Assembly (NCBI GenBank): GCA_964016885.1
Contig: OZ024742.1
Location: forward strand, 97,278,001 to 97,342,000
Length of the DNA stretch: 64,000 nucleotides
Source of the DNA: Eledone cirrhosa
Lineage: Eukaryota
Direction: 5' to 3'
In this document: positions 1 through 64,000 of the stretch, in pieces
Layout of the letters: every line of letters starts with the position of its first letter
How positions within the stretch are numbered: the stretch's first letter is position 1
Translations under genes and position numbers: made by a program
The notes under the pieces: generated by a model
What the model saw: only the letters and a program-made list of their open reading frames with translations
Told to the model about the DNA's origin: nothing
Database searches by the model: none

Positions 1-185
1 CGCACTAGGTAGATTAAGGAAGGAAGTCATACAAACTCAAAACTTTCGGCTTAAAAGTAAGTAGACACTAACCTAATCACTGTCAAATTCCTATATGTAA
101 CACTAGACCTAAAATAACCAATGCAAGCCATATAGAACACCAAACGAATTGACATTCCTACATAAAGGCATAATTCTACCACAGC
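1..185 (+). pseudogene. Degenerate Penelope-like element reverse transcriptase fragment
   Basis: Translation across frameshifts gives ...RLRKEVIQ / VDTNLITVKFLYVTLDLK / NNQCKPYRTPNE, resembling the PLE RT C-terminal motif (NFLDVTLDL...YKPYRKPN). Confidence 0.45.
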
Positions 186-423
186 CGTATAGTGTTTAAT
201 TGTTTCCGTTATATGAAGTGTTAATAATCAGGCTTTACATACGTACACAATCTATTTTTAGAACCGCTTAATCATAGGAAATGTTGAATGTGTACGCTAG
301 GAGCATTAAGGTTTTTTACGAAGTAAAATAGATTATTTTTCATAGTAAGAAAATGTGATGCTTTAAACTTATACACTTAAAAGTTTCTAACGCTCCAGAG
401 TTCTAAAGGTAGATTGTTTTCGT

Positions 424-424
<1 letters not shown>

Positions 425-520
<96 letters not shown>
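425..520. repeat. Compound (TA)n-(TG)n microsatellite
   Basis: Directly visible. Confidence 0.95.
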
Positions 521-522
<2 letters not shown>

Positions 523-645
523 GCAGAAAGTTCAGTAAATCCGAAGAAAACTCGTGAGAGAACCAAAGTCAGCACTCGATGCAGGGCAGAGTGTATACAT
601 TAAGAACAAAGTGGAGGTGTTACATAGGAGATTTATTGCTTAATC

Positions 646-734
646 CTGGTTACAAATGTTTCCCAAGCAGCCGGCTTATGATCTGGGATGGCACCCTCAG
701 ACCAAACTCCAAGACTGCCTGATCCTCAGACTAG
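646..734 (-). ncRNA. Minimal type I hammerhead ribozyme (Penelope pLTR-like)
   Basis: Minus strand reads CUAGU-CUGAGGA-UCAGGCAGUC...GGCUGCUUGG-GAAA-CAUUUG-UA/ACCAG: 10-bp stem II including GU pairs, short stem III, GUA cleavage triplet, stem I 4 of 5 pairs; AATAAA follows at 637-632. Confidence 0.65.
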
Positions 735-842
735 TGTTAACACAACAAAACTCACATCAAATCTGTGGACGAACCAGGTGCGTTCGTTGAATTCTAGGCC
801 CATGTTTGGTCATTCTATAAGCTTGTTTGAGTTTTTGAATCC

Positions 843-3818
843 GTAGTTATGCTCCCGTTTGTAGCTCCCCCCCCCACCCCTAGTTACGCCATTCTTCTTA
901 GCCTCCCTGCGCTCGTAGTTATGCCACCCTCTGTAGCCTTCGTCCGCCTGTAGTTACGCATTGTTCTAGCCTCCCTTCGTTCGTAGTTTATTCCACCTTT
1001 TGTAGCCTCCCTCCGGCATTAGTTATGCCAACTTTTGTATCCCCACTCCACCCGTCGTTCTTGCCACCTTCCGTAGCCACCATCCGCCCATAGTTATGAT
1101 ACATGTTCTCGCCTTTCTCCAACCATAGTTATGCCACCTTTTCTAGCCTCACTCTGCCAGTAGGTATGTTACCTTTTCTCGCCTCCCCTCCACCCGTAGT
1201 TATACCACCCTTCCTATCCTCTCTCCGTCCGTAGTTATGCCAATCATTCTAACCTCCCTCCGCCGTAGTTATGCCTTCCTTTGTAGCCTCCCTCCATCCA
1301 TAGTTATGCCTTCCTTTGTAGCCTCCATCCATATTCATGCCTTCCTTTGTAGCCTCCCTCCATCCATAGTTATGCCTTCCTTTGTAGCCTCCCTCCATAT
1401 TCATGCCTTCCTTTGTAGCCTCCCTCCATCCATAGTCATGCCTTCCTTTGTAGCCTCCCTCCATCCATAGTCATGCTTTCCTTTGTAGCCTCCCTCCATC
1501 CATAGTCATACCTTCCTTTGTAACCTCCCTCCATCCATAGTCATACCTTCCTTTGTAGCCTCCCTCCATCCATAGTCATACCTTCCTTTGTAGCCTCCCT
1601 CCATCCATAGTCATACCTTCCTTTGTAGCCTCCCTCCATCCATAGTCATGCCTTCCTTTGTAGCCTCCATCCATCCATAGTCATGCTTTCCTTTGTAGCC
1701 TTCCCCCATCCATAGTCATACCTTCCTTTGTAGCCTCCCTCCATCCATAGTCATGCTTTCCTTTGTAGCCTCCCTCCATCCATAGTCATACCTTCCTTTG
1801 TAGCCTCCCTCCATCCATAGTCATACCTTCCTTTGTAGCCTCCCCCCATCCATAGTCATACCTTCCTTTGTAGCCTCCCTCCATCCATAATCATACCTTC
1901 CTTTGTAGCCTCCCTCCATCCATAGTCATACCTTCCTTTGTAGCCTCCCTCCATCCATAGTCATACCTTCCTTTGTAGCCTCCCTCCATCCATAGTCATA
2001 CCTTCCTTTGTAGCCTCCCTCCATCCATAGTCATGCCTTCTTTTGTAGCCTCCCTCCATCCATAGTCATGCTTTCCTTTGTAGCCTCCCTCCATCCATAG
2101 TCATACCTTCCTTTGTAGCCTCCCTCCATCCATAGTCATGCTTTCCTTTGTAGCCTCCCTCCATCCATAGTCATACCTTCCTTTGTAGCCTCCCTCCATC
2201 CATAGTCATGCCTTCCTTTGTAGCCTCCCTCCATCCATAGTCATGCTTTCCTTTGTAGCCTCCCCCCATCCATAGTCATACCTTCCTTTGTAGCCTCCCT
2301 CCATCCATAGTCATGCTTTCCTTTGTAGCCTCCCTCCATCCATAGTCATACCTTCCTTTGTAGCCTCCCTCCATCCATAGTCATACCTTCCTTTGTAGCC
2401 TCCCCCCATCCATAGTCATACCTTCCTTTGTAGCCTCCCTCCATCCATAGTCATACCTTCCTTTGTAGCCTCCCTCCATCCATAGTCATACCTTCCTTTG
2501 TAGCCTCCCTCCATCCATAGTCATACCTTCCTTTGTAGCCTCCCTCCATCCATAGTCATACCTTCCTTTGTAGCCTCCCTCCATCCATAGTCATACCTTC
2601 CTTTGTAGCCTCCCTCCATCCATAGTCATACCTTCCTTTGTAGCCTCCCTCCATCCATAGTCATACCTTCCTTTGTAGCCTCCCTCCATCCATAGTCATA
2701 CCTTCCTTTGTAGCCTCCCTCCATCCATAGTCATACCATCCTTTGTAGCCCTCCCTCCATCCATAGTCATACCTTCCTTTGTAGCCTCCCTCCATCCATA
2801 GTCATGCTTTCCTTTGTAGCCTCCCCCCATCCATAGTCATAAATTCCTTTGTAGCCCTCCCTCCATCCATAGTCATACCTTCCTTTGTAGCCCTCCCTCC
2901 ATCCATAGTCATGCTTTCCTTTGTAGCCTCCCCCCATCCATAGTCATACCTTCCTTTGTAGCCTCCCTCCATCCATAGTCATACCTTCCTTTGTAGCCTC
3001 CCTCCATCCATAGTCATGCTTTCCTTTGTAGCCTCCCCGCATCCATAGTCATACCTTCCTTTGTAGCCTCCCTCCATCCATAGTCATGCTTTCCTTTGTA
3101 GCCTCCCCCCATCCATAGTCATACCTTCCTTTGTAGCCTCCCTCCATCCATTGTCATACCTTCCTTTGTAGCCTCCCTCCATCCATATTCATACCTTCCT
3201 TTGTAGCCTCCCTCCATCCATAGTCATACCTTCCTTTGTAGCCCTCCCTCCATCCATAGTTATGCCTTCCTTTGCAGCCTCCCTCCATCCATAGTCATGC
3301 CTTCCTTTGTAGCCTCCCTCCATCCATAGTTATGCCTTCCTTTGTAGCCTCCCTCCATCCATAGTCATACCTTCCTTTGTAGCCTCCCTCCATCCATAGT
3401 CATACCTTCCTTTGTAGCCTCCCTCCATCCATAGTTATGCCTTCCTTTGCAGCCTCCCTCCATCCATAGTCATACCTTCCTTTGCAGCCTCCCTCCATCC
3501 ATAGTTATGCCTTCCTTTGTAGCCTCCCTCCGTCTGTAGTCATGCCTTTCTTTATAGCCCCCCTCTGTCAGTAGCATGCCTTTCTTTATAGCCTCACTCC
3601 GCCCGTAGTTATGCCACCCCTTCTCGCCTTCATTCGTCCGTAGTTATTCTTCTCTTTCAAGCCTCCCTCTATCCATAGTTATGCCGCCTTTATTAGGCCC
3701 CCACCACGCCGTAGTTATTCCTTTTACGTAGCCTCCCCCCCCCCCGTAATTTCGCCACTTTATCTAGCTTCCCTCCGTCCGTAGTTATGTCACCCTTTTT
3801 GCCTCCCTCCACCCGTAC
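843..3818. repeat. 35-bp minisatellite (CATAGTCATACCTTCCTTTGTAGCCTCCCTCCATC), about 85 units
   Basis: Unit recurs at 1501, 1536, 1571 and onward; homogeneous core, diverged units at both edges. Confidence 0.97.
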
Positions 3819-4629
3819 TGAATCCACCACTCTCAACATATATCATATTCTTATTTCATATATACACAGATATAAACGTATAAATCTTTTCAATTTTATA
3901 GTAGATTTGACTATATGTATAATATCAATCTTCTTCGTCTACTATCCAAGCTTGAATGATTTATACAGTTTGTCACATTCTGAGTCCAAACGACTAAGAT
4001 GACCGTGTTCCATTCATGCTCGGCTTCAGGGTGATCTGTCTAATGCCAATAACTTCACAGCGTTTTGTCACAGTGTCTTTACTACCTTGTAGAATGGACA
4101 CAGTGCAATTTACCGTCGCATCACCACTATTTTTGTTGTGACAGTAGGGTACAAACTGTGACCATGGTGAGGCTAGGGATGCAATGATAGGAGTTGGGGT
4201 GTGGGAGCAGGGGCTTCCATTATAATTTTATATCAGAACCTTTCCAAACATCAGCTTAATTCGTTTAAATTATATTTTGTTTCGTATATGCTTTTCATTT
4301 TTTAATATATTTAAACTCTTTCTATTTGTTTAGGATACATTTTAATGTTTATTTCGTTTAGACAAGTCAATATAATAATTTAGTTAACCGTTTGATCTTT
4401 TTCAGGGTTTCTTTTTTAATTAGCATTTTATATTTATATATATATTGTTTATTTCGATTTGTTAGATGGATTAGCGCTCAAACGTTTTGAAATATTTTTA
4501 TCTGTTAGTCACTGGAATGTCTATGGTTGGTATTGATTAATAAGCAACGGGATCGTAGTCGCTGCAGATAATAAATATTGTTTATTCTTATACAGAAACT
4601 GCATGATATGACAGCTACAGCATTAAAAA

Positions 4630-4930
4630 CTCTGTTTCCCTCATAATGGTATTTAGAACGGGTTGTAGGTTGGGTTTATGGACTATTAGTTAGGAAATAT
4701 GGATGATGTCTGAGGTTGAATTTTGGATGATGTATTTGGTTATAGTAGAACATTTAGTATGGAAGTGGCTCTGTTTTAATTATTGTATAAGTTATGAGTT
4801 TGGCGTTCAGTTATTTTATCCCCTGGGTGTTTTGTATATTGCTAGCTTTGTTTTCGAAATGTATTATTTACGTATAGGGACACTCAGTGATTACTTTGTG
4901 TTCGTTATAGGTGTTTCTACATTCAGATTT
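4630..4930 (-). pseudogene. Possible highly decayed Penelope GIY-YIG endonuclease C-terminus
   Basis: Minus translation ...IIQNSTSDIIHIS*LIVHKPNLQ loosely resembles the PLE endonuclease end (ES.LI..HKP.LN); many stops. Confidence 0.25.
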
Positions 4931-4962
4931 TGGTGTTTGATTGTCTTATTTGCTTAATTACT

Positions 4963-5112
4963 TGGTGGATTGGCAGTATCGTCCCTTTACGATCTGAGTT
5001 CAAATCCCGCCGAGGTCAACTTTGCCTTTAATTCTTACGGGGTCGATAAAATAAAGTACCAGTAATGTACTGGTTAATTGCTGGCCTTGTGCCAAAAGTA
5101 GAAACAGTTATT
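4963..5112 (+). mobile_element. tRNA-derived SINE, family A (internally deleted copy)
   Basis: TGGCAGTATCG A-box-like, GAGTTCAAATCCC B-box, core GCCTTT..TCTTACGGGGTCGATAAAATAAAGTACCAG shared with about 10 copies in the window. Confidence 0.85.
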
Positions 5113-5424
5113 ACTACCACCACAACTACCATTAAAACTACCATGACAATTCCCATCACAGCTACCAGCCTATCAACTATCAATTTGGCAATGTCTCTCG
5201 AATAATTTCACTGTATTTCATCAATTTTATTGATTCTTGTGCAAGATGAAATGACTAGTGGTGACCTTGTCAAGATTTGAACTCGCAATCATCAGTACAT
5301 TTTCTCTCTTTTCTTTCTTAGATTTTATTATCATCTATGTTGTGGTTGTTTATTATTATGTTTAATGCATCAAGGATGGTGGAGTAGCAGATGTCATTAA
5401 ATATCCGTGTAACTATGTTAGAAT

Positions 5425-5732
5425 GCGTGGATGTAATGCTGAGTTTACGATACTGAGGTTGAGGGTTCAATTCCTGGGTCATTCAGTACGTTGAGTCGTT
5501 GAGCACGACACTTTGCTCAGTTCATTCAGCTTACGAAATTGAGTTGTACTACCTGTAATTCAAAGGGCCAGCCTTGTCACACATTAGGTCAGGTTGATTC
5601 ACCTTGAAACTACCTTATGTGTGCACGTGTCTATGGATATTTCGTTCACTTACACGTTAATTTCATGAGCAGGCCGTTCCATTGATTTAATCAACTGAAG
5701 CACTCGTCATTGGAGACAATGGAGTTTCCAAC
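5425..5732 (+). mobile_element. Older tRNA-derived SINE, family B
   Basis: GGTTCAATTCC B-box followed by a GTCGTTGAGCACGACACTTT...CTCAGTTCATTCAGC core; related decayed pieces near 6060-6250 and 44450-44670. Confidence 0.55.
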
Positions 5733-6824
5733 AAGAGGTATAAATATTAATAAGTAATCGATATGGGTGAGTGGCAGATGTTGATAATTTATCTAAATTT
5801 GGTTGAGTGTTGTTTTTCTTAAGTATGTTTCTAGATATGTTCGAATGAGAGATATGGCCAAGTGTCGGAGAAGATATGTATGAGTGATGGAGGCCTAGGT
5901 ATCGTTTTAGTACTCATAGCTGAGTGGTGTTCTATACTTAGTTGAGTATCGGTATAGATATACTTGAATAGCACACATGAATGAGTATTTGTCTAGATGC
6001 AGTTGAATGGCAAATGTGATTCAGTGGCAGTAGGTGTGATTGAGTACTGCAGCATCGCTGAATGTTTAAGCAGTTCATTCCATAATCCTTAGGTTGAATC
6101 CCACTGTGTTGCTATAGGTTCTGGTCAACCCATGCTTTATGCAGGAAACTGGATTGAGAGAAACTGCTTGGAAGTTGATCGGCTGGAATGTACTTGTAAT
6201 TCAAATAATTAGCCTTGTCACATATTTTATTATTTTGAATCTCCATGAGAATTACAAAAGTAGTGTTGCAGTCACAATGTTTGAAATCTTTAGCAGTCAT
6301 TATCATCATTATCAGCAATGTTTAAGGATTATTTTCCACGTTTGCATGGTTTAAATGGGCTGTCACGTTTTAAGTCTAAAGAGGTCAGCAAGCAACTCCT
6401 TGCTCAAACACTCCATTTGGGCTTGGTTTTCTACTGCTAAATGCCTTTCTTAACACCAACTACTTTACAGCGTGTGCTTGGTGCTTTTTTGTGGCATCCA
6501 AATCACCAAAATGGACTGCTTTTATACCATGGCAACTGTGTAACCTCATTACAGCAGAAAAAGCGTCAAAGCAGTCATAGCTAAAATAGGATGCGTATTC
6601 TTAGTAAAAAAAAAACAGAAAAGATTACTTAATCCTTTTGATAATAAAGTACACGAAATCACCCCTGATTTATTATATAATGATGTTTGCTTTAAAATAT
6701 TTGTCTGTGTATATGGACCAGTTACTCCCGATTGAGTCGTATGGGGGCTGTCGTCACTTTAACCTTCCAATTCGGAACATAGCTGATTTTCAAGAGAAGA
6801 AAAGAGAATGTTAGGGAGCTATAC

Positions 6825-6980
6825 AGAAATAATAGGCCACCGTACTCGACTGGTACTTTTTTTATCAACTTCGAAGAGATGAAAGACCAAGTTGATCTCG
6901 GCGGGATTTGAACTTAGAAAGCGTGGAGAGCCAGAACAGTTAACGGAAAGCATTCTCTCCGATATTCTAACACATCTGCG
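6825..6980 (-). mobile_element. SINE family A, diverged copy
   Basis: CTGGTACTTT..TTATC..GATGAAAG..CTCGGCGGGATTTGAACT is the reverse complement of the family core. Confidence 0.75.
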
Positions 6981-7094
6981 TAGTTGTGGCTCATTTTAAA
7001 GTATTCTTATTCATCTAAAAATCTTCCATCATTATTCTTTATATATATTAAAAAAAAGACTTTATATTCATTAGCAATAGAGTTAAATTAACAA

Positions 7095-8237
7095 ATTTGG
7101 TAGGTAAAATCGTAAGTGAAATGTGTTGGTAAAATTGTCAATCAGGCAAAATGATGGGTAAAATCAGATTCATATGTAACCTGGCGAACAAATCATAGGA
7201 AAGTAAAATGGTGGGTAAAATCATGAACTGAGTGTAAAATCAAGAACCGTGGGTAAAATCAGGAGCCATGTGTAAATTCAAAACATGTGGATAAAATCAG
7301 GAATCGTGAGTAAAATAAGGACATGGGAGTAAAATCAGGAACTGTGGATAAAACCAGATGGGATGAAATCAGGAGATATGGGTAAAATCAGGACGTGTGG
7401 GTAATATTGGGAATGTGGGTAAAATTACGACATGGGAGTAAAATTAGTAACTTTGGGTGAAAACATGAGATCGGATAAAATCAAGAACTGTGGGTAAAAT
7501 CATGACCTGTGGATAAAACCATGACATGTGGGTAAAATCAGGACCCGTTGGTAAAATAAGGACATGTGGGTAAATCAAGACATGGGAGTAAAAACATTAA
7601 TATGGGTAAAAACAGGAGCTCGGGTAAAATCAGTAACTGTGGGTAAAAACTGGAGATCGGGTGAAATCAGGAACTATGGGTAAAATAACGACATTTGAGC
7701 AAAATCAGGAACCGTGGGTAAAATCGGGAGATGTGGGTAAAATTAGGACTGTGGGTAAAATAATGACATGTGGGTAAATCAAGAAATGGGAGTAAAATCA
7801 GTATTGTGGGTAAAAACAGGAGATCGCGTAAAATAATGAACTGTGGATATTATCAGGACATGTGAGCAAAATCAGGAACCATGGGGGTAAATCGGGAGAT
7901 GTGGGTAAAATCAGGAACTGTGAGTAAATCAGAAGATCGGGTGAAATCATGAGATGGGGGTAAAATCATCAGATGTGGATAATATGAGGACCGCAGGTAA
8001 AATCAGGAAATGTCGGTAAAATCAGGACATGCAGGTAAATCAGGACTGCAGGTAAAATGAGTAACTGTGTAAAATGAGATGTGTGCAAAATTAGGACATG
8101 GGAGTAAAATGAGGAACTGTGAGTAAGTTAAGGATATGTGGGTAAAATCAGGAACCGGGGATAAAATCAGAACAGTGGGTAAAATCAGGAGTGAACCATG
8201 AGCAAAATCGTGCATAAATAATCATGAACCGTGGGAA
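7095..8237. repeat. Degenerate ~19-20-bp minisatellite (TGTGGGTAAAATCAGGAAC-like), about 55 units
   Basis: GGGTAAAATCAGG core recurs every ~19-20 bp. Confidence 0.9.
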
Positions 8238-9542
8238 AAGTTTTACAAATTGTTGAGAACAGCTGCTGTCGATGTATGAAATCCAAATTAACATAAGGGC
8301 TCTAGTTATACTGAACTCAGTATTTGATACCATATGGACTAAGATATATATTTTTTCCAAAGCTTTTCTCCTAACTTTCTGCGTTATGCCCTTTAGCAAG
8401 ACATTTAATTTCATGCTGCTTTTCATGATAGGACTGGCACCCCTTAAAATATCTGAGAAACCTTCTATGCGATACAACCTAGTAGGAGGCCAGAAAATCT
8501 TATACAGCAATATGTTATATCTGGTGCCCCGACCATTAAAACACCAAATAAACCGACTATGGGGCCTCCTAAATGTACATAATATAACATAATACAACTG
8601 AGAATCCTATCATTAAAACACCAAAAACACTAAAAAGAAACGTCCTGTGAAATTCAGCCGCATTGGAGGCCAGCTGAACTTACATAGATGAGAGCTGTAA
8701 AATTTCCTTTTCCTTTTCCACACTCGCGTGCACATGTACGCATGTGCATACACACTTGCACGCACACACACATGAACGTTACGTATATAGCTGATTTATT
8801 GCAGTAGTTTAAACAGAATATCAGCATCATTAGTTTTAGCAATACAAACATAGACATCACCAACGACAAATCCAGATAAGAACTATTTAATTTCATTACT
8901 AAATCCTTACAAATTCTTGAAAAATACAGTTAGGAAAAAGTTAAAATCTGTCCCAGCCCGGATGGTTATTAGGCCTGTTCAGTTCCAATGCTCACTTATA
9001 AGCTTTCAAACACTTGTGCAAGGTTTTGCACCCGTCAAGCTTTCCATTCACCATTGTGAATGGCAGAAGGACGCCGTGATCCCTTAATCTTCAAGAGTGA
9101 ATTTACCACGACGGCATTTCTGAAACCTATGTTACGCTGGGCATTCATTAATATTTTGTTGGCTATAAACTCCATTTATGTTTCTAGCGGATTGTACTGC
9201 ATTGCGACCGAGTTTAAACTCATAAAAATAAATTTGGTGAAAATACTTTTTTTCACATCTTAACTTCAAAGATCTGGAAATTAACTACAAGGCGAATTAT
9301 ATTACAAAGAACGAAAGAGCAATAAATACGCTTTAAAATGATACACAATTGTATACCCTTTGCGTGGGATTTTATTCTTTAAAAATGTTGAAACATAAAA
9401 ACATAAAGTTTGCATTCATTTCTGAACAAACTAATGTTTGTATCAGACCCCACCCACATTATGGTCCATTGTAAGTTCTTACATCTATATGAACTTTGGA
9501 CTGGTTGCTTTTGAATACTGTTAATAATGATAATTATTATTA

Positions 9543-9920
9543 TGGATTAGCAGTATTTGTAGGGCGTCGGATAACATGCTTTGCGGCATATAGTTACGGT
9601 TCTTAACGTTTTGAGTTCAAATTCCCCCGATGTTAGCTCTGTCTTTCATCCTTACAGGGTCGATAAAATAGTACCATAACGTATTGGGGTCGATTTAAAC
9701 GAATTTCCCCCTCTCCCAAAATTGTTGCACTTGTGCGTAAATCAGAAACCATTATTATGACCGTAATCATCAGATTGGTTGAATGGCAGTTAGAGCCCCA
9801 GAAAATGTGTCTTGTGGTATTTACCTTCTGAGTTAATAAAGTACTTCTGATATAATGGGGTCAATAAAGTCGAATGTTCCCCTCCACTAAATGTCTGGCC
9901 CTGTGCAAGCGTGAAAAAAC
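9543..9920 (+). mobile_element. Two adjacent diverged SINE family A copies (about 9543-9755 and 9775-9920)
   Basis: GAGTTCAAATTCC B-box, CTTTCATCCTTACAGGGTCGATAAAATAGTACC core, and tail CCTTGTGC..AAA..AGAAAC. Confidence 0.7.
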
Positions 9921-10198
9921 TATCATTAATGATAACAATAATTAACCCATTTTACATTTCAACTTTTGTCGAAGTATTTTTAAATGTATTGAAAATAAGT
10001 TTTTGGCTAATGTAATTTAAATGAACTTCGTTGATCTCATCATCATTTTGAAATCATATGGTTATGTCTGACCCTCAGCCTTGAATGACAACTCAGCTAT
10101 AAGACACTATCTTGTATATATATATATAAACTTTGGAGTGGTTGCTTTTGAATACTGTTAGTAATGATAATTATTATTATGGATTAGCAGTATTTATT

Positions 10199-10262
<64 letters not shown>

Positions 10263-10351
10263 CTATGATTCGAAGTTGTAGCTGCCATATAGCAGGAACT
10301 AATCACCTGGTGAGTAAAATTTGGTAGATGGAAACTGTGGAAGACGATTAC

Positions 10352-10441
<90 letters not shown>

Positions 10442-10481
10442 ACAGGAGGCTGGACTGGTGTAAATCCTTGAAAGGTTTATT

Positions 10482-10539
10482 ATACTATGATCATTTCAAT
10501 GACCGGATTCCATATGAATCCGGTGATATCATCAGGTAT
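10482..10539 (-). ncRNA. Minimal hammerhead ribozyme (left arm)
   Basis: AUAC-CUGAUGA-UAUC-ACCGGAUUC(AUAUG)GAAUCCGGU-CAUU-GAAA-UGAUCA-UA/GUAU: 4-bp stem I, 9-bp perfect stem II core, palindromic stem III AUGAUCAU. Confidence 0.7.
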
Positions 10540-10654
10540 TCGAAATATACCAAAGGAATATGTAAAAACCATAGGTCCGAAAAATCAGAGAAATCCTCTC
10601 TGTCTCTGATTTTTCGGACCCATGGTTTTTACATATTCCTTTGTTATATTTCGA

Positions 10655-10712
10655 ATACCTGATGATATCACCGGATTCGTATGGAACCCGGTCATTGAAA
10701 TGATCATAGTAT
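10655..10712 (+). ncRNA. Minimal hammerhead ribozyme (right arm)
   Basis: ATAC 10655, CTGATGA 10659-10665, GAAA 10697-10700, TGATCA-TA, GTAT 10709-10712; AATAAA 10713-10718. Confidence 0.7.
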
Positions 10713-10906
10713 AATAAACCTTTCAAGGATTTACACCAGTCCAGCCTCCTGTTATTTTATTTATAATTAACTCCGTATTCGCACCACCAACTACACAAAC
10801 GAAGACGGGTGAACTGCATTACGTTGAGTACTCTCCACAATATTACACCAAGATTGACCATACGGAATGACCAATTCTATCCAGTGGTGAACCAACAAAC
10901 CTAAAG

Positions 10907-10953
<47 letters not shown>

Positions 10954-10956
<3 letters not shown>

Positions 10957-11818
10957 GAATAAAGTTAGTCCTTCATCGGTTATCTTCCAACCATCATTGG
11001 TATTTCATCGCTTTAAAGACCATATACCTCAGGTTGGTGCGAGCAACGGCTAAAAAACGTCGTTGGGACACGAGAGTGTAAACAAACAAAGATGGTGAAG
11101 CAATGAAAAGTGAGGAAGAAGGAGTCAAGTCCCAAATTTCCATGAATATAAATTCGGTGAAATCGTGAACGAGAGAGAATAAAGACCATCAAACCTGGTT
11201 GGAATGTGAGCAAGGAAGGAATTCCGTACAGGTCTAACGGGAGGAAGAAGGAATCTAGTCTGTGAAATCGTAGACGAGAGAGAGAAATAAAAGCGAACCT
11301 GCCTGACCAAGGGTGCGAAAGAAAAGAATTACGCACAAGTCAAACGGGAAGAAGGAGAAGGAGGAGAGGTAGTAACAGAGAGTGAGTGAGTGAAGTGTGA
11401 GGAAGAGGCTAACAGAGAGAGTGACTGTTAGAGAGGGTAAAGATATAGAGAAAGGGGAAGCAGTAAGAACGAAATAGACGGGTCACAGCGGGGGAAAAAA
11501 TATGTGTAAATATGATAATAAACGTGCTGCGTGGATGCTAATGAGTTACATATGAATAAAGTTAGTCCTTCATCAGTAATCTTCCAACCATCATTGGTAT
11601 TTTATCGCTTTAAAGACCATATACATCCGGTTGGTGCGAGCAACGGCTAAAAAAAGTCGTTGGGACACGTAAATAAAGGGGACACGAGAGTGTAAACAAA
11701 CAAAGATTGTGAAGCAACGAAAAGTGAGGAAGGAGTCAAGTCCCAAATTTCCATGAATATAAGTTCGGTGAAATCGTGAACGAGAGAGAATAAAGACCAT
11801 CATATTTCTATATATAGC
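10954..11818 (-). mobile_element. Probable non-autonomous Helitron-like fragment with a ~240-bp internal direct duplication (10954-11190 / 11551-11801)
   Basis: The duplication is directly visible. The minus strand starts (G)CTATATATAGAAAT like a Helitron 5' end; no 3' CTAG end seen. Confidence 0.4.
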
Positions 11819-12599
11819 CGCTGGACAACAATATTGATGAATTATATTCCATACTTGATATATATAAACGTTCTGGGGTCGATACGATGGACCTATTTCC
11901 TTCAAGACTGAAACCTATATGACTTTTAGATAACCGATGTTCTTGTTCAGTATTATATATATAGTAAATTCTAAAATATATTTTAAGTGAAATATCTACT
12001 TTTATTTGTTGATATTAAAAGCATCACTTAAGCATTATAATTCAGTATTAGACTAATAATAATTCACTACGGATTGCGTACATCTTGAAAGTTATTGATC
12101 TCTATATTTTTATCATATCCACTTTCTTTATTTCAAGGAAAACACAATTTTCGACTAAATATCTACAGGAGATTAAGTTTTCTTTGCAACAAATCTAAAA
12201 TATATATTAAAAATAAATGCTTTTGGAACTCATAATTAAATCGTTGCAAAACGGTTTTATTTTAATTAATGCAATTTCATTTCTAATTAAATACGTTCAA
12301 CATAAGTGTGTTTTGAAAATGAAATCATTTTTAAGTACACATTCTGGTTCCGTTATTTAAGACATGTTGTTTTTCAATTGTTTCTGACAATTTGCCTTAG
12401 AGTATTATGCTATATAATCAAAAGCACCATAGTGTTAAAAGGGTTATGGATGAACTTTTCAAATTATTTGTTATAATATTTGAAACAATTGGAGAAGAAG
12501 TTAAGAAAATCCAAGTGGAGAAGAAACTTTTTTTTTTTTTTTGTAAATCAGGAAAGCTAAGTTAATGAATGGGTAGTTAAAAAATGAAGCTAAACATTA

Positions 12600-14275
12600 T
12601 TTCTTCTTCTTCTTCTCCGACGCCGCCGCCACCCACTTATTGCTGGGTGGATCGTAAGAGCAGAATCCTCTGACACTCATTCCAGCGGGTCCTGTCAGAA
12701 ACAACCGTCTCCAACTGATCCGGCTACTAGATCCCCAAGTGAAAGCAACCAGCTAGTTTTGCCCGTAAAATCTGTCCAGCAATTCTTTCTTGAGGCATTG
12801 TAACCACATGCCCAAAGTATCAGATTTTCCGATCTCCAAGTTACGCACTCTATCGAGTAACGTTACTCCAAAGACCCTTCAGAGAAACCCCATTGCGGCC
12901 GCTTGTATTGGCGACTTTATTCTTTCGAACATTACCGAAGATTCATCATTATAGTTAAGGGCGGTGAATTGGCAGTATCGGTAAAGGGTTGGACGCCATG
13001 CTTTCTAGCATAGTTACGTCCCTTTACAGTCTGAGTTCAAATCCCGCCGAGGTTAACTTTGCCTTTCATCCTTACGGGGTCGATAAAATAAAGTACCAGT
13101 AATGTACTGGGTTATTGCTGGCCTTGTGCCTAGAGTAGAAACAATTATAGTTAAGGGTTGGCACGAATACCGATTTGAAGATAGTGAGTCTGGATTTTAC
13201 ACCTACCTTCCTTCTTCTGATTAACCAATGTTGAAGCTGGCAGATTACTGCAGCAGCTCCAGTAATTCATTTACTTAATTCAGCCTCCTGACTTCTGTCA
13301 CTCGTGTACAGGTACCCGAGATATCCAAACTTATCCACCTGCTTCAGTTGAACTCCACTCACATATAGAGTGCACGGCACAGGCTTCCTTGGGAAGACTA
13401 GTGTCTCTGTTTTTGCAGCACTGATTTTCATTCTAGGCGTGCAGCACTCGGGATCAAACCTATCAAGTGCATGTTGTAGATAACCTTCCGACGAGTATTT
13501 AATACCATGTCATCCACAAATTCCAACCGACTTTTCCTACACCCACCAGTGTGATACCACTTCCAACACATTTGCGTATGTCAATCATGTTCATGAATAT
13601 TATGAACAGGAGAGGGGAGAGTACGCACCCTTTGCGGAGACAGACTTCCACACTGCATGGTTTCGATTTAGCAAAATTTATCCAAACCCAAATACTCGGA
13701 CCTTCATATAGAGACAGCAGAGCAATAACAAGCTGTCCATCGATCCCATACAACCTTCCACAGCAGGTACCACGTAACCCACTTGTATGCCTTTTCGAGG
13801 TCTACGAAGCATAATACCCCTCTTAGCAGTACTCCCACGATTTTTCAAAGAACCTTCCGCAGTGTGAATTTTCAGTCAGCTGTGCTGTGTAAGTGGCTAC
13901 AGCCACACTATTCGTCAGTTAGCCTGGTCTCTACACGTCTTTGCAAGACACTTAGCATAGTCTTTACCGGGAAGGCTTAATAAGGAAATTCCTCTATAAT
14001 TGGAGCAATCTCTCATGTTTTCCCGTTTTGAAAATTGGGATTATCACTCCCGTCTGCCATTGCTTAGGTGCCTTTCAAGAGACATAGGCCACTCGGCACA
14101 CACGTATCATCCAGAGAATACCTTCTCTATTTAAGGCCTTTTAGCATTCCGGGATGAATTTTCTCCTCCCCGTTGGCCTTGCCACATCTGAGGTCTTTAA
14201 ATGCTCTTGTGACCTCATCCTCCGAGAGATTAATCACTGCTCCCTGACGCAACTCGTGTACATCAAAGGAGGTTG
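12600..14275 (-). mobile_element. 5'-truncated, degenerate RTE-clade LINE (family 1, (GAA)n tail)
   Basis: Minus translation includes [13 protein letters not shown] and LKQVDKFGYLG; (TTC)n at 12601 is the tail. Confidence 0.8.
12961..13147 (+). mobile_element. Full-length SINE family A inserted in the RTE fragment
   Basis: A/B boxes and core intact; TSD ATTATAGTTAAGGG at 12948-12961 and 13144-13157. Confidence 0.92.
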
Positions 14276-15406
14276 TTCTCCGAAGACAGGAGAATCCCAG
14301 AAGCGTTCCTGATAGCAGGTGTGGAGAAGGACTCTTATTAGAAATCGGAAGATGGTCTCCCAGGCTTTTAAAAAATATTTTCAGTTCATAGCAAGAACGA
14401 AATTTTCCTGTTATCTAAACGTGTTTCATTTTCATTTTTTTATTTTTTTTAGTACATATGCTTTTAAATGAAATTTATTTTTCATATATGCATGAAGTTG
14501 TTTGTTTTTATGAAAATTAAAAATGTCCTTTCAGTCTCAATTTACTATGGAAATTTGGGCAAACTATATGTGAGTGATCCCTTCACAACATTTTATTAAT
14601 GTATGTATTAAAGCGATTTTGCAAAGATACATTTTCTGTGATGTAAATCTTAACTATAAAAAAGAAAGGAGTGCGGGATTGCGTCCAGAATATATTTTTT
14701 TACTCCATTTGTAAAATTTGGATTACTTTGAATAAATAATGAATGAATATTACATAATTTATGTGCTAAATTTCGTGGCTGTTGATTAAATATATTTTAT
14801 AGCTTATTTAAAGATCTTTAAAATTCACTTCTTTAAAATTTTCAAATGCCAACACTTCCAGTTAGCGGCCGTTATATTATAACACATAAAAATATCGCAT
14901 ATATTTCCGTCGCTAATTTTCTCCTAATACAGTTTATATCGTCTTTTTTTAAATGTATCATGGATTACGTTACTGATTACATAAGACAGTGTAACACAGT
15001 ATTCGTTCAATTTCTGTGTATATTGTCAATTACGATTTTATTTGACGTATCATATCTACATGTATATATATTTGTGTATAATATCAATATACACACTACA
15101 CATGCTAGTTACAATAATGTTGATGAAGTTAAAATAAAATTTAAATGCTTTCATTTGATAACTACCTTCGATTCGTGTTTGTAATAGACTAACATTAAAC
15201 TCGGAAATTAGCCCATCACACCTTCCAGTATCATGGTAACGATGAATAATATATATTATAATGTCATAGATTTTCTATAGGAATGCAATATCATATTTAT
15301 ACTTATGAATTGCGATAAGAGAAAGATTGTTCTTTGATTACATCGATATAATAGTAATATGCACATTCGATGTTATTAAAACATATGCATTATTATTAAG
15401 AAAAAG

Positions 15407-15595
15407 GGCGGTGGATGGGCAGTATCGTTAGAGGGTCGGACGCCATGCTTTCCAGCATAGTTACGTCCCTTTACGATCTGAGTTCAAATCCCGCCGAGGT
15501 TGACTTTGCCTTTCATCCTTACGGGGTCGATAAAATAAAGTACCAGTAATGCACTGAGTAATTGCTGGCCTTGTGTCTAAAGTAGAAACAATTAT
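15407..15595 (+). mobile_element. Full-length SINE family A
   Basis: Near-identical to the 12961 copy; flanked by an ATTATTATTAAGAAAA direct repeat (TSD). Confidence 0.92.
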
Positions 15596-16189
15596 TATTA
15601 AGAAAATTATGAAGAAACAAAGTCGAGTGTGAGGAGGCTAAACGTGTTATATCAAACTTTGGTGGCATACCTTACAACCATCCACCAGATTCTCCCCCAC
15701 CTACCTAACTCTATCAATAATGCATTGTTAATGAGATTTTGCCGAGATATATTTTCGGACGTGTGGATAACGATTTTGCCTGTAAATGTTTTGAAAAAGA
15801 AAGTTTATTATGTTTTAAGACATAGTCTTGTACAAAATGTATGACATTATCAAGCTGAAATTGGGAGACATGAGGAAAACATTTCCTAGTTTATGTTTCA
15901 CCCGCTACTAATACAGATCAAACATAAAAAATGTCATTAATGAAAGCTTCACTACAGTTGGACACAGTATGGCAGAATGCTCAAGAAACATATCGCTGAA
16001 TGAGTCAATACAATTTATAAAATGAATAAGACCTTATAGATATACAGAGTACTAAAAAGAAAAAAGAAGTGAGTTTCATTTTTAATTATGTCGCGTTTCT
16101 CACACTATATCATACTGAAACTATATGTAAATGCTTCAAAATAGATTATTATAGAAAGCTGATTTCATTTCTCAACATCATTATTGAAA

Positions 16190-16368
16190 CTGGCAGTATC
16201 GGTAGAGGGTCGGACGCCATGCTTTCCAGCATAGTTACGTCCCTTTTCGATCTGAGTTCAAATCCCGCTGAGGTTGACTTTGCCTTTCATCCTTGCGGGG
16301 TCGATAAAATAAAGTACCAGTAATGTACTGGGTAATTGCTGGCCTTGTGCCAAAGGTAGAAACAATTA
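16190..16368 (+). mobile_element. SINE family A, slightly 5'-truncated
   Basis: Core intact; TSD ATTATTGAAAC on both sides. Confidence 0.9.
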
Positions 16369-16458
16369 TTGAAACATTACGATACTACTTATGGCCTTAA
16401 ATTATTAAAATTTTAATTCCATTTGATTCACATTTGTTTAAATTACATTACAAATGCA

Positions 16459-17415
16459 TCTCCTTATAATATATAACCAGCAATTTCTATGTCTGTCTGT
16501 CCGACAGTGGAAACACGTGCGTAGAGAGAGAGTGAGAGTGAAAGAAAGAGACAGACTACGAGAGGGGGATAGCGGGAGGGAGAGAGGGAGAGAGAGAGAG
16601 TGAATAGACGCTAAAACACGTGCTACAGAAATATTACCTTCCCCTTCCTTTATAGAAACATTAGCTTCCCCTCTCCACTGACTTTGGTCACTGAGGCCGA
16701 GGGAATCGCTGGTTGCTATAGAGACACCTTGCACAAGCCAGAAGTAACCAGTTCGAGGCGGTTCTGACTTGACACCATGCGAAGAAGGTTGCCATTGAAT
16801 TTGTGGTTTGAAGAAGGTTGCCATTGAATTTGTGGTTGTTGCTGCTGATAATAAGGACCATTTGAAGAAGGTTGCTGCTGATGAGGTAATTTATTAATCA
16901 GATTGCGCAGTTCCATAACCTACGTTTGATTTGTTCAATTTTTTTCTTCAACTTTTGTTGTTGTTTTTTTTTTATATCTTATTGAAAAAATATAAATAAT
17001 AAAATAAGGTTAGAAATTTAAATACAATTAAATACGATTTAATTTCCATTTCCAGCAGCCAATGTCCAGTGTTCAATTTCATGAAAAAATTGGAAATAAT
17101 TAAAAAAATTGAAGTTTAACTTTTGAACATTTGTTTTGACAATAAAAAAATATTTCCTTATTCACACATAATGGTATGATTAAAATTTCATAGGAATATT
17201 TTTTTCTAACCGCCAGTTATTTATTTTCTCCTTTTTCGTTTTAACATATATTTATTTCAAAGATTTCACCGTATATATTTATACATGCATAAAAGACACA
17301 CCGAGAGGCGGTGAACATATGGTGCCGAAAACATTTCTCATCCAAATCTCAACAATATCAGTATATACACTAGATTTGCGAGCAGAAAACCGCCCACCGG
17401 GTGGTTTTCTGCTAG
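16459..17415 (+). mobile_element. Non-autonomous Helitron module
   Basis: A^TC start (TCTCCTTATAATATATAA...CTGTCTGTC); ends in hairpin AGCAGAAAACCGCCC-ACC-GGGTGGTTTTCTGCT plus CTAG (17412-17415); shares subterminal motifs with 17820-18120. Confidence 0.7.
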
Positions 17416-20400
17416 TCTATATATATATAAAACAGAGGATGTGTGTTTGTCTGTGTGTGTGTGGATGCTACATTATTCGAGGTTGGCGTCTACACCGCTC
17501 GCCCGATCTCGCTCAAATTTGCATACATCACTCCTCATGACCCTTTACATTGCTTAGGCTACTTTGTTTTTTGATAGGTCCCCCGAGGGGCCTGCAATCC
17601 ACCTTTTTGTCTATTTTGGGTGAAATCGGGAGATGAGGTTGCATTTTATGCACGCGTGAAAAATTTTTCCTTTTGAGTTTTTTGACACGGCTTTTTGCTA
17701 ATATGGGTAGAAAAGAGTCTAAATGTTGTTGACGTGCTCGAATCATTTCGAAATTCGGTCGAGAGTGAAGCTCGAGGTCGAATCTCCACTTCGTATATAG
17801 AGAGACAGGAATAACAGGTCTTATAGTAACATTACCTTCCCCTTCCCCCTTCTTTAGAGAGAGAGATAGGAAGATAGAGAGAGAAGTTTTGGGTGTCACA
17901 GAAATATTACATTCCCCTCTCCACTTTGGTCAGTGAGCGAACCACTGTTGCTATAGTAACATTACCTTCTCCCTCCCCCTTCTTTATTGAGCGAGGAATA
18001 TAGAGAGAGACGTTGCTGGTGTTACAGTAACATTGCCTTCCCCTCTCCACTTACTTTGGTCTTTGAGACCGAGGGAACCACTGTTGCTCTAGTTACAGCT
18101 TCACGTGACACAAACCAGTTCCTGCCAGTTTTGACCACCTGGCACCAGTTGAGTCAGTTTTTGCTTTCTTTCGGTCGAGAAGTGGACAAATTTTCGCCTT
18201 GAATCAAAAAAAAATTTCATGGACGGCTGGAGGTGGCAGCTTTTATTCTCTTTTGGCAAGACTGCTATCAAAAAATTCTGCAGACTCTTATCGTTGATTT
18301 GAGTGGCCTGCAAAGCTTTGGTTTTCAAACGCTACACTTGCTACTTGGTTAGGCTACTGTGTAGACGTGTGCTTCACTCTCACTGCATTACATTTTGTGA
18401 CCTCGCTTTCGGACTTTGCCATTCCCAGTACGTTTTTTGTTTACTTTTTTCTTGCTTAAAATTGTCACAATTTGTCACTTTTTTTTACCTTCCCCAAAAT
18501 ACTGCTTATCACCTTTGCTTTTTTGCCTTTGCTCTAAACCTGCTTCCCCTTTACTGTTTACTGTACTATTGCAACCATGCCACTGAAAAGAAGGAGTACC
18601 CTTAGCCGTAGGAAAACATCGTCTGTTGTTTCAAAAAAGAGGCGATTGAATGAGCAGTCTACGGATGCCGAACTGCATTTTTGGCCACAAACCCCTGTTA
18701 CTTCGCTTTCAAACTTAAGTACCCCTAGCACAGCCCAACCCAGTGCCTCTCTATCTACGGTTACCGCTTCGAATCGTGCCATTCGTAATTGTCGGAATGC
18801 AGTTGCAACAGCCGCCTCTAGGGCAGCAGAGAGTGACAGCCAAATAGCTCTTCGTAGGGCTAGGAATGTTGCAACTACTGCTGCTGCAAGGGCCTCCGAA
18901 ACTAAACAGCAAACAGCCACCAGACGGTCAAAGAACGCTGCTTCAACCGCCGCCTCCCGTGCCGCAGAAACCGACCAGGAGACAGCCATCCGAAGGTCCA
19001 AGGACTCCGCCTCCAAGGCAGCTGCCAGAGCACCCCAGACTGAGATACAGACAGCCATCCGAAGGTCCAAGGACTCCGCCTCCACCGCAGCTGCCAGAGC
19101 ATCCCAGACCGAGATACAGACAGCCATCCGAAGGTCCCAGAACGCTGTATCCACCGCCGCCTCCCGAACATCAAATAGCCCGCCGTGCTCGGTTGGACAC
19201 AAACAACGCACGAAGAGACACCGCCAGTGGAACAACGAGTCCACATGAGTCATTTTGGCTTATGAAGGCTTTCAACTACGATCCAACAGTAAAATACTAC
19301 GACCGTACGGACATTCAACTAGGCAGGATGGATGTCATATTCCAATTCTGTGGTGCAGAGAAGTGGCCCGGAGAACCACCTGGCCTGTGCTGCTCTAATG
19401 GAAAGGTTTCACTTCCTCCTTTGGCGGCCACTCCAGAACCTTTGCGAGAACTTCTTAGCGGAGAGACCTCTACGTCAACAGACTTCCTTGGCAACATAAG
19501 GAAATACAACTGCGCATTCCAGATGACTTCGTTCGGGGCCAAAATTGTCCAAGAAAGCGGGTGGATGCCAACCTTTAAGGTTCAGGGCCAGGTTTACCAC
19601 TATGTCGGTCCTCTACAGCCTGCGCCGTCAGCGCAACCCGCCTTCCTGCAAATTTACTTCATTGCTGACTACAACAAGCAGGCTGACATGCGCTCATCTG
19701 TCATCCCAACTGATGGCACTAGAGAGAACCTGGACAGAGACGTCCTCCTTGCGCTGCAGCAAATGCTACACTCCGAAAACAGCTACGTGCAGAGCTTCAA
19801 GTTCGCCTTGGAGACTACTGACCTGCCTAACTTCAACATCGATGCCGACAAAAGACCATCCGGAGAACACGCCCGTCGATTCAACGCGCCCGCGTGCAAC
19901 GAGGTGGCAGTCGTCCTTCACGGAGACCTGCACAACCCCCCGGGATATCGTCATATCCAACCGTGCAACTGGCCTCCACAGAATACGCGAAACACACCGA
20001 TCCTACGACAGCCTCCAATACCTTCTACTTTTCCCCCGCGGCGAGGACGGCTACCACTTCAAGACTCCACACTGCCAGCCAAACCAGCCCTCCGTTGCTA
20101 CCGCCAAAACCGTGTCCTGCAAGGAATTTTACGCATACCGACTCATGCCTCGGAGAAACTGTTTCAACAGTTTGCACAGATCGCAGGACCTACTGAACCA
20201 ATGTGCGGTGGATATAGCAGCAAAGATGGAGTCAGAACGACTGGCCTTCATTCGAACCCACCAGCAGCAACTGCGTAGCGAAAGCTACATACACCTGCGA
20301 GACGGCTTGGCCAACGACGGGGATCCTCGAAACGTTGGCAAGGTCTGCATCCTGCCTTCTACCTTCACTGGAGGACCTCGGTACATGCACGAGAGAACTC

Positions 20401-23400
20401 AGGACGCCATGAGCTACGTGCGGGCCTACGGCCGTCCTGACCTCTTCATCACCTTCACGTGCAACCCGAAGGCGGATGAGATCACCCGAGAACTCCTTCC
20501 AGGGCAGTCATACCACCACCTCCTTGACTTCATAGCGAGGGCTTTCGAGAGGAACATACAGAAAATGAAGGCATGTTGTGCAAAAGCCAACATCTTCGGC
20601 CCTGCTAGATGCCATACGTACACCGTAGAATGGCAGAAACGGGGCCTGCCTCACATTCATCTGTTACTGTGGCTGCAGAACAAGATCAACGCCAACGACA
20701 TCGACTTATTTATCTGCGCAGAGATCCCCAACCCTGCCACCGACAAAGAACTCTTCGACGTCGTCACGACTTCCATGATACACGGACCCTGTTATCCGGG
20801 TTCTAACCATTCGTGTCAGAAAGACGGGATCTGTAGTAAGAGGTAACCTAGGAAATTTGTTTCAGAGATCCAGACAGGGCACAACGGCTATCTCCTGTAC
20901 AGGCGCCAGTCGCCTGAAGACGGTGGTTTTACTGCCATTGTAAGGGGCAAGCAAGTCGACAATCGATAGGTGGTCCCCTATTGTCCACTTCTCACTTCGA
21001 CATTCCAAGTCCACATTAATGTGGAATTCTATAGCTCAGTTAAATCGATTAAATATGTTTGCAAGTACGTCAACAAGGGCTGCGATTCCGCCGCATTCGC
21101 CCTCCAGTCCGACAGGGTCGAGGTCAGTGAGTACCTATCGGCCCGGTACATAAGTACAAACGAAGCGTTTTGGCGAATTTTTGGTTTTTCTATCCATGAA
21201 AGATACCCCAAAATCACAAACCTGGCAGTCCACTTAGAGAACGGCCAGTGAGTTTACTTTACGGCCGCAAATGCTGCTCAAGTTGCGGCTAACCCCAAAG
21301 AAACCACGTTAACCGCTTTTTTTAAGCTCTGTCACGTAGACGCTTTTGCGAGAACTCTAATTTACCCTCAGGTGCCGTCCTACTTTACTTGGCGCCGCAA
21401 TAGCTGGGTACGGCGAAAAACTGGTAAGGCAGTTGAATCGCATCCGGGAGTTAAATTTTCTGACTGCCTCGGTAGAGTCTACACGGTTCCCCCAACCCAA
21501 CCTGAGTGCTTTCACCTGCGCATTCTTCTGCACGAGGTCAAGGAGCCGCAAGGTTTCTTTGACTTAAAAACAGTAAACGGGGAACTTTGCAACACTTTTC
21601 GAGAAGCCTGCTTTAGGCTTGGTCTCTTGGAAGATGACTCCCAATGGGACTCGACCCTCGCCGATGGTGCTCTGCTGAAATCCCCACAGAAATTAAGGGA
21701 ACTGTTTGCCTTTTTGCTGCACAATTGTGGCTTAGCTAACCCTTCAGCCCTTTGGCTGAAGTACAGGGACGATTTGTGTGAGGACTTCCTCCGCACAGCC
21801 AAACGGCAAAATCCGTCTTTAGAAGTGGGATTCACCGAAATTATTTACAACCAAGGGCTAATTTCCATCCAAGAAGAGCTCCTTCAACTAGGGGGGAATG
21901 ACTTGCCAGCCGCCAGCAGGGAAAATGTTAGTGTGCTGGGTCCAGATATTCTGTTGGAGACATCTTACGATGTCGCCATGTTGACAACTTTCCTAGATGA
22001 AAATGAACGTAAGCTTCTTCCCGAGCAAAGGGTTGCTTATGAGACTGTCGTTGACTGCACTGGGTGGATTAGGTTGTGTCTTCTTTCTTGATGCCTCTGG
22101 CGGTACAGGCAAAACCTTCGTTACCTCCCTCATTTTGGCGCGTCTTCGACAACAAAAAAAGATTGCCCTTGCGGTCGCCTCATCGGGGAACGCCGCTACC
22201 TTGCTGCCTGGAGGGAAGACGTCTCATGCTGCCTTTAAGCTTCCGTTGGACCTCGCACGAACTGATACGCCGACGTGCAACATTAGCAAGCACTCCGACA
22301 AAGCGGCACTTCTCGCAAAATGTTGCCTCATTGCGTGGGACGAATGCACCATGGCACATAAGGGTGCTCTGGAAGCATTAGATAGGAGTTTAAAATATAT
22401 CAGGAACTCCTCGGCACCCTTGGGTGGCGTGACTTTACTGCTTTCGGGTGAATTCAGGCAAACGCTGCCTGTTATCCCCAAAGGGACAAGGGCTGATGAA
22501 GTCCGCGCATGCCTGAAGTCGTCGACGCTTTGGCCTATCGTTCGGACACTCCGCCTGAGCGTTAACATGCGGGCGCAGTTGCTCGGGGACAGCACGTCTG
22601 CTGAATTCGGCCAGGCCATCCTAGCTATAGAGGAAGGCCGACTTCCTTCCAACGAAAAGGGTGAGGTGTCGCTAGCATCTGTCAGTAATACAGTTGACAG
22701 TCCTCAGGCCCTTTTAGAAGCTGTTTTTCCAAACCTACAGGTTAACTACACTAACTTAGATTGGCTTAGTTCAAAAGCCATCCTAGCCCCCAAAAACTCT
22801 GCTGTTAATGCTCTCAACAAAGAGCTACTCGGTAAGATTCCAGCCCAAGAGAAAATGTTTAAGTCTATAGACCGCGTCACCGATCCACAGGAGGCGACGG
22901 ATTACCCAGTAGAGTTTTTGAATAGCCTTGACCCCCCAGGTCTCCCACCCCACATCCTGAAGCTCAAGGTCGGCAGTCCGATTATTCTTATGCGTAACAT
23001 GCGCCCCCCAAAACAGTGCAACGGCACTCGAATGGTAGTCAAATCAATGACGAACCATCTCATTGAAGCAACCATTTTAACTGGTTGTGGTAAAGGTGAG
23101 ACCGTCATGATCCCAAGGCTAAGCATCCAACATTCGACCACGGACATCCCGATAGATTTTAGGCGACATCAGTTTCCCGTAAGGCCCTGCTTCGCGATCA
23201 CCATAAACAAATCTCAGGGTCAAACTTTGTCCGTGGCGGGCATTCATCTAAAAGAGCCCTGCTTTGCTCATGGCCAACTTTATGTTGCCTGCTCGCGAGT
23301 TGGGAGTAAGGACTCCCTTTTTTCATACACACCAAACGGTATGACCCGCAACATAGTCTACAAAGAGGTCCTGTAACGTGCATTACCACTGAGATGATTT

Positions 23401-24104
23401 AACACAAAAAGAGTTTATATATATACAAACACATACGCACACTCACATACAGATATATATATATCATTATCTATAAAAGCGAGTGTGTGTGCATGTTCCT
23501 TTTCTATACGATTAAAAAAAACACCTCCTTCAATGGAAAATTACTTATCAATATTCGAAATAGCTTCAATTAGGTCATGCAGAATTTATATATTTAAAAT
23601 TGATCCCCAATTACGCAAAAAAAATCGATAAAACTCAATAATTCACGATATACCTCTCTCATAAATCTGTTATCGAAACTGAAGATTACGACCCTAAATG
23701 GTGGACAGTTCGAAATACTGCTGCTGCTGTGCTTCTGGCTGTTGCTCATCTCATTCTATCAGGCTCTTCCAACAACTTTACAGTACTTTATCATCCGTTA
23801 AAAAAAAACTGTTTTGGGCTGTTTTTTGTTTTCGACAGAAAAGTTATTACGATTTCTGTTTGCTATTCTTAATATATATATTTTTTTTGTGTTCCCTTTT
23901 TGTGATTTTTGTTGGTTTCTTGGTTGAGAAAAGAAGATGGTAAAACCGGGTTGAAGAGATTTTCATTTCTAAATTCTATTATCATTACAACTTTGACATA
24001 TTTTATGTAAAGTGAATATGAGAAAAAAAAATTCTTCATATTTATTGTTTCCTAATCTGAATAAAAACAGCAGTAACCCGGGCAACGCCGGGTCATTCAG
24101 CTAG
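17416..24104 (+). mobile_element. Autonomous-type Helitron (inactivated)
   Basis: 5' TCTATATATATAAAA; 3' hairpin ACCCGG-GCAACG-CCGGGT (24076-24093) then CTAG (24101-24104) followed by T; encodes RepHel. Confidence 0.92.
18577..23376 (+). pseudogene. Helitron RepHel (HUH Y2 Rep + PIF1-family SF1B helicase), disrupted
   Basis: CGAEKWPGE..CCSNGK zinc region; Rep motifs PDLFITFTCNP, VEWQKRGLPHIH, KYVCKYVNKG; helicase GGTGKT, WDE, KSQGQT, HGQLYVACSRV. Stops near 20846, 20970 and 21251; frameshifts near 19170, 19937 and 22065. Confidence 0.95.
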
Positions 24105-24685
24105 TAAATAACATAAATTGCTCGCAATTCTTTCAGAACGTCGTTGATAAACACAAATATAAACGCATAAATGAGAGGAAAGAAAAAAAGGGCGGGGAGC
24201 AAAACCAAAGAGCAAAATGACCTTCAATTCACCACCAAGTGCGACAATCGCCCGTGTATCATAAGGATCAGTGGAACACTTTGAGGCAAGCCAGCACACT
24301 CGCAACACTACAACGGGTGATGGCGAGAGTAAGGCGCTGAAACAACCAGGCATCACCTGATGACAAGGACTTCGCTGTCAGCGGCCCAACTCCACCAAAC
24401 GTCTCGAACGCCACAGACTGTAAAAAATAAATATTAGATAAATCCAGGTATTTCCGAATCTTATTCCGTTCGGCAACGGAAGCAGTGACCCCCCCCCCCC
24501 CTCCATATTTACCGCAGCGTCCATGATGCAAAAGAATCACTGACTGTGGCATCCCAAATGAGATACCTACTTCTTAACCAGGGACAAAGGGTAACACCGT
24601 CTGGTCTCTTCTCGTCACTCTTGGATAATCCAGCCGGCTCTAGAACTGGGGGAATATTTACCCGAGCCAGGGCGTGTTTCTAATA
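24105..24685 (-). mobile_element. 3' fragment of a CRE-clade non-LTR retrotransposon (restriction-like endonuclease + 3' UTR)
   Basis: Minus translation KHALARVNIPPVLEPAGLSKSDEKRPDGVTLCPW...LIWDATVSDSFA / AERNKIRKY...VAFETFG...LFQRLTLAI shows the RPD..WD..K..KY RLE signature. Confidence 0.8.
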
Positions 24686-25077
24686 TGCTCAGGGTTTTAT
24701 TAAGAAGGTAATTTACACAAATAAATAGACAATAGCAATTCTAATCAAATTATATAATGTATATTATTTACAAAAAAGAACAAATCAATTGTTTAAAAAA
24801 TAGTGAGAAAGGGGAAAAAGAAAGAACGAGAGAAGCTTTAAATACTCGATTACACGCTGTAAATAGTGGTTGTTCCTTCAAAGATGTTTTGGTATTACTT
24901 AAAGTAAAACCATTTGTAAAATGTATTTAATTAAAAACTAAGCCGTACGAATGAATATACTATTTATTTATCAATAAGAAATTACTTATTTTTAAAACAA
25001 AAACAACTCAAATTAAACAAAAAATACAATTCAGTATTTGAAAGGTTTTAGATTAGAATTTTGATTGTAAATATGTC

Positions 25078-25280
25078 CATCGGCTGATTGTCGCACTTGG
25101 TGATAAATTGATGGTCGATTTTGTTTTCGTTTCCTTTTTTTTCTTTTCTTTCGCTCTGATCGTATATTTTGGTGCGTTATATTTGTGAGGTTCATATCAA
25201 TAATTAATTATATTTATTATATGTGGTTATATTTTCATTCAGAAAGAATTGTGAACAATATGCAATATACAGCTAAATAA
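25078..25280 (+). mobile_element. Second copy of the CRE-like 3' UTR, opposite orientation
   Basis: GATTGTCGCACTTGGTG..AATTGA.GGTC..TTATATTTGTG..GAAAGAATTG matches the reverse complement of 24120-24254. Confidence 0.7.
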
Positions 25281-27075
25281 AATATTCCGATTACAATCTT
25301 ATTAAGGCAGTTAAAAATGATGTACACATATTCTAAATAAACTACTACATTTGGAAGGTTTTATAAAGCCATAAGTTACATGTTCTGCTATGATCGATCG
25401 AAAATTAATTAAAGCGTATTTCCACATTTTTTTTTTTTTTCAATATGCAGGGAAATTAGTAAATGTAACAATTTCATTTGTTCATAAACTCAGTATTTAT
25501 ATACACATTAATGCAGTTTCAAATAACACTGTATTGTATATGTACAGATATCTATATATTTTAAAACGCTCTGTTTGATATTCCAGGTACTCCGATTTTG
25601 AAGTGTTATGTGCCTATCTAATTTCGAATAGCTACACAGTATCCTTGAATATCATAAGAGACAACCAAAAGGATTTGGTGTCAGGAAAAACATTCATCTG
25701 TAAAAAGGACCCAATGATAAGCATGAAATCTGTCATGAGGCTCAGAAAGGTCAACCCCTACTCGAGCAGGGAAAATAACCTCAAAACGGTTGTAATAGTA
25801 GTATGTATGGCAAAATAAAGTTCTGGATATTTTGTACAATTTCCGATGTTAAAAAACATAAACATCAGAAGATTCTATAGAAACTAAAAACAAAAAATAT
25901 AAATAAAAAGGTTAGATGTTTTATCATTCAACTATTTCCCCTTCACTGTGATGGGGCGGAAAAAAAAAACATTCACATAGCAAAAAAACAAACAAGACAA
26001 TTATAATATGGTAGGAAGCTAGATAGCACATTACTATTTGTCATACAAATTTCGTTTAACATTTTAAACACAAGTGCGTTGTGCTTTGCTTTGTAATTCA
26101 CATATCTGATTCTAGTGAAATTTTACTGTTAAACAAGTAAAAAAAAAAAAACGATTTTTAGGAAATTAATAAGAACTCCGAATAGATTTGCTTTATTTTT
26201 CAACCCGAGGTACTTATAGAGTTTTAGTTTATTTTTCACCGAGTAAATTACATTTCATATCAGCTATTAAAATCTATAAATAGACTTTGTTTTGTCCTTT
26301 ACTGTTTTATTTTTTACGATATGTGTTTTTGTCCTATGGGATTTTTCTGTATCCAGTGAGATCTACTTCCTGCCTAGATCAACATTGGATTTCTGCCTGT
26401 GAATACAGTTCTCAGTTTATCAAGACTATATTACTTTTAATAATTTTAAACAAATGTTGCACCAATTATTTCAAAAGGTAACATACTTAACTTAGTGTGG
26501 ATTACAAATGTCGTATCTATTCAGTAACTATGAGAAATATGTAAGTAAACATACATTTATATATGCAAGCATATCTTATTTACATATTTCTCTGTAGATT
26601 GAAGAATGCTGAACGGATTGACCTAAGTGCTGGTTCTTGCTGGGATCATGAAAAAAAGCTATATGTATGTATGTATTTTTACGGGGCACTTCATTAAGAC
26701 ATTTCTCTAGTATAAAATCTGCGACTTCGTTTCCATTCAATTGAGGGGAATGCATTCGTTGTTCAGAGAACGGAATTGGCGCCGTGCAAAGCTTCAAGCA
26801 CAGGCATCTCTTGAAACCTGACATCTTCGTAAGTATCAAACAATAGTATTTCTCAAAATTGAGTTGCAGCCATCGTGTAATGAAAATATGAACAGACACT
26901 GTTATGAAGTTCATCTATCCTCAATATAACTTTGTTTTATTGCATATCTTTCTTTTCTTACAAATATTATTGTTATATTTCTTCAAGACTAATTACTGTT
27001 TTTATATTCTAGATATTGAATAAAAGCTTGGAATTGGAGCTTTAGTTTTGCAATATTAGAACGCACAACACACAC

Positions 27076-27784
27076 TGTAACAGAATATTATGTGTGGTTG
27101 TAACGATAAGTGGATGGATGGATGTAACTGTTGGTATGGTGGTTTCGATGTAAAGAAAAATACCAGGATTGTGTTGTTACAAAGTTTATTTTATTATAAC
27201 AATTTGAATATTGAATGATAAAATAATTGACAACATATTCATACAATAATTTGGTGGCTCTTCGAGCCACGTAAATTCAAGTATCACAGAATACGATTAT
27301 AATATGTGTAAACAGAAATGAATGGTGCGTGTACAAATGCTGGACTCACTATGAATGTGTGTGTGCGGCGTATCAGTATATTTACTTATTTGTATTGCAG
27401 GAGTCAGCGATCAGCCAGGTAGGTGAGAATAAGTGGCAGACTGGTTTTTCGTGACGAGAGCTTGTAAATGCGACTTGTCTTGTCTGTATATCACTTCTTT
27501 TCTATTCGAGGCGTAAACAATCCCTGTATTTAGAAGAGTTGAAGTTAGAAGGATAGATATATCCTCTGAACTTTGGTTAGTCTCCCAAGGGATTAGTTTG
27601 CCAAGCGAAAACAAGTCAGAAAGCTGGATATATCCTCTGACCTATTTTCTGTCAGGCGTAAACACCTCTGACCTGTGTTTAGCCTCTCCCAAGGGATTAG
27701 TCTCTTGAGCGTAAACAAGTTACCATGGCTTGTCCCAGAGGCGGGAAAGCTCAGATTCGGTTTCGAATCTTCGCCGCCGTTATA
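27076..27784 (-). repeat. 3' LTR
   Basis: About 97% similar by eye to 32164-32877; preceded on the minus strand by PPT GGAAGGGGGGTAC (27797-27785). Confidence 0.95.
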
Positions 27785-28161
27785 GTACCCCCCTTCCAGT
27801 GAGAAAGCTAAGATTGAACGATCTAGGTGCATGTGAAATGAAGATAGGTATGACTAGGTGTGTTGTTGAAGAAAATCAGTAAAAATAAAAAAACACATGA
27901 AAGTCATTTATAAACAGGAGACATGAAAGGAAACATACAAAGCAAAAGAAATTTACATGCAAGAAAATGTACTGTGATGTTACATAAAATTGAAAATGTT
28001 CGTACGAAAAGTGTGTTGATTAAAAGTTCGTTCATTTCATAGAAACGGAAAAATGTTCTTTTGTCTGTTCTTTTGATGTGGGTGATGCACAGAGTTTATT
28101 GATTTGTGTGTAGCAATAGTTCATGGCCACAGAAATTTGCCGATTCGTTGAAATGTACAAA

Positions 28162-31100
28162 TTAGCCAAAATGTCGACCAGATGCATAATTTGTACTTAC
28201 CCGATAAACTTGTACGTATCGCGTGGGCCATCGGACTGTTCTTCCAGATTTGGTGTGTCGGGGTTGTGCAGAATTTGTCGTGTTTGTGTCGGGCAAAGTT
28301 CTTGGTGAGTCTGCTGGAGAAACGGTGGGTACTGGTGGCAACTCCTGTTCTATGAACGCTTTTTTTAAACGATCAATGGAGACGGTATTTCGTTTCCCGT
28401 TCAAGTCGAGGACGAAATACTTAGGGCATTTCTGTATCACCTTATAGGGCCCGGAATACGGCGGACGAAGTTGCGATGGAATACCGTCATTTCTAACGAA
28501 AACATGCGTCCGTGTATCGATGTCTTTTGGTATGTGTGAAGTAACGTGCTGTTGTTTAGGGGCTGAAGGAGTCAGATGCGACATCGATGACCGTAAACGG
28601 TGCACAAATTTTGTAGGGTCTGGAAGTTCTTGTGGCGAAACAGGAGCGATCATTTGCCCGGGTAGAGTGAGTACAGTGCCATACAACATTTCAGCCGGAG
28701 AATGTCCGACTCCCTCCTTAACAGTGGAACGAATACCAAGAAGAATGAGTGGGAGGTATTCGAACCAGTTAGTGGAGTCTTCGTAAGCTTTGATAGATGA
28801 TTTTAGCTGGCGGTGTAAGCGTTCTACCATGCCGTTAACGGCAGGGTGATACGCTGTTGTACGGATGTGTTTGCACCCGAGGAGACGAGTCAGCTCGGTA
28901 AATAGGTGCGAATCGAACTGACGTCCTCTATCCGTAGTGATGGTCGCGGGTGTGCCGAAACGCGAAACCCAGTGAAACACTAGCGTTTTGGCGACAGCTT
29001 CCGCAGTAATATCCGTCAGGAGAAAAGCTTCTGGTCAGCGAGAAAATCGATCGACACAGGTGAGAAGATGAGTGTAGTTGTGAGAAGGAGGCAAAGGTCC
29101 AACGATGTCTATATGCACATGTTGGAACCGTGCATCAGGTGTTGCGAAAGAACCGATCGGGGCTTTGATGTGCCGGTGAATTTTCGCCTTCTGGCACGCG
29201 ATGCAGTTCCTAGCCCATTCGCCGGTGTCTTTGTTGATGTTGGGCCACACAAAGCGGGCAACCATCAGTTTCTGCGTGGCGCGGACGCCAGGATGTGCCA
29301 GAGAATGTAGTGCCGAGAAAACGTCGCGTCGATGTTCCGGGGCACGTATGAGCGCTCGTGGCCTGTGGAGATATCGCACCAAATATAACCCGAACAAGAG
29401 GGCAGCGGGCATTCCTTCAATTTCAAGGATGATTTCCGGAATTGCAGCAGTTCCTCGTCATTCTGTTTATCCTCTGGAGGTCGATAGTGGCAGTGGTCTG
29501 GATTGCGTTAAGCTCCATGCGCGATAGGGCATCAGCTGCTGAGTTGGTGGCACCCTTAATGTACCGAATATCAGTAGTGTATTGAGAAATGAAGTCCAGA
29601 TGTCGGACCTCCCTGGGTGAGTGTCGGTCAGGCTTGGCATTGAACGCGTACACTAGTGGTGTGTGGTCGGTGTATATAGAGAACACACGACCTTCTAGCA
29701 TGTGTCGAAAATGCTTTACAGCAAGGTATGCTGCCAATAATTCACGACTGAATGTGCTGTACTTAGTTTCGGCGGGTTTTAATCGCTTAGAGAAAAAAGA
29801 TACAGGTCGCCAAATAAAAAGTTGTTGAAGTACACCTCCAACTCCGAAATCGGATGCATCAGTCAATAAACACATTGGGGCGTCAGGTTTGGGGTAACTC
29901 AGCATTGTAGCCTCGGACAACATTTCCTTCAACTCAGCGAAAGCGGTACATTCTTTTTCTTTTTCGCTGAGCTTGATGTTTGCGTTTTTGGTTGTACGCT
30001 GCCGCAGCAAATCTGTGAGTGGTTGGGCTGTCTCTGCACAGTGGGGTATAAATCTTCTGTAGAAGTTTACCAGGCCAAGAAATTCTCGCAGTTTGCGGAG
30101 AGATGTAGGTTGTGGAAAATCAATGATGGATTTGACTTTCTCCTTAAGTGGGCGAATACCATCTTTGTCAATGATGTGTCCCAGAAAATGAAGAGACGCA
30201 ACTCCGAACTCACATTTGCTGGGGTTGATAACAATTCCGTATTCACGCAAACGTGTGAATAGGAGATCCAGGTGCTTCTCATGGTCTTCATCGGAGCTGC
30301 TGGCCACCAGTAAGTCGTCGATGTATGCGTATACAAAAGGTAGACCTCTGGTGACTGTATCGATGAATCGCTGGAATGTCTGCGCTGCATTTCGCAAACC
30401 GAAAGGCATACGCAGAAATTCGAACATTCCAAAGGGTGTTGTGACTGCGGTCTTTGGAATATCTGCGGGCTCAACGGGTATCTGATTGTAAGCTCGCAAA
30501 AGATCGATCTTCGAAAATATGCGAGCCCCGTGCAGCGAGCTAGAGAAGTCCTGTAGATGAGGCACTGGATAAGAATCAGGAACGGTGCAGTTGTTCATTG
30601 CACGGTAGTCGCCACAGATTCGCCAGTCGTTCGACGACTTCTTGGGTACACAGTGTATGGGTGAGGACCAGTTGCTGCTGGACGGACGTATGATGCCGAG
30701 ATCCAGCATGTGCTGAAATTCTTGTTTGACGGACTGGTGGTAGCCTTCTAGGTCGTGCAGCGACAGGTGGGCCGTGAGTTTTTATGTGGTTTGTGACGTC
30801 ATGTTTTACAGGGCAAGCGTTGAATAGTGGTCGAGCTACGTCTGGGTATTTGTTGATTATGTGGTTGAAATGACTGGACTGACTGTGGCTGTCCTAGCGG
30901 CTATGCCGCACACAGCGAGACCAGTGGAGTTGTCAACGAGTCGTTGGTTTTTCAGGTCCACTAGCAGCGAGAAATGCTGAAGAAAGTCAGCTCCTAAAAT
31001 AAGGGTCGGCAGCTTAGCCACAACGAACACCCACTGGAAAGTGCGGCGTAGTCCCAAATTTAGTGTCAGGGACTGTTCTCCGTAGGTCGGAATATGTGAG

Positions 31101-31250
31101 TGATTCACCGCCTGGAGCCAGGCTGGTGTCTCTCTCCTTTTTCCAGGAACGCAGGAAACCGGGATGATGCTCACTTCAGCACCGGTGTCGACCAGGAAAC
31201 GCGTGCCTGTGACGCGATCCTGAATAAAAAAAATAGGCGACTTTGGTTAT
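28162..31250 (-). pseudogene. pol: Gypsy pol: protease, RT, RNase H, integrase (frameshifted)
   Basis: FLVDTGAEVS; [19 protein letters not shown]; TDASD..ELLA..YTDH..ADALSR; [38 protein letters not shown]. Confidence 0.93.
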
Positions 31251-31289
31251 GAGGGCCAGAAACGTCTGTCGCATTCAGTTTCTGGTTGT

Positions 31290-32110
31290 GTCGTTTCCCT
31301 GATTCGTTTTCGAAACAAATGAACAGGGATGGCTGCACTTTTGCGCTCGTCTCCCGAATTTTTGGTGGTACCAACACATTTCTGGTGAATCTCGAGATGC
31401 GCTGCGACTTCTTGAGCGACCACCAAATCGGCGAGTTCCTGTTGGACAGACGCGTGGCAGGGTTGCACAGTGACAAGGCCTGAATTTGTTGCGTCAAGGC
31501 TTGTATCTGTGTTGCTTGCTGTGCCAGTAACCGGTGTAAATCCGGCATCTCTGTGGCCCTGGAGGGCTGAAGGAAAGGATTGGTGGAAGGCACGGCTGGC
31601 GTCACATTCGCTATTTTTGAGTGCGGATGATCTTATCTGCCAGCTCGGCGAGTTCTTCTATGGTGGTGGACTCCCTGGTGGATGCTAGTACAACTTGTGT
31701 GGCAAAAGGTAAACGCTGGAGGAAGAGTTGCTTGAAAATTTCATCCGGGAGTTTATGTTCACCCAGAAGCTGCTTCATTCTCCGTAGGAGTTGCGTCGGC
31801 TGTTTATCTCCTAATTCCTCCGATATGAGGAGCTGGTGCAAACGCTTCTGCTGCGACTCCGACGTCCGCTTAACTAATGTTCTTTTAAATGTGTCATATG
31901 ACACAGAGCCGGGTGGTCTAAAATGAGGTCTCTAACCTCATTCATAATCTCCGGAGACATCGAACCGATGACATGTGTGAGACGGGATGCCTCGCTAACG
32001 ATCCGGTTCAATGCGAACTGCGCTTCGATGTGCGCCCAGAATGGTGGAATCCTTAATATCGCCCTGACTGCCATTTCTGCCGTAGATGAATCGTCGTGTG
32101 CTAGAGACAT
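31290..32110 (-). pseudogene. gag: Gypsy gag (frameshifted)
   Basis: IPPFW..IEAQF, ELGDKQPTQLLRRMKQL, LFLQRLP, C-X2-H-X9-C-X3-C knuckle. Confidence 0.88.
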
Positions 32111-32150
32111 CGTTTGTAGTGGATGATCAGAAGGTTGTGTGTCTGTTTTA

Positions 32151-32161
32151 CGGGGTCACCA
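32151..32161 (-). promoter_or_regulatory. Primer-binding site (TGGTGACCCCG), complementary to the tRNA-Trp 3' end
   Basis: Lies 2 nt downstream of the 5' LTR; tRNA-Trp priming is characteristic of CsRn1-clade elements. Confidence 0.8.
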
Positions 32162-32163
32162 GA

Positions 32164-32877
32164 TGTAACGGAATATTATGTGTGGTTGTAACGATAAGTG
32201 GATGGATGTAACTGTTGGTATGGTGGTTTCGATGTAAAGAAAAATACCAGGATTGTGCTGTTACAATGTTTATTTTATTATAACAATATTCAATTTGAAT
32301 ATTGAATGATAAAATAATTGACACAAAATATTCATATAATAATTTGGCGGCTCTTCGAGCCACGTAAATTCAAGTATCACAGAATACGATTATAATATGT
32401 GTAAACAGAAATGAATGGTGCGTGTACAAATGCTGGACTCACTGTGAATGCGTGTGTGCGGCGTATCAGTATATTTACTTATTTGTATTGCAGGAGTCAG
32501 CGATCAGCCAGGTAGGTGAGAATAAGTGGCAGACTGGTTTTTCGTGACGAGAGCTTGTAAATGCGACTTGTCTTGTCTCTATATCACTTCTTTTCTATTC
32601 GAGGCGTAAACAATCCCTGTACTTATAAGAGTTGAAGTTAGAAGAATAGATATATCCTCTGAACTTTGGTTAGTCTCCCAAGGGATTAGTTTGCCAAGCG
32701 TAAACAAGTCAGAAAGATGGATATATCCTCTGACCTATTTTCTGTCAGGCGTAAACACCTCTGACCTGTGTTTAGCCTCTCCCAAGGGGTTAGTCTCTTG
32801 AGCGTAAACAAGTTACCACGGCTTGTCCCAGAGGCGGGAAAGTTCAGATTCGGTTTCGAATCTTCGCCGCCGTTATA
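32164..32877 (-). repeat. 5' LTR
   Basis: TATAACGG...CCGTTACA on the minus strand; partner of 27076-27784. Confidence 0.95.
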
Positions 32878-33919
32878 CACACAATAAATACAATTAATTA
32901 TTGAGATGAACTTCACAAATATATATGATCAGAGCGCGAGAAAGAAAAACATGTATGTATGTATGTATGTATGGACCTATAACACCTGAAGGAGTCATAA
33001 GGGCGCAGTAGTAAGATATATCATGGGCATTTTAAATCTGGCTGAAACCATCATTCTCTGTTGGTTTCAATTATGACTATTCAGTTGTTCTATCTACTGA
33101 CGTTCCACCCTATGAATTAACATAAGAATACTTAATCTTATTTCTAAACCTAATCAACATGTCACAATATGTGTCAAGGCTGTACCTTTGAAATACAGGT
33201 ATAGACAATCTGATGGGTTTCCATGCAATTTCCTCTACTCAGTTTCACTCACGTAGGCTATAGTAAATACACTTGCTTAAGTGGGCTACATGATTGTGAA
33301 ATCAACATCTTAATCATTCACCCATACCCACATCTACTGGAAATACAATAGGAGATTCCTAGTTACCTCCCATTACGCGTTTGCGTTTTGTTTGATATTT
33401 GTATTAAACTATAAAACTAAAGCAGATAGTGGATTTATCTTTTTTGCCATTTTGTATCCATATAACGATATAAATTGCATTATTATTTTTTGGCTTTGTT
33501 TCCTCTAAATAAATACTGCAGGAATCATTTATGCGCTACCTTGACATGGGACACCCGAAATTGTATGCAACCAAGTTGGAACAGGTGGTAGTTAAAACAA
33601 AACAATAAAGGTAGATAATGGAAATTGAACCAGAGACTAGCAGGTTCTACATACGGAATCAAATATCAGATTAAGTATTTCAAAGAAGACAAAAATAAAT
33701 CAAAGATTTTAAGATACATAGGTAGAATGAAATATCCGAATTTAATGATTATATGTTTTATAATGATTAAAGAAAATATAGAAGAAAATTATTTTATTTT
33801 ATTTAAATGAATATAAAATGGAATAAGGCGCTGACTGGAGCGATGATAGAGACGGTCAATTGAAACAAGTTTTCAAGCATCTTTGAATGAAGGTTGGAAT
33901 CAAGGATTTGTTAAATTAA

Positions 33920-33961
33920 CCCCATCTGTTTTTACTGGTACACCAGTAAAAAAGGATGGGG
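33920..33961. mobile_element. 42-bp hairpin, piggyBac-like micro-MITE
   Basis: TTAA-CCCCATC..TTTTTACTGGT-AC-ACCAGTAAAAA..GATGGGG-TTAA. Confidence 0.5.
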
Positions 33962-34979
33962 TTAATATATAGTTAATATATATATGTGTGTGTCTTGTGT
34001 GCATGAGTGCAGGGATTGCTGTGTGGTTAAAGAGTTTGCTTGGCAACCTTGGCCCTTTGGGATAGACAAATGACCAGCTTCATAAAACAGAGAAAAAAAA
34101 TTGCCCACAAAGAGAGAAAGTGAGAGATTACAGTGGAAGAGTGAAAGAGTGTAGAAACAAGCGAGATAGAAAACAGTAGTACAGACAGAAGTTGTAAGCT
34201 GGGATGGTGGTAAAATGATTTAGTTTAAAGCGAAATTGAAGAACATAAGAGAAGAAATACCCTCATATCCCGAGAAATCATAAAGAAGGTAAAAAAAAAT
34301 GTTTAAATGCTAAAAATATTTTCTGCAATTTCCTAATTATGTCCACTGAGTATTCTATTTTTATTCTCACACCAAAGACAAGATGTTGTATATATATACA
34401 CACACACACACATGTGTGTATATATATATTTATATATATATATAGAGAGAGAGAGAATGATGGTAAGAAACAGACGAACAGAAACACATACTCAAGAACA
34501 TACACTTGCACAGGCTCACGGAGTTACACACAAACATGTATATACACACATACACACATCAACTAAAGAAAAAAATTAGTTTTGGAGATAGCTAGAAGAA
34601 ATGAATATAACTACCATTTCTTGTCTCTAAACAAGATTCCATGGTGGAATGACTCCAGCAAAACTTGAGGCAACAACAGCAGCAACAACATCATCACTAT
34701 GAATTTGTTCACAGCTAGTTTTCTAATTAGAACTGATAAAAAATTAGAAGTTGGGAAGGGGAAGGGATGGGTAGAAGGAGGATGAAGTGATGAAAGCCTT
34801 TTAACTTTCTTCATACAATATTTCCAATGAAATCCATTGCCCATGGTTTTTGAATATTTCTGAAAATAATCAAGAATTTAAAAGGATTTATTAATATTAC
34901 TTTCTCCTTATTAAACTGGTGTTTGGAGCATAACTTAATAAAAGTTCTTACAGAAAAATTATGATGGCGCCTAGGTTAC

Positions 34980-35880
34980 AATGTCCCAAATAAAATAATT
35001 TCATCATACAATTAGGCAAGCTGACAAACCTATTTTTCAACATTTCTTGCACTGACCAAGCCAAGAAATTATTAAGCCTGAATATCAGTTTGACTACATT
35101 TCACGCAGCAACACTCCACTCATCTATTGGATCACTGTTATTTCTAATCTATCCATCCTACTCGGCTTCTCCATATTTTCACCCATGTCTTACTCTTATA
35201 AATCATGGGACTTTACATACATGCAAAATACATATTTTCTTTTAGTTTAAAAACACTTCTCTTCATCAGCACACCACTCATTTTCCAGACATTCATCCAT
35301 ATATTACTGTAAATACTATTGCTGTTTCTGATTCACTCTCTCCATTCAATACAATATGTCTCAAAGCTAACAAAATATTTTCCCATCTTCCACTGTTACA
35401 TCATTTCCAAGATCCAGCTCAACATCCATTCTATCTATAGCTTTCCCCATACACATTTTACCACCAGATTTGATAATCCCTTCATACCACTTCATTTTTT
35501 ATCTACCCATCCAGTGAATATTATGCACTTTATGGAGTTCACTCTAACACTTTTCTTGCACATTTCCATTTTCCAGTTCTTTCTATCTCACCAAATGGTT
35601 TACCACTTCCCATCACCTTTGTCTTTTTTTATATTTGCTTTAATACCTTTTGTCTCTATACATTCATTTTCCCAACACAAATCTAAACTGCATTTCATCA
35701 ATCTCTACTTTTTTCCTTATCCTCTTGTCTCATGCTCTTTCCAATAGCTTAATTGTTCTATATTAACCACAACTTAAAAGATTGCCTTTCCTCTTGTACA
35801 GAGTAATGAGAATACTTAACACCCACTCCACTGGAATATGTTCTTCTTTTGCCACCATCCTACAGATCTCTGTCATACTC
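34980..35880 (-). mobile_element. Old degenerate RTE-like LINE fragment
   Basis: Minus translation fragments IPVEW..SILITLYKRKG..LSCG (RT start) and a decayed 3' region; many stops. Confidence 0.55.
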
Positions 35881-36229
35881 TTCACATACAAGTGCTCTGA
35901 GGCCAGTTTCCTTGTTAAAGCATGATTTAGCCTTGTGGGCCCCATGGCAGGCTTCATAATCATTGAGGGGTCCTTTTTGGCATCAGCCCTTTTAGTCATC
36001 TCTTATGACACACAGGGATACAGTATTCTTATTCTAAACTGGATACACACAGCAGTGTGTATATTATTGTTGATTATTTGATTAAGAATTAGGGAATAGT
36101 GTACTTGGAAGATAGCAATACCAATATCTGATCTCAGATATGAATAGTTACTCGGTATCTGCTGTATTTTCTCAATTTTCTTTAACATACATTTATTGTT
36201 GATTCTTAGGTAATCTTCTCCTTTCACTT

Positions 36230-37060
36230 TTTCCTGAGAGGATCATGAGGACAGAGTTCTCAAACATGCCTTTATGAGTGTCCTATCAAAAGCAACCTTT
36301 TGCAAATGATTGGGATAGATCTCCATTATGACCAACCAAACTTATAGATGTTATCCAATCATCTTTTTCGTCATCTACCTCCCAGTTGGCTTTGACTGTA
36401 AAATATGTTCTGTGGTTATTTCCCTAGACAATCTAACTAGTTGTCTGTACACTGGAAGTGTGATCTCTTAATGTGAAGAAGTAACCGCTCTACATAGAGA
36501 AACTCACTGATCTCTGAGCTATGCAACCTAATGAGTAATGTTACTCCAAAGATCATTTAGAGGAACCCCATTTGGCTGCTTGTATTTACTTGCACATTAT
36601 TGCACCTGCTCCAGTAATTCTTACATTTAATTTAGCCTACTGCCTTCTATCACTCATGGAAATGGCACCAAGATACTTGAAATACTTCAACTGCTTCAGT
36701 GTAACTCCTATCACATGCAAAGCCTACTGCACAGGCTTTCTAGAGAAATAGGTGTCTCATTCTTTGTAGCATTGAATTTCATTCCTGCCATGCATCACTC
36801 AGCAGCAATCATATCCAATGCATGTTTGAGATCACCTAATGAGTTAAGTAGCACCATATCATCTGCAAATATCAGCCTCCTGATTCTACACCTGGTGGTT
36901 TCAATACAACTTCCAGCCCAGCCACACATATTCATCTAGCAAACGATGATTATAAAACAGAAGAAGTAACAATACACACTCATGAATGAATCACACACAC
37001 ATTAAATGGTTTCAGATTAACTCCATTTATCTGAACATATATACTACTGTATTCATTTAT
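36230..37060 (-). mobile_element. Old RTE family 1 fragment
   Basis: LKQLKYFKYLG and a decayed FADDM-like segment; similar to 13200-13700. Confidence 0.6.
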
Positions 37061-37379
37061 ACCGTACTCTTGCAGAACCTTCCAGAACAAACCCAATGGA
37101 ACATGTTTATATGCATATATAGACACACTAGCTGAAACTGCTTGCCACCACAGTTGGGATTTTACATCTCTCTCTCTATATATATATAAAGAGAGAGAGA
37201 GAGAGGGATATAGATATAGATAGATAGATTTCTTTATTTATATAGATATAGATAGATGGTGAATTGGTGTGTAATGTTTAGTTACTGATGGTGTACCAGT
37301 TTGAGCACTTAATGCTAATATTTGTGTCTAGCCACCAATGTGGTATTTCTTCATTGTTGGTATCCTTAACAAGCAGAGT

Positions 37380-37414
<35 letters not shown>

Positions 37415-37416
<2 letters not shown>

Positions 37417-37645
37417 GTTTCTTATATAGGCACAAGGCCAGCAATTTGGGGGAGGGAAAAGTTGATTAAATAAACCCAGTGCATGACTGGTACTTTATTT
37501 TATCGACTCCCGTAAGGATGAAAAGCAAAGCTATCCTCGGCGGAATTTGAACTCAGACCATAAAGGGCCGTAACTCAGTAGAGGGCTGGATGCTATGGTG
37601 TAAAGCATAGCATCCGACCCTCTACTGATTCTGCCAATCCACCGA
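37415..37645 (-). mobile_element. SINE family A
   Basis: Reverse-complement core with (ATT)n tail at 37382-37415. Confidence 0.88.
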
Positions 37646-37660
37646 ATAATAAAATTAATA

Positions 37661-37900
37661 ATAATAATAATATGGAGCAGGAATGAAGTATCGATATAAC
37701 ATCATTATTTTTATTCACACATGAAATGCATTTCGTGATTGATCATTATAAGAATCCAAGTCTGATGAGGTATCGATTCCAGTGTCGGGCCTAATCACAA
37801 TCGAACGTACCATGAGCTGCTCGATCATGAAGTGTGTGTCACGGACAAATAAATATAATGATGTAATATTGATGCATCGTTCCTGCTCTGTATTATTATT
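37661..37900. mobile_element. Short inverted-repeat element (~80-bp diverged arms) with a decayed hammerhead-like core
   Basis: AATAATATGGAGCAGGAATGAAGTATCGATATAACATCATTAT pairs with ATAATGATGTAATATTGATGCATCGTTCCTGCTCTGTATTATT; CTGATGA at 37762. Confidence 0.55.
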
Positions 37901-38087
37901 TGTGTGTGTTAAAGATTACACATTTCAATTTGGAAGAAGGTAAAAAAATAAGAAAAGAGAAAGATACATATATTGACTACATACCAATGTTTAGCCATGT
38001 TTAAACTGAAGAGACAACTCACTAACTGGCATCTTCATTGAGTTGAAAAACCCGCAAAGAAGAACCTATACACAAACACATACACTT

Positions 38088-39362
<1,275 letters not shown>

Positions 39363-39366
<4 letters not shown>

Positions 39367-40685
39367 GGAAAGGCACCACTGATGCGCTCTTCCTTGTGAG
39401 GCAATTACAGGAAAAGTACCTAGCTAAAAGTAAGCCACTCTACTTGGCATTTGTCGACCTTGAGAAAGCCTTTGACAGAGTTCCACGTGCAGTAATCTGG
39501 TGGGCTCTTAGAAAACTAGGAGTAGATGAATGGCTTGTGAAAGCGGTACAAGCCATGTATAGGGGAGCAGTCAGCAAAGTTAGGATTGGCAATGAGTATA
39601 GCGAGGAATTTAGCGTACAGGTTGGGGTCCACCAGGGCTCTGTTCTTAGCCCTCTCCTGTTCATCATAGTCCTGCAGGCAATAACGGAGGAGTTTAAGAC
39701 CGGATGCCCATGGGAACTCCTGTATGCTGATGACCTCGCACTCATAGCTGAATCTATGGTAGAACTAGAGAATAAATTCCAAACCTGGAAGCAGGGACTA
39801 GAGAGAAAGGGCCTCAAAGTCAACATGACAAAGACTAAGGTCCTTATAAGTAGACGAGAAAACAGAACCCAGATCCCCTCAGGGAAATGGCCTTGCTCAG
39901 TATGTAGGAAAGGTGTAGGTAGGAACTCCATTCTTTGCCCCAAATGCAAACAATGGGTACACAAGAGATGTAGCGGGATCTCAGGAAGCTTAATTAAGAA
40001 TGTAGGATTCACATGCAGCAGCTGTGCTGAAACAGCAAGCAAACAGCCACAGGAAACAAGTACCACCAATCTCTGGGAGGGCCCTGTAGAAACAGTAGAC
40101 AGCTTCTGCTACCTAGGTGACCGAATTAGCAACGGAGGTGGGTGCTCAGAAAGTACAATAACTAGGGTAAGAACGGGATGGAAGAAGTTTAGGGAACTAC
40201 TACCACTGCTAGCTGCAAAAGGCTTCTCCCTCAGAATGAAAGGCAGACTGTATGATGCGTGTATCCGAACAGCGATGTTGCATGGTAGTGAGACCTGGGC
40301 GCTGAAGGTGGAAGACTTACGTAGATTAGAGAGAAACGAAGCCTGCATGCTCCGATGGATGTGTAACAGTAATATACGTGAACGACAAAGCATAAATGAA
40401 TTGAGAGAGAGACTGAGCATAAGAGGAATCAAATGCTGCGTGCAGGAGAGGCGGTTACGCTGGTATGGACATGTGATGCGTATGAAGGATGACAGCTGCA
40501 TAAAAAGGTGCAGAGCACTAGAAGTTGATGGAAACCGCGGAGTGGGGAGACCCAAGATGACTTGGGATGAGGTGATAAAAGCCGACCTTACCCAACTACA
40601 CCTCTCAAAGTCAATGACACACGACCGTGACTTCTGGCGTCACGCAGTAATACAGGGTACCCGACCTCCCATGGGTACATGCTGA
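39363..40685 (+). CDS. Uninterrupted partial RTE ORF (RT + PHD finger + C-terminus); no start codon
   Basis: [27 protein letters not shown]4HC3 finger, [19 protein letters not shown]. Confidence 0.85.
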
Positions 40686-40988
40686 AGCATATAAACAATA
40701 TGCCCCCCCCCCCCCACCGCAAGGTGGTCGTGGAGGTGCCACGGCAAAAAAGCACCCAGCCCACACTGTAAAGTGGACGTGTAGGCGCCACGAAAAAGCA
40801 CCCAGCACTCACTGTAAATGAGGTTGGTGTTAGGAAGGGCATCCAGCTGTAGAAATCAAGCCAGATCAGTTCCTGTATGAGCAAGGCATGGTCAGCCGAC
40901 CAGACACTGCCCACAACAGGACAACCCGTCTAACCCATGCTAGCGTGGAAGAACGGACGTAAAACGGTGATGATGATGATGATGATGA
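39363..40988 (+). mobile_element. 5'-truncated RTE-clade LINE (family 2, (GAT)n tail), young copy
   Basis: RT C-terminal half, 3' UTR ending CCCATGCTAGCGTGGAAGAACGGACGTAAAAC, then (GAT)n. Confidence 0.92.
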
Positions 40989-41859
40989 TATACAAACATG
41001 TCACAATGGAGGTGGCATGTTTCAATAACACAGTTTAGTAATAAAATAATGTTAGTACTTAATTATACACCTTGTCCACTGGAACATATAAAACAAATTC
41101 TAGATCGCTATGAAAAAAAACAATAAAAATAATAAAAAAAATGAAATAAATTGAAAGAAAGTGGTAAAAAAACATTTACTGCTGGATGTATGACATCAAG
41201 ATAACATGAACATTAATAAAAACAAAAGGTGAAACAAACAAGGTCTGAAATAAGAAATTCAAAATTGGAGTAAAATGTTGGGAAGAGAGACAGTGATTGG
41301 GAAAGAGAAATGGAAAGGAATAGACTGTGAAAAGTAAATGGAGAAACAAGATTAGATGGTGGGTGAAGACAGATACTGATAAGGATAGATCAAGGAGTTG
41401 AGAGGGAGAAAAGGGGGGATAGATAGTGACAGGGAGGGTGAGAAGTTGAAGCAGTGGGAGAAAGAGAGATGGTGGAAGGGGAAACAGAGAAAGAGATGGT
41501 ATGGCAGAATGGCATTGACAAGGTGGGGTTGGGGCAAATAGAGAGATAAGAAATATTAGGGCAATAGAGGACAGGAGATGTAGAAGAGAGGAAAGTGTGG
41601 GAGATATGGAGGAGGGGGAAGGGTATGAGAGATATGAGGGATGAGAAGGGTGTGAAATAGAAGGAGAAACAGACAAAGAGTGTGGGGTAAGGAGAAATAG
41701 AAAGAGGAAGACAAAGATAGATGGAGAGGGAGAGACAAGGAAGGTTTTAGAGGAAACATACCAGCTACAACATAATAAGTAACTAGAAAGAATTGCTAAT
41801 GATTCTGTGTATATGTTTTATGCCCTGTTCTCTCTTAAAACATTGAGTAAGGGAAGAAG

Positions 41860-42117
41860 ATTTTTTTTTTGTATGTAAATATGTATGTCTGTATGTCTGT
41901 ATATATGTGTATATATATATATATATATATACATATATATATGTGTGTGTGTGTAGTATGTAAGATTATTCATATATGGATGTATAATTAAATATGCATT
42001 GATGTGTATATTTATGTGTGTATATATATATATACATAAACATATATATATATATATATACGTAAATATATATAAATAATATATATATACATAAACATAT
42101 ATATATATACACACATT

Positions 42118-42150
<33 letters not shown>

Positions 42151-42167
42151 TTACATATATATATGTG

Positions 42168-42222
<55 letters not shown>

Positions 42223-42305
42223 GTATGTATGCATATAGATGCATATATATATAATAAATATATTTATCAGTATATAGATGTTTATATATATATATATATA
42301 TATAT
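41860..42305. repeat. TA-rich microsatellite region
   Basis: Directly visible. Confidence 0.9.
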
Positions 42306-42761
42306 GGGTAAGAGAGAGGAGCGGAGAGACGAGTGGCATACAGAATTAAAGAAGGAGAGGAACATGGCATGATTAGATATATGCATGTATACTATGTGGG
42401 CTGGCTGATATGTTGTAATTATATGCAAATTAAAAAAAAAATTATATAAAATTCATCTACTCCTCTTTATTTTTTGTTCCTTGTTTGTTGTTTTCTAATG
42501 TCCATTTTCAATTTTCTTTCTAAATTGAAACCTTGTTTTTTCACAAAAACATTCTTTGCTGTTCTGGAAGTTGTAAATTATAGAGACTTTCACACCATCA
42601 TTCAATATCCATCTTTTATTTTATTTTAGTTTGTTGTTTTCTTTAGGTGCTTTTTTGATATTTCTTTTATGTTATTTCATTTTCCCTTCCCACCTATGCA
42701 TCTCTATTACATACATTAACTCCCATTCTTTTTCCTTGGTCATGTGTCCTTAAAGAGACAG

Positions 42762-42940
42762 TCATCATCACCATCACTTTCATTACCATCATCATTGCCA
42801 CCAACATCATCATTATAACCCTCATCATCATCAACTCTATCATCATCACCATCATCATAATCATTAACATTCCCAACATCATCATAAATATTATCTTCAT
42901 TAACACCATCATCCTCATCACCATCCTCATTGTCATCATA
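42762..42940. repeat. Degenerate (CAT)n repeat
   Basis: Directly visible. Confidence 0.85.
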
Positions 42941-43547
42941 TAATGTTTGTTTGTCCATGTGCCATATATTAGAAGAGCCATCATGGACCAAGTCAATTCT
43001 TTATTAAAGCTACTATACTCTTTAACAAACTAAATAAGGACCACATTCTAGTTTTAGCATAGTTTCTTGAAATGGATGCTCTTTCTAATGCCAACCAATT
43101 TACAGAGTGCACTGAGTATATTTTATTGAGGCCCCATCACTAGGAAATTGTTATATCCTTGACACATAAATATTCCTCTCAATCATTGTAGTTTCCATCT
43201 AGGAAATTCCTTCAGAAGACATTGGTTAGCCTGAGATTGTAGTAGAATACACATACTCACCTAAATTGTAAAGCAGTGGGACTGAATTATGAAATCACAT
43301 GGTCCTGAAATGAACTTCACAACCACACAGCCATACTTACTAAACTTAGGTTTCATTGTGAGATTGTTTCCATAATAATTCTATGATTTATTTTAACCAT
43401 TAGGAAAAACATCATGTTAGAGGTCTAGTGAAAGCAAAGGCTACACTTGTAATACATATACAATTGTATTCTATTACTGTCTCTATAATAACTATATATT
43501 ATTAATACTGTACACTATTGTCCAATACAAACTAGCTTGTTTTGAAT

Positions 43548-43572
43548 CTCTCTCTCTATCTCACTTTCTCTC

Positions 43573-43659
<87 letters not shown>

Positions 43660-43722
43660 CTCTCTCTCTCTCTCTCTATCTATGTATCTATCTATCTATC
43701 TATCTCTCTCTCTATATATATA
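43548..43722. repeat. (TATC)n/(TC)n microsatellite
   Basis: Directly visible. Confidence 0.92.
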
Positions 43723-43922
43723 TAAACAAGTGATGAGCTGTTGGAGAGGATTCTTCTAACTCATATAGAAATGGATGTAAAAGTGATGATGATGATAAAT
43801 ATGTGTGTGTTTGTCTGTGCTCATAATTATTGATAGATATGTATACATATGTACAATACACACATGTATATACATGCATACACATGTAGATATATATATA
43901 TATATATATATGTATGTATATA

Positions 43923-43970
<48 letters not shown>

Positions 43971-45489
43971 TATATATATATATATATGTATATATATAAT
44001 ATATATAGAGAGACATGTGTGTATGAGAGCATATATGTACATTTGTATGTAAGATGGTGTGTGTGTGTTTTATTATCTTGCTCACAGCTAAATATTAGAA
44101 CATCTATTTGCAGGCTGTCATAGTTCTTTTCCAGATTGATAGTTTAATGCCAATTCACTTCTTGACCTCTACCCTACAATCATACATCACCCTTTGATGC
44201 CCTATACACAAAAATAAATGATTTCTGACTCCAACATTGTATTAGCCTCTTCATATGTTCATCTCACAACAATTAAAGAATGATGGAGCAATGCTCTTAT
44301 AGGCAAAAATACAGAAAACAATCTCGTAAAATGTCTATCAGTTTAGTAGACATTACATTTTAGATATTCTGCTGTTCTTCTTTTATTCCAGCTTCTCTTT
44401 ATGTTGTTTACTTCATGGTAAGTCTAAATGTAGCTTGTAGATACCGACATAGCTGAATGGTTAGGAAGTTTGCTTTGTAATCATGAGGTCCCATATTAAT
44501 CCTATTATGTTTTCACTTGGTGTGTTTTAGTTGTTGAGGTTTTTGCTTTCCAGTTGATATCTATCTTAACGCTACCTTTGGATAGAGGCATGACTGAGTG
44601 AAGTAATTTGCTTCACAATCATAAACTTCTGAGTTCAATCACACTACATGACATTTTGGGTAAGTGATGATAATGATATATATATATATGTGTGTGTGTA
44701 ATTGTGACCTTATCAATATTTACGTTTTCTGTTAGTGTTCTGTAACTTAGCTGTTCAACAAAATAAGTAGCAGATTTGTGATCAGTGCAATTGACTTAAT
44801 CCTTTCAAGGTGGTACCTCAACATGGTAATCTAATGATTTGGCCCATTAAAAGAATAAAAGAATATCTGATGAGCAAAATACATTTTATCCATGACCATC
44901 ATGTCTTCTTCTCAGGAACTGTATAGTAACATAGACAACATCAAACAATATGACCTTTATTAGTGATGGTGGGTAGGGTGTAGCTTGAGAGAGATTTGGT
45001 TGTAATTTCTAGCAGGTTAATTAAAATGTAAATATCAGCAACCTATACAATCATCAGTATATAGGCTTACATTTATGTGCTTTTAATACTCATGAAGTTT
45101 CTTGTGAGTGGTGCCGGGATTCTGGAGGGCTGCAAATGTTTTTTTAGTGTAGAGTCCCTAGCTGTTTTAATCATACAGTGAGTGGGCTCACATCTTATAA
45201 CATTAAAAGCTTCTTGACTCTTACCCCACTCTATATATTCAAAACACTTAAGTACTTATGTATGTCACTATCAGTGCTATGGGGAAGAGTTTTCTCCCTT
45301 TATATTAGGTTATGTGATATTAAGACTTTTACAGACTTTTTATATATTTACAAAAAAAATTTCAAATTGTATAAAATGTAGTCCCACTGTATAACTTTTA
45401 ATTCTTAACATCTTGGAATGATTTAGCAGAAAATATCGAAAAATAGGTTTTTTTATTTCTTTTTTTTATTTATTTCACAGCTCCAATAC

Positions 45490-45768
45490 AATGGGCATGT
45501 GGTTAGAATTTCTCAGGAAAGAATTGCTGGACAGATTTTATGGGCAAAAACCAACCTGCAAGAGACTCAGGGGTAGACCCCAGGCAAGATGGTTGGATTA
45601 CATCCATGAGTTTGGTTAGTCACGCTTCGGAATCTAGTCAGAGCAGTTGGAGACAATGGTTCTGACAGGACCCACAGGAAGGAGTGTTTGAGGACTCTGC
45701 CCCATGACCCTCTCAAGAATAAATGGGAGAAGAAGAAGAAGAAGAAGAAGAAGAAGAAGAAGAAGAAG
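45490..45768 (+). mobile_element. 3' end of RTE family 1 with (GAA)n tail
   Basis: GHVVRISQERIAGQILWAK...GRP..RW.DYI; homologous to the reverse complement of 12600-12820. Confidence 0.75.
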
Positions 45769-45789
45769 GTTTGTTAATTTAAATGTTTA

Positions 45790-46005
45790 TGAGGGTGATG
45801 AATTGGCAGAATCAGAAGAGCATCACACAACAGATTTTGTGGTATTTAGTTATGGCATTCTACACTGTGCCTTCAAATCCTACAGAGACCAACTTTGTAT
45901 TTTATCCTTCCAGGTTTGATAAAATAAAGAACAAGTTAAGTACTAATGTCAGTATAATCTATTTACCTCTTTCCTTGCTCACCTTGTGCCAAAATTAGAA
46001 AAAGT
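45790..46005 (+). mobile_element. Diverged SINE family A
   Basis: TGAATTGGCAGAATC head, TTCAAATCC, TATCCTTCCAGGTTTGATAAAATAAAG, CCTTGTGCCAAAATTAGAAA tail. Confidence 0.7.
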
Positions 46006-46885
46006 TAATTTAAAAGTTTATAGTATTTTCACTGATGGACAGAGATCATTGTGAAAACTTTCAATCTTAGAGTAAAGACTTTAATATTTAATTTGATGAA
46101 GTCATAGTGTTGTTTTATTCTTTTCAAGAATGTTGTGCTCATGCGGTTCTATGGGTACAGAACATTATGAATTAACTATTTTTTGGCTATTTTGTTATAT
46201 ATTTTCCACATTTAATCACGTCTATATATTTCTATTATTTATTGTTTTTGTATTAGGCGCTTTGTTGTTGTGTAGCTATAACATAATATGTTATATCTAT
46301 TACACACAAAAACACATATATGTATACAAACACAAATACACACACACACATACACATACATACACATATATATATACATAGAGAGAGAGAGAGGAGGGGG
46401 GGGGGCATATTTTTGTTGTGTCTGAAGTAAATTTCCAACCTTGTAAAACCTTGTATCTATTATCAAAATCCTCATATTACATTTTATTATATATGATTTT
46501 TATACTTTTCTTGTCATTGTTGTTGTTATTATTGTTAAGATTTTTACTATTATTGTTGCTATTGTTGATATTATTGTTGTTGTTATTGTCTCTGAAATTC
46601 TTGTTTTGTAATTATTATATTTCACCAAACATTTTACATATGCTTACTAATTTATCTATATTTGTTTATAAGTTTTATTTGTAAATTCTGGTGAGAGCTT
46701 CTCAGTTCATGTTCCTGGTATCATTGATATATTACTTTCAACACCCAATATTTAATCTCTTGTCAGATTTTCTTTAAATATTTTCAGCAGCCCCATCTCC
46801 TTCCAAGAAAAATCTTTAACTTCCTTCAGATTAATATTCTACCTATGTTATATCATGGATATTAAAAAGGATTTACACATTACAC

Positions 46886-46985
<100 letters not shown>

Positions 46986-47096
46986 ATGTGTGTATGTATA
47001 TATATATATATTTATTTATCTATCTATTTATCTGTCTCTATCTCTTTATCTCTCTCCCTCTTTCTATGTATGTATACATATATATATATATACATT

Positions 47097-47148
<52 letters not shown>

Positions 47149-47749
47149 GGTATTTCTCTCATACAATGCTACCATGGAAAATAGACGTTAACTGATGATG
47201 ATGATGTGTGTGTATAAATTCACATTGATGTATACTTATACATACATATATGTAATACATATGAATTTATTTTGATATATATATATAGCATGGCAGATAG
47301 ACGTTAAACGATGATGATGATGATGATGATGATGATACAGAGAGAGTTTGAGTGACAATAAGAATTGCAGCTTTTTGTGAAACTTTATTCAATATTACAA
47401 TTGTTTCTATATTGATCAGCTTGGGTGTTTGATCAGGCAATCGGTAAATTTGTAAAAGTTTACATGGTTGGTCTCATATATTTATCGCTCTCCCACTCCT
47501 GCAAACCACCATTGCTATATGGTCCAATCGTAACTCAGCGGTTTATAGTAAGTTCTCTAACAAATCTGTATAGCAAAGCTACCACCTCGGTTATTACTCC
47601 TTAAGTTTAGACCTGGTTGATTTTCGGTTTGCTAGATGGACTGCAGAATTTGGAAAGTCTGAACACTCAATGACAATGTCACAGATAAAGATAAATTCAC
47701 CTCCCATTGCAGGATGAGAATGTAAGGATACCTCTTTATTTCAGACATG

Positions 47750-50700
47750 GACGACCAACATAATTCCATCTCTCATACACCTCCCTGCTCCTCCAACCCA
47801 ACCATTCCACCCTCCCAACTTCAGAGTTGGTACCATGAATGTAGGCACATTGAAAGGTCGCTCAAATGAGGTTGTAGAGATGCTTGAACGTAAAGAAGTT
47901 GATGTTTGTTGTGTTCAAGAGACTAGGCAGAGAGGTGGGTCTGCTAGATTCATTGTGGGTAAAAAACGATGCTATAAACTTTTCTGGGTGGGAAATGACA
48001 ACGGACTGGGTGGAGTAGGAATTATGTTAGCTGAAAAATTGGTAGATAAGGTAATTGACATAAATAGAGTAAATGACAAAATAATTAAAATAAGACTAGC
48101 TCTAAATAGTACTACTGTGACAATAATATGCACCCCAATCTGGTCTACCTGACGTTATAAAGGACAGGTTCTAGGAGTCGCTAATGCACACTACCTCCCA
48201 AATAACTGACAGTGACTACTTAATTATTGCTGGTGACCTAAACGGTCACGTTCGACAACATAGTGATGGCTATAATGGAATCCATGGAGGCTATGAATAG
48301 AAATTCTGTGACGCTAATAACCTAACTATCTATAACACAAGCTTCAAAAATCGAGAAAATCACTTGATCACCTATAGTTCAGGGGAACATGCCAGCCAGA
48401 TAGATTATATCCTTACTAGAAGACGTGACAAAGTGTCTGTTGTAAACACTAAATCCCCCGTGAAGAATGCACCTCCCAACATAGCCTAGTAGTTAGTGAC
48501 CTCATAGTCAGGAATAGATGTACTCGACGACAGAGGAGGACTACCTTGAGGAGAAGAATATGGAAGTTGAAGGACACCATAGCCAGTGACAAATTTAAAA
48601 GCTTATTACTTGATGCCTTTGACAATAAGGAAGAGCAATTAGAGACGTACAATATAGAGGAACAGTGGGAATTCTTGAAAGTGAACCTGCTGAAAGTGAC
48701 GGATGAAATCTTTGGCTGGAGTAGACCTATTGGCAGGAGGAGAGTAACTTGGTGGTGGAACAGTAAGGTGGAGGAGACAATCAAGGCCATAAAGCAGGCT
48801 TGGAAAGTATGGCAGGATGGGGGAAGTAGAGAACACTATCAAGTGGCAAGAAGAGAAGCTAGGAGACAAGTGTACTTTGCAAAAAGGGAAGCAGAGGATA
48901 GAAAGTTCAAGCATGTTCTACAACGTGAGGACCAAAAACGTGAGGTGTTCAGGATTGCTAGACAATGTGTCAAGGAAAACCGTGATATTGTCGGGGAGAA
49001 GTGTGTCTGTAATGATAATGGTGTACTTTCCCTCACTGATACTGATAAAAAGGTAGCTTGGAAGTGTCACTACGAGAGATTACTAAATGAGGAGAATAAA
49101 TGGGAAAAAGATAGTCTGCTCCAAATCGATCCAATGGAAGGACCAGTGGTTCACGTTAAAGGTAGTATAATAAGTAAGACATTCAAAGATATCAATACAA
49201 GCAAGGCAGCTAGGCCTTTGGAGATAGTTGCTGAGATGTTGAAAGCATCTGGAATAGTGGGACATACTATGGTCACCCGTATAGTAAACAAAGTAATACA
49301 GAATGGGGTCATACCAATAGACTGGCCTAGCAGTAGCATCATTAACTGCTACAAGGGTAAAGGGGATGCTCTAGATAGGGGAAACTAGAAGCATTAAGTT
49401 AGTTTACCTGGCCATGAAGGTCACAGAAAGAGTTATAGCACAACTAATCAGAGAGCAAATTGATCTAGATGAAAAGCAGTTTCAGTATGTGTCAGGTAAA
49501 AGTACCACAGATGCTCTTTTCCTTGTACAACAACTACAGGAGACGTACCTAGCTAAAAGTAAACCCCTATACTTAGCTTTTGTAGACCTGCAGAAAGCCT
49601 TTGACAGACTGCCCAGCTCCATTATCTGGTGGGCTCTTAGAAAACTAGGTGTATATGAATGGCTTGTGAGAGCTATACAAGCCATGTATAAAGAAACAGT
49701 CAGTAAGGTTAGAATTAACAATGAATATAATGAAAGATTTAGTGTAAAAGTTGGTGTTCATCAAGACTCTGTCCTTAGCCCCCTCCTATTTACTATTGCT
49801 CTTCAGGCTATAACAGAGGAGTTTAAGACCGGCTGCCTATGGGAACTCCTATACACAGATGATCTAACTCTTATAGCTGAATCTATGGCTGAACTAGAGA
49901 AGAAATTCCAAACATGGAAGCATGGCCTAGAATCAAAAGGCCATAAAGTTAACTTGTATAAGACTAAAGTTCTAGTCTGTAGAAAGGAAAATAAGGCACA
50001 GGTGCCCTCTGGGAAATGGCCATGCTCAGTGTGTAGGAAAGGAGTAGGTAGAAATTCAATTTTATGTCCCAAATGAAAACTATGTGTACATAAAAGATGT
50101 AGTGGGATAAAAGGTAAACTATCTAAGAACGTAGACTTTATATGTGGCTGATGCTCAGGTGCAATAAGTAGCAAGTGCCCACAGGATACTAGCTCCTATT
50201 GCCCAGATGGTTCTATAGAAATAGTGGACACTTTCCATTACCTGGGTAACAAAATCAGCAGTGGTGGAGGGTGCTCTGAAAGTACAGTAGCCAGAGTCAG
50301 AACGTGATGGATAAAGCTCAGAGAGCTTATACCACTGTTGGCCACAAAAGGTTTCTCTCTAAAAATGAAAGGCAGATTGTATGATGCCTGTATAGGAACA
50401 GCAATGCTACATGGCAGTGAGACATGGACATTGCGTGCAGAGGACCTGCACAGACTGGAAAGGAACAAAGCATGTATACTCCGTTGGATGTGTAATAGTA
50501 ATATACGTGAATGGCAAAGCATAAATGAACTAACTGAAAAATTAGGAATAAGAGGGATCAGATGCTGTTTACTTGAGAGAAGACTACGTTGGTATGGTCA
50601 CGTGATGCGCATGAAAGACGACAGCTGTATATAAAAGTGCAGGGTTATCATAATTAATGGAAGTTACGGAGTAGATAGACCCAGAAAAGTCTGGGACGAT

Positions 50701-51197
50701 TTGATAAATTCTGACCTTACACACTTGCACCTCTCTAAGACAATGTCACTGAACCGATATCATTGGCGCCACACAGTAATACAGAAGACCCACCTTGCCT
50801 ATGTACAAAGCAAAACCTGCAGCCAGTAAGCACCTCTTAACCAAATATACACCCCAATCTACTACCCCTCCTCCATCCTCCCACTCCCACCAACACCACC
50901 CTCTCTCTGTAAAGTTGGTACCACAACATCCAGTACATATAAATGAGAAAATGAGATCGAGATAGTGTAGGTGTCATGACAAAAAAACACACAGTCCACA
51001 CTGTAATGTGGTCGTGTAGGTAACACGATAAAAAGTTCCGAGTCCACACTGTAAATATGGTTGGTGTTAGGAAGGGCATCCAGTCATAGAAAACCTGCCA
51101 GATAGTCCTATAAGAGCAAGACACGGTCACCTGACCAACCTTGCCTCAAATTGGGACAACTCTCGTCTAACCCATGCTAGCATGATGATGATGATGA

Positions 51198-51200
<3 letters not shown>
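47750..51200 (+). mobile_element. Near full-length degenerate RTE family 2 LINE (APE endonuclease + RT + PHD)
   Basis: [65 protein letters not shown]; stops and frameshifts; (GAT)n tail 51182-51200. 5' boundary approximate. Confidence 0.9.
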
Positions 51201-51267
<67 letters not shown>

Positions 51268-51415
51268 ATATATATATACATACATTATATATAAATATGT
51301 ATGTATATATATATATACATACATTATATATAAATATGTACGTATATATAGATATATATATACAAATAATTTATTTTAAAATGTTCGCTCTACATGGCTG
51401 AATACAATAAATGTA

Positions 51416-51459
51416 ATCTGAGTTTTTCGAATATTAATTAATATTCGAAAAACTCAGAT
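51416..51459. repeat. Perfect 44-bp palindrome without spacer
   Basis: ATCTGAGTTTTTCGAATATTAA|TTAATATTCGAAAAACTCAGAT. Confidence 0.9.
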
Positions 51460-51484
51460 ATATATACGCATTTATATATATAAC

Positions 51485-51534
<50 letters not shown>

Positions 51535-51591
51535 TATGTATATATATATAGTTTTGCGAGGTTTTTTATATGAAATCGTGTGTCGAAACAA

Positions 51592-52120
51592 ATATTGTTA
51601 TACTTGGGGAGGGTCATATTTGTGTAATATTGCTAGAATTAATAATAGACATACACAAGCACAATAACAACAAACATATAAACACACACTAGTAAAGATA
51701 GAATACATTAACCAAGACACAGTCACCCAATCACGAACACACATCAAACAAAACACTATACACACACGCAAACGCATGCGCAAAGAAGACTAAATAAAAT
51801 AAACAAATAAATAAATATATAAACAGACTAAATAAAGATGGCGTAGAAAATACAATGGAACGCAAGGAAACAATAGCACCACTGACGATGTTGCAGATGT
51901 GCAATGAAAGAACTTTGATAAACTATATATATGTGTTTGTGTCTATATTGTATCTGTATTATTGTTTACCGTTGGTCAGTCAATGGCAACATTGAGGACC
52001 GAATAAATTAGATTACCGATATAAAAGACACAGAAGCGAAAAGCGAAAACCAACCCAACAGTGAATGTGTTCTGTTATTAATTCTGGCAATATTACACAA
52101 ATATGACCCTCCCCAAGTAT

Positions 52121-52128
<8 letters not shown>
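51592..52128. mobile_element. Inverted-repeat-flanked element (~58-bp arms) between (TA)n tracts, with an internal hammerhead-like core
   Basis: ATATTGTTATACTTGGGGAGGGTCATATTTGTGTAATATTGC.AGAATTAATAA.AGA is inverted at 52071-52128; CTGACGA-T-GTTGCA(GATG)TGCAAT-GAAA at 51882-51909. Confidence 0.65.
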
Positions 52129-52157
<29 letters not shown>

Positions 52158-52177
52158 TATATATATATATATATATA

Positions 52178-52245
<68 letters not shown>

Positions 52246-52291
52246 TTTATATATATAAATATATGTATATATATACATATATATATATATT

Positions 52292-52345
<54 letters not shown>

Positions 52346-52393
52346 TTTATATATATATCATCATCATCATCAATATATATATATGTATATATA

Positions 52394-53030
52394 CAAGGTG
52401 GTATCAAAAGGATTTTGGACTAGTTATGTAGCATGCCAACAGATGGCAATACATGGTTGCATGTGCAGGGAGAACTACCAGTGACCTTAATACGATATTG
52501 TTATCAATCGGATGTTGGAACAAAGAGCTAACGTGAAATGTTGTGTTCAACTTGGGAAGTCTGCTACAGAGACAATGACCATGTTTCAGCAATCGACGCA
52601 GCAGTTGACACAGTGGAAAAACCAAACCCTTCATCTCCACGTCTGAAGAAGGCACAACTGAGCTGCAGCTCCATCATCATCACGCTCATCGTTTTTTTGT
52701 TCAATATATCCCGCATTGGGGATCAAGAATTCCTCCTCCAGGGCCAAATAATCGATCGAGAGTTCTACTGCAATGTTTAGGGGTGTTTGAGAGAGGATGT
52801 TTGACAAAAGCGATCGGATTTGTGGAGTGCAAAGAATTGGATTCATCATGACGATAATCCACCTTGTCATCAATGACACTCATGCCTTTCTCACCAGAAA
52901 CAAAATTTCATCACCTCCACACCTGTTCTATTCACCTGATTTATCACCTGCAAATTTCCATCTCTTCTTCAAGGTGAAAATGCAGCTCAAAAGTTGCCAT
53001 GTTAACATAGTCATCGCAATCCAGAGCAAC
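52394..53030 (+). mobile_element. Mariner (Tc1/mariner) relic, internally deleted
   Basis: TA-CAAGGTGGTATCAAAAG TIR-like start; transposase fragments SPRLKK, HHDDN..CH, YSPDLSPANFHLF. Confidence 0.8.
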
Positions 53031-53057
53031 TCAATTACGGAAAACGTAATAATAATA

Positions 53058-53460
53058 ATTGTTTCTACTTTTGGCACAAGGCGAGCAATTACCCAGTACA
53101 TTACTGGTACTTTATTTTATCGACCCCGTAAGGATGAAAGGCAAAGTTAACCTCAGCGGGATTTGAACTCAGATCATAAAGGGACGTAACTACGCTGGAA
53201 GTCATGTCCGACCTTTCTACCAATACTGCCAATTCACCGCCCTATAATAATAATAATAATTGTTTCGACTTTAGGCACAAGACCAGCAATTTGGGGTGAG
53301 GGGAAAGTCGATTAAATCAACCTTAGTGCTAAACCGGTGTTTTATTTTATCGACCTTGTAAGGATGAAAGACAAAGCTAAACTTAGCAGGATTTGAACTC
53401 GGAACATAAAGTGCTATAAGTCTATGCCATGAAGCATGGTGTGCAATGCTTTACTGATAA
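53058..53460 (-). mobile_element. Two tandem SINE family A copies (53058-53242 and 53258-53460)
   Basis: Reverse-complement cores, each with an (ATT)n tail. Confidence 0.85.
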
Positions 53461-54248
53461 CAGGGACCTATACTCTTGGATATACTAATCCACACTAATT
53501 GGAAAAATTATGTATAATCGACCAGATATTATTTTCAAAACAACCAGAAAATGAAGACCCTCCTATTTATACACAGAGTAGCAAAGACATTCACAACATT
53601 ACAAGTGTCTAAGCTGTTGAAATCACCAAGGACTGTAATGAAAAATACTTGTTACTTCACTAAGGCAAGCTGCCAACAATGACCAAAACCACCATTGTAT
53701 GTCCCGAATCCTGAGGCTGAAGAATCAGAATGATTATATAATCACACAGACAAATACATAACCAAGACTTACAACTGTGTATAACATACAGAAAATAACA
53801 CTGTTAGAAACACAAGCATACATATTATATAAATCACTTTCAATAGAATAGAAAACACTTATAAAAACATACAAAATAAATACTATACATACACACCACC
53901 TACAGAGTTGCATTCAGTAATGCAGAGAAGCCATGCAATAAATATAAGACTACTCAATAATAATAATAATAAAAGAATAATGATAAAATAATAATGGTTT
54001 CTTTATTGGCCACAAGGGCTGACACGAAGAAAAACATTAGAGACAGAACAGAAAGGTACAGGACGATACAATGTGGGTTTTGGTCGTGTAAAAAAGGTTA
54101 TAACAAGATACAAATATAAAAAAAAAATCAAACAACAAGAAATTCCCCAACAGGGGGAAAACTTCCGAGGGTCACTCGTGGCGAAAACCACACAAAAGAC
54201 ATCGACCACCAGGGCAAGCGCCCTCTCTCAGTTTTTCCACCCCTCAGT

Positions 54249-57012
54249 CTACAGGCATATACTCAGAGCGTTCAATCGGACCAGACGCCACTTTCACCCA
54301 GCTTCCAAGCGCTATCCCTCAGTCTTTTCCTGATCCAGGACTGCAGCTCCGTCAAGGGGACGAGCTGGGGAAAAGTGCGTCTGGCAAACGGCGACCACAC
54401 CTGTTCACAAGGAAGCACCAGAGATGTCGCAGCCTCAGCGCATGTTTGCGCATCATCAACCACGGCATACCTAGTCCTCCACACAACGGGCGTTGACAGC
54501 AAATGGATCATCTGACCATGGGAGTAAGTCCCTTCCACAAAAAGCGGAAGAGAAAGCGCTCCATTTTGGTCAGAGTTGGGCGGGGGCAAGGTACGACGGT
54601 CAGGCAGTAGCAGATGACGAACGCTATGTACGCATCGCCACCTCTGCTCAACCTTTCAGAGATAGCCTCCTCTTGGCCCATTTCTGGGTGAGAGAGGCCA
54701 CACTGATCGTCACCTCGCTCCAGTTTTCTCCATCTGGAGGTCCGGACCAAACCAGACCCCAAGCAATTTAACCGGTCTTTCCGTCCAGCGCCCCATGACG
54801 CTGTCGGACGGCATAGACTTGCATCTCCAGGTGCCGAGTTGCAAGCCCACCGACTTTTCCTGGTTTATCTTTGCTCCTGTCACCGCTTCGTATTCCTTGA
54901 GAGCGGCGCCGAACATCTGGATGTGTTTGGTACTCGACACCACCACGGTGACATCGTCGGCATAAGCTGACACGGATCTCCTGCATCCCAGTTTGCGTGG
55001 GATCCCCTTTATCATCTCCAATTTGTGAAGTAACGGCTCAAGGGCCAGTACGTACAAGAGGGACGAGAGGGGGCAACCCTGGCGGACTGAGCGCATGATG
55101 CTGAAAGGCTGCGACAGGTGATCATTCACCCTCACAATCGAGCAGATGTCGCTGTGCATCGCAGCGATCCAGCCCCTAAAAATAGGCCCGAAGGCGGCCG
55201 CCTCGAGGACCGCAGCCAGGTACCGATGGTCGATCCTATCAAATGCTTTAGATTGATCCAAGTTGATCAGGGCCCCACTCGTGCCAGGTTCCTTAACCAC
55301 CCTCTCTATAAAGTATCGCATGAGATGGAGGTTGTCGTGGATTGATCTGTCCGGAATGGCGCATGTCTGTGCCTCTCCCACCAGATCACCGACGACAAAC
55401 GCCAAACTCTTTGCTAACACCTTGGCCAAAATCTTAAACACTGCATTTAGCAGAGTTATGCGCCTGAAGTTGTCTATAACATCCCCCTTGTTCGGGTCTT
55501 TTCTCAGCAGTGCCACCGCTCCCCGGCTCACAAAACTGGGAATGCTCCTGTTTTGCAGCCAGTTGTAGTAGACATCTGCCAAGAGGTCACCGAACAAGTC
55601 TGGCATATATGCATAAAGCTCGTAGGGTAGACCATCCAAACCTGGCGATTTACCCCTTGTGCAGTCAGACATCGCTTCCCGTATATCATTGGCTGTTATC
55701 GGCCTTTCACAGCACTGTACTGCGGTCGTCGAGAGACGCGGCAGTCCGTTGAGGTATGCACTGAAGTCCATACTCCGATCCGGCTCGCCGCTCCCGAACA
55801 ATCGAGCAAAGTGCTGTTGAAAAGCCGCACACATCTGCTCAGGTTCGAGCAACATGGGCCCGTTTTGATCAGGCAAAGACCGAATTGTAAACGTGTTGCC
55901 ACGTCGCGCCTCCACCACCCAGGCCCATTGAACGGTTTTCGTCCCCTCGTGTCTTAGAGCACGCGCTCTATCTCTGACAATGCAGCCTTCATGCTTTGCG
56001 TTGAAGAATTGGTTGAGTGCCAATCTCACCGCAGCACGTCGGTTGCGATGCCTGTCCTAAACGACTCTTCTAGCTTTCTAATTAACTCTCCCTCTACTCT
56101 ATTTTCCTCTATCACTACTCCTTTGCTAAACCTTATCGATTCTACTCTAATAGCCCTTTTCAGGGTAAACCACCACCTGTTGTTGACGATCGCACCCGTC
56201 AATGCACACTTAACTAATTCGCTAATCCGGTCTCTGTAAGCTTTGCGCGCCGGGAACGACATGTTCAGCTTTCAGTAGCCGGGCCCTTGCCTAAGTCACA
56301 GATCACAAATTTGTGGTCTGTGTAGTCGACTACATTAAATTGTGGACAACCTACACTAGCCTTATCTGTTTCCCTACAGAATACCCTATCTAAATACGAT
56401 CTGGAGGACCCAATGCGGTTTGCCCACGTCCACATTGGCACATTCGGATAATCAAGTCTATACCTGTCAGACATTTCAAAACTCTGAGCAGGTTGTTGAG
56501 GCTTTTACACCCTCCTGTCCTGTCTACTTGCCCAGCGTGCATCTAAGATACCGTTCATAATCCCAGCGTGCATCTAAGATACCGTTCCAGTCGCCCACTA
56601 ACATTAAAGAGCAGGACGTTCCAAGAAAGATCTCTAGATTTCTGAAGAAATCTGGCTGTCCTACCCCAGTTTGGGCGTAGACGGCTACTAGCCTGAAAGC
56701 ATTGCCTCCGTTGCCGGTCACGTCCAACACCACCGACTTACCTTCTGGGTCCAGGAAAATGGCCCGAATGGCGAGATCCAAGCCTCTCCGAAAAAGCACT
56801 GCCACCCCTCCCTCCGATCCTGGATGGCTGGGAGATGCGTATACATCGTAGCCGCCGAAGATCGGTGCGAAGGCTCGTGCTTCGGAGATTCTGGTTTCGG
56901 TGATGGCCACCATATCTATGTTTAGTGATCTGAGGTCGTTGAGCAGGTGACCCTGCTTCCAAGATGACCCCAGGCCACGTACATTTATACTGCCTATTCT
57001 AAGCACGGCCAT
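54249..57012 (-). pseudogene. ORF2: APE endonuclease + reverse transcriptase
   Basis: SINVRGL, ITET, GDWN, SYLDR, TDH; SPGLDGLPYE, LDQSKAFDR, VRQGCPLS, YADD, LLGVWF; several frameshifts. Confidence 0.9.
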
Positions 57013-57044
57013 GTTGGATGAGAAACTGGATAAGTGAGACAGGG

Positions 57045-58836
57045 TCACTTACCTTGATCGTGTGGTGAAGGGACAGTAGAACCGTCCCTTTGGTTGGTCA
57101 TGGGGGTTTCCAAGAGGATGTCAGTGTATATCCTCTTGGTAACCAACCCTCTGAAGTCTCCAACTGCGTTGGGGAATTTTTGTTTTAAAAGTTTGTACTG
57201 TTCTATTTTGATATCAATGATGCTTATGTTTATCGGGAGAGTTCTTGGTGTTGGTGGGGTGTAGTAGTTTTTTTCTGTGATGTCTATGTGCTGCTTTATA
57301 TGTTGTATGAGTTCTTTATTTGCCTTGTTTATGGCTGTGTACTTTTGGGGGGGAGGGGTGATTTTTTGGCTGTTTTCTTGTTGTTGCTGTTGGGTATGTG
57401 TGTTTTGTTGTGTTTGTCATGTTTGTGTTTTTGATCATGCTGGTGGTGGTGTTGCTGCAAGTTTCCTTGCAGTCTTTACCCCTCTTTTGGAGGGTGAAGC
57501 TAAGGGTTTTTTTCTCTTTTGTTTTTTGTGGCAGATCATTTGCCACTTCCCTCCTGCCTCATTCTCCATGTCAGATTCCGTGGCGTCTGGGAGGGTTATG
57601 AGCTCCACTGCTGTTGGTGGTGGTGGTAGTGGAGCCCTCTCCGGCGATTTTGCTGCCGGTGTGGCTACTGCGACTGTTGGTGTTGCCGCCACTGCTGCCG
57701 CTGCTTTAGTTGTCCGTGGCCTTGGTATGGGTGCCACGGACGTTGCCCTCCTACTCACCATGGCAGGGTCTTCTGCCTCTGTTGCCTGCCATGCTCTTGG
57801 TAGTAGCGGACCAGGCGTGGGAAGGAGGGGGGGGGCCTCTTCTTGGCTGTCTTCTGCGGGCAGAAATCGCTGACGTGACCCTTCTGCCCAGGGAGATAGC
57901 ACTTTGGGCGCCTTCCTTCCACGCTTATAGGGAGTTGGAGCCCTTCTTCGAGGTCTATGATGTCTGGGATGATGCACTCCTGGTTAGTCTGTATTAACAT
58001 CTGCATGCCTATTCCTGACCAGTTCTCTCTTCCCATTCTCTGTATTTGCAGTATGGTGGTCTTTTCCTCGATTCCAGAGGTACAGACGCGGCCAGCCAAG
58101 CTATGGGCATGTCGGGCGGGACCTGGGTCACTTTGACCCTCACAATTTTCTGCCCGCAGTAGGAGGGCATCAAGACTATCTCCTCACTCTCTAGGATTCC
58201 CAAAGAGTGAGACTACGCCTCTTGGGGGTGGCGAAAAGTACGTCTACTGTGGTGTACTTTCTGCCTCGGGTGATGTGGGTTTTGCGTGCCCAGACACACC
58301 CCAAGGCCTTTTGGATTTGAGCCTCCGTGACTCTCTCCACCCGATGTGACATTTTGCTTGCGGTGCAGTAAGTCACCGTCCATAGCTGCTGGTCCTTGAA
58401 TAAATCGGGTGGAGGTTTCAGGGAAACTCTATTGGCGTTTCTTGTCACCATGGATGGACTTTGCGACTGCCATCTCCTCCTCTGTGACTAACACTGTTTC
58501 GATATTTCGGGCCACACTTGCAAACGAGGTGGTCCCTTTTCCAGCGGCACCACTATTGCTGCCGTTACTGGTCTTGCTGGTGGTGCTGAGATCGCTGTTA
58601 CAGGTATCGATGTCATTGTTGATGTTTTCGTTGGTACTGTTGTTGCTGTTGTTGTTGTTGATACTGTTGCTGGTGTTACTGTTATTGTGGCTGTTGTTAT
58701 TATTGTTGTTTTTGTTGATACTGTTCCTACTATTATTATTGTTGTAGCTGTTGTTATTGTCTTGTTGATATGTTGACAAAGTCTCCCTCTCTCTGTGTTG
58801 TCTGACATCGCTCTCTCTCTTTCTTGTGTTATCCAT
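57045..58836 (-). pseudogene. ORF1 (Asn-rich N-terminus, decayed CCHC knuckle, Pro/Ala/Thr-rich region), frameshifted
   Basis: MDNTRK...poly-N, SFASVA, EGRRPKCYLPGQKGHVSDFCP; lies directly upstream of ORF2. Confidence 0.7.
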
Positions 58837-59462
58837 GTTGGAAAAAAAATTTTCAAATAATATTTTTACATAATACGACACCACGGGGTGTTGTATTATT
58901 TACGAATGAACCCCTGTATTAGGTGGGTCACTTGTTCTAAACTTTTATCAAGTTTAAAACTTGAATAAAATGTTTAGAACGGTTGAAAACGAGGTAAACT
59001 GTTGAAAAAAACTGGAGGCGATAAGAAGCCTGGCTTCACCTTCAATAATAATAATAATTGTTTCTACTTTTGGCACAAGGCCACCAAATATCCAGTACAT
59101 TACTGGTACTTTATTTTATCGACCCCATAAGGATGAAAGGCAAAGTGGCACTACAACGCTATGAGCTGTCTGTCGAAGCAGCCGATGAAAGCAGGCGAAG
59201 GTGACGTCATTCGTCAAACATCGTTTATTTCCGTATTACTACCACGCGTAGGTGGAGTTACTTAAATGAAATTTTTTATTTTATTTTATTAAAGCATATA
59301 GATGTAAGTGGAGTTACTTAAATGAAATTATTATTTTTTTTTTTATTAAAGCATATAGATGTAAGTGGAATTACTTAAATGAAAATATCACGCGTTTTTT
59401 TTTGTTTTTTTTTTATTAAAACATATCGATGTGAGTGGAGTTACTTAAATGAAAATATAGGT

Positions 59463-59478
59463 GGCTCTTAAAAGGGCC
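59463..59478 (-). other. Histone-3'-type stem-loop, one mismatch (GGCCCUUUUAAGAGCC-ACC)
   Basis: Left-arm counterpart of 60064-60079. Confidence 0.5.
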
Positions 59479-59894
59479 AAATTAGAAAACAAATTTAAGT
59501 TAATTAGAAAACAAGTCATGGTTATCAAATAAATTGAATTTAATCATTTATATTTTCATAGTCATGGTTATCAATGTAGAAAACAAGTCATTTTCACCCA
59601 CAGTGGAATTACTTGTGACAGCTAATAACATGAACTTAGATGAATTTTCACCAACAGTGGAGTTAACTTAAATGAAAATATAGGTGGCCGTTATGGAATT
59701 AACCATCGCGATCTTTCTATCACTACCGCTACTACAGCAAATACCATCAATCTCCACGGGAACTGTCTCTTGTCTCCATGTGGACTGTATCCATGCTTTT
59801 GAATAAGGTTGGTGAAAAAAATTTGTTTTCTAAACATTTCTTCATAATGGGTTGGTGAAAAAAATTTGATAACCATAAATTTGTTTTGTAATTT

Positions 59895-59910
59895 GGCCCT
59901 TTTAAGGGCC
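59895..59910 (+). other. Histone-3'-type stem-loop (GGCCCUUUUAAGGGCC-ACC)
   Basis: 6-bp stem with UUUA loop plus ACC, matching the metazoan histone mRNA stem-loop consensus. Confidence 0.6.
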
Positions 59911-60063
59911 ACCTATATTTTCATTTAAGTTAACTCCACTGTTGGTGAAAATGATTTGTTTTCTACATTGATAACCATGACTATGAAAATATAAATGATT
60001 AAATCCAATTTATTTGATAACCATGACTTGTTTTCTAATTAACTTAAATTTGTTTTCTAATTT

Positions 60064-60079
60064 GGCCCTTTTAAGGGCC
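60064..60079 (+). other. Histone-3'-type stem-loop (GGCCCUUUUAAGGGCC-ACC)
   Basis: Identical to 59895-59910. Confidence 0.6.
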
Positions 60080-60603
60080 ACCTATATTTTCATTTAAGTA
60101 ACTCCACTTACATCGATATGCTTTAATAAAAAAAAATAATAATAATTTCATTTAAGTAACTCCACTTACATCTATATGCTTTAATAATAAAAAAAAAGTA
60201 AATAAAAATCGCGTGAAAAAAAAAAATTTATTTAAGTAACTACACTTACGCGTGGTAGTAATACGGAAATAAACGATGTTTTGCTTTCATCGGCTGCTTC
60301 GACTGACAGCTAATAGCGTTGTAGTGCCGGCAAAGTTAATCTCGGCGGGATTTGAACTCAAAATAGCAAGGCGTAACTCTATGCTGGAAAGCATGGCGTC
60401 TGACCCTCTACCGATACGGCCAATCCAACATATAAAATAATAATGATGAAATAAATAATAACAGCAATAATGATAGCAATGTCGGTAAACACATATGTAT
60501 ATGTATATGTGTGGTGTGTGTGTTTGTATATATGTCTGAGTTTAACTCTCTCTATATATATAAACATATATATACATTCATATATATATATAAATTATAT
60601 ACG

Positions 60604-60658
<55 letters not shown>

Positions 60659-60677
60659 AATTAAACACCCCCATCAC

Positions 60678-60680
<3 letters not shown>

Positions 60681-60709
<29 letters not shown>

Positions 60710-61561
60710 ACGTTTAACGTCCGTGTTCCACGCTTGCATGGGTTTGGACGGGGGTTTTCCCACTTGAGGCAAGAGTGATTGTCTTGCTCGCATAGGACTG
60801 TCTGGCAGGTTTTCTACAGTTGGATGCCCTTCCTAACACCAACCACATTTACAGTGTGGGTCTGGGAGGTTTTTACCGTGTTGCCTACACGGCCACATTA
60901 CAGCGTGGACTGTGTGTTTTTTTGTCGTGACACCTACACGATCTCATTTGTTTCGGCCTGGATGGTGTGGCACCAACATAACTTTACATAGAAGGGGGCG
61001 GTGTGGATGGAGTGGGGGTGGTGGGACGGGGGTGTATTTTGTTAGAGATGTCTACTGACTGTAGTAGGTTTACTATGTATTTAGGTAAGGCGGGTCTTCT
61101 CTATTACTGAGTACCGCCAAAGGTCTCGGTCCAGTGACATTGTCTTGGAGAGGTGTAAGTGTGTGAGGTCGGAGTTTATCAGCTCGTCCCAGGTTTTTCT
61201 AGGTCTGCCTATTCCGTGGCTACCGTCTATCTTTATTGCCCTGCACTTTGTTATACAGCTATCGACTTTCATGCGCATCACGTGTCCATACCAACGTAGC
61301 CTTCTCTCAAGTAAACAACATCTGATCCCTCTTATTTCTAATTTTTTCTTTAGTTCGTTTATGCTTTGCCGTTCACGTATAATACTATTACACATCCAGC
61401 GGAGCATGCAAGCTTCGTTCCTCTCTAGTCTGCGTATATCCTCTGCACACAATGCCCAGGTCTCACTGCCATGCAACATTGCTGTTCGTATGCAGGCATC
61501 ATACAACCTGCCTTTCGTTTTTAGGGAGAACTCTTTAGCGGCTAATAGTGGTATAAGCTCT

Positions 61562-61563
<2 letters not shown>
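60681..61563 (-). mobile_element. 3' fragment of RTE family 2 LINE
   Basis: ORF 61081-61506 ([16 protein letters not shown]...RRLRWYGHV); (GAT)n tail seen as (ATC)n at 60681-60708. Confidence 0.92.
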
Positions 61564-61637
<74 letters not shown>

Positions 61638-63501
61638 TGATGGGGGTGTTTAATTTTCTGTCTCCTAAGATTGATTATATAATAATCTGGTCTGGTATAG
61701 TACAGTATGCTTTATACAAAGAAACTGAAAAACAAAATCAAGACATGAAATAAATTGCCAAACAACAGGAACTAAGAATCAAAATAAGAAGAGTTAATCA
61801 ATAGATAGAGAAGGGGGGGGGGGGTATAGATAGATAGATAGATATCTTTCTTTGGGCTAATTTAGATAGCTAGAGAGAGGGTAAGAAATATTGAGGAAAC
61901 TGGAGAATACTTACAAGAAAACCTCAAAGTATTATGAGATCAGTGAATTTGATTAATCAATATATATAAGTATGTATGTGTCTGTGTACACAAACACACA
62001 CACATGCACACACACACACACATATATATATATAAGAGAAAATATACACCCATATATATATAAGACGGCATATATATATATATATATATATATAAGTATA
62101 TATATATAAGTATATATAGAAAACTTTAATATAATGGTAAAACTGGTGATGATGAGGATGATAGTAGTGGTGGTGATGGTGATGATAATAATTGTGGTGG
62201 TGGTGGTGATGGTGATAATTGTGATAGGGGTAATGCTGTTCTGTGATAGAGAGAGTTAGGGGTTTGAGGTGTCTTAGATTGCTAGGAACAAGCTTTAGTT
62301 GCTGAATGTTTTCCTATGTTTCCTGCTGTCATATGTGTCAACCAATTCTATAAAACTTTGCTGATAGACAACTCTTCCAGTTGTCATATCGTTCTCACTT
62401 TCACATGTCTGAGTCTTTGAGTCCATTAAACTCTTACCATGAAGTCACTAATTATTAGACTGTATTTAGGTGGTACATTCCTCCCCAGTAAAAGGCCTAT
62501 AATAATTATTGCTGGTTCCACGATAATATGTACTCAGTACATCCTGTAAAGTGTTGGTGCTAGTACCATGAAAACTATACCCAAAACGCTCTCTAAAATG
62601 TTCAGGCTATAGCAATGATAAACTGCACTTGTTACACTTTGCATAATAGTATTGCCCATGCCATGATAAAATGCCCCTGATGCATTCTGTTCTTAGACAT
62701 GAAAATGGCCACTCAACTGTAGAAACCAAGCTGAAATATGGAATGTATAAGCTACATATCTCTCTATTTCATCCACTGTTGGACTGTAACAACCCATACT
62801 AGTACAGAAAAGAGATGTAAAATGATAATAATGGTAATGATGATGACTATTAGTCCATGGTGGGTATCTGGCTTCTGTTTTCTTTCCAGATTGGTAGCTG
62901 ATCAGATGGTTGGACAGTTTCCTAATGTTTGTGATATAAATGCTTCAATCATTTACATTACTAAATGCTAAAAGCTTTCAACACTCCTCATAACATACCC
63001 AGAGTTAATCCGTTGCAAGGCTTGATACCACTACTGAAACCTTGAGTACTTGTGGCACTCAGGGCAGGCAGGTTTTCAGTGAGAAAACCTTCATCCGACT
63101 CACTTGTTTTTAAAATATAAAAAAATATTCAAAAAACGTTTTTCCATATGTCCTAGATAAGGCATCATGGTGTTGCCCGACATATTGATTAGAATCAATA
63201 GTTGTGATAATGTATTTGACTTCATTCATTATTCTGGTAGTCTGCAGTTGAACCTCATAGAAACTGTTTTATCCACCACCAATGATTTTGGGCTTATTCT
63301 GAGTTACCTGTCACTGTTTTGTTATCTATCACTAGTCAAAGTTTAATTATTCTATTGTTCACTGCGACAACGTCAGTTACTTTATTTATTAAACATGTGT
63401 GTATATATATATATATATACACACACACACATGATGGACAGTCCTGTCATATATCAATATATGAAGGTTCAACAGTCTTCTCAGTTTAATTGTTATGATG
63501 A

Positions 63502-63533
63502 CTAGCAGAAAAACCGCCATGGTTTTCTGCTAG
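63502..63533. other. Helitron-type terminal hairpin related to 17381-17415
   Basis: CTAGCAGAAAAACC-GCCAT-GGTTTTCTGCTAG. Confidence 0.45.
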
Positions 63534-64000
63534 CATGTGTAGTGTGCCTATTGATATTATATGCAAATATATATGCATGTTGATGTGATATGTAAAATGA
63601 AAAGTAAATTGACAATATGTATAGAAATTGAAGAGAGACTGTGTTACACAGTCTTCTGTAATCAGTAAATTAACCCATGATACATTTAAAGAAGAAGATG
63701 TTATATGTAAACTGCATTTCAGCAAAATGTTATGAAACTGAAGAAGGAGAAAATGAGATTAGTGATGGAAATATAAATATTATGATATAATGATGGAAAT
63801 ATGTAAACATTATGGTATAACGAATGCTAACTGACCTACAGTGAAATCTTAGTTTTAAATATATGTTAAATTGAAAAAGGAGAAAAGAAATCGATAAAAG
63901 TATGTTAAAACGAAAAAGAAGAAAATGAGATTTGTGACGGAAATATAAACTTTATGATAGAACGATGCAAATATAGGAATGATTATATATAATGATATAT

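What the first reader, a model, noticed from the sequence alone, without database searches (positions are those of the whole stretch)
10434..10760. 327-bp palindrome carrying one self-cleaving hammerhead on each strand
Seen: 158-bp arms (~4 mismatches, 11-nt loop), each with CUGAUGA/GAAA, a 4-bp stem I, a palindromic stem III (AUGAUCAU) and AATAAA immediately after, inserted between (TA)n tracts. Known: PLE minimal hammerheads have palindromic stem III loops and cleave as dimers, and PLEs often have inverted pLTRs. Inference: a transcript from either direction meets a ribozyme plus poly(A) signal, but can alternatively fold into a long dsRNA (ADAR/Dicer substrate) that masks the ribozyme. This could be a bidirectional terminator or switch, or a non-autonomous retrozyme-like unit.
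Basis: partly seen in the sequence, partly recalled or inferred. Interest (0 to 1): 0.72.

Follow-up and report, generated by a model that had tools for sequence, protein, structure and literature searches.

The report
Fold-back stub of Penelope-like retroelement
The 327-base palindrome with a hammerhead ribozyme motif on each strand is real, but it is most likely an ordinary dead-end insertion of a very abundant Penelope-like jumping gene (two truncated ends joined head to head), and RNA read through it is predicted to fold into one long hairpin that hides the ribozyme rather than working as a switch.

Summary
In detail: 158-bp arms, 4 mismatches, an 11-nt loop, and one type I hammerhead plus AATAAA per strand. 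The insert is 475 bp, not 327: a 148-bp extension on the right arm also belongs to the family. Reads show thousands of family copies. Depth at this palindrome's centre is about 35,000-fold below the arm peak, and 8 other head-to-head joints lie at scattered points. So the palindrome is a recurring insertion by-product, not a mobile unit. Each arm carries private substitutions, which argues against an assembly fold-back. Ribozyme architecture (U·U beside stem II, palindromic stem III), (TA)n targets, the inverted truncated copy and the one-sided tail match Hydra-clade Penelope-like elements (Craig 2021). Opposite-strand hammerhead pairs 100-700 bp apart were reported in 2014. No RT-GIY-YIG parent could be linked, so membership is inferred. 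The terminator/switch idea is weak: only one ribozyme is sense per strand, read-through RNA folds into a hairpin, and the cut would detach the AATAAA. Cleavage and expression are untested. This scan noted the same structure before in another genome (e1-9995956). The one unusual feature is the 148-nt tail, against the known 30-40.

The parts
10375..10436 (.). Left (TA)n target tract (31 units; overlaps the arm end by 3 bases)
   Evidence: sequence
10434..10591 (-). Left arm: inverted, 5'-truncated copy of the element's 3' end, stopping at the family's short 3' end (equivalent to 10760), no extension
   Evidence: private bases at 10507 and 10550 against the family majority
10482..10539 (-). Type I hammerhead motif, minus strand; predicted cut after 10486
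   Evidence: activity untested
10476..10481 (-). AATAAA on the minus strand, starting 5 nt 3' of the predicted cut
10592..10602 (.). 11-nt loop at the head-to-head junction; 10594-10602 is element sequence (family contigs begin at 10594), so the right arm reaches about 9 nt further 5' than the left
   Evidence: table 8 records 2 and 17
10603..10760 (+). Right arm: 5'-truncated direct copy of the element's 3' end; many family copies end at 10760-10761 followed by AT-rich or (TA)n flank
   Evidence: loose ends: X1 14+19 contigs, X12 168+239 reads
10655..10712 (+). Type I hammerhead motif, plus strand: 4-bp stem I, CTGATGA, U·U, long imperfect stem II, GAAA, palindromic stem III; predicted cut after 10708
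   Evidence: architecture compared by eye with File S2 of PMC8557442; activity untested
10713..10718 (+). AATAAA on the plus strand
   Evidence: 76 plus-strand and 88 minus-strand AATAAA in the window, so common by itself
10761..10908 (+). 148-bp one-sided extension (likely the PLE 'tail', unusually long); high-copy, joined to the hammerhead part at other loci, ends in (TA)n
   Evidence: 3 of 24 listed pieces bridge 10760 by 31 or more letters each side (X4 records 12 and 13, X5 record 18); X5 loose end at 10899 runs into (TA)n
10909..10956 (.). Right (TA)n target tract (24 units)

Best explanation
The 475-bp insert at 10434-10908 is two short copies of the end of a very high-copy repeat, joined head to head inside a (TA)n tract, and is most likely a dead, 5'-truncated insertion of a Penelope-like retroelement, probably of the Hydra clade. 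Shown: the palindrome, the motif, the high copy number of the arm and extension, two family 3' ends (about 10760 and about 10900-10908), and other head-to-head joints at varied points. Inferred from PLE biology: the parent's GIY-YIG endonuclease cut the (TA)n tract; reverse transcription began at one of two internal start sites, stopped early, and folded back or re-primed, giving an inverted second arm; the extension appears on one side only. The hammerhead is a passenger of the element's terminal repeat, built to work as a dimer in tandem RNA. At this locus it is predicted to be silent, because any read-through RNA forms a 158-bp hairpin, which would at most be a passive Dicer/ADAR substrate.
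For: Family size: 3169 of 16,285,364 contigs of run X1, 97 of 762,587 in X5, 20 of 8,254,286 in X4 (a second organism), and 3886 of 12,467,656 raw reads in X12 lie on 10437-10905. Centre depth in X1 is 12.5 (10565-80) and 409 (10581-96), against 440,695 at 10709-24. Of 9 listed joints, 8 join left-arm to right-side sequence, each in one contig (X1 depth 4.8-22.8; X5 69.2), and 2 of the 8 recur in X12 raw reads (2 reads and 1 read). Their arm offsets are 11-32 nt in 6 of 8 (85 and 193 in the others), and the window's own is 11. The arms carry private bases against the family: 10507 and 10550 on the left, 10679 on the right. Literature: inverted 5'-truncated copy, one-sided tail and (TA)n bias are standard PLE insertion features (PMC8557442; PMC3846280, which also reports mostly head-to-head junctions). 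Dual minimal hammerheads 100-700 bp apart on opposite strands were reported in Schistosoma and tied to truncated PLEs (PMC4209133); here the cores are 124 bp apart. In File S1/S2 of PMC8557442 (my count by eye), 14 of 25 Hydra-clade hammerheads have the same U·U flanking stem II, 26 of 27 Hydra families target (TA)n, and Penelope-13_HM carries an inverted 5'-truncated copy with a hammerhead on both strands. The PLE tail lies between two RT start sites (PMC11167929). Folding: stem I and stem II pair probabilities are 0.0 for transcripts entering from outside the palindrome.
Against: No RT-GIY-YIG ORF was linked to the family: no genome is held, 61 of 68 nearby stop-free frames gave only one weak RVT_1 hit, 2.6 kb away, and collection scans found nothing. 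The extension is 148 nt, against 30-40 bp in the papers read. The long end lies 196 nt past the hammerhead, beyond 23 of 24 Hydra consensus ends (26-149 nt; one at 351). The octopus Hydra family in that supplement has a different hammerhead, and none of the short window motifs searched there matched. None of the 24 listed pieces spans this locus's own centre (3282 pieces not shown). The G10.1-C11.1 pair of metazoan minimal hammerheads is absent.
Confidence: 0.85

Rival explanations
1. A self-propagating palindromic unit (MITE/foldback-like DNA element or inverted retrozyme) in which the whole 327-bp palindrome is what moves.
For: Near-perfect 158-bp terminal inverted repeats ending at TA-rich sequence; several other head-to-head forms exist.
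Against: Centre depth is 3-4 orders of magnitude below the arms in X1 and absent or near zero in X4, X5 and X12. The 8 other joints all differ in position. The 148-bp extension is on one side only and continues the family sequence.
Confidence: 0.05
2. A functional bidirectional terminator or conformational switch: ribozyme plus poly(A) signal act on transcripts from either side, and the hairpin turns them off.
For: Motif and AATAAA are intact on both strands. Transcripts starting inside the element can form stems I and II (stem I probability 0.006-0.83 depending on ends).
Against: Read-through RNA gives stem I probability 0.0. Only one hammerhead is sense per strand. Even in an isolated arm the catalytic monomer fold has probability about 4e-9, and the dimer fold is about 5 kcal/mol above two misfolded monomers in the nearest-neighbour model, which ignores core tertiary contacts. 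AATAAA occurs 164 times in the window. PLE minimal hammerheads cleave weakly even as dimers, and one needs protein. No host gene was identified around the site.
Confidence: 0.03
3. An assembly fold-back artefact that duplicated one genomic copy in reverse.
For: PLE inverted structures trouble short-read assemblies; no listed contig bridges the centre.
Against: The arms differ at 4 sites, with each arm departing from the family majority at its own sites (10507, 10550 left; 10679 right). The bin 10565-80, which holds the left-arm base 10573, has depth 12.5 in X1, within the range of the single-contig joints, as expected if X1 holds this allele (inferred). Similar joints occur in contigs and raw reads of other samples.
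Confidence: 0.04
4. The 148-bp extension is a separate (TA)n-targeting repeat that inserted next to the arm, not a PLE tail.
For: Its last 50 bp are deeper than its first 90 bp in X5 (2430 against about 350-540) and it is far longer than published tails.
Against: Arm-extension continuity is seen at diverged loci in two organisms (3 of 24 listed pieces); a pile-up at the far end is what 5' truncation from a shared 3' end gives.
Confidence: 0.15

Closest known systems
Hydra-clade Penelope-like elements (Craig et al. 2021, PMC8557442), especially Penelope-13_HM with its inverted 5'-truncated copy
   Same: Type I hammerhead near the 3' end with CUGAUGAU...UGAA (U·U in 14 of 25 listed families), 4-bp stem I, short palindromic stem III; (TA)n targets; inverted truncated copy giving a hammerhead on both strands; short 3' end 48 nt past the ribozyme (12 of 24 consensus ends lie at 26-66 nt).
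   Different: No ORF here. Stem II is longer (about 10 bp) with C·C and, on the right arm, A·C mismatches. The long end is 196 nt past the ribozyme. The sequence does not match Hydra-1_Obim's hammerhead or any motif searched in that supplement.
Insertion units of EN+ Penelope/Poseidon elements (Adineta vaga Pen2a, PMC3846280; Anolis PAc, PMC11167929)
   Same: Head-to-head inverted pLTR slightly shorter than the direct one, optional tail on one arm, AT-rich targets.
   Different: Tail is 148 bp rather than 31-40; no start codon with an open frame running through the hammerhead and tail was seen; no TSD can be read in (TA)n.
Opposite-strand dual minimal hammerheads of Schistosoma mansoni (Cervera and de la Pena 2014, PMC4209133)
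   Same: Two motifs 100-700 bp apart on opposite strands, long stem II, 4-bp stem I, palindromic positions 15.2-16.2.
   Different: No G10.1-C11.1 pair; a full 4-bp palindromic stem III rather than a missing one.
Non-LTR retrozymes (PMC7229834; bioRxiv 10.64898/2026.07.22.740005)
   Same: Non-coding, type I hammerhead, likely PLE-derived, high copy.
   Different: Retrozymes are head-to-tail tandem repeats that yield circular RNA; this is an inverted pair and no head-to-tail joint was listed.

Membership tests
Type I hammerhead ribozyme | Core CUGANGA, GAAA, UH with stems I-III in type I order | tested here: met
   one hit per strand in 64 kb; 0 of 20,000 shuffles
Type I hammerhead ribozyme | R10.1-Y11.1 (usually G-C) pair closing stem II | tested here: not met
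   U10666·U10696; the same U·U stands in 14 of 25 Hydra-clade motifs; no Rfam hammerhead hit
Type I hammerhead ribozyme | Core conserved among copies | tested here: inconclusive
   none of the 40 listed differences falls in CTGATGA, GAAA or the UA; 10667 A>G keeps a G·U pair; loop and stem III centre vary; 81 further rows not shown
Type I hammerhead ribozyme | Self-cleavage (as monomer or dimer) | not testable with these tools
   folding models favour an inactive pairing of the core with stem III
Penelope-like elements, EN+ (Hydra clade) | Linked PLE reverse transcriptase with C-terminal GIY-YIG endonuclease; RT phylogeny | not testable with these tools
   no genome; no ORF nearby; scans empty
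Penelope-like elements, EN+ (Hydra clade) | Hammerhead close to the 3' end | tested here: met
   48 and 196 nt from the two family ends
Penelope-like elements, EN+ (Hydra clade) | Frequent 5' truncation and an adjoining inverted 5'-truncated copy | tested here: met
   depth falls from 237,456 (10645-60) to 409 (10581-96), partly through subfamily divergence upstream of 10633; 8 other head-to-head joints
Penelope-like elements, EN+ (Hydra clade) | (TA)n insertion bias | tested here: met
   (loose ends at 10760, 10798, 10899 run into (TA)n)
Penelope-like elements, EN+ (Hydra clade) | Optional one-sided tail of 30-40 bp | tested here: inconclusive
   a one-sided extension is present but is 148 bp
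Non-LTR retrozymes | Head-to-tail tandem monomers, each with a type I hammerhead | tested here: not met
   no tandem array here; no 'goes back' joint among the 9 listed
MITE / foldback DNA element | The whole TIR-bounded unit is multicopy with a fixed centre | tested here: not met
   centre depth 12.5-409 against up to 440,695; joints vary

The most novel reading that the evidence does not exclude
This family is a Hydra-clade Penelope-like element with two reverse-transcription start sites about 148 nt apart, four times the known tail, and its many fold-back stubs, when read through, make long hairpin RNAs that mask the ribozyme and supply small RNAs that silence the whole multi-thousand-copy family, so the element's own insertion errors act as its brake.
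Probability: 0.12. Interest if true: 0.5.

Novelty: new member of a known kind. Interest (0 to 1): 0.17.

Why it matters
As a single locus it matters little: it is a known kind of retroelement debris. The family has some use as material. It seems undescribed in the sources searched, it has two 3' ends about 148 nt apart, and it has many fold-back junctions with 11-32-nt offsets. A genome-wide catalogue could test the self-priming model for PLE inverted repeats and whether Hydra-clade tails are longer than the textbook 30-40 bp.

Tried and rejected
Rfam at gathering threshold over the window and at E up to 10 over 10300-12500: no hammerhead; the miRNA-family hits lie far below their gathering scores and only reflect the long hairpin. 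Whole genome: none held. blastn of the palindrome and extension against the window: no second copy. Pattern scans of viral contigs and metagenome contigs: 0 matches. Pfam on 61 of 68 stop-free frames of 55 aa or more at 3.7-18.4 kb (7 left out: five at or beyond 17.6 kb beside the Helitron-like ORFs and duplicates of repeat frames): only a sub-threshold RVT_1 hit at 13502-13801. Six-frame translation of arm and extension: nothing PLE-like by eye. Short motifs of the palindrome, extension and neighbouring repeat searched in the supplement of PMC8557442: no match (line breaks in FASTA can hide matches). Paper searches: 'Penelope-like + hammerhead + head-to-head' 0 papers; 'Penelope + cephalopod + inverted repeat + A-to-I' 1 paper, listing only; 'hammerhead ribozyme + octopus' nothing on this family in the listing. 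Read ends in run X12 (table 6) were set aside as evidence of element boundaries because it is a restriction-based library. Earlier scan notes by sequence and by genome: nothing.

Full report
Observation. The inverted repeat is as described: arms 10434-10591 and 10603-10760, 158 bp, four mismatched pairs, 11-nt loop. It folds at -265.4 kcal/mol, with 0 of 100 shuffles as stable. Each strand has one type I hammerhead motif. On the plus strand: stem I 10655-58/10709-12, CTGATGA 10659-65, GAAA 10697-10700, palindromic ATGATCAT 10700-07, predicted cut after 10708, AATAAA at 10713-18. A descriptor finds exactly these two sites in the window and none in 20,000 shuffles of an arm. Rfam does not detect them. 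The window is a repeat-rich animal-type sequence. That the host looks like a cephalopod is my recollection of its common repeats and comes from no call.

Extent of the insert. The left arm abuts (TA)n, but 148 bp lie between the right arm and the next (TA)n. Laying four public runs on 10437-10905 (4 of the 14 runs listed) shows that this extension belongs to the same family. Three of the 24 listed pieces bridge 10760 by at least 31 letters on each side, in two organisms, and loose ends at 10899 run into (TA)n. Many other copies stop at 10760-10761 (X1 14+19 contigs; X12 168+239 reads). So the family has a short and a long 3' end, 48 and 196 nt past the ribozyme, and this locus uses one on each arm. 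The insertion is 10434-10908.

Copy number and what moves. 3169 contigs of run X1 lie on the stretch. Summed depth reaches 440,695 on the arm but is 12.5 at 10565-80 and 409 at 10581-96. The tool warns that summed depth is no copy number, so I claim only 'thousands of copies'. Of 9 listed joints, 8 join left-arm sequence to right-side sequence. Each is in one contig and all lie at different points; two recur in raw reads of another sample (X12, 2 reads and 1 read). The offset between arms is 11-32 nt in 6 of the 8, and 85 and 193 in the other two; the window's own is 11. Head-to-head forms therefore arise repeatedly and independently, and the 327-bp palindrome is not the amplified unit.

Artefact check. 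Against the family majority the left arm is private at 10507 (99% of X1 depth has the other base) and 10550 (92%), and the right arm at 10679 (99.9%). A software fold-back would copy identical bases, whereas independent decay of both arms fits a real duplicate. Against this, no listed piece spans the centre (3282 pieces not shown), and X1 may be the sample behind the assembly.

What it is. PMC8557442 (passages) describes PLE insertions as 5'-truncated, often with an inverted 5'-truncated copy at the 5' end, a 30-40-bp tail at one end, and microsatellite targets. PMC3846280 (passages) shows the same in Adineta vaga, says head-to-head is the commonest arrangement and proposes self-priming. PMC4209133 (parts 1-2 of 4) already reports pairs of minimal hammerheads 100-700 bp apart on opposite strands. 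In the supplement of PMC8557442 (part 2 of 59 and term searches), 14 of 25 Hydra-clade hammerheads have U·U flanking stem II, as here, and 26 of 27 Hydra families target (TA)n (my counts by eye). Penelope-13_HM has an inverted truncated copy with a hammerhead on each strand. Hydra consensus ends lie 26-66 nt (12 of 24) or 81-351 nt (12 of 24) past the ribozyme (Penelope-18_HMa was left out because its listed motif is at the 5' end). PMC11167929 (parts 1-2 of 4) shows in vitro that the tail lies between two RT start sites, that the endonuclease cuts AT-rich DNA, that the ribozyme needs the protein and is dispensable for insertion, and that no RNA reads end at its cut site. Membership remains inferred. 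No RT-GIY-YIG ORF could be linked, the octopus Hydra family listed has another hammerhead, and the extension is about four times the published tail.

How it works. Likely steps: a parent element's endonuclease nicks the (TA)n tract; cDNA synthesis starts at one of two internal sites and stops 60-110 nt upstream of the ribozyme; the nascent strand folds back or re-primes, giving an inverted arm that ends at the other start site. These steps are inferred from the papers above; only the end product is shown. For RNA, only one ribozyme is sense on either strand, so the arms cannot form the tandem dimer that such motifs need (Lunse 2017 seen only as cited in PMC6765202). Read-through RNA meets the antisense arm first, and the hammerhead stems have probability 0.0. 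Even an isolated arm prefers a fold in which the core pairs with stem III (-14.9 against -4.0 kcal/mol, right arm), and the dimer fold is about 5 kcal/mol above two such monomers; this model ignores tertiary contacts. A cut after 10708 would separate upstream RNA from the AATAAA, which in any case occurs 164 times in the window. The terminator or switch reading therefore has little support. A passive hairpin is plausible if the site is transcribed, which could not be tested.

Comparison with retrozymes. These are head-to-tail tandem repeats (PMC7229834, passages; bioRxiv 10.64898/2026.07.22.740005, part 1 of 5). That defining feature is not met here. The bioRxiv supplement was closed and the supplements of PMC4209133 were not opened; either may list this family's motif.

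Earlier scan notes. After I had recorded a 55% PLE fold-back reading, a word search showed the same structure and verdict in another genome (e1-9995956) and gave the lead to the Adineta paper. These notes are not counted as evidence.

Verdict. A real feature of a known kind, from a family apparently not listed in the sources searched. Interest 0.17. The long one-sided tail and the set of short-offset junctions are the only points worth a specialist's follow-up.

Noticed in passing
window 10954-11802, minus strand: A second repeat abuts the same (TA)n tract from the other side. 10954-11191 recurs at 11551-11802 (88.6% identity), a partial tandem, with CTGATGA/CCGATGA close to its end and no GAAA downstream. 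It resembles the 'HHR half-core' noted for some Naiad PLEs, but five short terms did not match that paper's supplement.
   Followed up: partly
window 59890-59935 and 60059-60103: Two Rfam histone 3' UTR stem-loops above gathering score, near 57-58-bp tandem repeats, with no histone ORF of 120 aa or more listed beside them.
   Followed up: no
window 18538-23376 (+): Fragmented Helitron-like Rep and Pif1-type helicase ORFs, identified by eye.
   Followed up: no
window 28162-31657 (-); 54710-58183 (-); 13502-13801, 39.2-40.7 kb, 47.7-50.1 kb, 61.1-61.7 kb: Gypsy-like pol pieces, an L1/Tx1-like element and several RTE-like LINE fragments (by eye; weak RVT_1 hit at 13502-13801).
   Followed up: no
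loose ends at 10633-10635: A diverged subfamily continues upstream of the hammerhead with related but about 70%-identical sequence (by eye), and depth drops sharply upstream of about 10645; 5' ends may cluster near stem I as noted in other genomes, but binned depth cannot separate truncation from divergence.
   Followed up: partly
File S1/S2 of PMC8557442: Hydra-clade consensus ends fall in two groups after the hammerhead (26-66 nt and 81-351 nt), which hints that longer tails may be general in this clade.
   Followed up: partly

Follow-up and report, generated by a model that had tools for sequence, protein, structure and literature searches.

The window analysed here is a 64,000-nucleotide stretch (G000:C3:97278001-97342000) of a 3.0 Gb octopus genome, and it contains a non-autonomous Merlin element whose parts are listed in Table 1. 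The element has the architecture of a foldback transposon: long modular inverted arms enclose a short centre, and the inner arms, each 215 nt long, are 95% complementary. An earlier note on this DNA had placed the element within an exact 8-bp target-site duplication inside a SINE, and this stands, since both flanks are identical and, among the SINE loci retrieved, 61 contiguous empty copies carry the 8-mer once. The copy in the window encodes no transposase, and a 59-nt remnant of the ORF lies between its two arms. Its histone-type stem-loops end no gene and are inherited modules of the arms; the 46-nt form of the inner cassette (59895..59940) is typical of the 5′ arm of the parent element.

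Table 1. Features of the Merlin element, numbered from the first base of the window.
Feature	Position	Strand	Remarks
Non-autonomous Merlin foldback element, 1182 bp	59147..60328	.	Identified from arms, TIR-sharing family and target-site duplication
Left 8-bp target-site duplication, inside SINE	59139..59146	.	GGCAAAGT
Right 8-bp target-site duplication	60329..60336	.	GGCAAAGT
Left terminal inverted repeat (TIR), 47 nt	59147..59193	+	96% complementary to right TIR
Right TIR	60282..60328	-	Pairs with left TIR
Two stem-less repeats, downstream part of H4 cassette	59290-59331, 59347-59388 (span 59290..59388)	-	
Full H4-derived cassette, outward-facing	59417..59478	-	Stem-loop 59463-59478, one stem mismatch
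Cut cassette: last four stem bases, spacer and HDE-like core	59656..59689	-	34 nt, 100% identical to H4 3′ end
Remnant of transposase ORF 5′ end, 59 nt	59693..59751	+	93-95% identical to three parent copies
Inner cassette, 46-nt form	59895..59940	+	Stem-loop 59895-59910, AAGT 59927-59930; 45/46 identical to H4 3′ end
ATTAAA, possible rival poly(A) signal	59998..60003	+	Site reads AATAAA in transposase-bearing copies
Outer full cassette	60064..60125	+	Stem-loop 60064-60079, AAGT 60096-60099; 61/63 identical to H4 3′ end at G000:C7:67458526
Stem-less repeat, downstream part of cassette	60142..60183	+	By comparison with the cassette

A pattern search recovered the exact 16-nt hairpin on the forward strand at 59895 and 60064, a version with one mismatch on the reverse strand at 59463-59478, and a fourth copy cut at 59686-59689, each precisely where the earlier note had put it; none of 100 shuffles reached this count for the window. 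The hairpin has the features of the histone consensus (a 6-bp stem with G at its second position, a 4-nt loop with U at positions 1 and 3, and a 3′ A) and is predicted to form when the RNA is folded. The Rfam Histone3 model, recommended earlier as a check and now run, gave 37.0 and 34.0 bits for the two forward-strand copies, at or over the gathering score of 34, and 25.6 and 14.8 bits for the reverse-strand and cut copies, respectively. No histone-fold match of the genome falls within the window’s interval, in agreement with the previous observation that it holds no histone ORF.

The proposed histone origin of the loop could be sharpened considerably: the loop belongs to a copy of a host H4 3′ end that includes the downstream element. 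A 63-nt block of the arms is identical at 61 positions to the 3′ end of the H4 gene at C7:67458526, with the match starting exactly at the first G of the stem and running about 47 nt past it. Since the cassette extends past the cleavage site, it came from DNA or unprocessed RNA and not from mature mRNA. For comparison with the host we used histone genes taken from 30 of 67 histone-fold matches and from 27 ten-kilobase pieces. The motif WWGT stands at +16 or +17 in 34 of the 45 distinct genes with a loop, and its conservation leads us to infer that it is the functional core of the host’s histone downstream element (HDE). Behind the WWGT core of the host genes (L115-L141) comes a C/T-rich run, which sets it apart from the purine-rich AAAGAG type. 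The element carries AAGT at +17 and is identical to the H4 gene through this AAGT; for a random WAGT window the corresponding figure is 7%. The earlier caveat that no HDE follows the loops was thus wrong, as the downstream element is there in its host form. At the level of sequence, their H4 origin marks the element’s hairpins as real histone signals.

A second caveat, that the usual A-rich 5′ flank is missing, proved correct: host loops have A at -3 in 44 of the 45 genes and at -2 in 41, and the element is without these adenines. The stop-to-stem distance of the host genes is 19-40 nt. An SLBP gene is present in the genome (PF15247, over cut-off). For U7 snRNA, the best RF00066 match scored 29.7 bits, below the cut-off, and has a 5′ part unsuited to the host downstream motif; a designed pattern gave 10 matches against 20 in the reversed control, none of which combined a promoter motif with a convincing hairpin.

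Genome-wide, the 19-nt loop-plus-ACC occurs exactly 608 times (its reversed control, 0 times), and exact TIR ends number 467 for a young-type 16-mer and 106 for an old type. Searching by TIR for autonomous relatives, as had been suggested, led to transposase-bearing copies, and these confirm the Merlin identity of the family: copies with the window element’s TIR encode a 300-aa DDE_Tnp_IS1595 protein in a continuous, intronless ORF (PF12762, 70.4 bits on transposase P0001), and the family has the TIRs with terminal GG and the 8-9 bp target-site duplications by which the available text of PMC8101967 defines Merlin elements. Full ORFs of about 300 aa with all three motif blocks were present in three of 38 young copies scanned. 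With 150 of 703 candidates scored, at least about 65 genomic places show high identity to the transposase; among the scored candidates, other Merlin families of this genome are at most 49% identical to it. The closest named transposases are those of Octopus bimaculoides and O. sinensis (72-86%). When the element was inspected for a histone-like promoter, a single CCAAT box was found, which is not distinctive.

Several unusual forms were also encountered. Giant members of the family have matching TIRs and 8-bp target-site duplications 23-28 kb apart and mutually homologous interiors composed of LINE fragments and tandem repeats (L184-L201; G000:C2:36344524-36369827, C1:392475292-392498874, C1:304002453-304030870, C1:103169014-103196008 and C2:101129692-101155195), and the exact young-type ends include many further TIR pairs with a spacing of 25-50 kb. 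We considered the 23-28 kb forms as virus-like and rejected the idea, because such interiors have no distinct gene set. Two transposase ORFs are found in several Merlin copies that are inverted dimers (L073, L075, L080, L232, L218). One small contig (G000:C1421:13738-122361) has old-type TIR ends at intervals of 11-18 kb, which suggests a large tandem repeat containing the element.

In the transposase-bearing copies, a sense loop lies behind the stop codon in 41 of 56 distinct 3′ ends. The prediction that a parental transposase ORF would end shortly upstream of such a loop was borne out, at a distance of about 137 nt: among the ends with a loop the spacing is 137 nt in 19 and 115 nt in 6, with a range of 75-497 nt. 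The typical value lies outside the 25-60 nt reported for metazoan stop-to-stem distances in the available text of bioRxiv 10.64898/2026.10.14.759114. The 16-nt hairpin is perfect in 30 of the 56 ends, 22 of which also retain the exact spacer and AAGT, and an antisense mirror copy is found in the 5′ arm in 36 of 49 5′ ends (we dropped one match in the wrong orientation with four mismatches). The 5′ flank of the loop reads AATTT in 39 of 41 copies, without the adenines that host genes have. In 31 of 39 copies the stem is preceded, at 35-75 nt, by an AATAAA or ATTAAA, a hexamer that 60% of shuffled sequences also contain. In the predicted fold, a module lying upstream pairs with the HDE-like core.

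A tree of 52 ORF 3′ halves separates an old from a young clade, with rough support values of 100/100 for the split. The loop is absent from all 11 old-clade copies, five of which have complete arms, and present in 37 of the 41 young-clade copies, the remaining four being cut or nested ahead of the loop site. Between early and late young copies, pN/pS is 0.27 at a pS of 0.137, as opposed to 0.78 for private mutations, and we therefore conclude that the lineage was expressed and selected after the capture. No constraint specific to the cassette is seen, because the other arm blocks are as unchanged as it is: fixed changes affect 0 of 62 cassette sites and 4 of 346 sites in the other blocks. The projection behind these counts chooses the closest match where modules are repeated, which biases it towards zero. 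Within a set of 167 arm modules, many found by exact search, 48 deviate, with neither a compensatory pair nor covariation among them, and half-stem modules are common (38 of about 150). A donor-type loop, with C at loop position 4, was seen in one of the 167, next to an H3 gene (L117:~7970, C2:142.16 Mb). The idea of one clean insertion into an arm module was set aside, as it fits the late lineage only and the right junction varies.

The old-type copies record earlier stages. DNA from behind the cassette-donor H4 gene is carried by 16 of 30 loci with old-type TIRs (12 of 22 elements as paired), in stretches of up to about 600 nt that are 7.6% diverged (32/420); here, as in Pack-TIR elements, host DNA from a single locus lies within TIRs and has been amplified. 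In three copies (L336, L332 and L342) the H4 DNA starts after the loop, which shows that the H4 flank spread as a passenger. L386 and L221 have the loop together with a host-type 5′ flank, inverted in both arms in L221, and the young clade has kept 63 nt in both mirror arms, with a flank that now reads AATTT. Judged from TIR type and content, in an unrooted series, the order appears to have been no H4 DNA, long flank, loop with host flank, and trimmed cassette. The old Pack-type subfamily with H4 downstream DNA (L336, L332, L342, L318, L329, L321, L331, L326, L322 and L386) retains bases that have since been deleted at the donor locus. Besides the cassette match, the 30 kb around the donor H4 gene contain no piece of the family today, and the overlaps at capture junctions are only 1-2 nt. 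Template switching with nearby DNA is a known route of capture, and animal TIR elements commonly take up nearby DNA with short microhomology (PMC8277862, available text).

Family members are also found at histone loci more often than their genomic density predicts. In the 270 kb around histone genes, exact TIRs number 4 where 0.042 would be expected, and exact loops 6 where 0.055 would be expected; these are clustered and not independent. Within a few kb of histone genes the family is about 100-fold denser than the genome mean. Parts of it were seen in 5 of the 27 histone pieces, as compared with 1 of 20 outer flanks, 0 of 4 U1 pieces, 0 of 12 arbitrary pieces and 1 of 16 tubulin pieces, the last being a match known beforehand; at ±1.5 kb the counts are 3 of 30 for histone genes and 0 of 30, 0 of 30 and 0 of 19 for controls. 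The enrichment over the genome mean is clear, whereas that over other gene controls is not significant (Fisher p 0.064 for histone pieces versus pooled controls). Histone clusters with family copies lie on C2 and C7 (L117, L119, L122, L125, L139, L369), and two histone gene sets are inverted duplicates (L117/L118, L130/L131). One transposase-bearing copy, at C2:321571784, faces an H3 gene and starts 107 bp after its stop codon. An old-type piece (L125) is also at a histone locus; among the 100 old-type ends listed, none is near a histone gene, where about 0.9 would be expected at equal enrichment. The U7 snRNP is concentrated at histone loci, according to the available text of PMC10730174.

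A second Merlin lineage came from a scan of metagenome contigs that covered the best 80 of 358 relatives plus one from viral contigs. The top match (L387, contig Ga0193947_1007559; 49% aa identity) has a sense hairpin at L387:1241-1256, 84 nt behind the stop and upstream of a TIR-like end, with a perfect 6-bp stem, a CTTT loop and the flanks AAAAC and ACCAC. The 5′ adenines are therefore present, and no AATAAA was found in 200 nt. Histone3 gives this loop 28.7 bits (E 6e-5), below the gathering score, and in the part of the element covered by the contig it is a single, non-mirrored copy. L387 resembles the octopus cassette only at the loop and, in a quick protein tree, falls in a separate clade with gastropod Merlins (SH-aLRT 98), whose member L400 has an intron-like insert, an AATAAA and no loop. 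Under the strict loop rule, 1.02 Mb of background gave no match and 6.48 Mb of shuffled sequence gave 3. Of 104 other Merlin-like loci examined, 95 have 120 nt or more behind the stop, and L387 is the one positive among them; many of these may come from hosts without the histone-end pathway; no loop was found in the 23 loci of other Merlin families in this genome or in 80 of the 81 collection loci. One of the latter scanned relatives, L393, has one non-canonical hairpin, far away. L387 is known from one contig, which may be a chimera.

The cassette’s origin and anatomy are thus a matter of observation, and several accounts can be given of what it does. We favour one whose chances we regard as roughly balanced, namely that this Merlin family captured a host H4 3′-end signal behind its transposase and that the transposase mRNA is likely cut via SLBP and U7. 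The capture could have taken place when a gap close to a histone cluster was repaired with a switch of template. SLBP and the U7 snRNP would then cut the transposase message at the 3′ cassette, as they do for histone messages, and the resulting mRNA would be non-polyadenylated and probably S-phase-coupled. Efficiency would be partial, owing to the degraded 5′ flank and the competing AATAAA; two 5′ adenines are reported to be needed for wild-type SLBP affinity (PMC10388802, available text), and SLBP is required for Drosophila processing and partly bypassed in mammalian processing (PMC5435866, available text). Of the single explanations, use as an RNA end best accounts for three things together: the place behind the stop, the trimming to the signal and the independent second case. 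Counting against it are the missing 5′ adenines, the upstream AATAAA, the long distance from stop to stem, the lack of a U7 match over cut-off, the want of cassette-specific constraint, the antisense mirror copy, the half-stem and deviating modules, the predicted pairing of the HDE-like core and the fact that L387 is one locus among 95, with a score below gathering. L221 and L386 also had the host-type 5′ flank, which has since been lost, and old copies amplified the H4 flank without the loop. The main rival is that the cassette is a neutral passenger, taken up by Pack-TIR capture of the H4 flank and then trimmed and mirrored by module shuffling, with its place behind the stop a by-product of the arm and the mRNA polyadenylated at the upstream AATAAA. 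We take this possibility seriously, while thinking it rather less than probable. It is in keeping with the presence of H4 flank, several times starting after the loop, in 16 of the 30 loci that have old-type TIRs (12 of 22 elements), with the 23-28 kb of host DNA in the giant copies, with the loss of the SLBP-type 5′ flank, with the existence of mirror, half-stem and stem-less modules, and with the lack of cassette-specific conservation; capture of nearby DNA is common in such elements, and an insertion bias to histone loci would make captures recurrent. It explains less well why just the block from the stem to the downstream element, out of about 600 captured bases, survived in the lineage with the transposase. 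Over its 63 nt that block differs by 1 substitution, while the flank captured with it is 7.6% diverged (32/420), a weak argument given that the donor is partly constrained. With its own canonically flanked loop behind the stop, L387 is an independent case, and such a result is hard to obtain twice by drift.

Two further accounts start from the mirrored placement. The outward signals might act as a shield against read-through, cutting crossing transcripts as they enter the second arm and so limiting both foldback dsRNA, a silencing trigger, and read-out into the flanks, however the transposase mRNA itself ends. This would explain the mirror copy, it fits the copy at C2:321571784 that faces an H3 gene, and when 8 elements were truncated at their first sense loop, less of the RNA was self-paired in 15 of 16 strand cases. 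However, the drop in pairing is geometric and follows any cut made early in that arm, the measure is noisy, with a rise in one case, and cassette-less old copies still spread, so we consider this role improbable. A role at the DNA level, in which the transposase or a host protein would recognise the near-palindrome as a cruciform or subterminal binding site, or in which the palindrome would help the element home to histone loci, appears very improbable to us. Symmetric placement in both arms, retention of the palindrome and downstream block after loss of the RNA-relevant 5′ flank, and the density of the family at histone loci are what it would lead one to expect, but the old clade transposed without the cassette (106 exact ends), its piece L125 is also at a histone locus, half-stem modules are tolerated, and the L387 copy is single and non-mirrored in the part covered.

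Returning to use of the cassette as an RNA end, a broader version can be put forward more tentatively: Merlins may have taken over the histone-only mRNA pathway more than once, placing a borrowed stem-loop and HDE on an intronless transposase, whose message would be cleaved by way of U7 to give a non-polyadenylated, S-phase-peaking mRNA, and gathering at histone loci. Sister-chromatid gap repair in S phase raises transposon copy number.

Each component of this arrangement has a familiar counterpart. The family shares with the Merlin superfamily (IS1016/IS1595-related; PMC8101967) its DDE_Tnp_IS1595 transposase, terminal GG, 8-bp target-site duplication and TIRs, but here the arms carry a captured histone 3′-end cassette; the main text of that survey has no occurrence of histone, stem-loop, UTR or polyadenyl. 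Like the metazoan histone pre-mRNA 3′ signal (RF00032; SLBP plus U7 snRNP), the cassette has a 6-bp stem, a 4-nt loop, G at stem position 2, a 3′ ACC, a host-type downstream element and an intronless ORF upstream, whereas it follows a transposase, lies 137 nt from the stop, is without 5′ adenines, and has an upstream AATAAA and a mirror copy. Pack-TIR and Pack-MULE elements and the Drosophila foldback FB4-Ssk, as described in the available text of PMC8277862, likewise have host DNA inside their TIRs, become multicopy after capture and have rearranging repetitive arms. Here, by contrast, it is an RNA-processing signal that was kept, in a lineage with a transposase, and not part of a gene stranded in a dead copy. 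U7 has also been connected with transposable elements through the repression of HERV1/LTR12 by U7 snRNA via HDE-like motifs (PMC11417402), but there U7 represses transcription, and the available text claims no stem-loop 3′ end or captured histone DNA. Our search of openly accessible papers found nothing on Merlin elements or other transposons with a histone stem-loop; searches for transposon insertion preference for histone gene clusters and for mollusc U7 with the histone downstream element also found nothing, and the available text of bioRxiv 10.64898/2026.10.14.759114 has no occurrence of “transpos”.

Replication-dependent histone mRNAs are described in the available text of PMC5054213 as the only non-polyadenylated protein-coding mRNAs of animals. 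If our reading is true, a transposase mRNA that ends in histone style would break this exclusivity, and a cut-and-paste element would gain a simple means of S-phase timing for its enzyme. Even if the cassette is neutral, the 608 exact loops confound annotation with Rfam Histone3 and could end host transcripts. Because the steps of the capture are preserved within the family, its old and young elements form a natural test pair.
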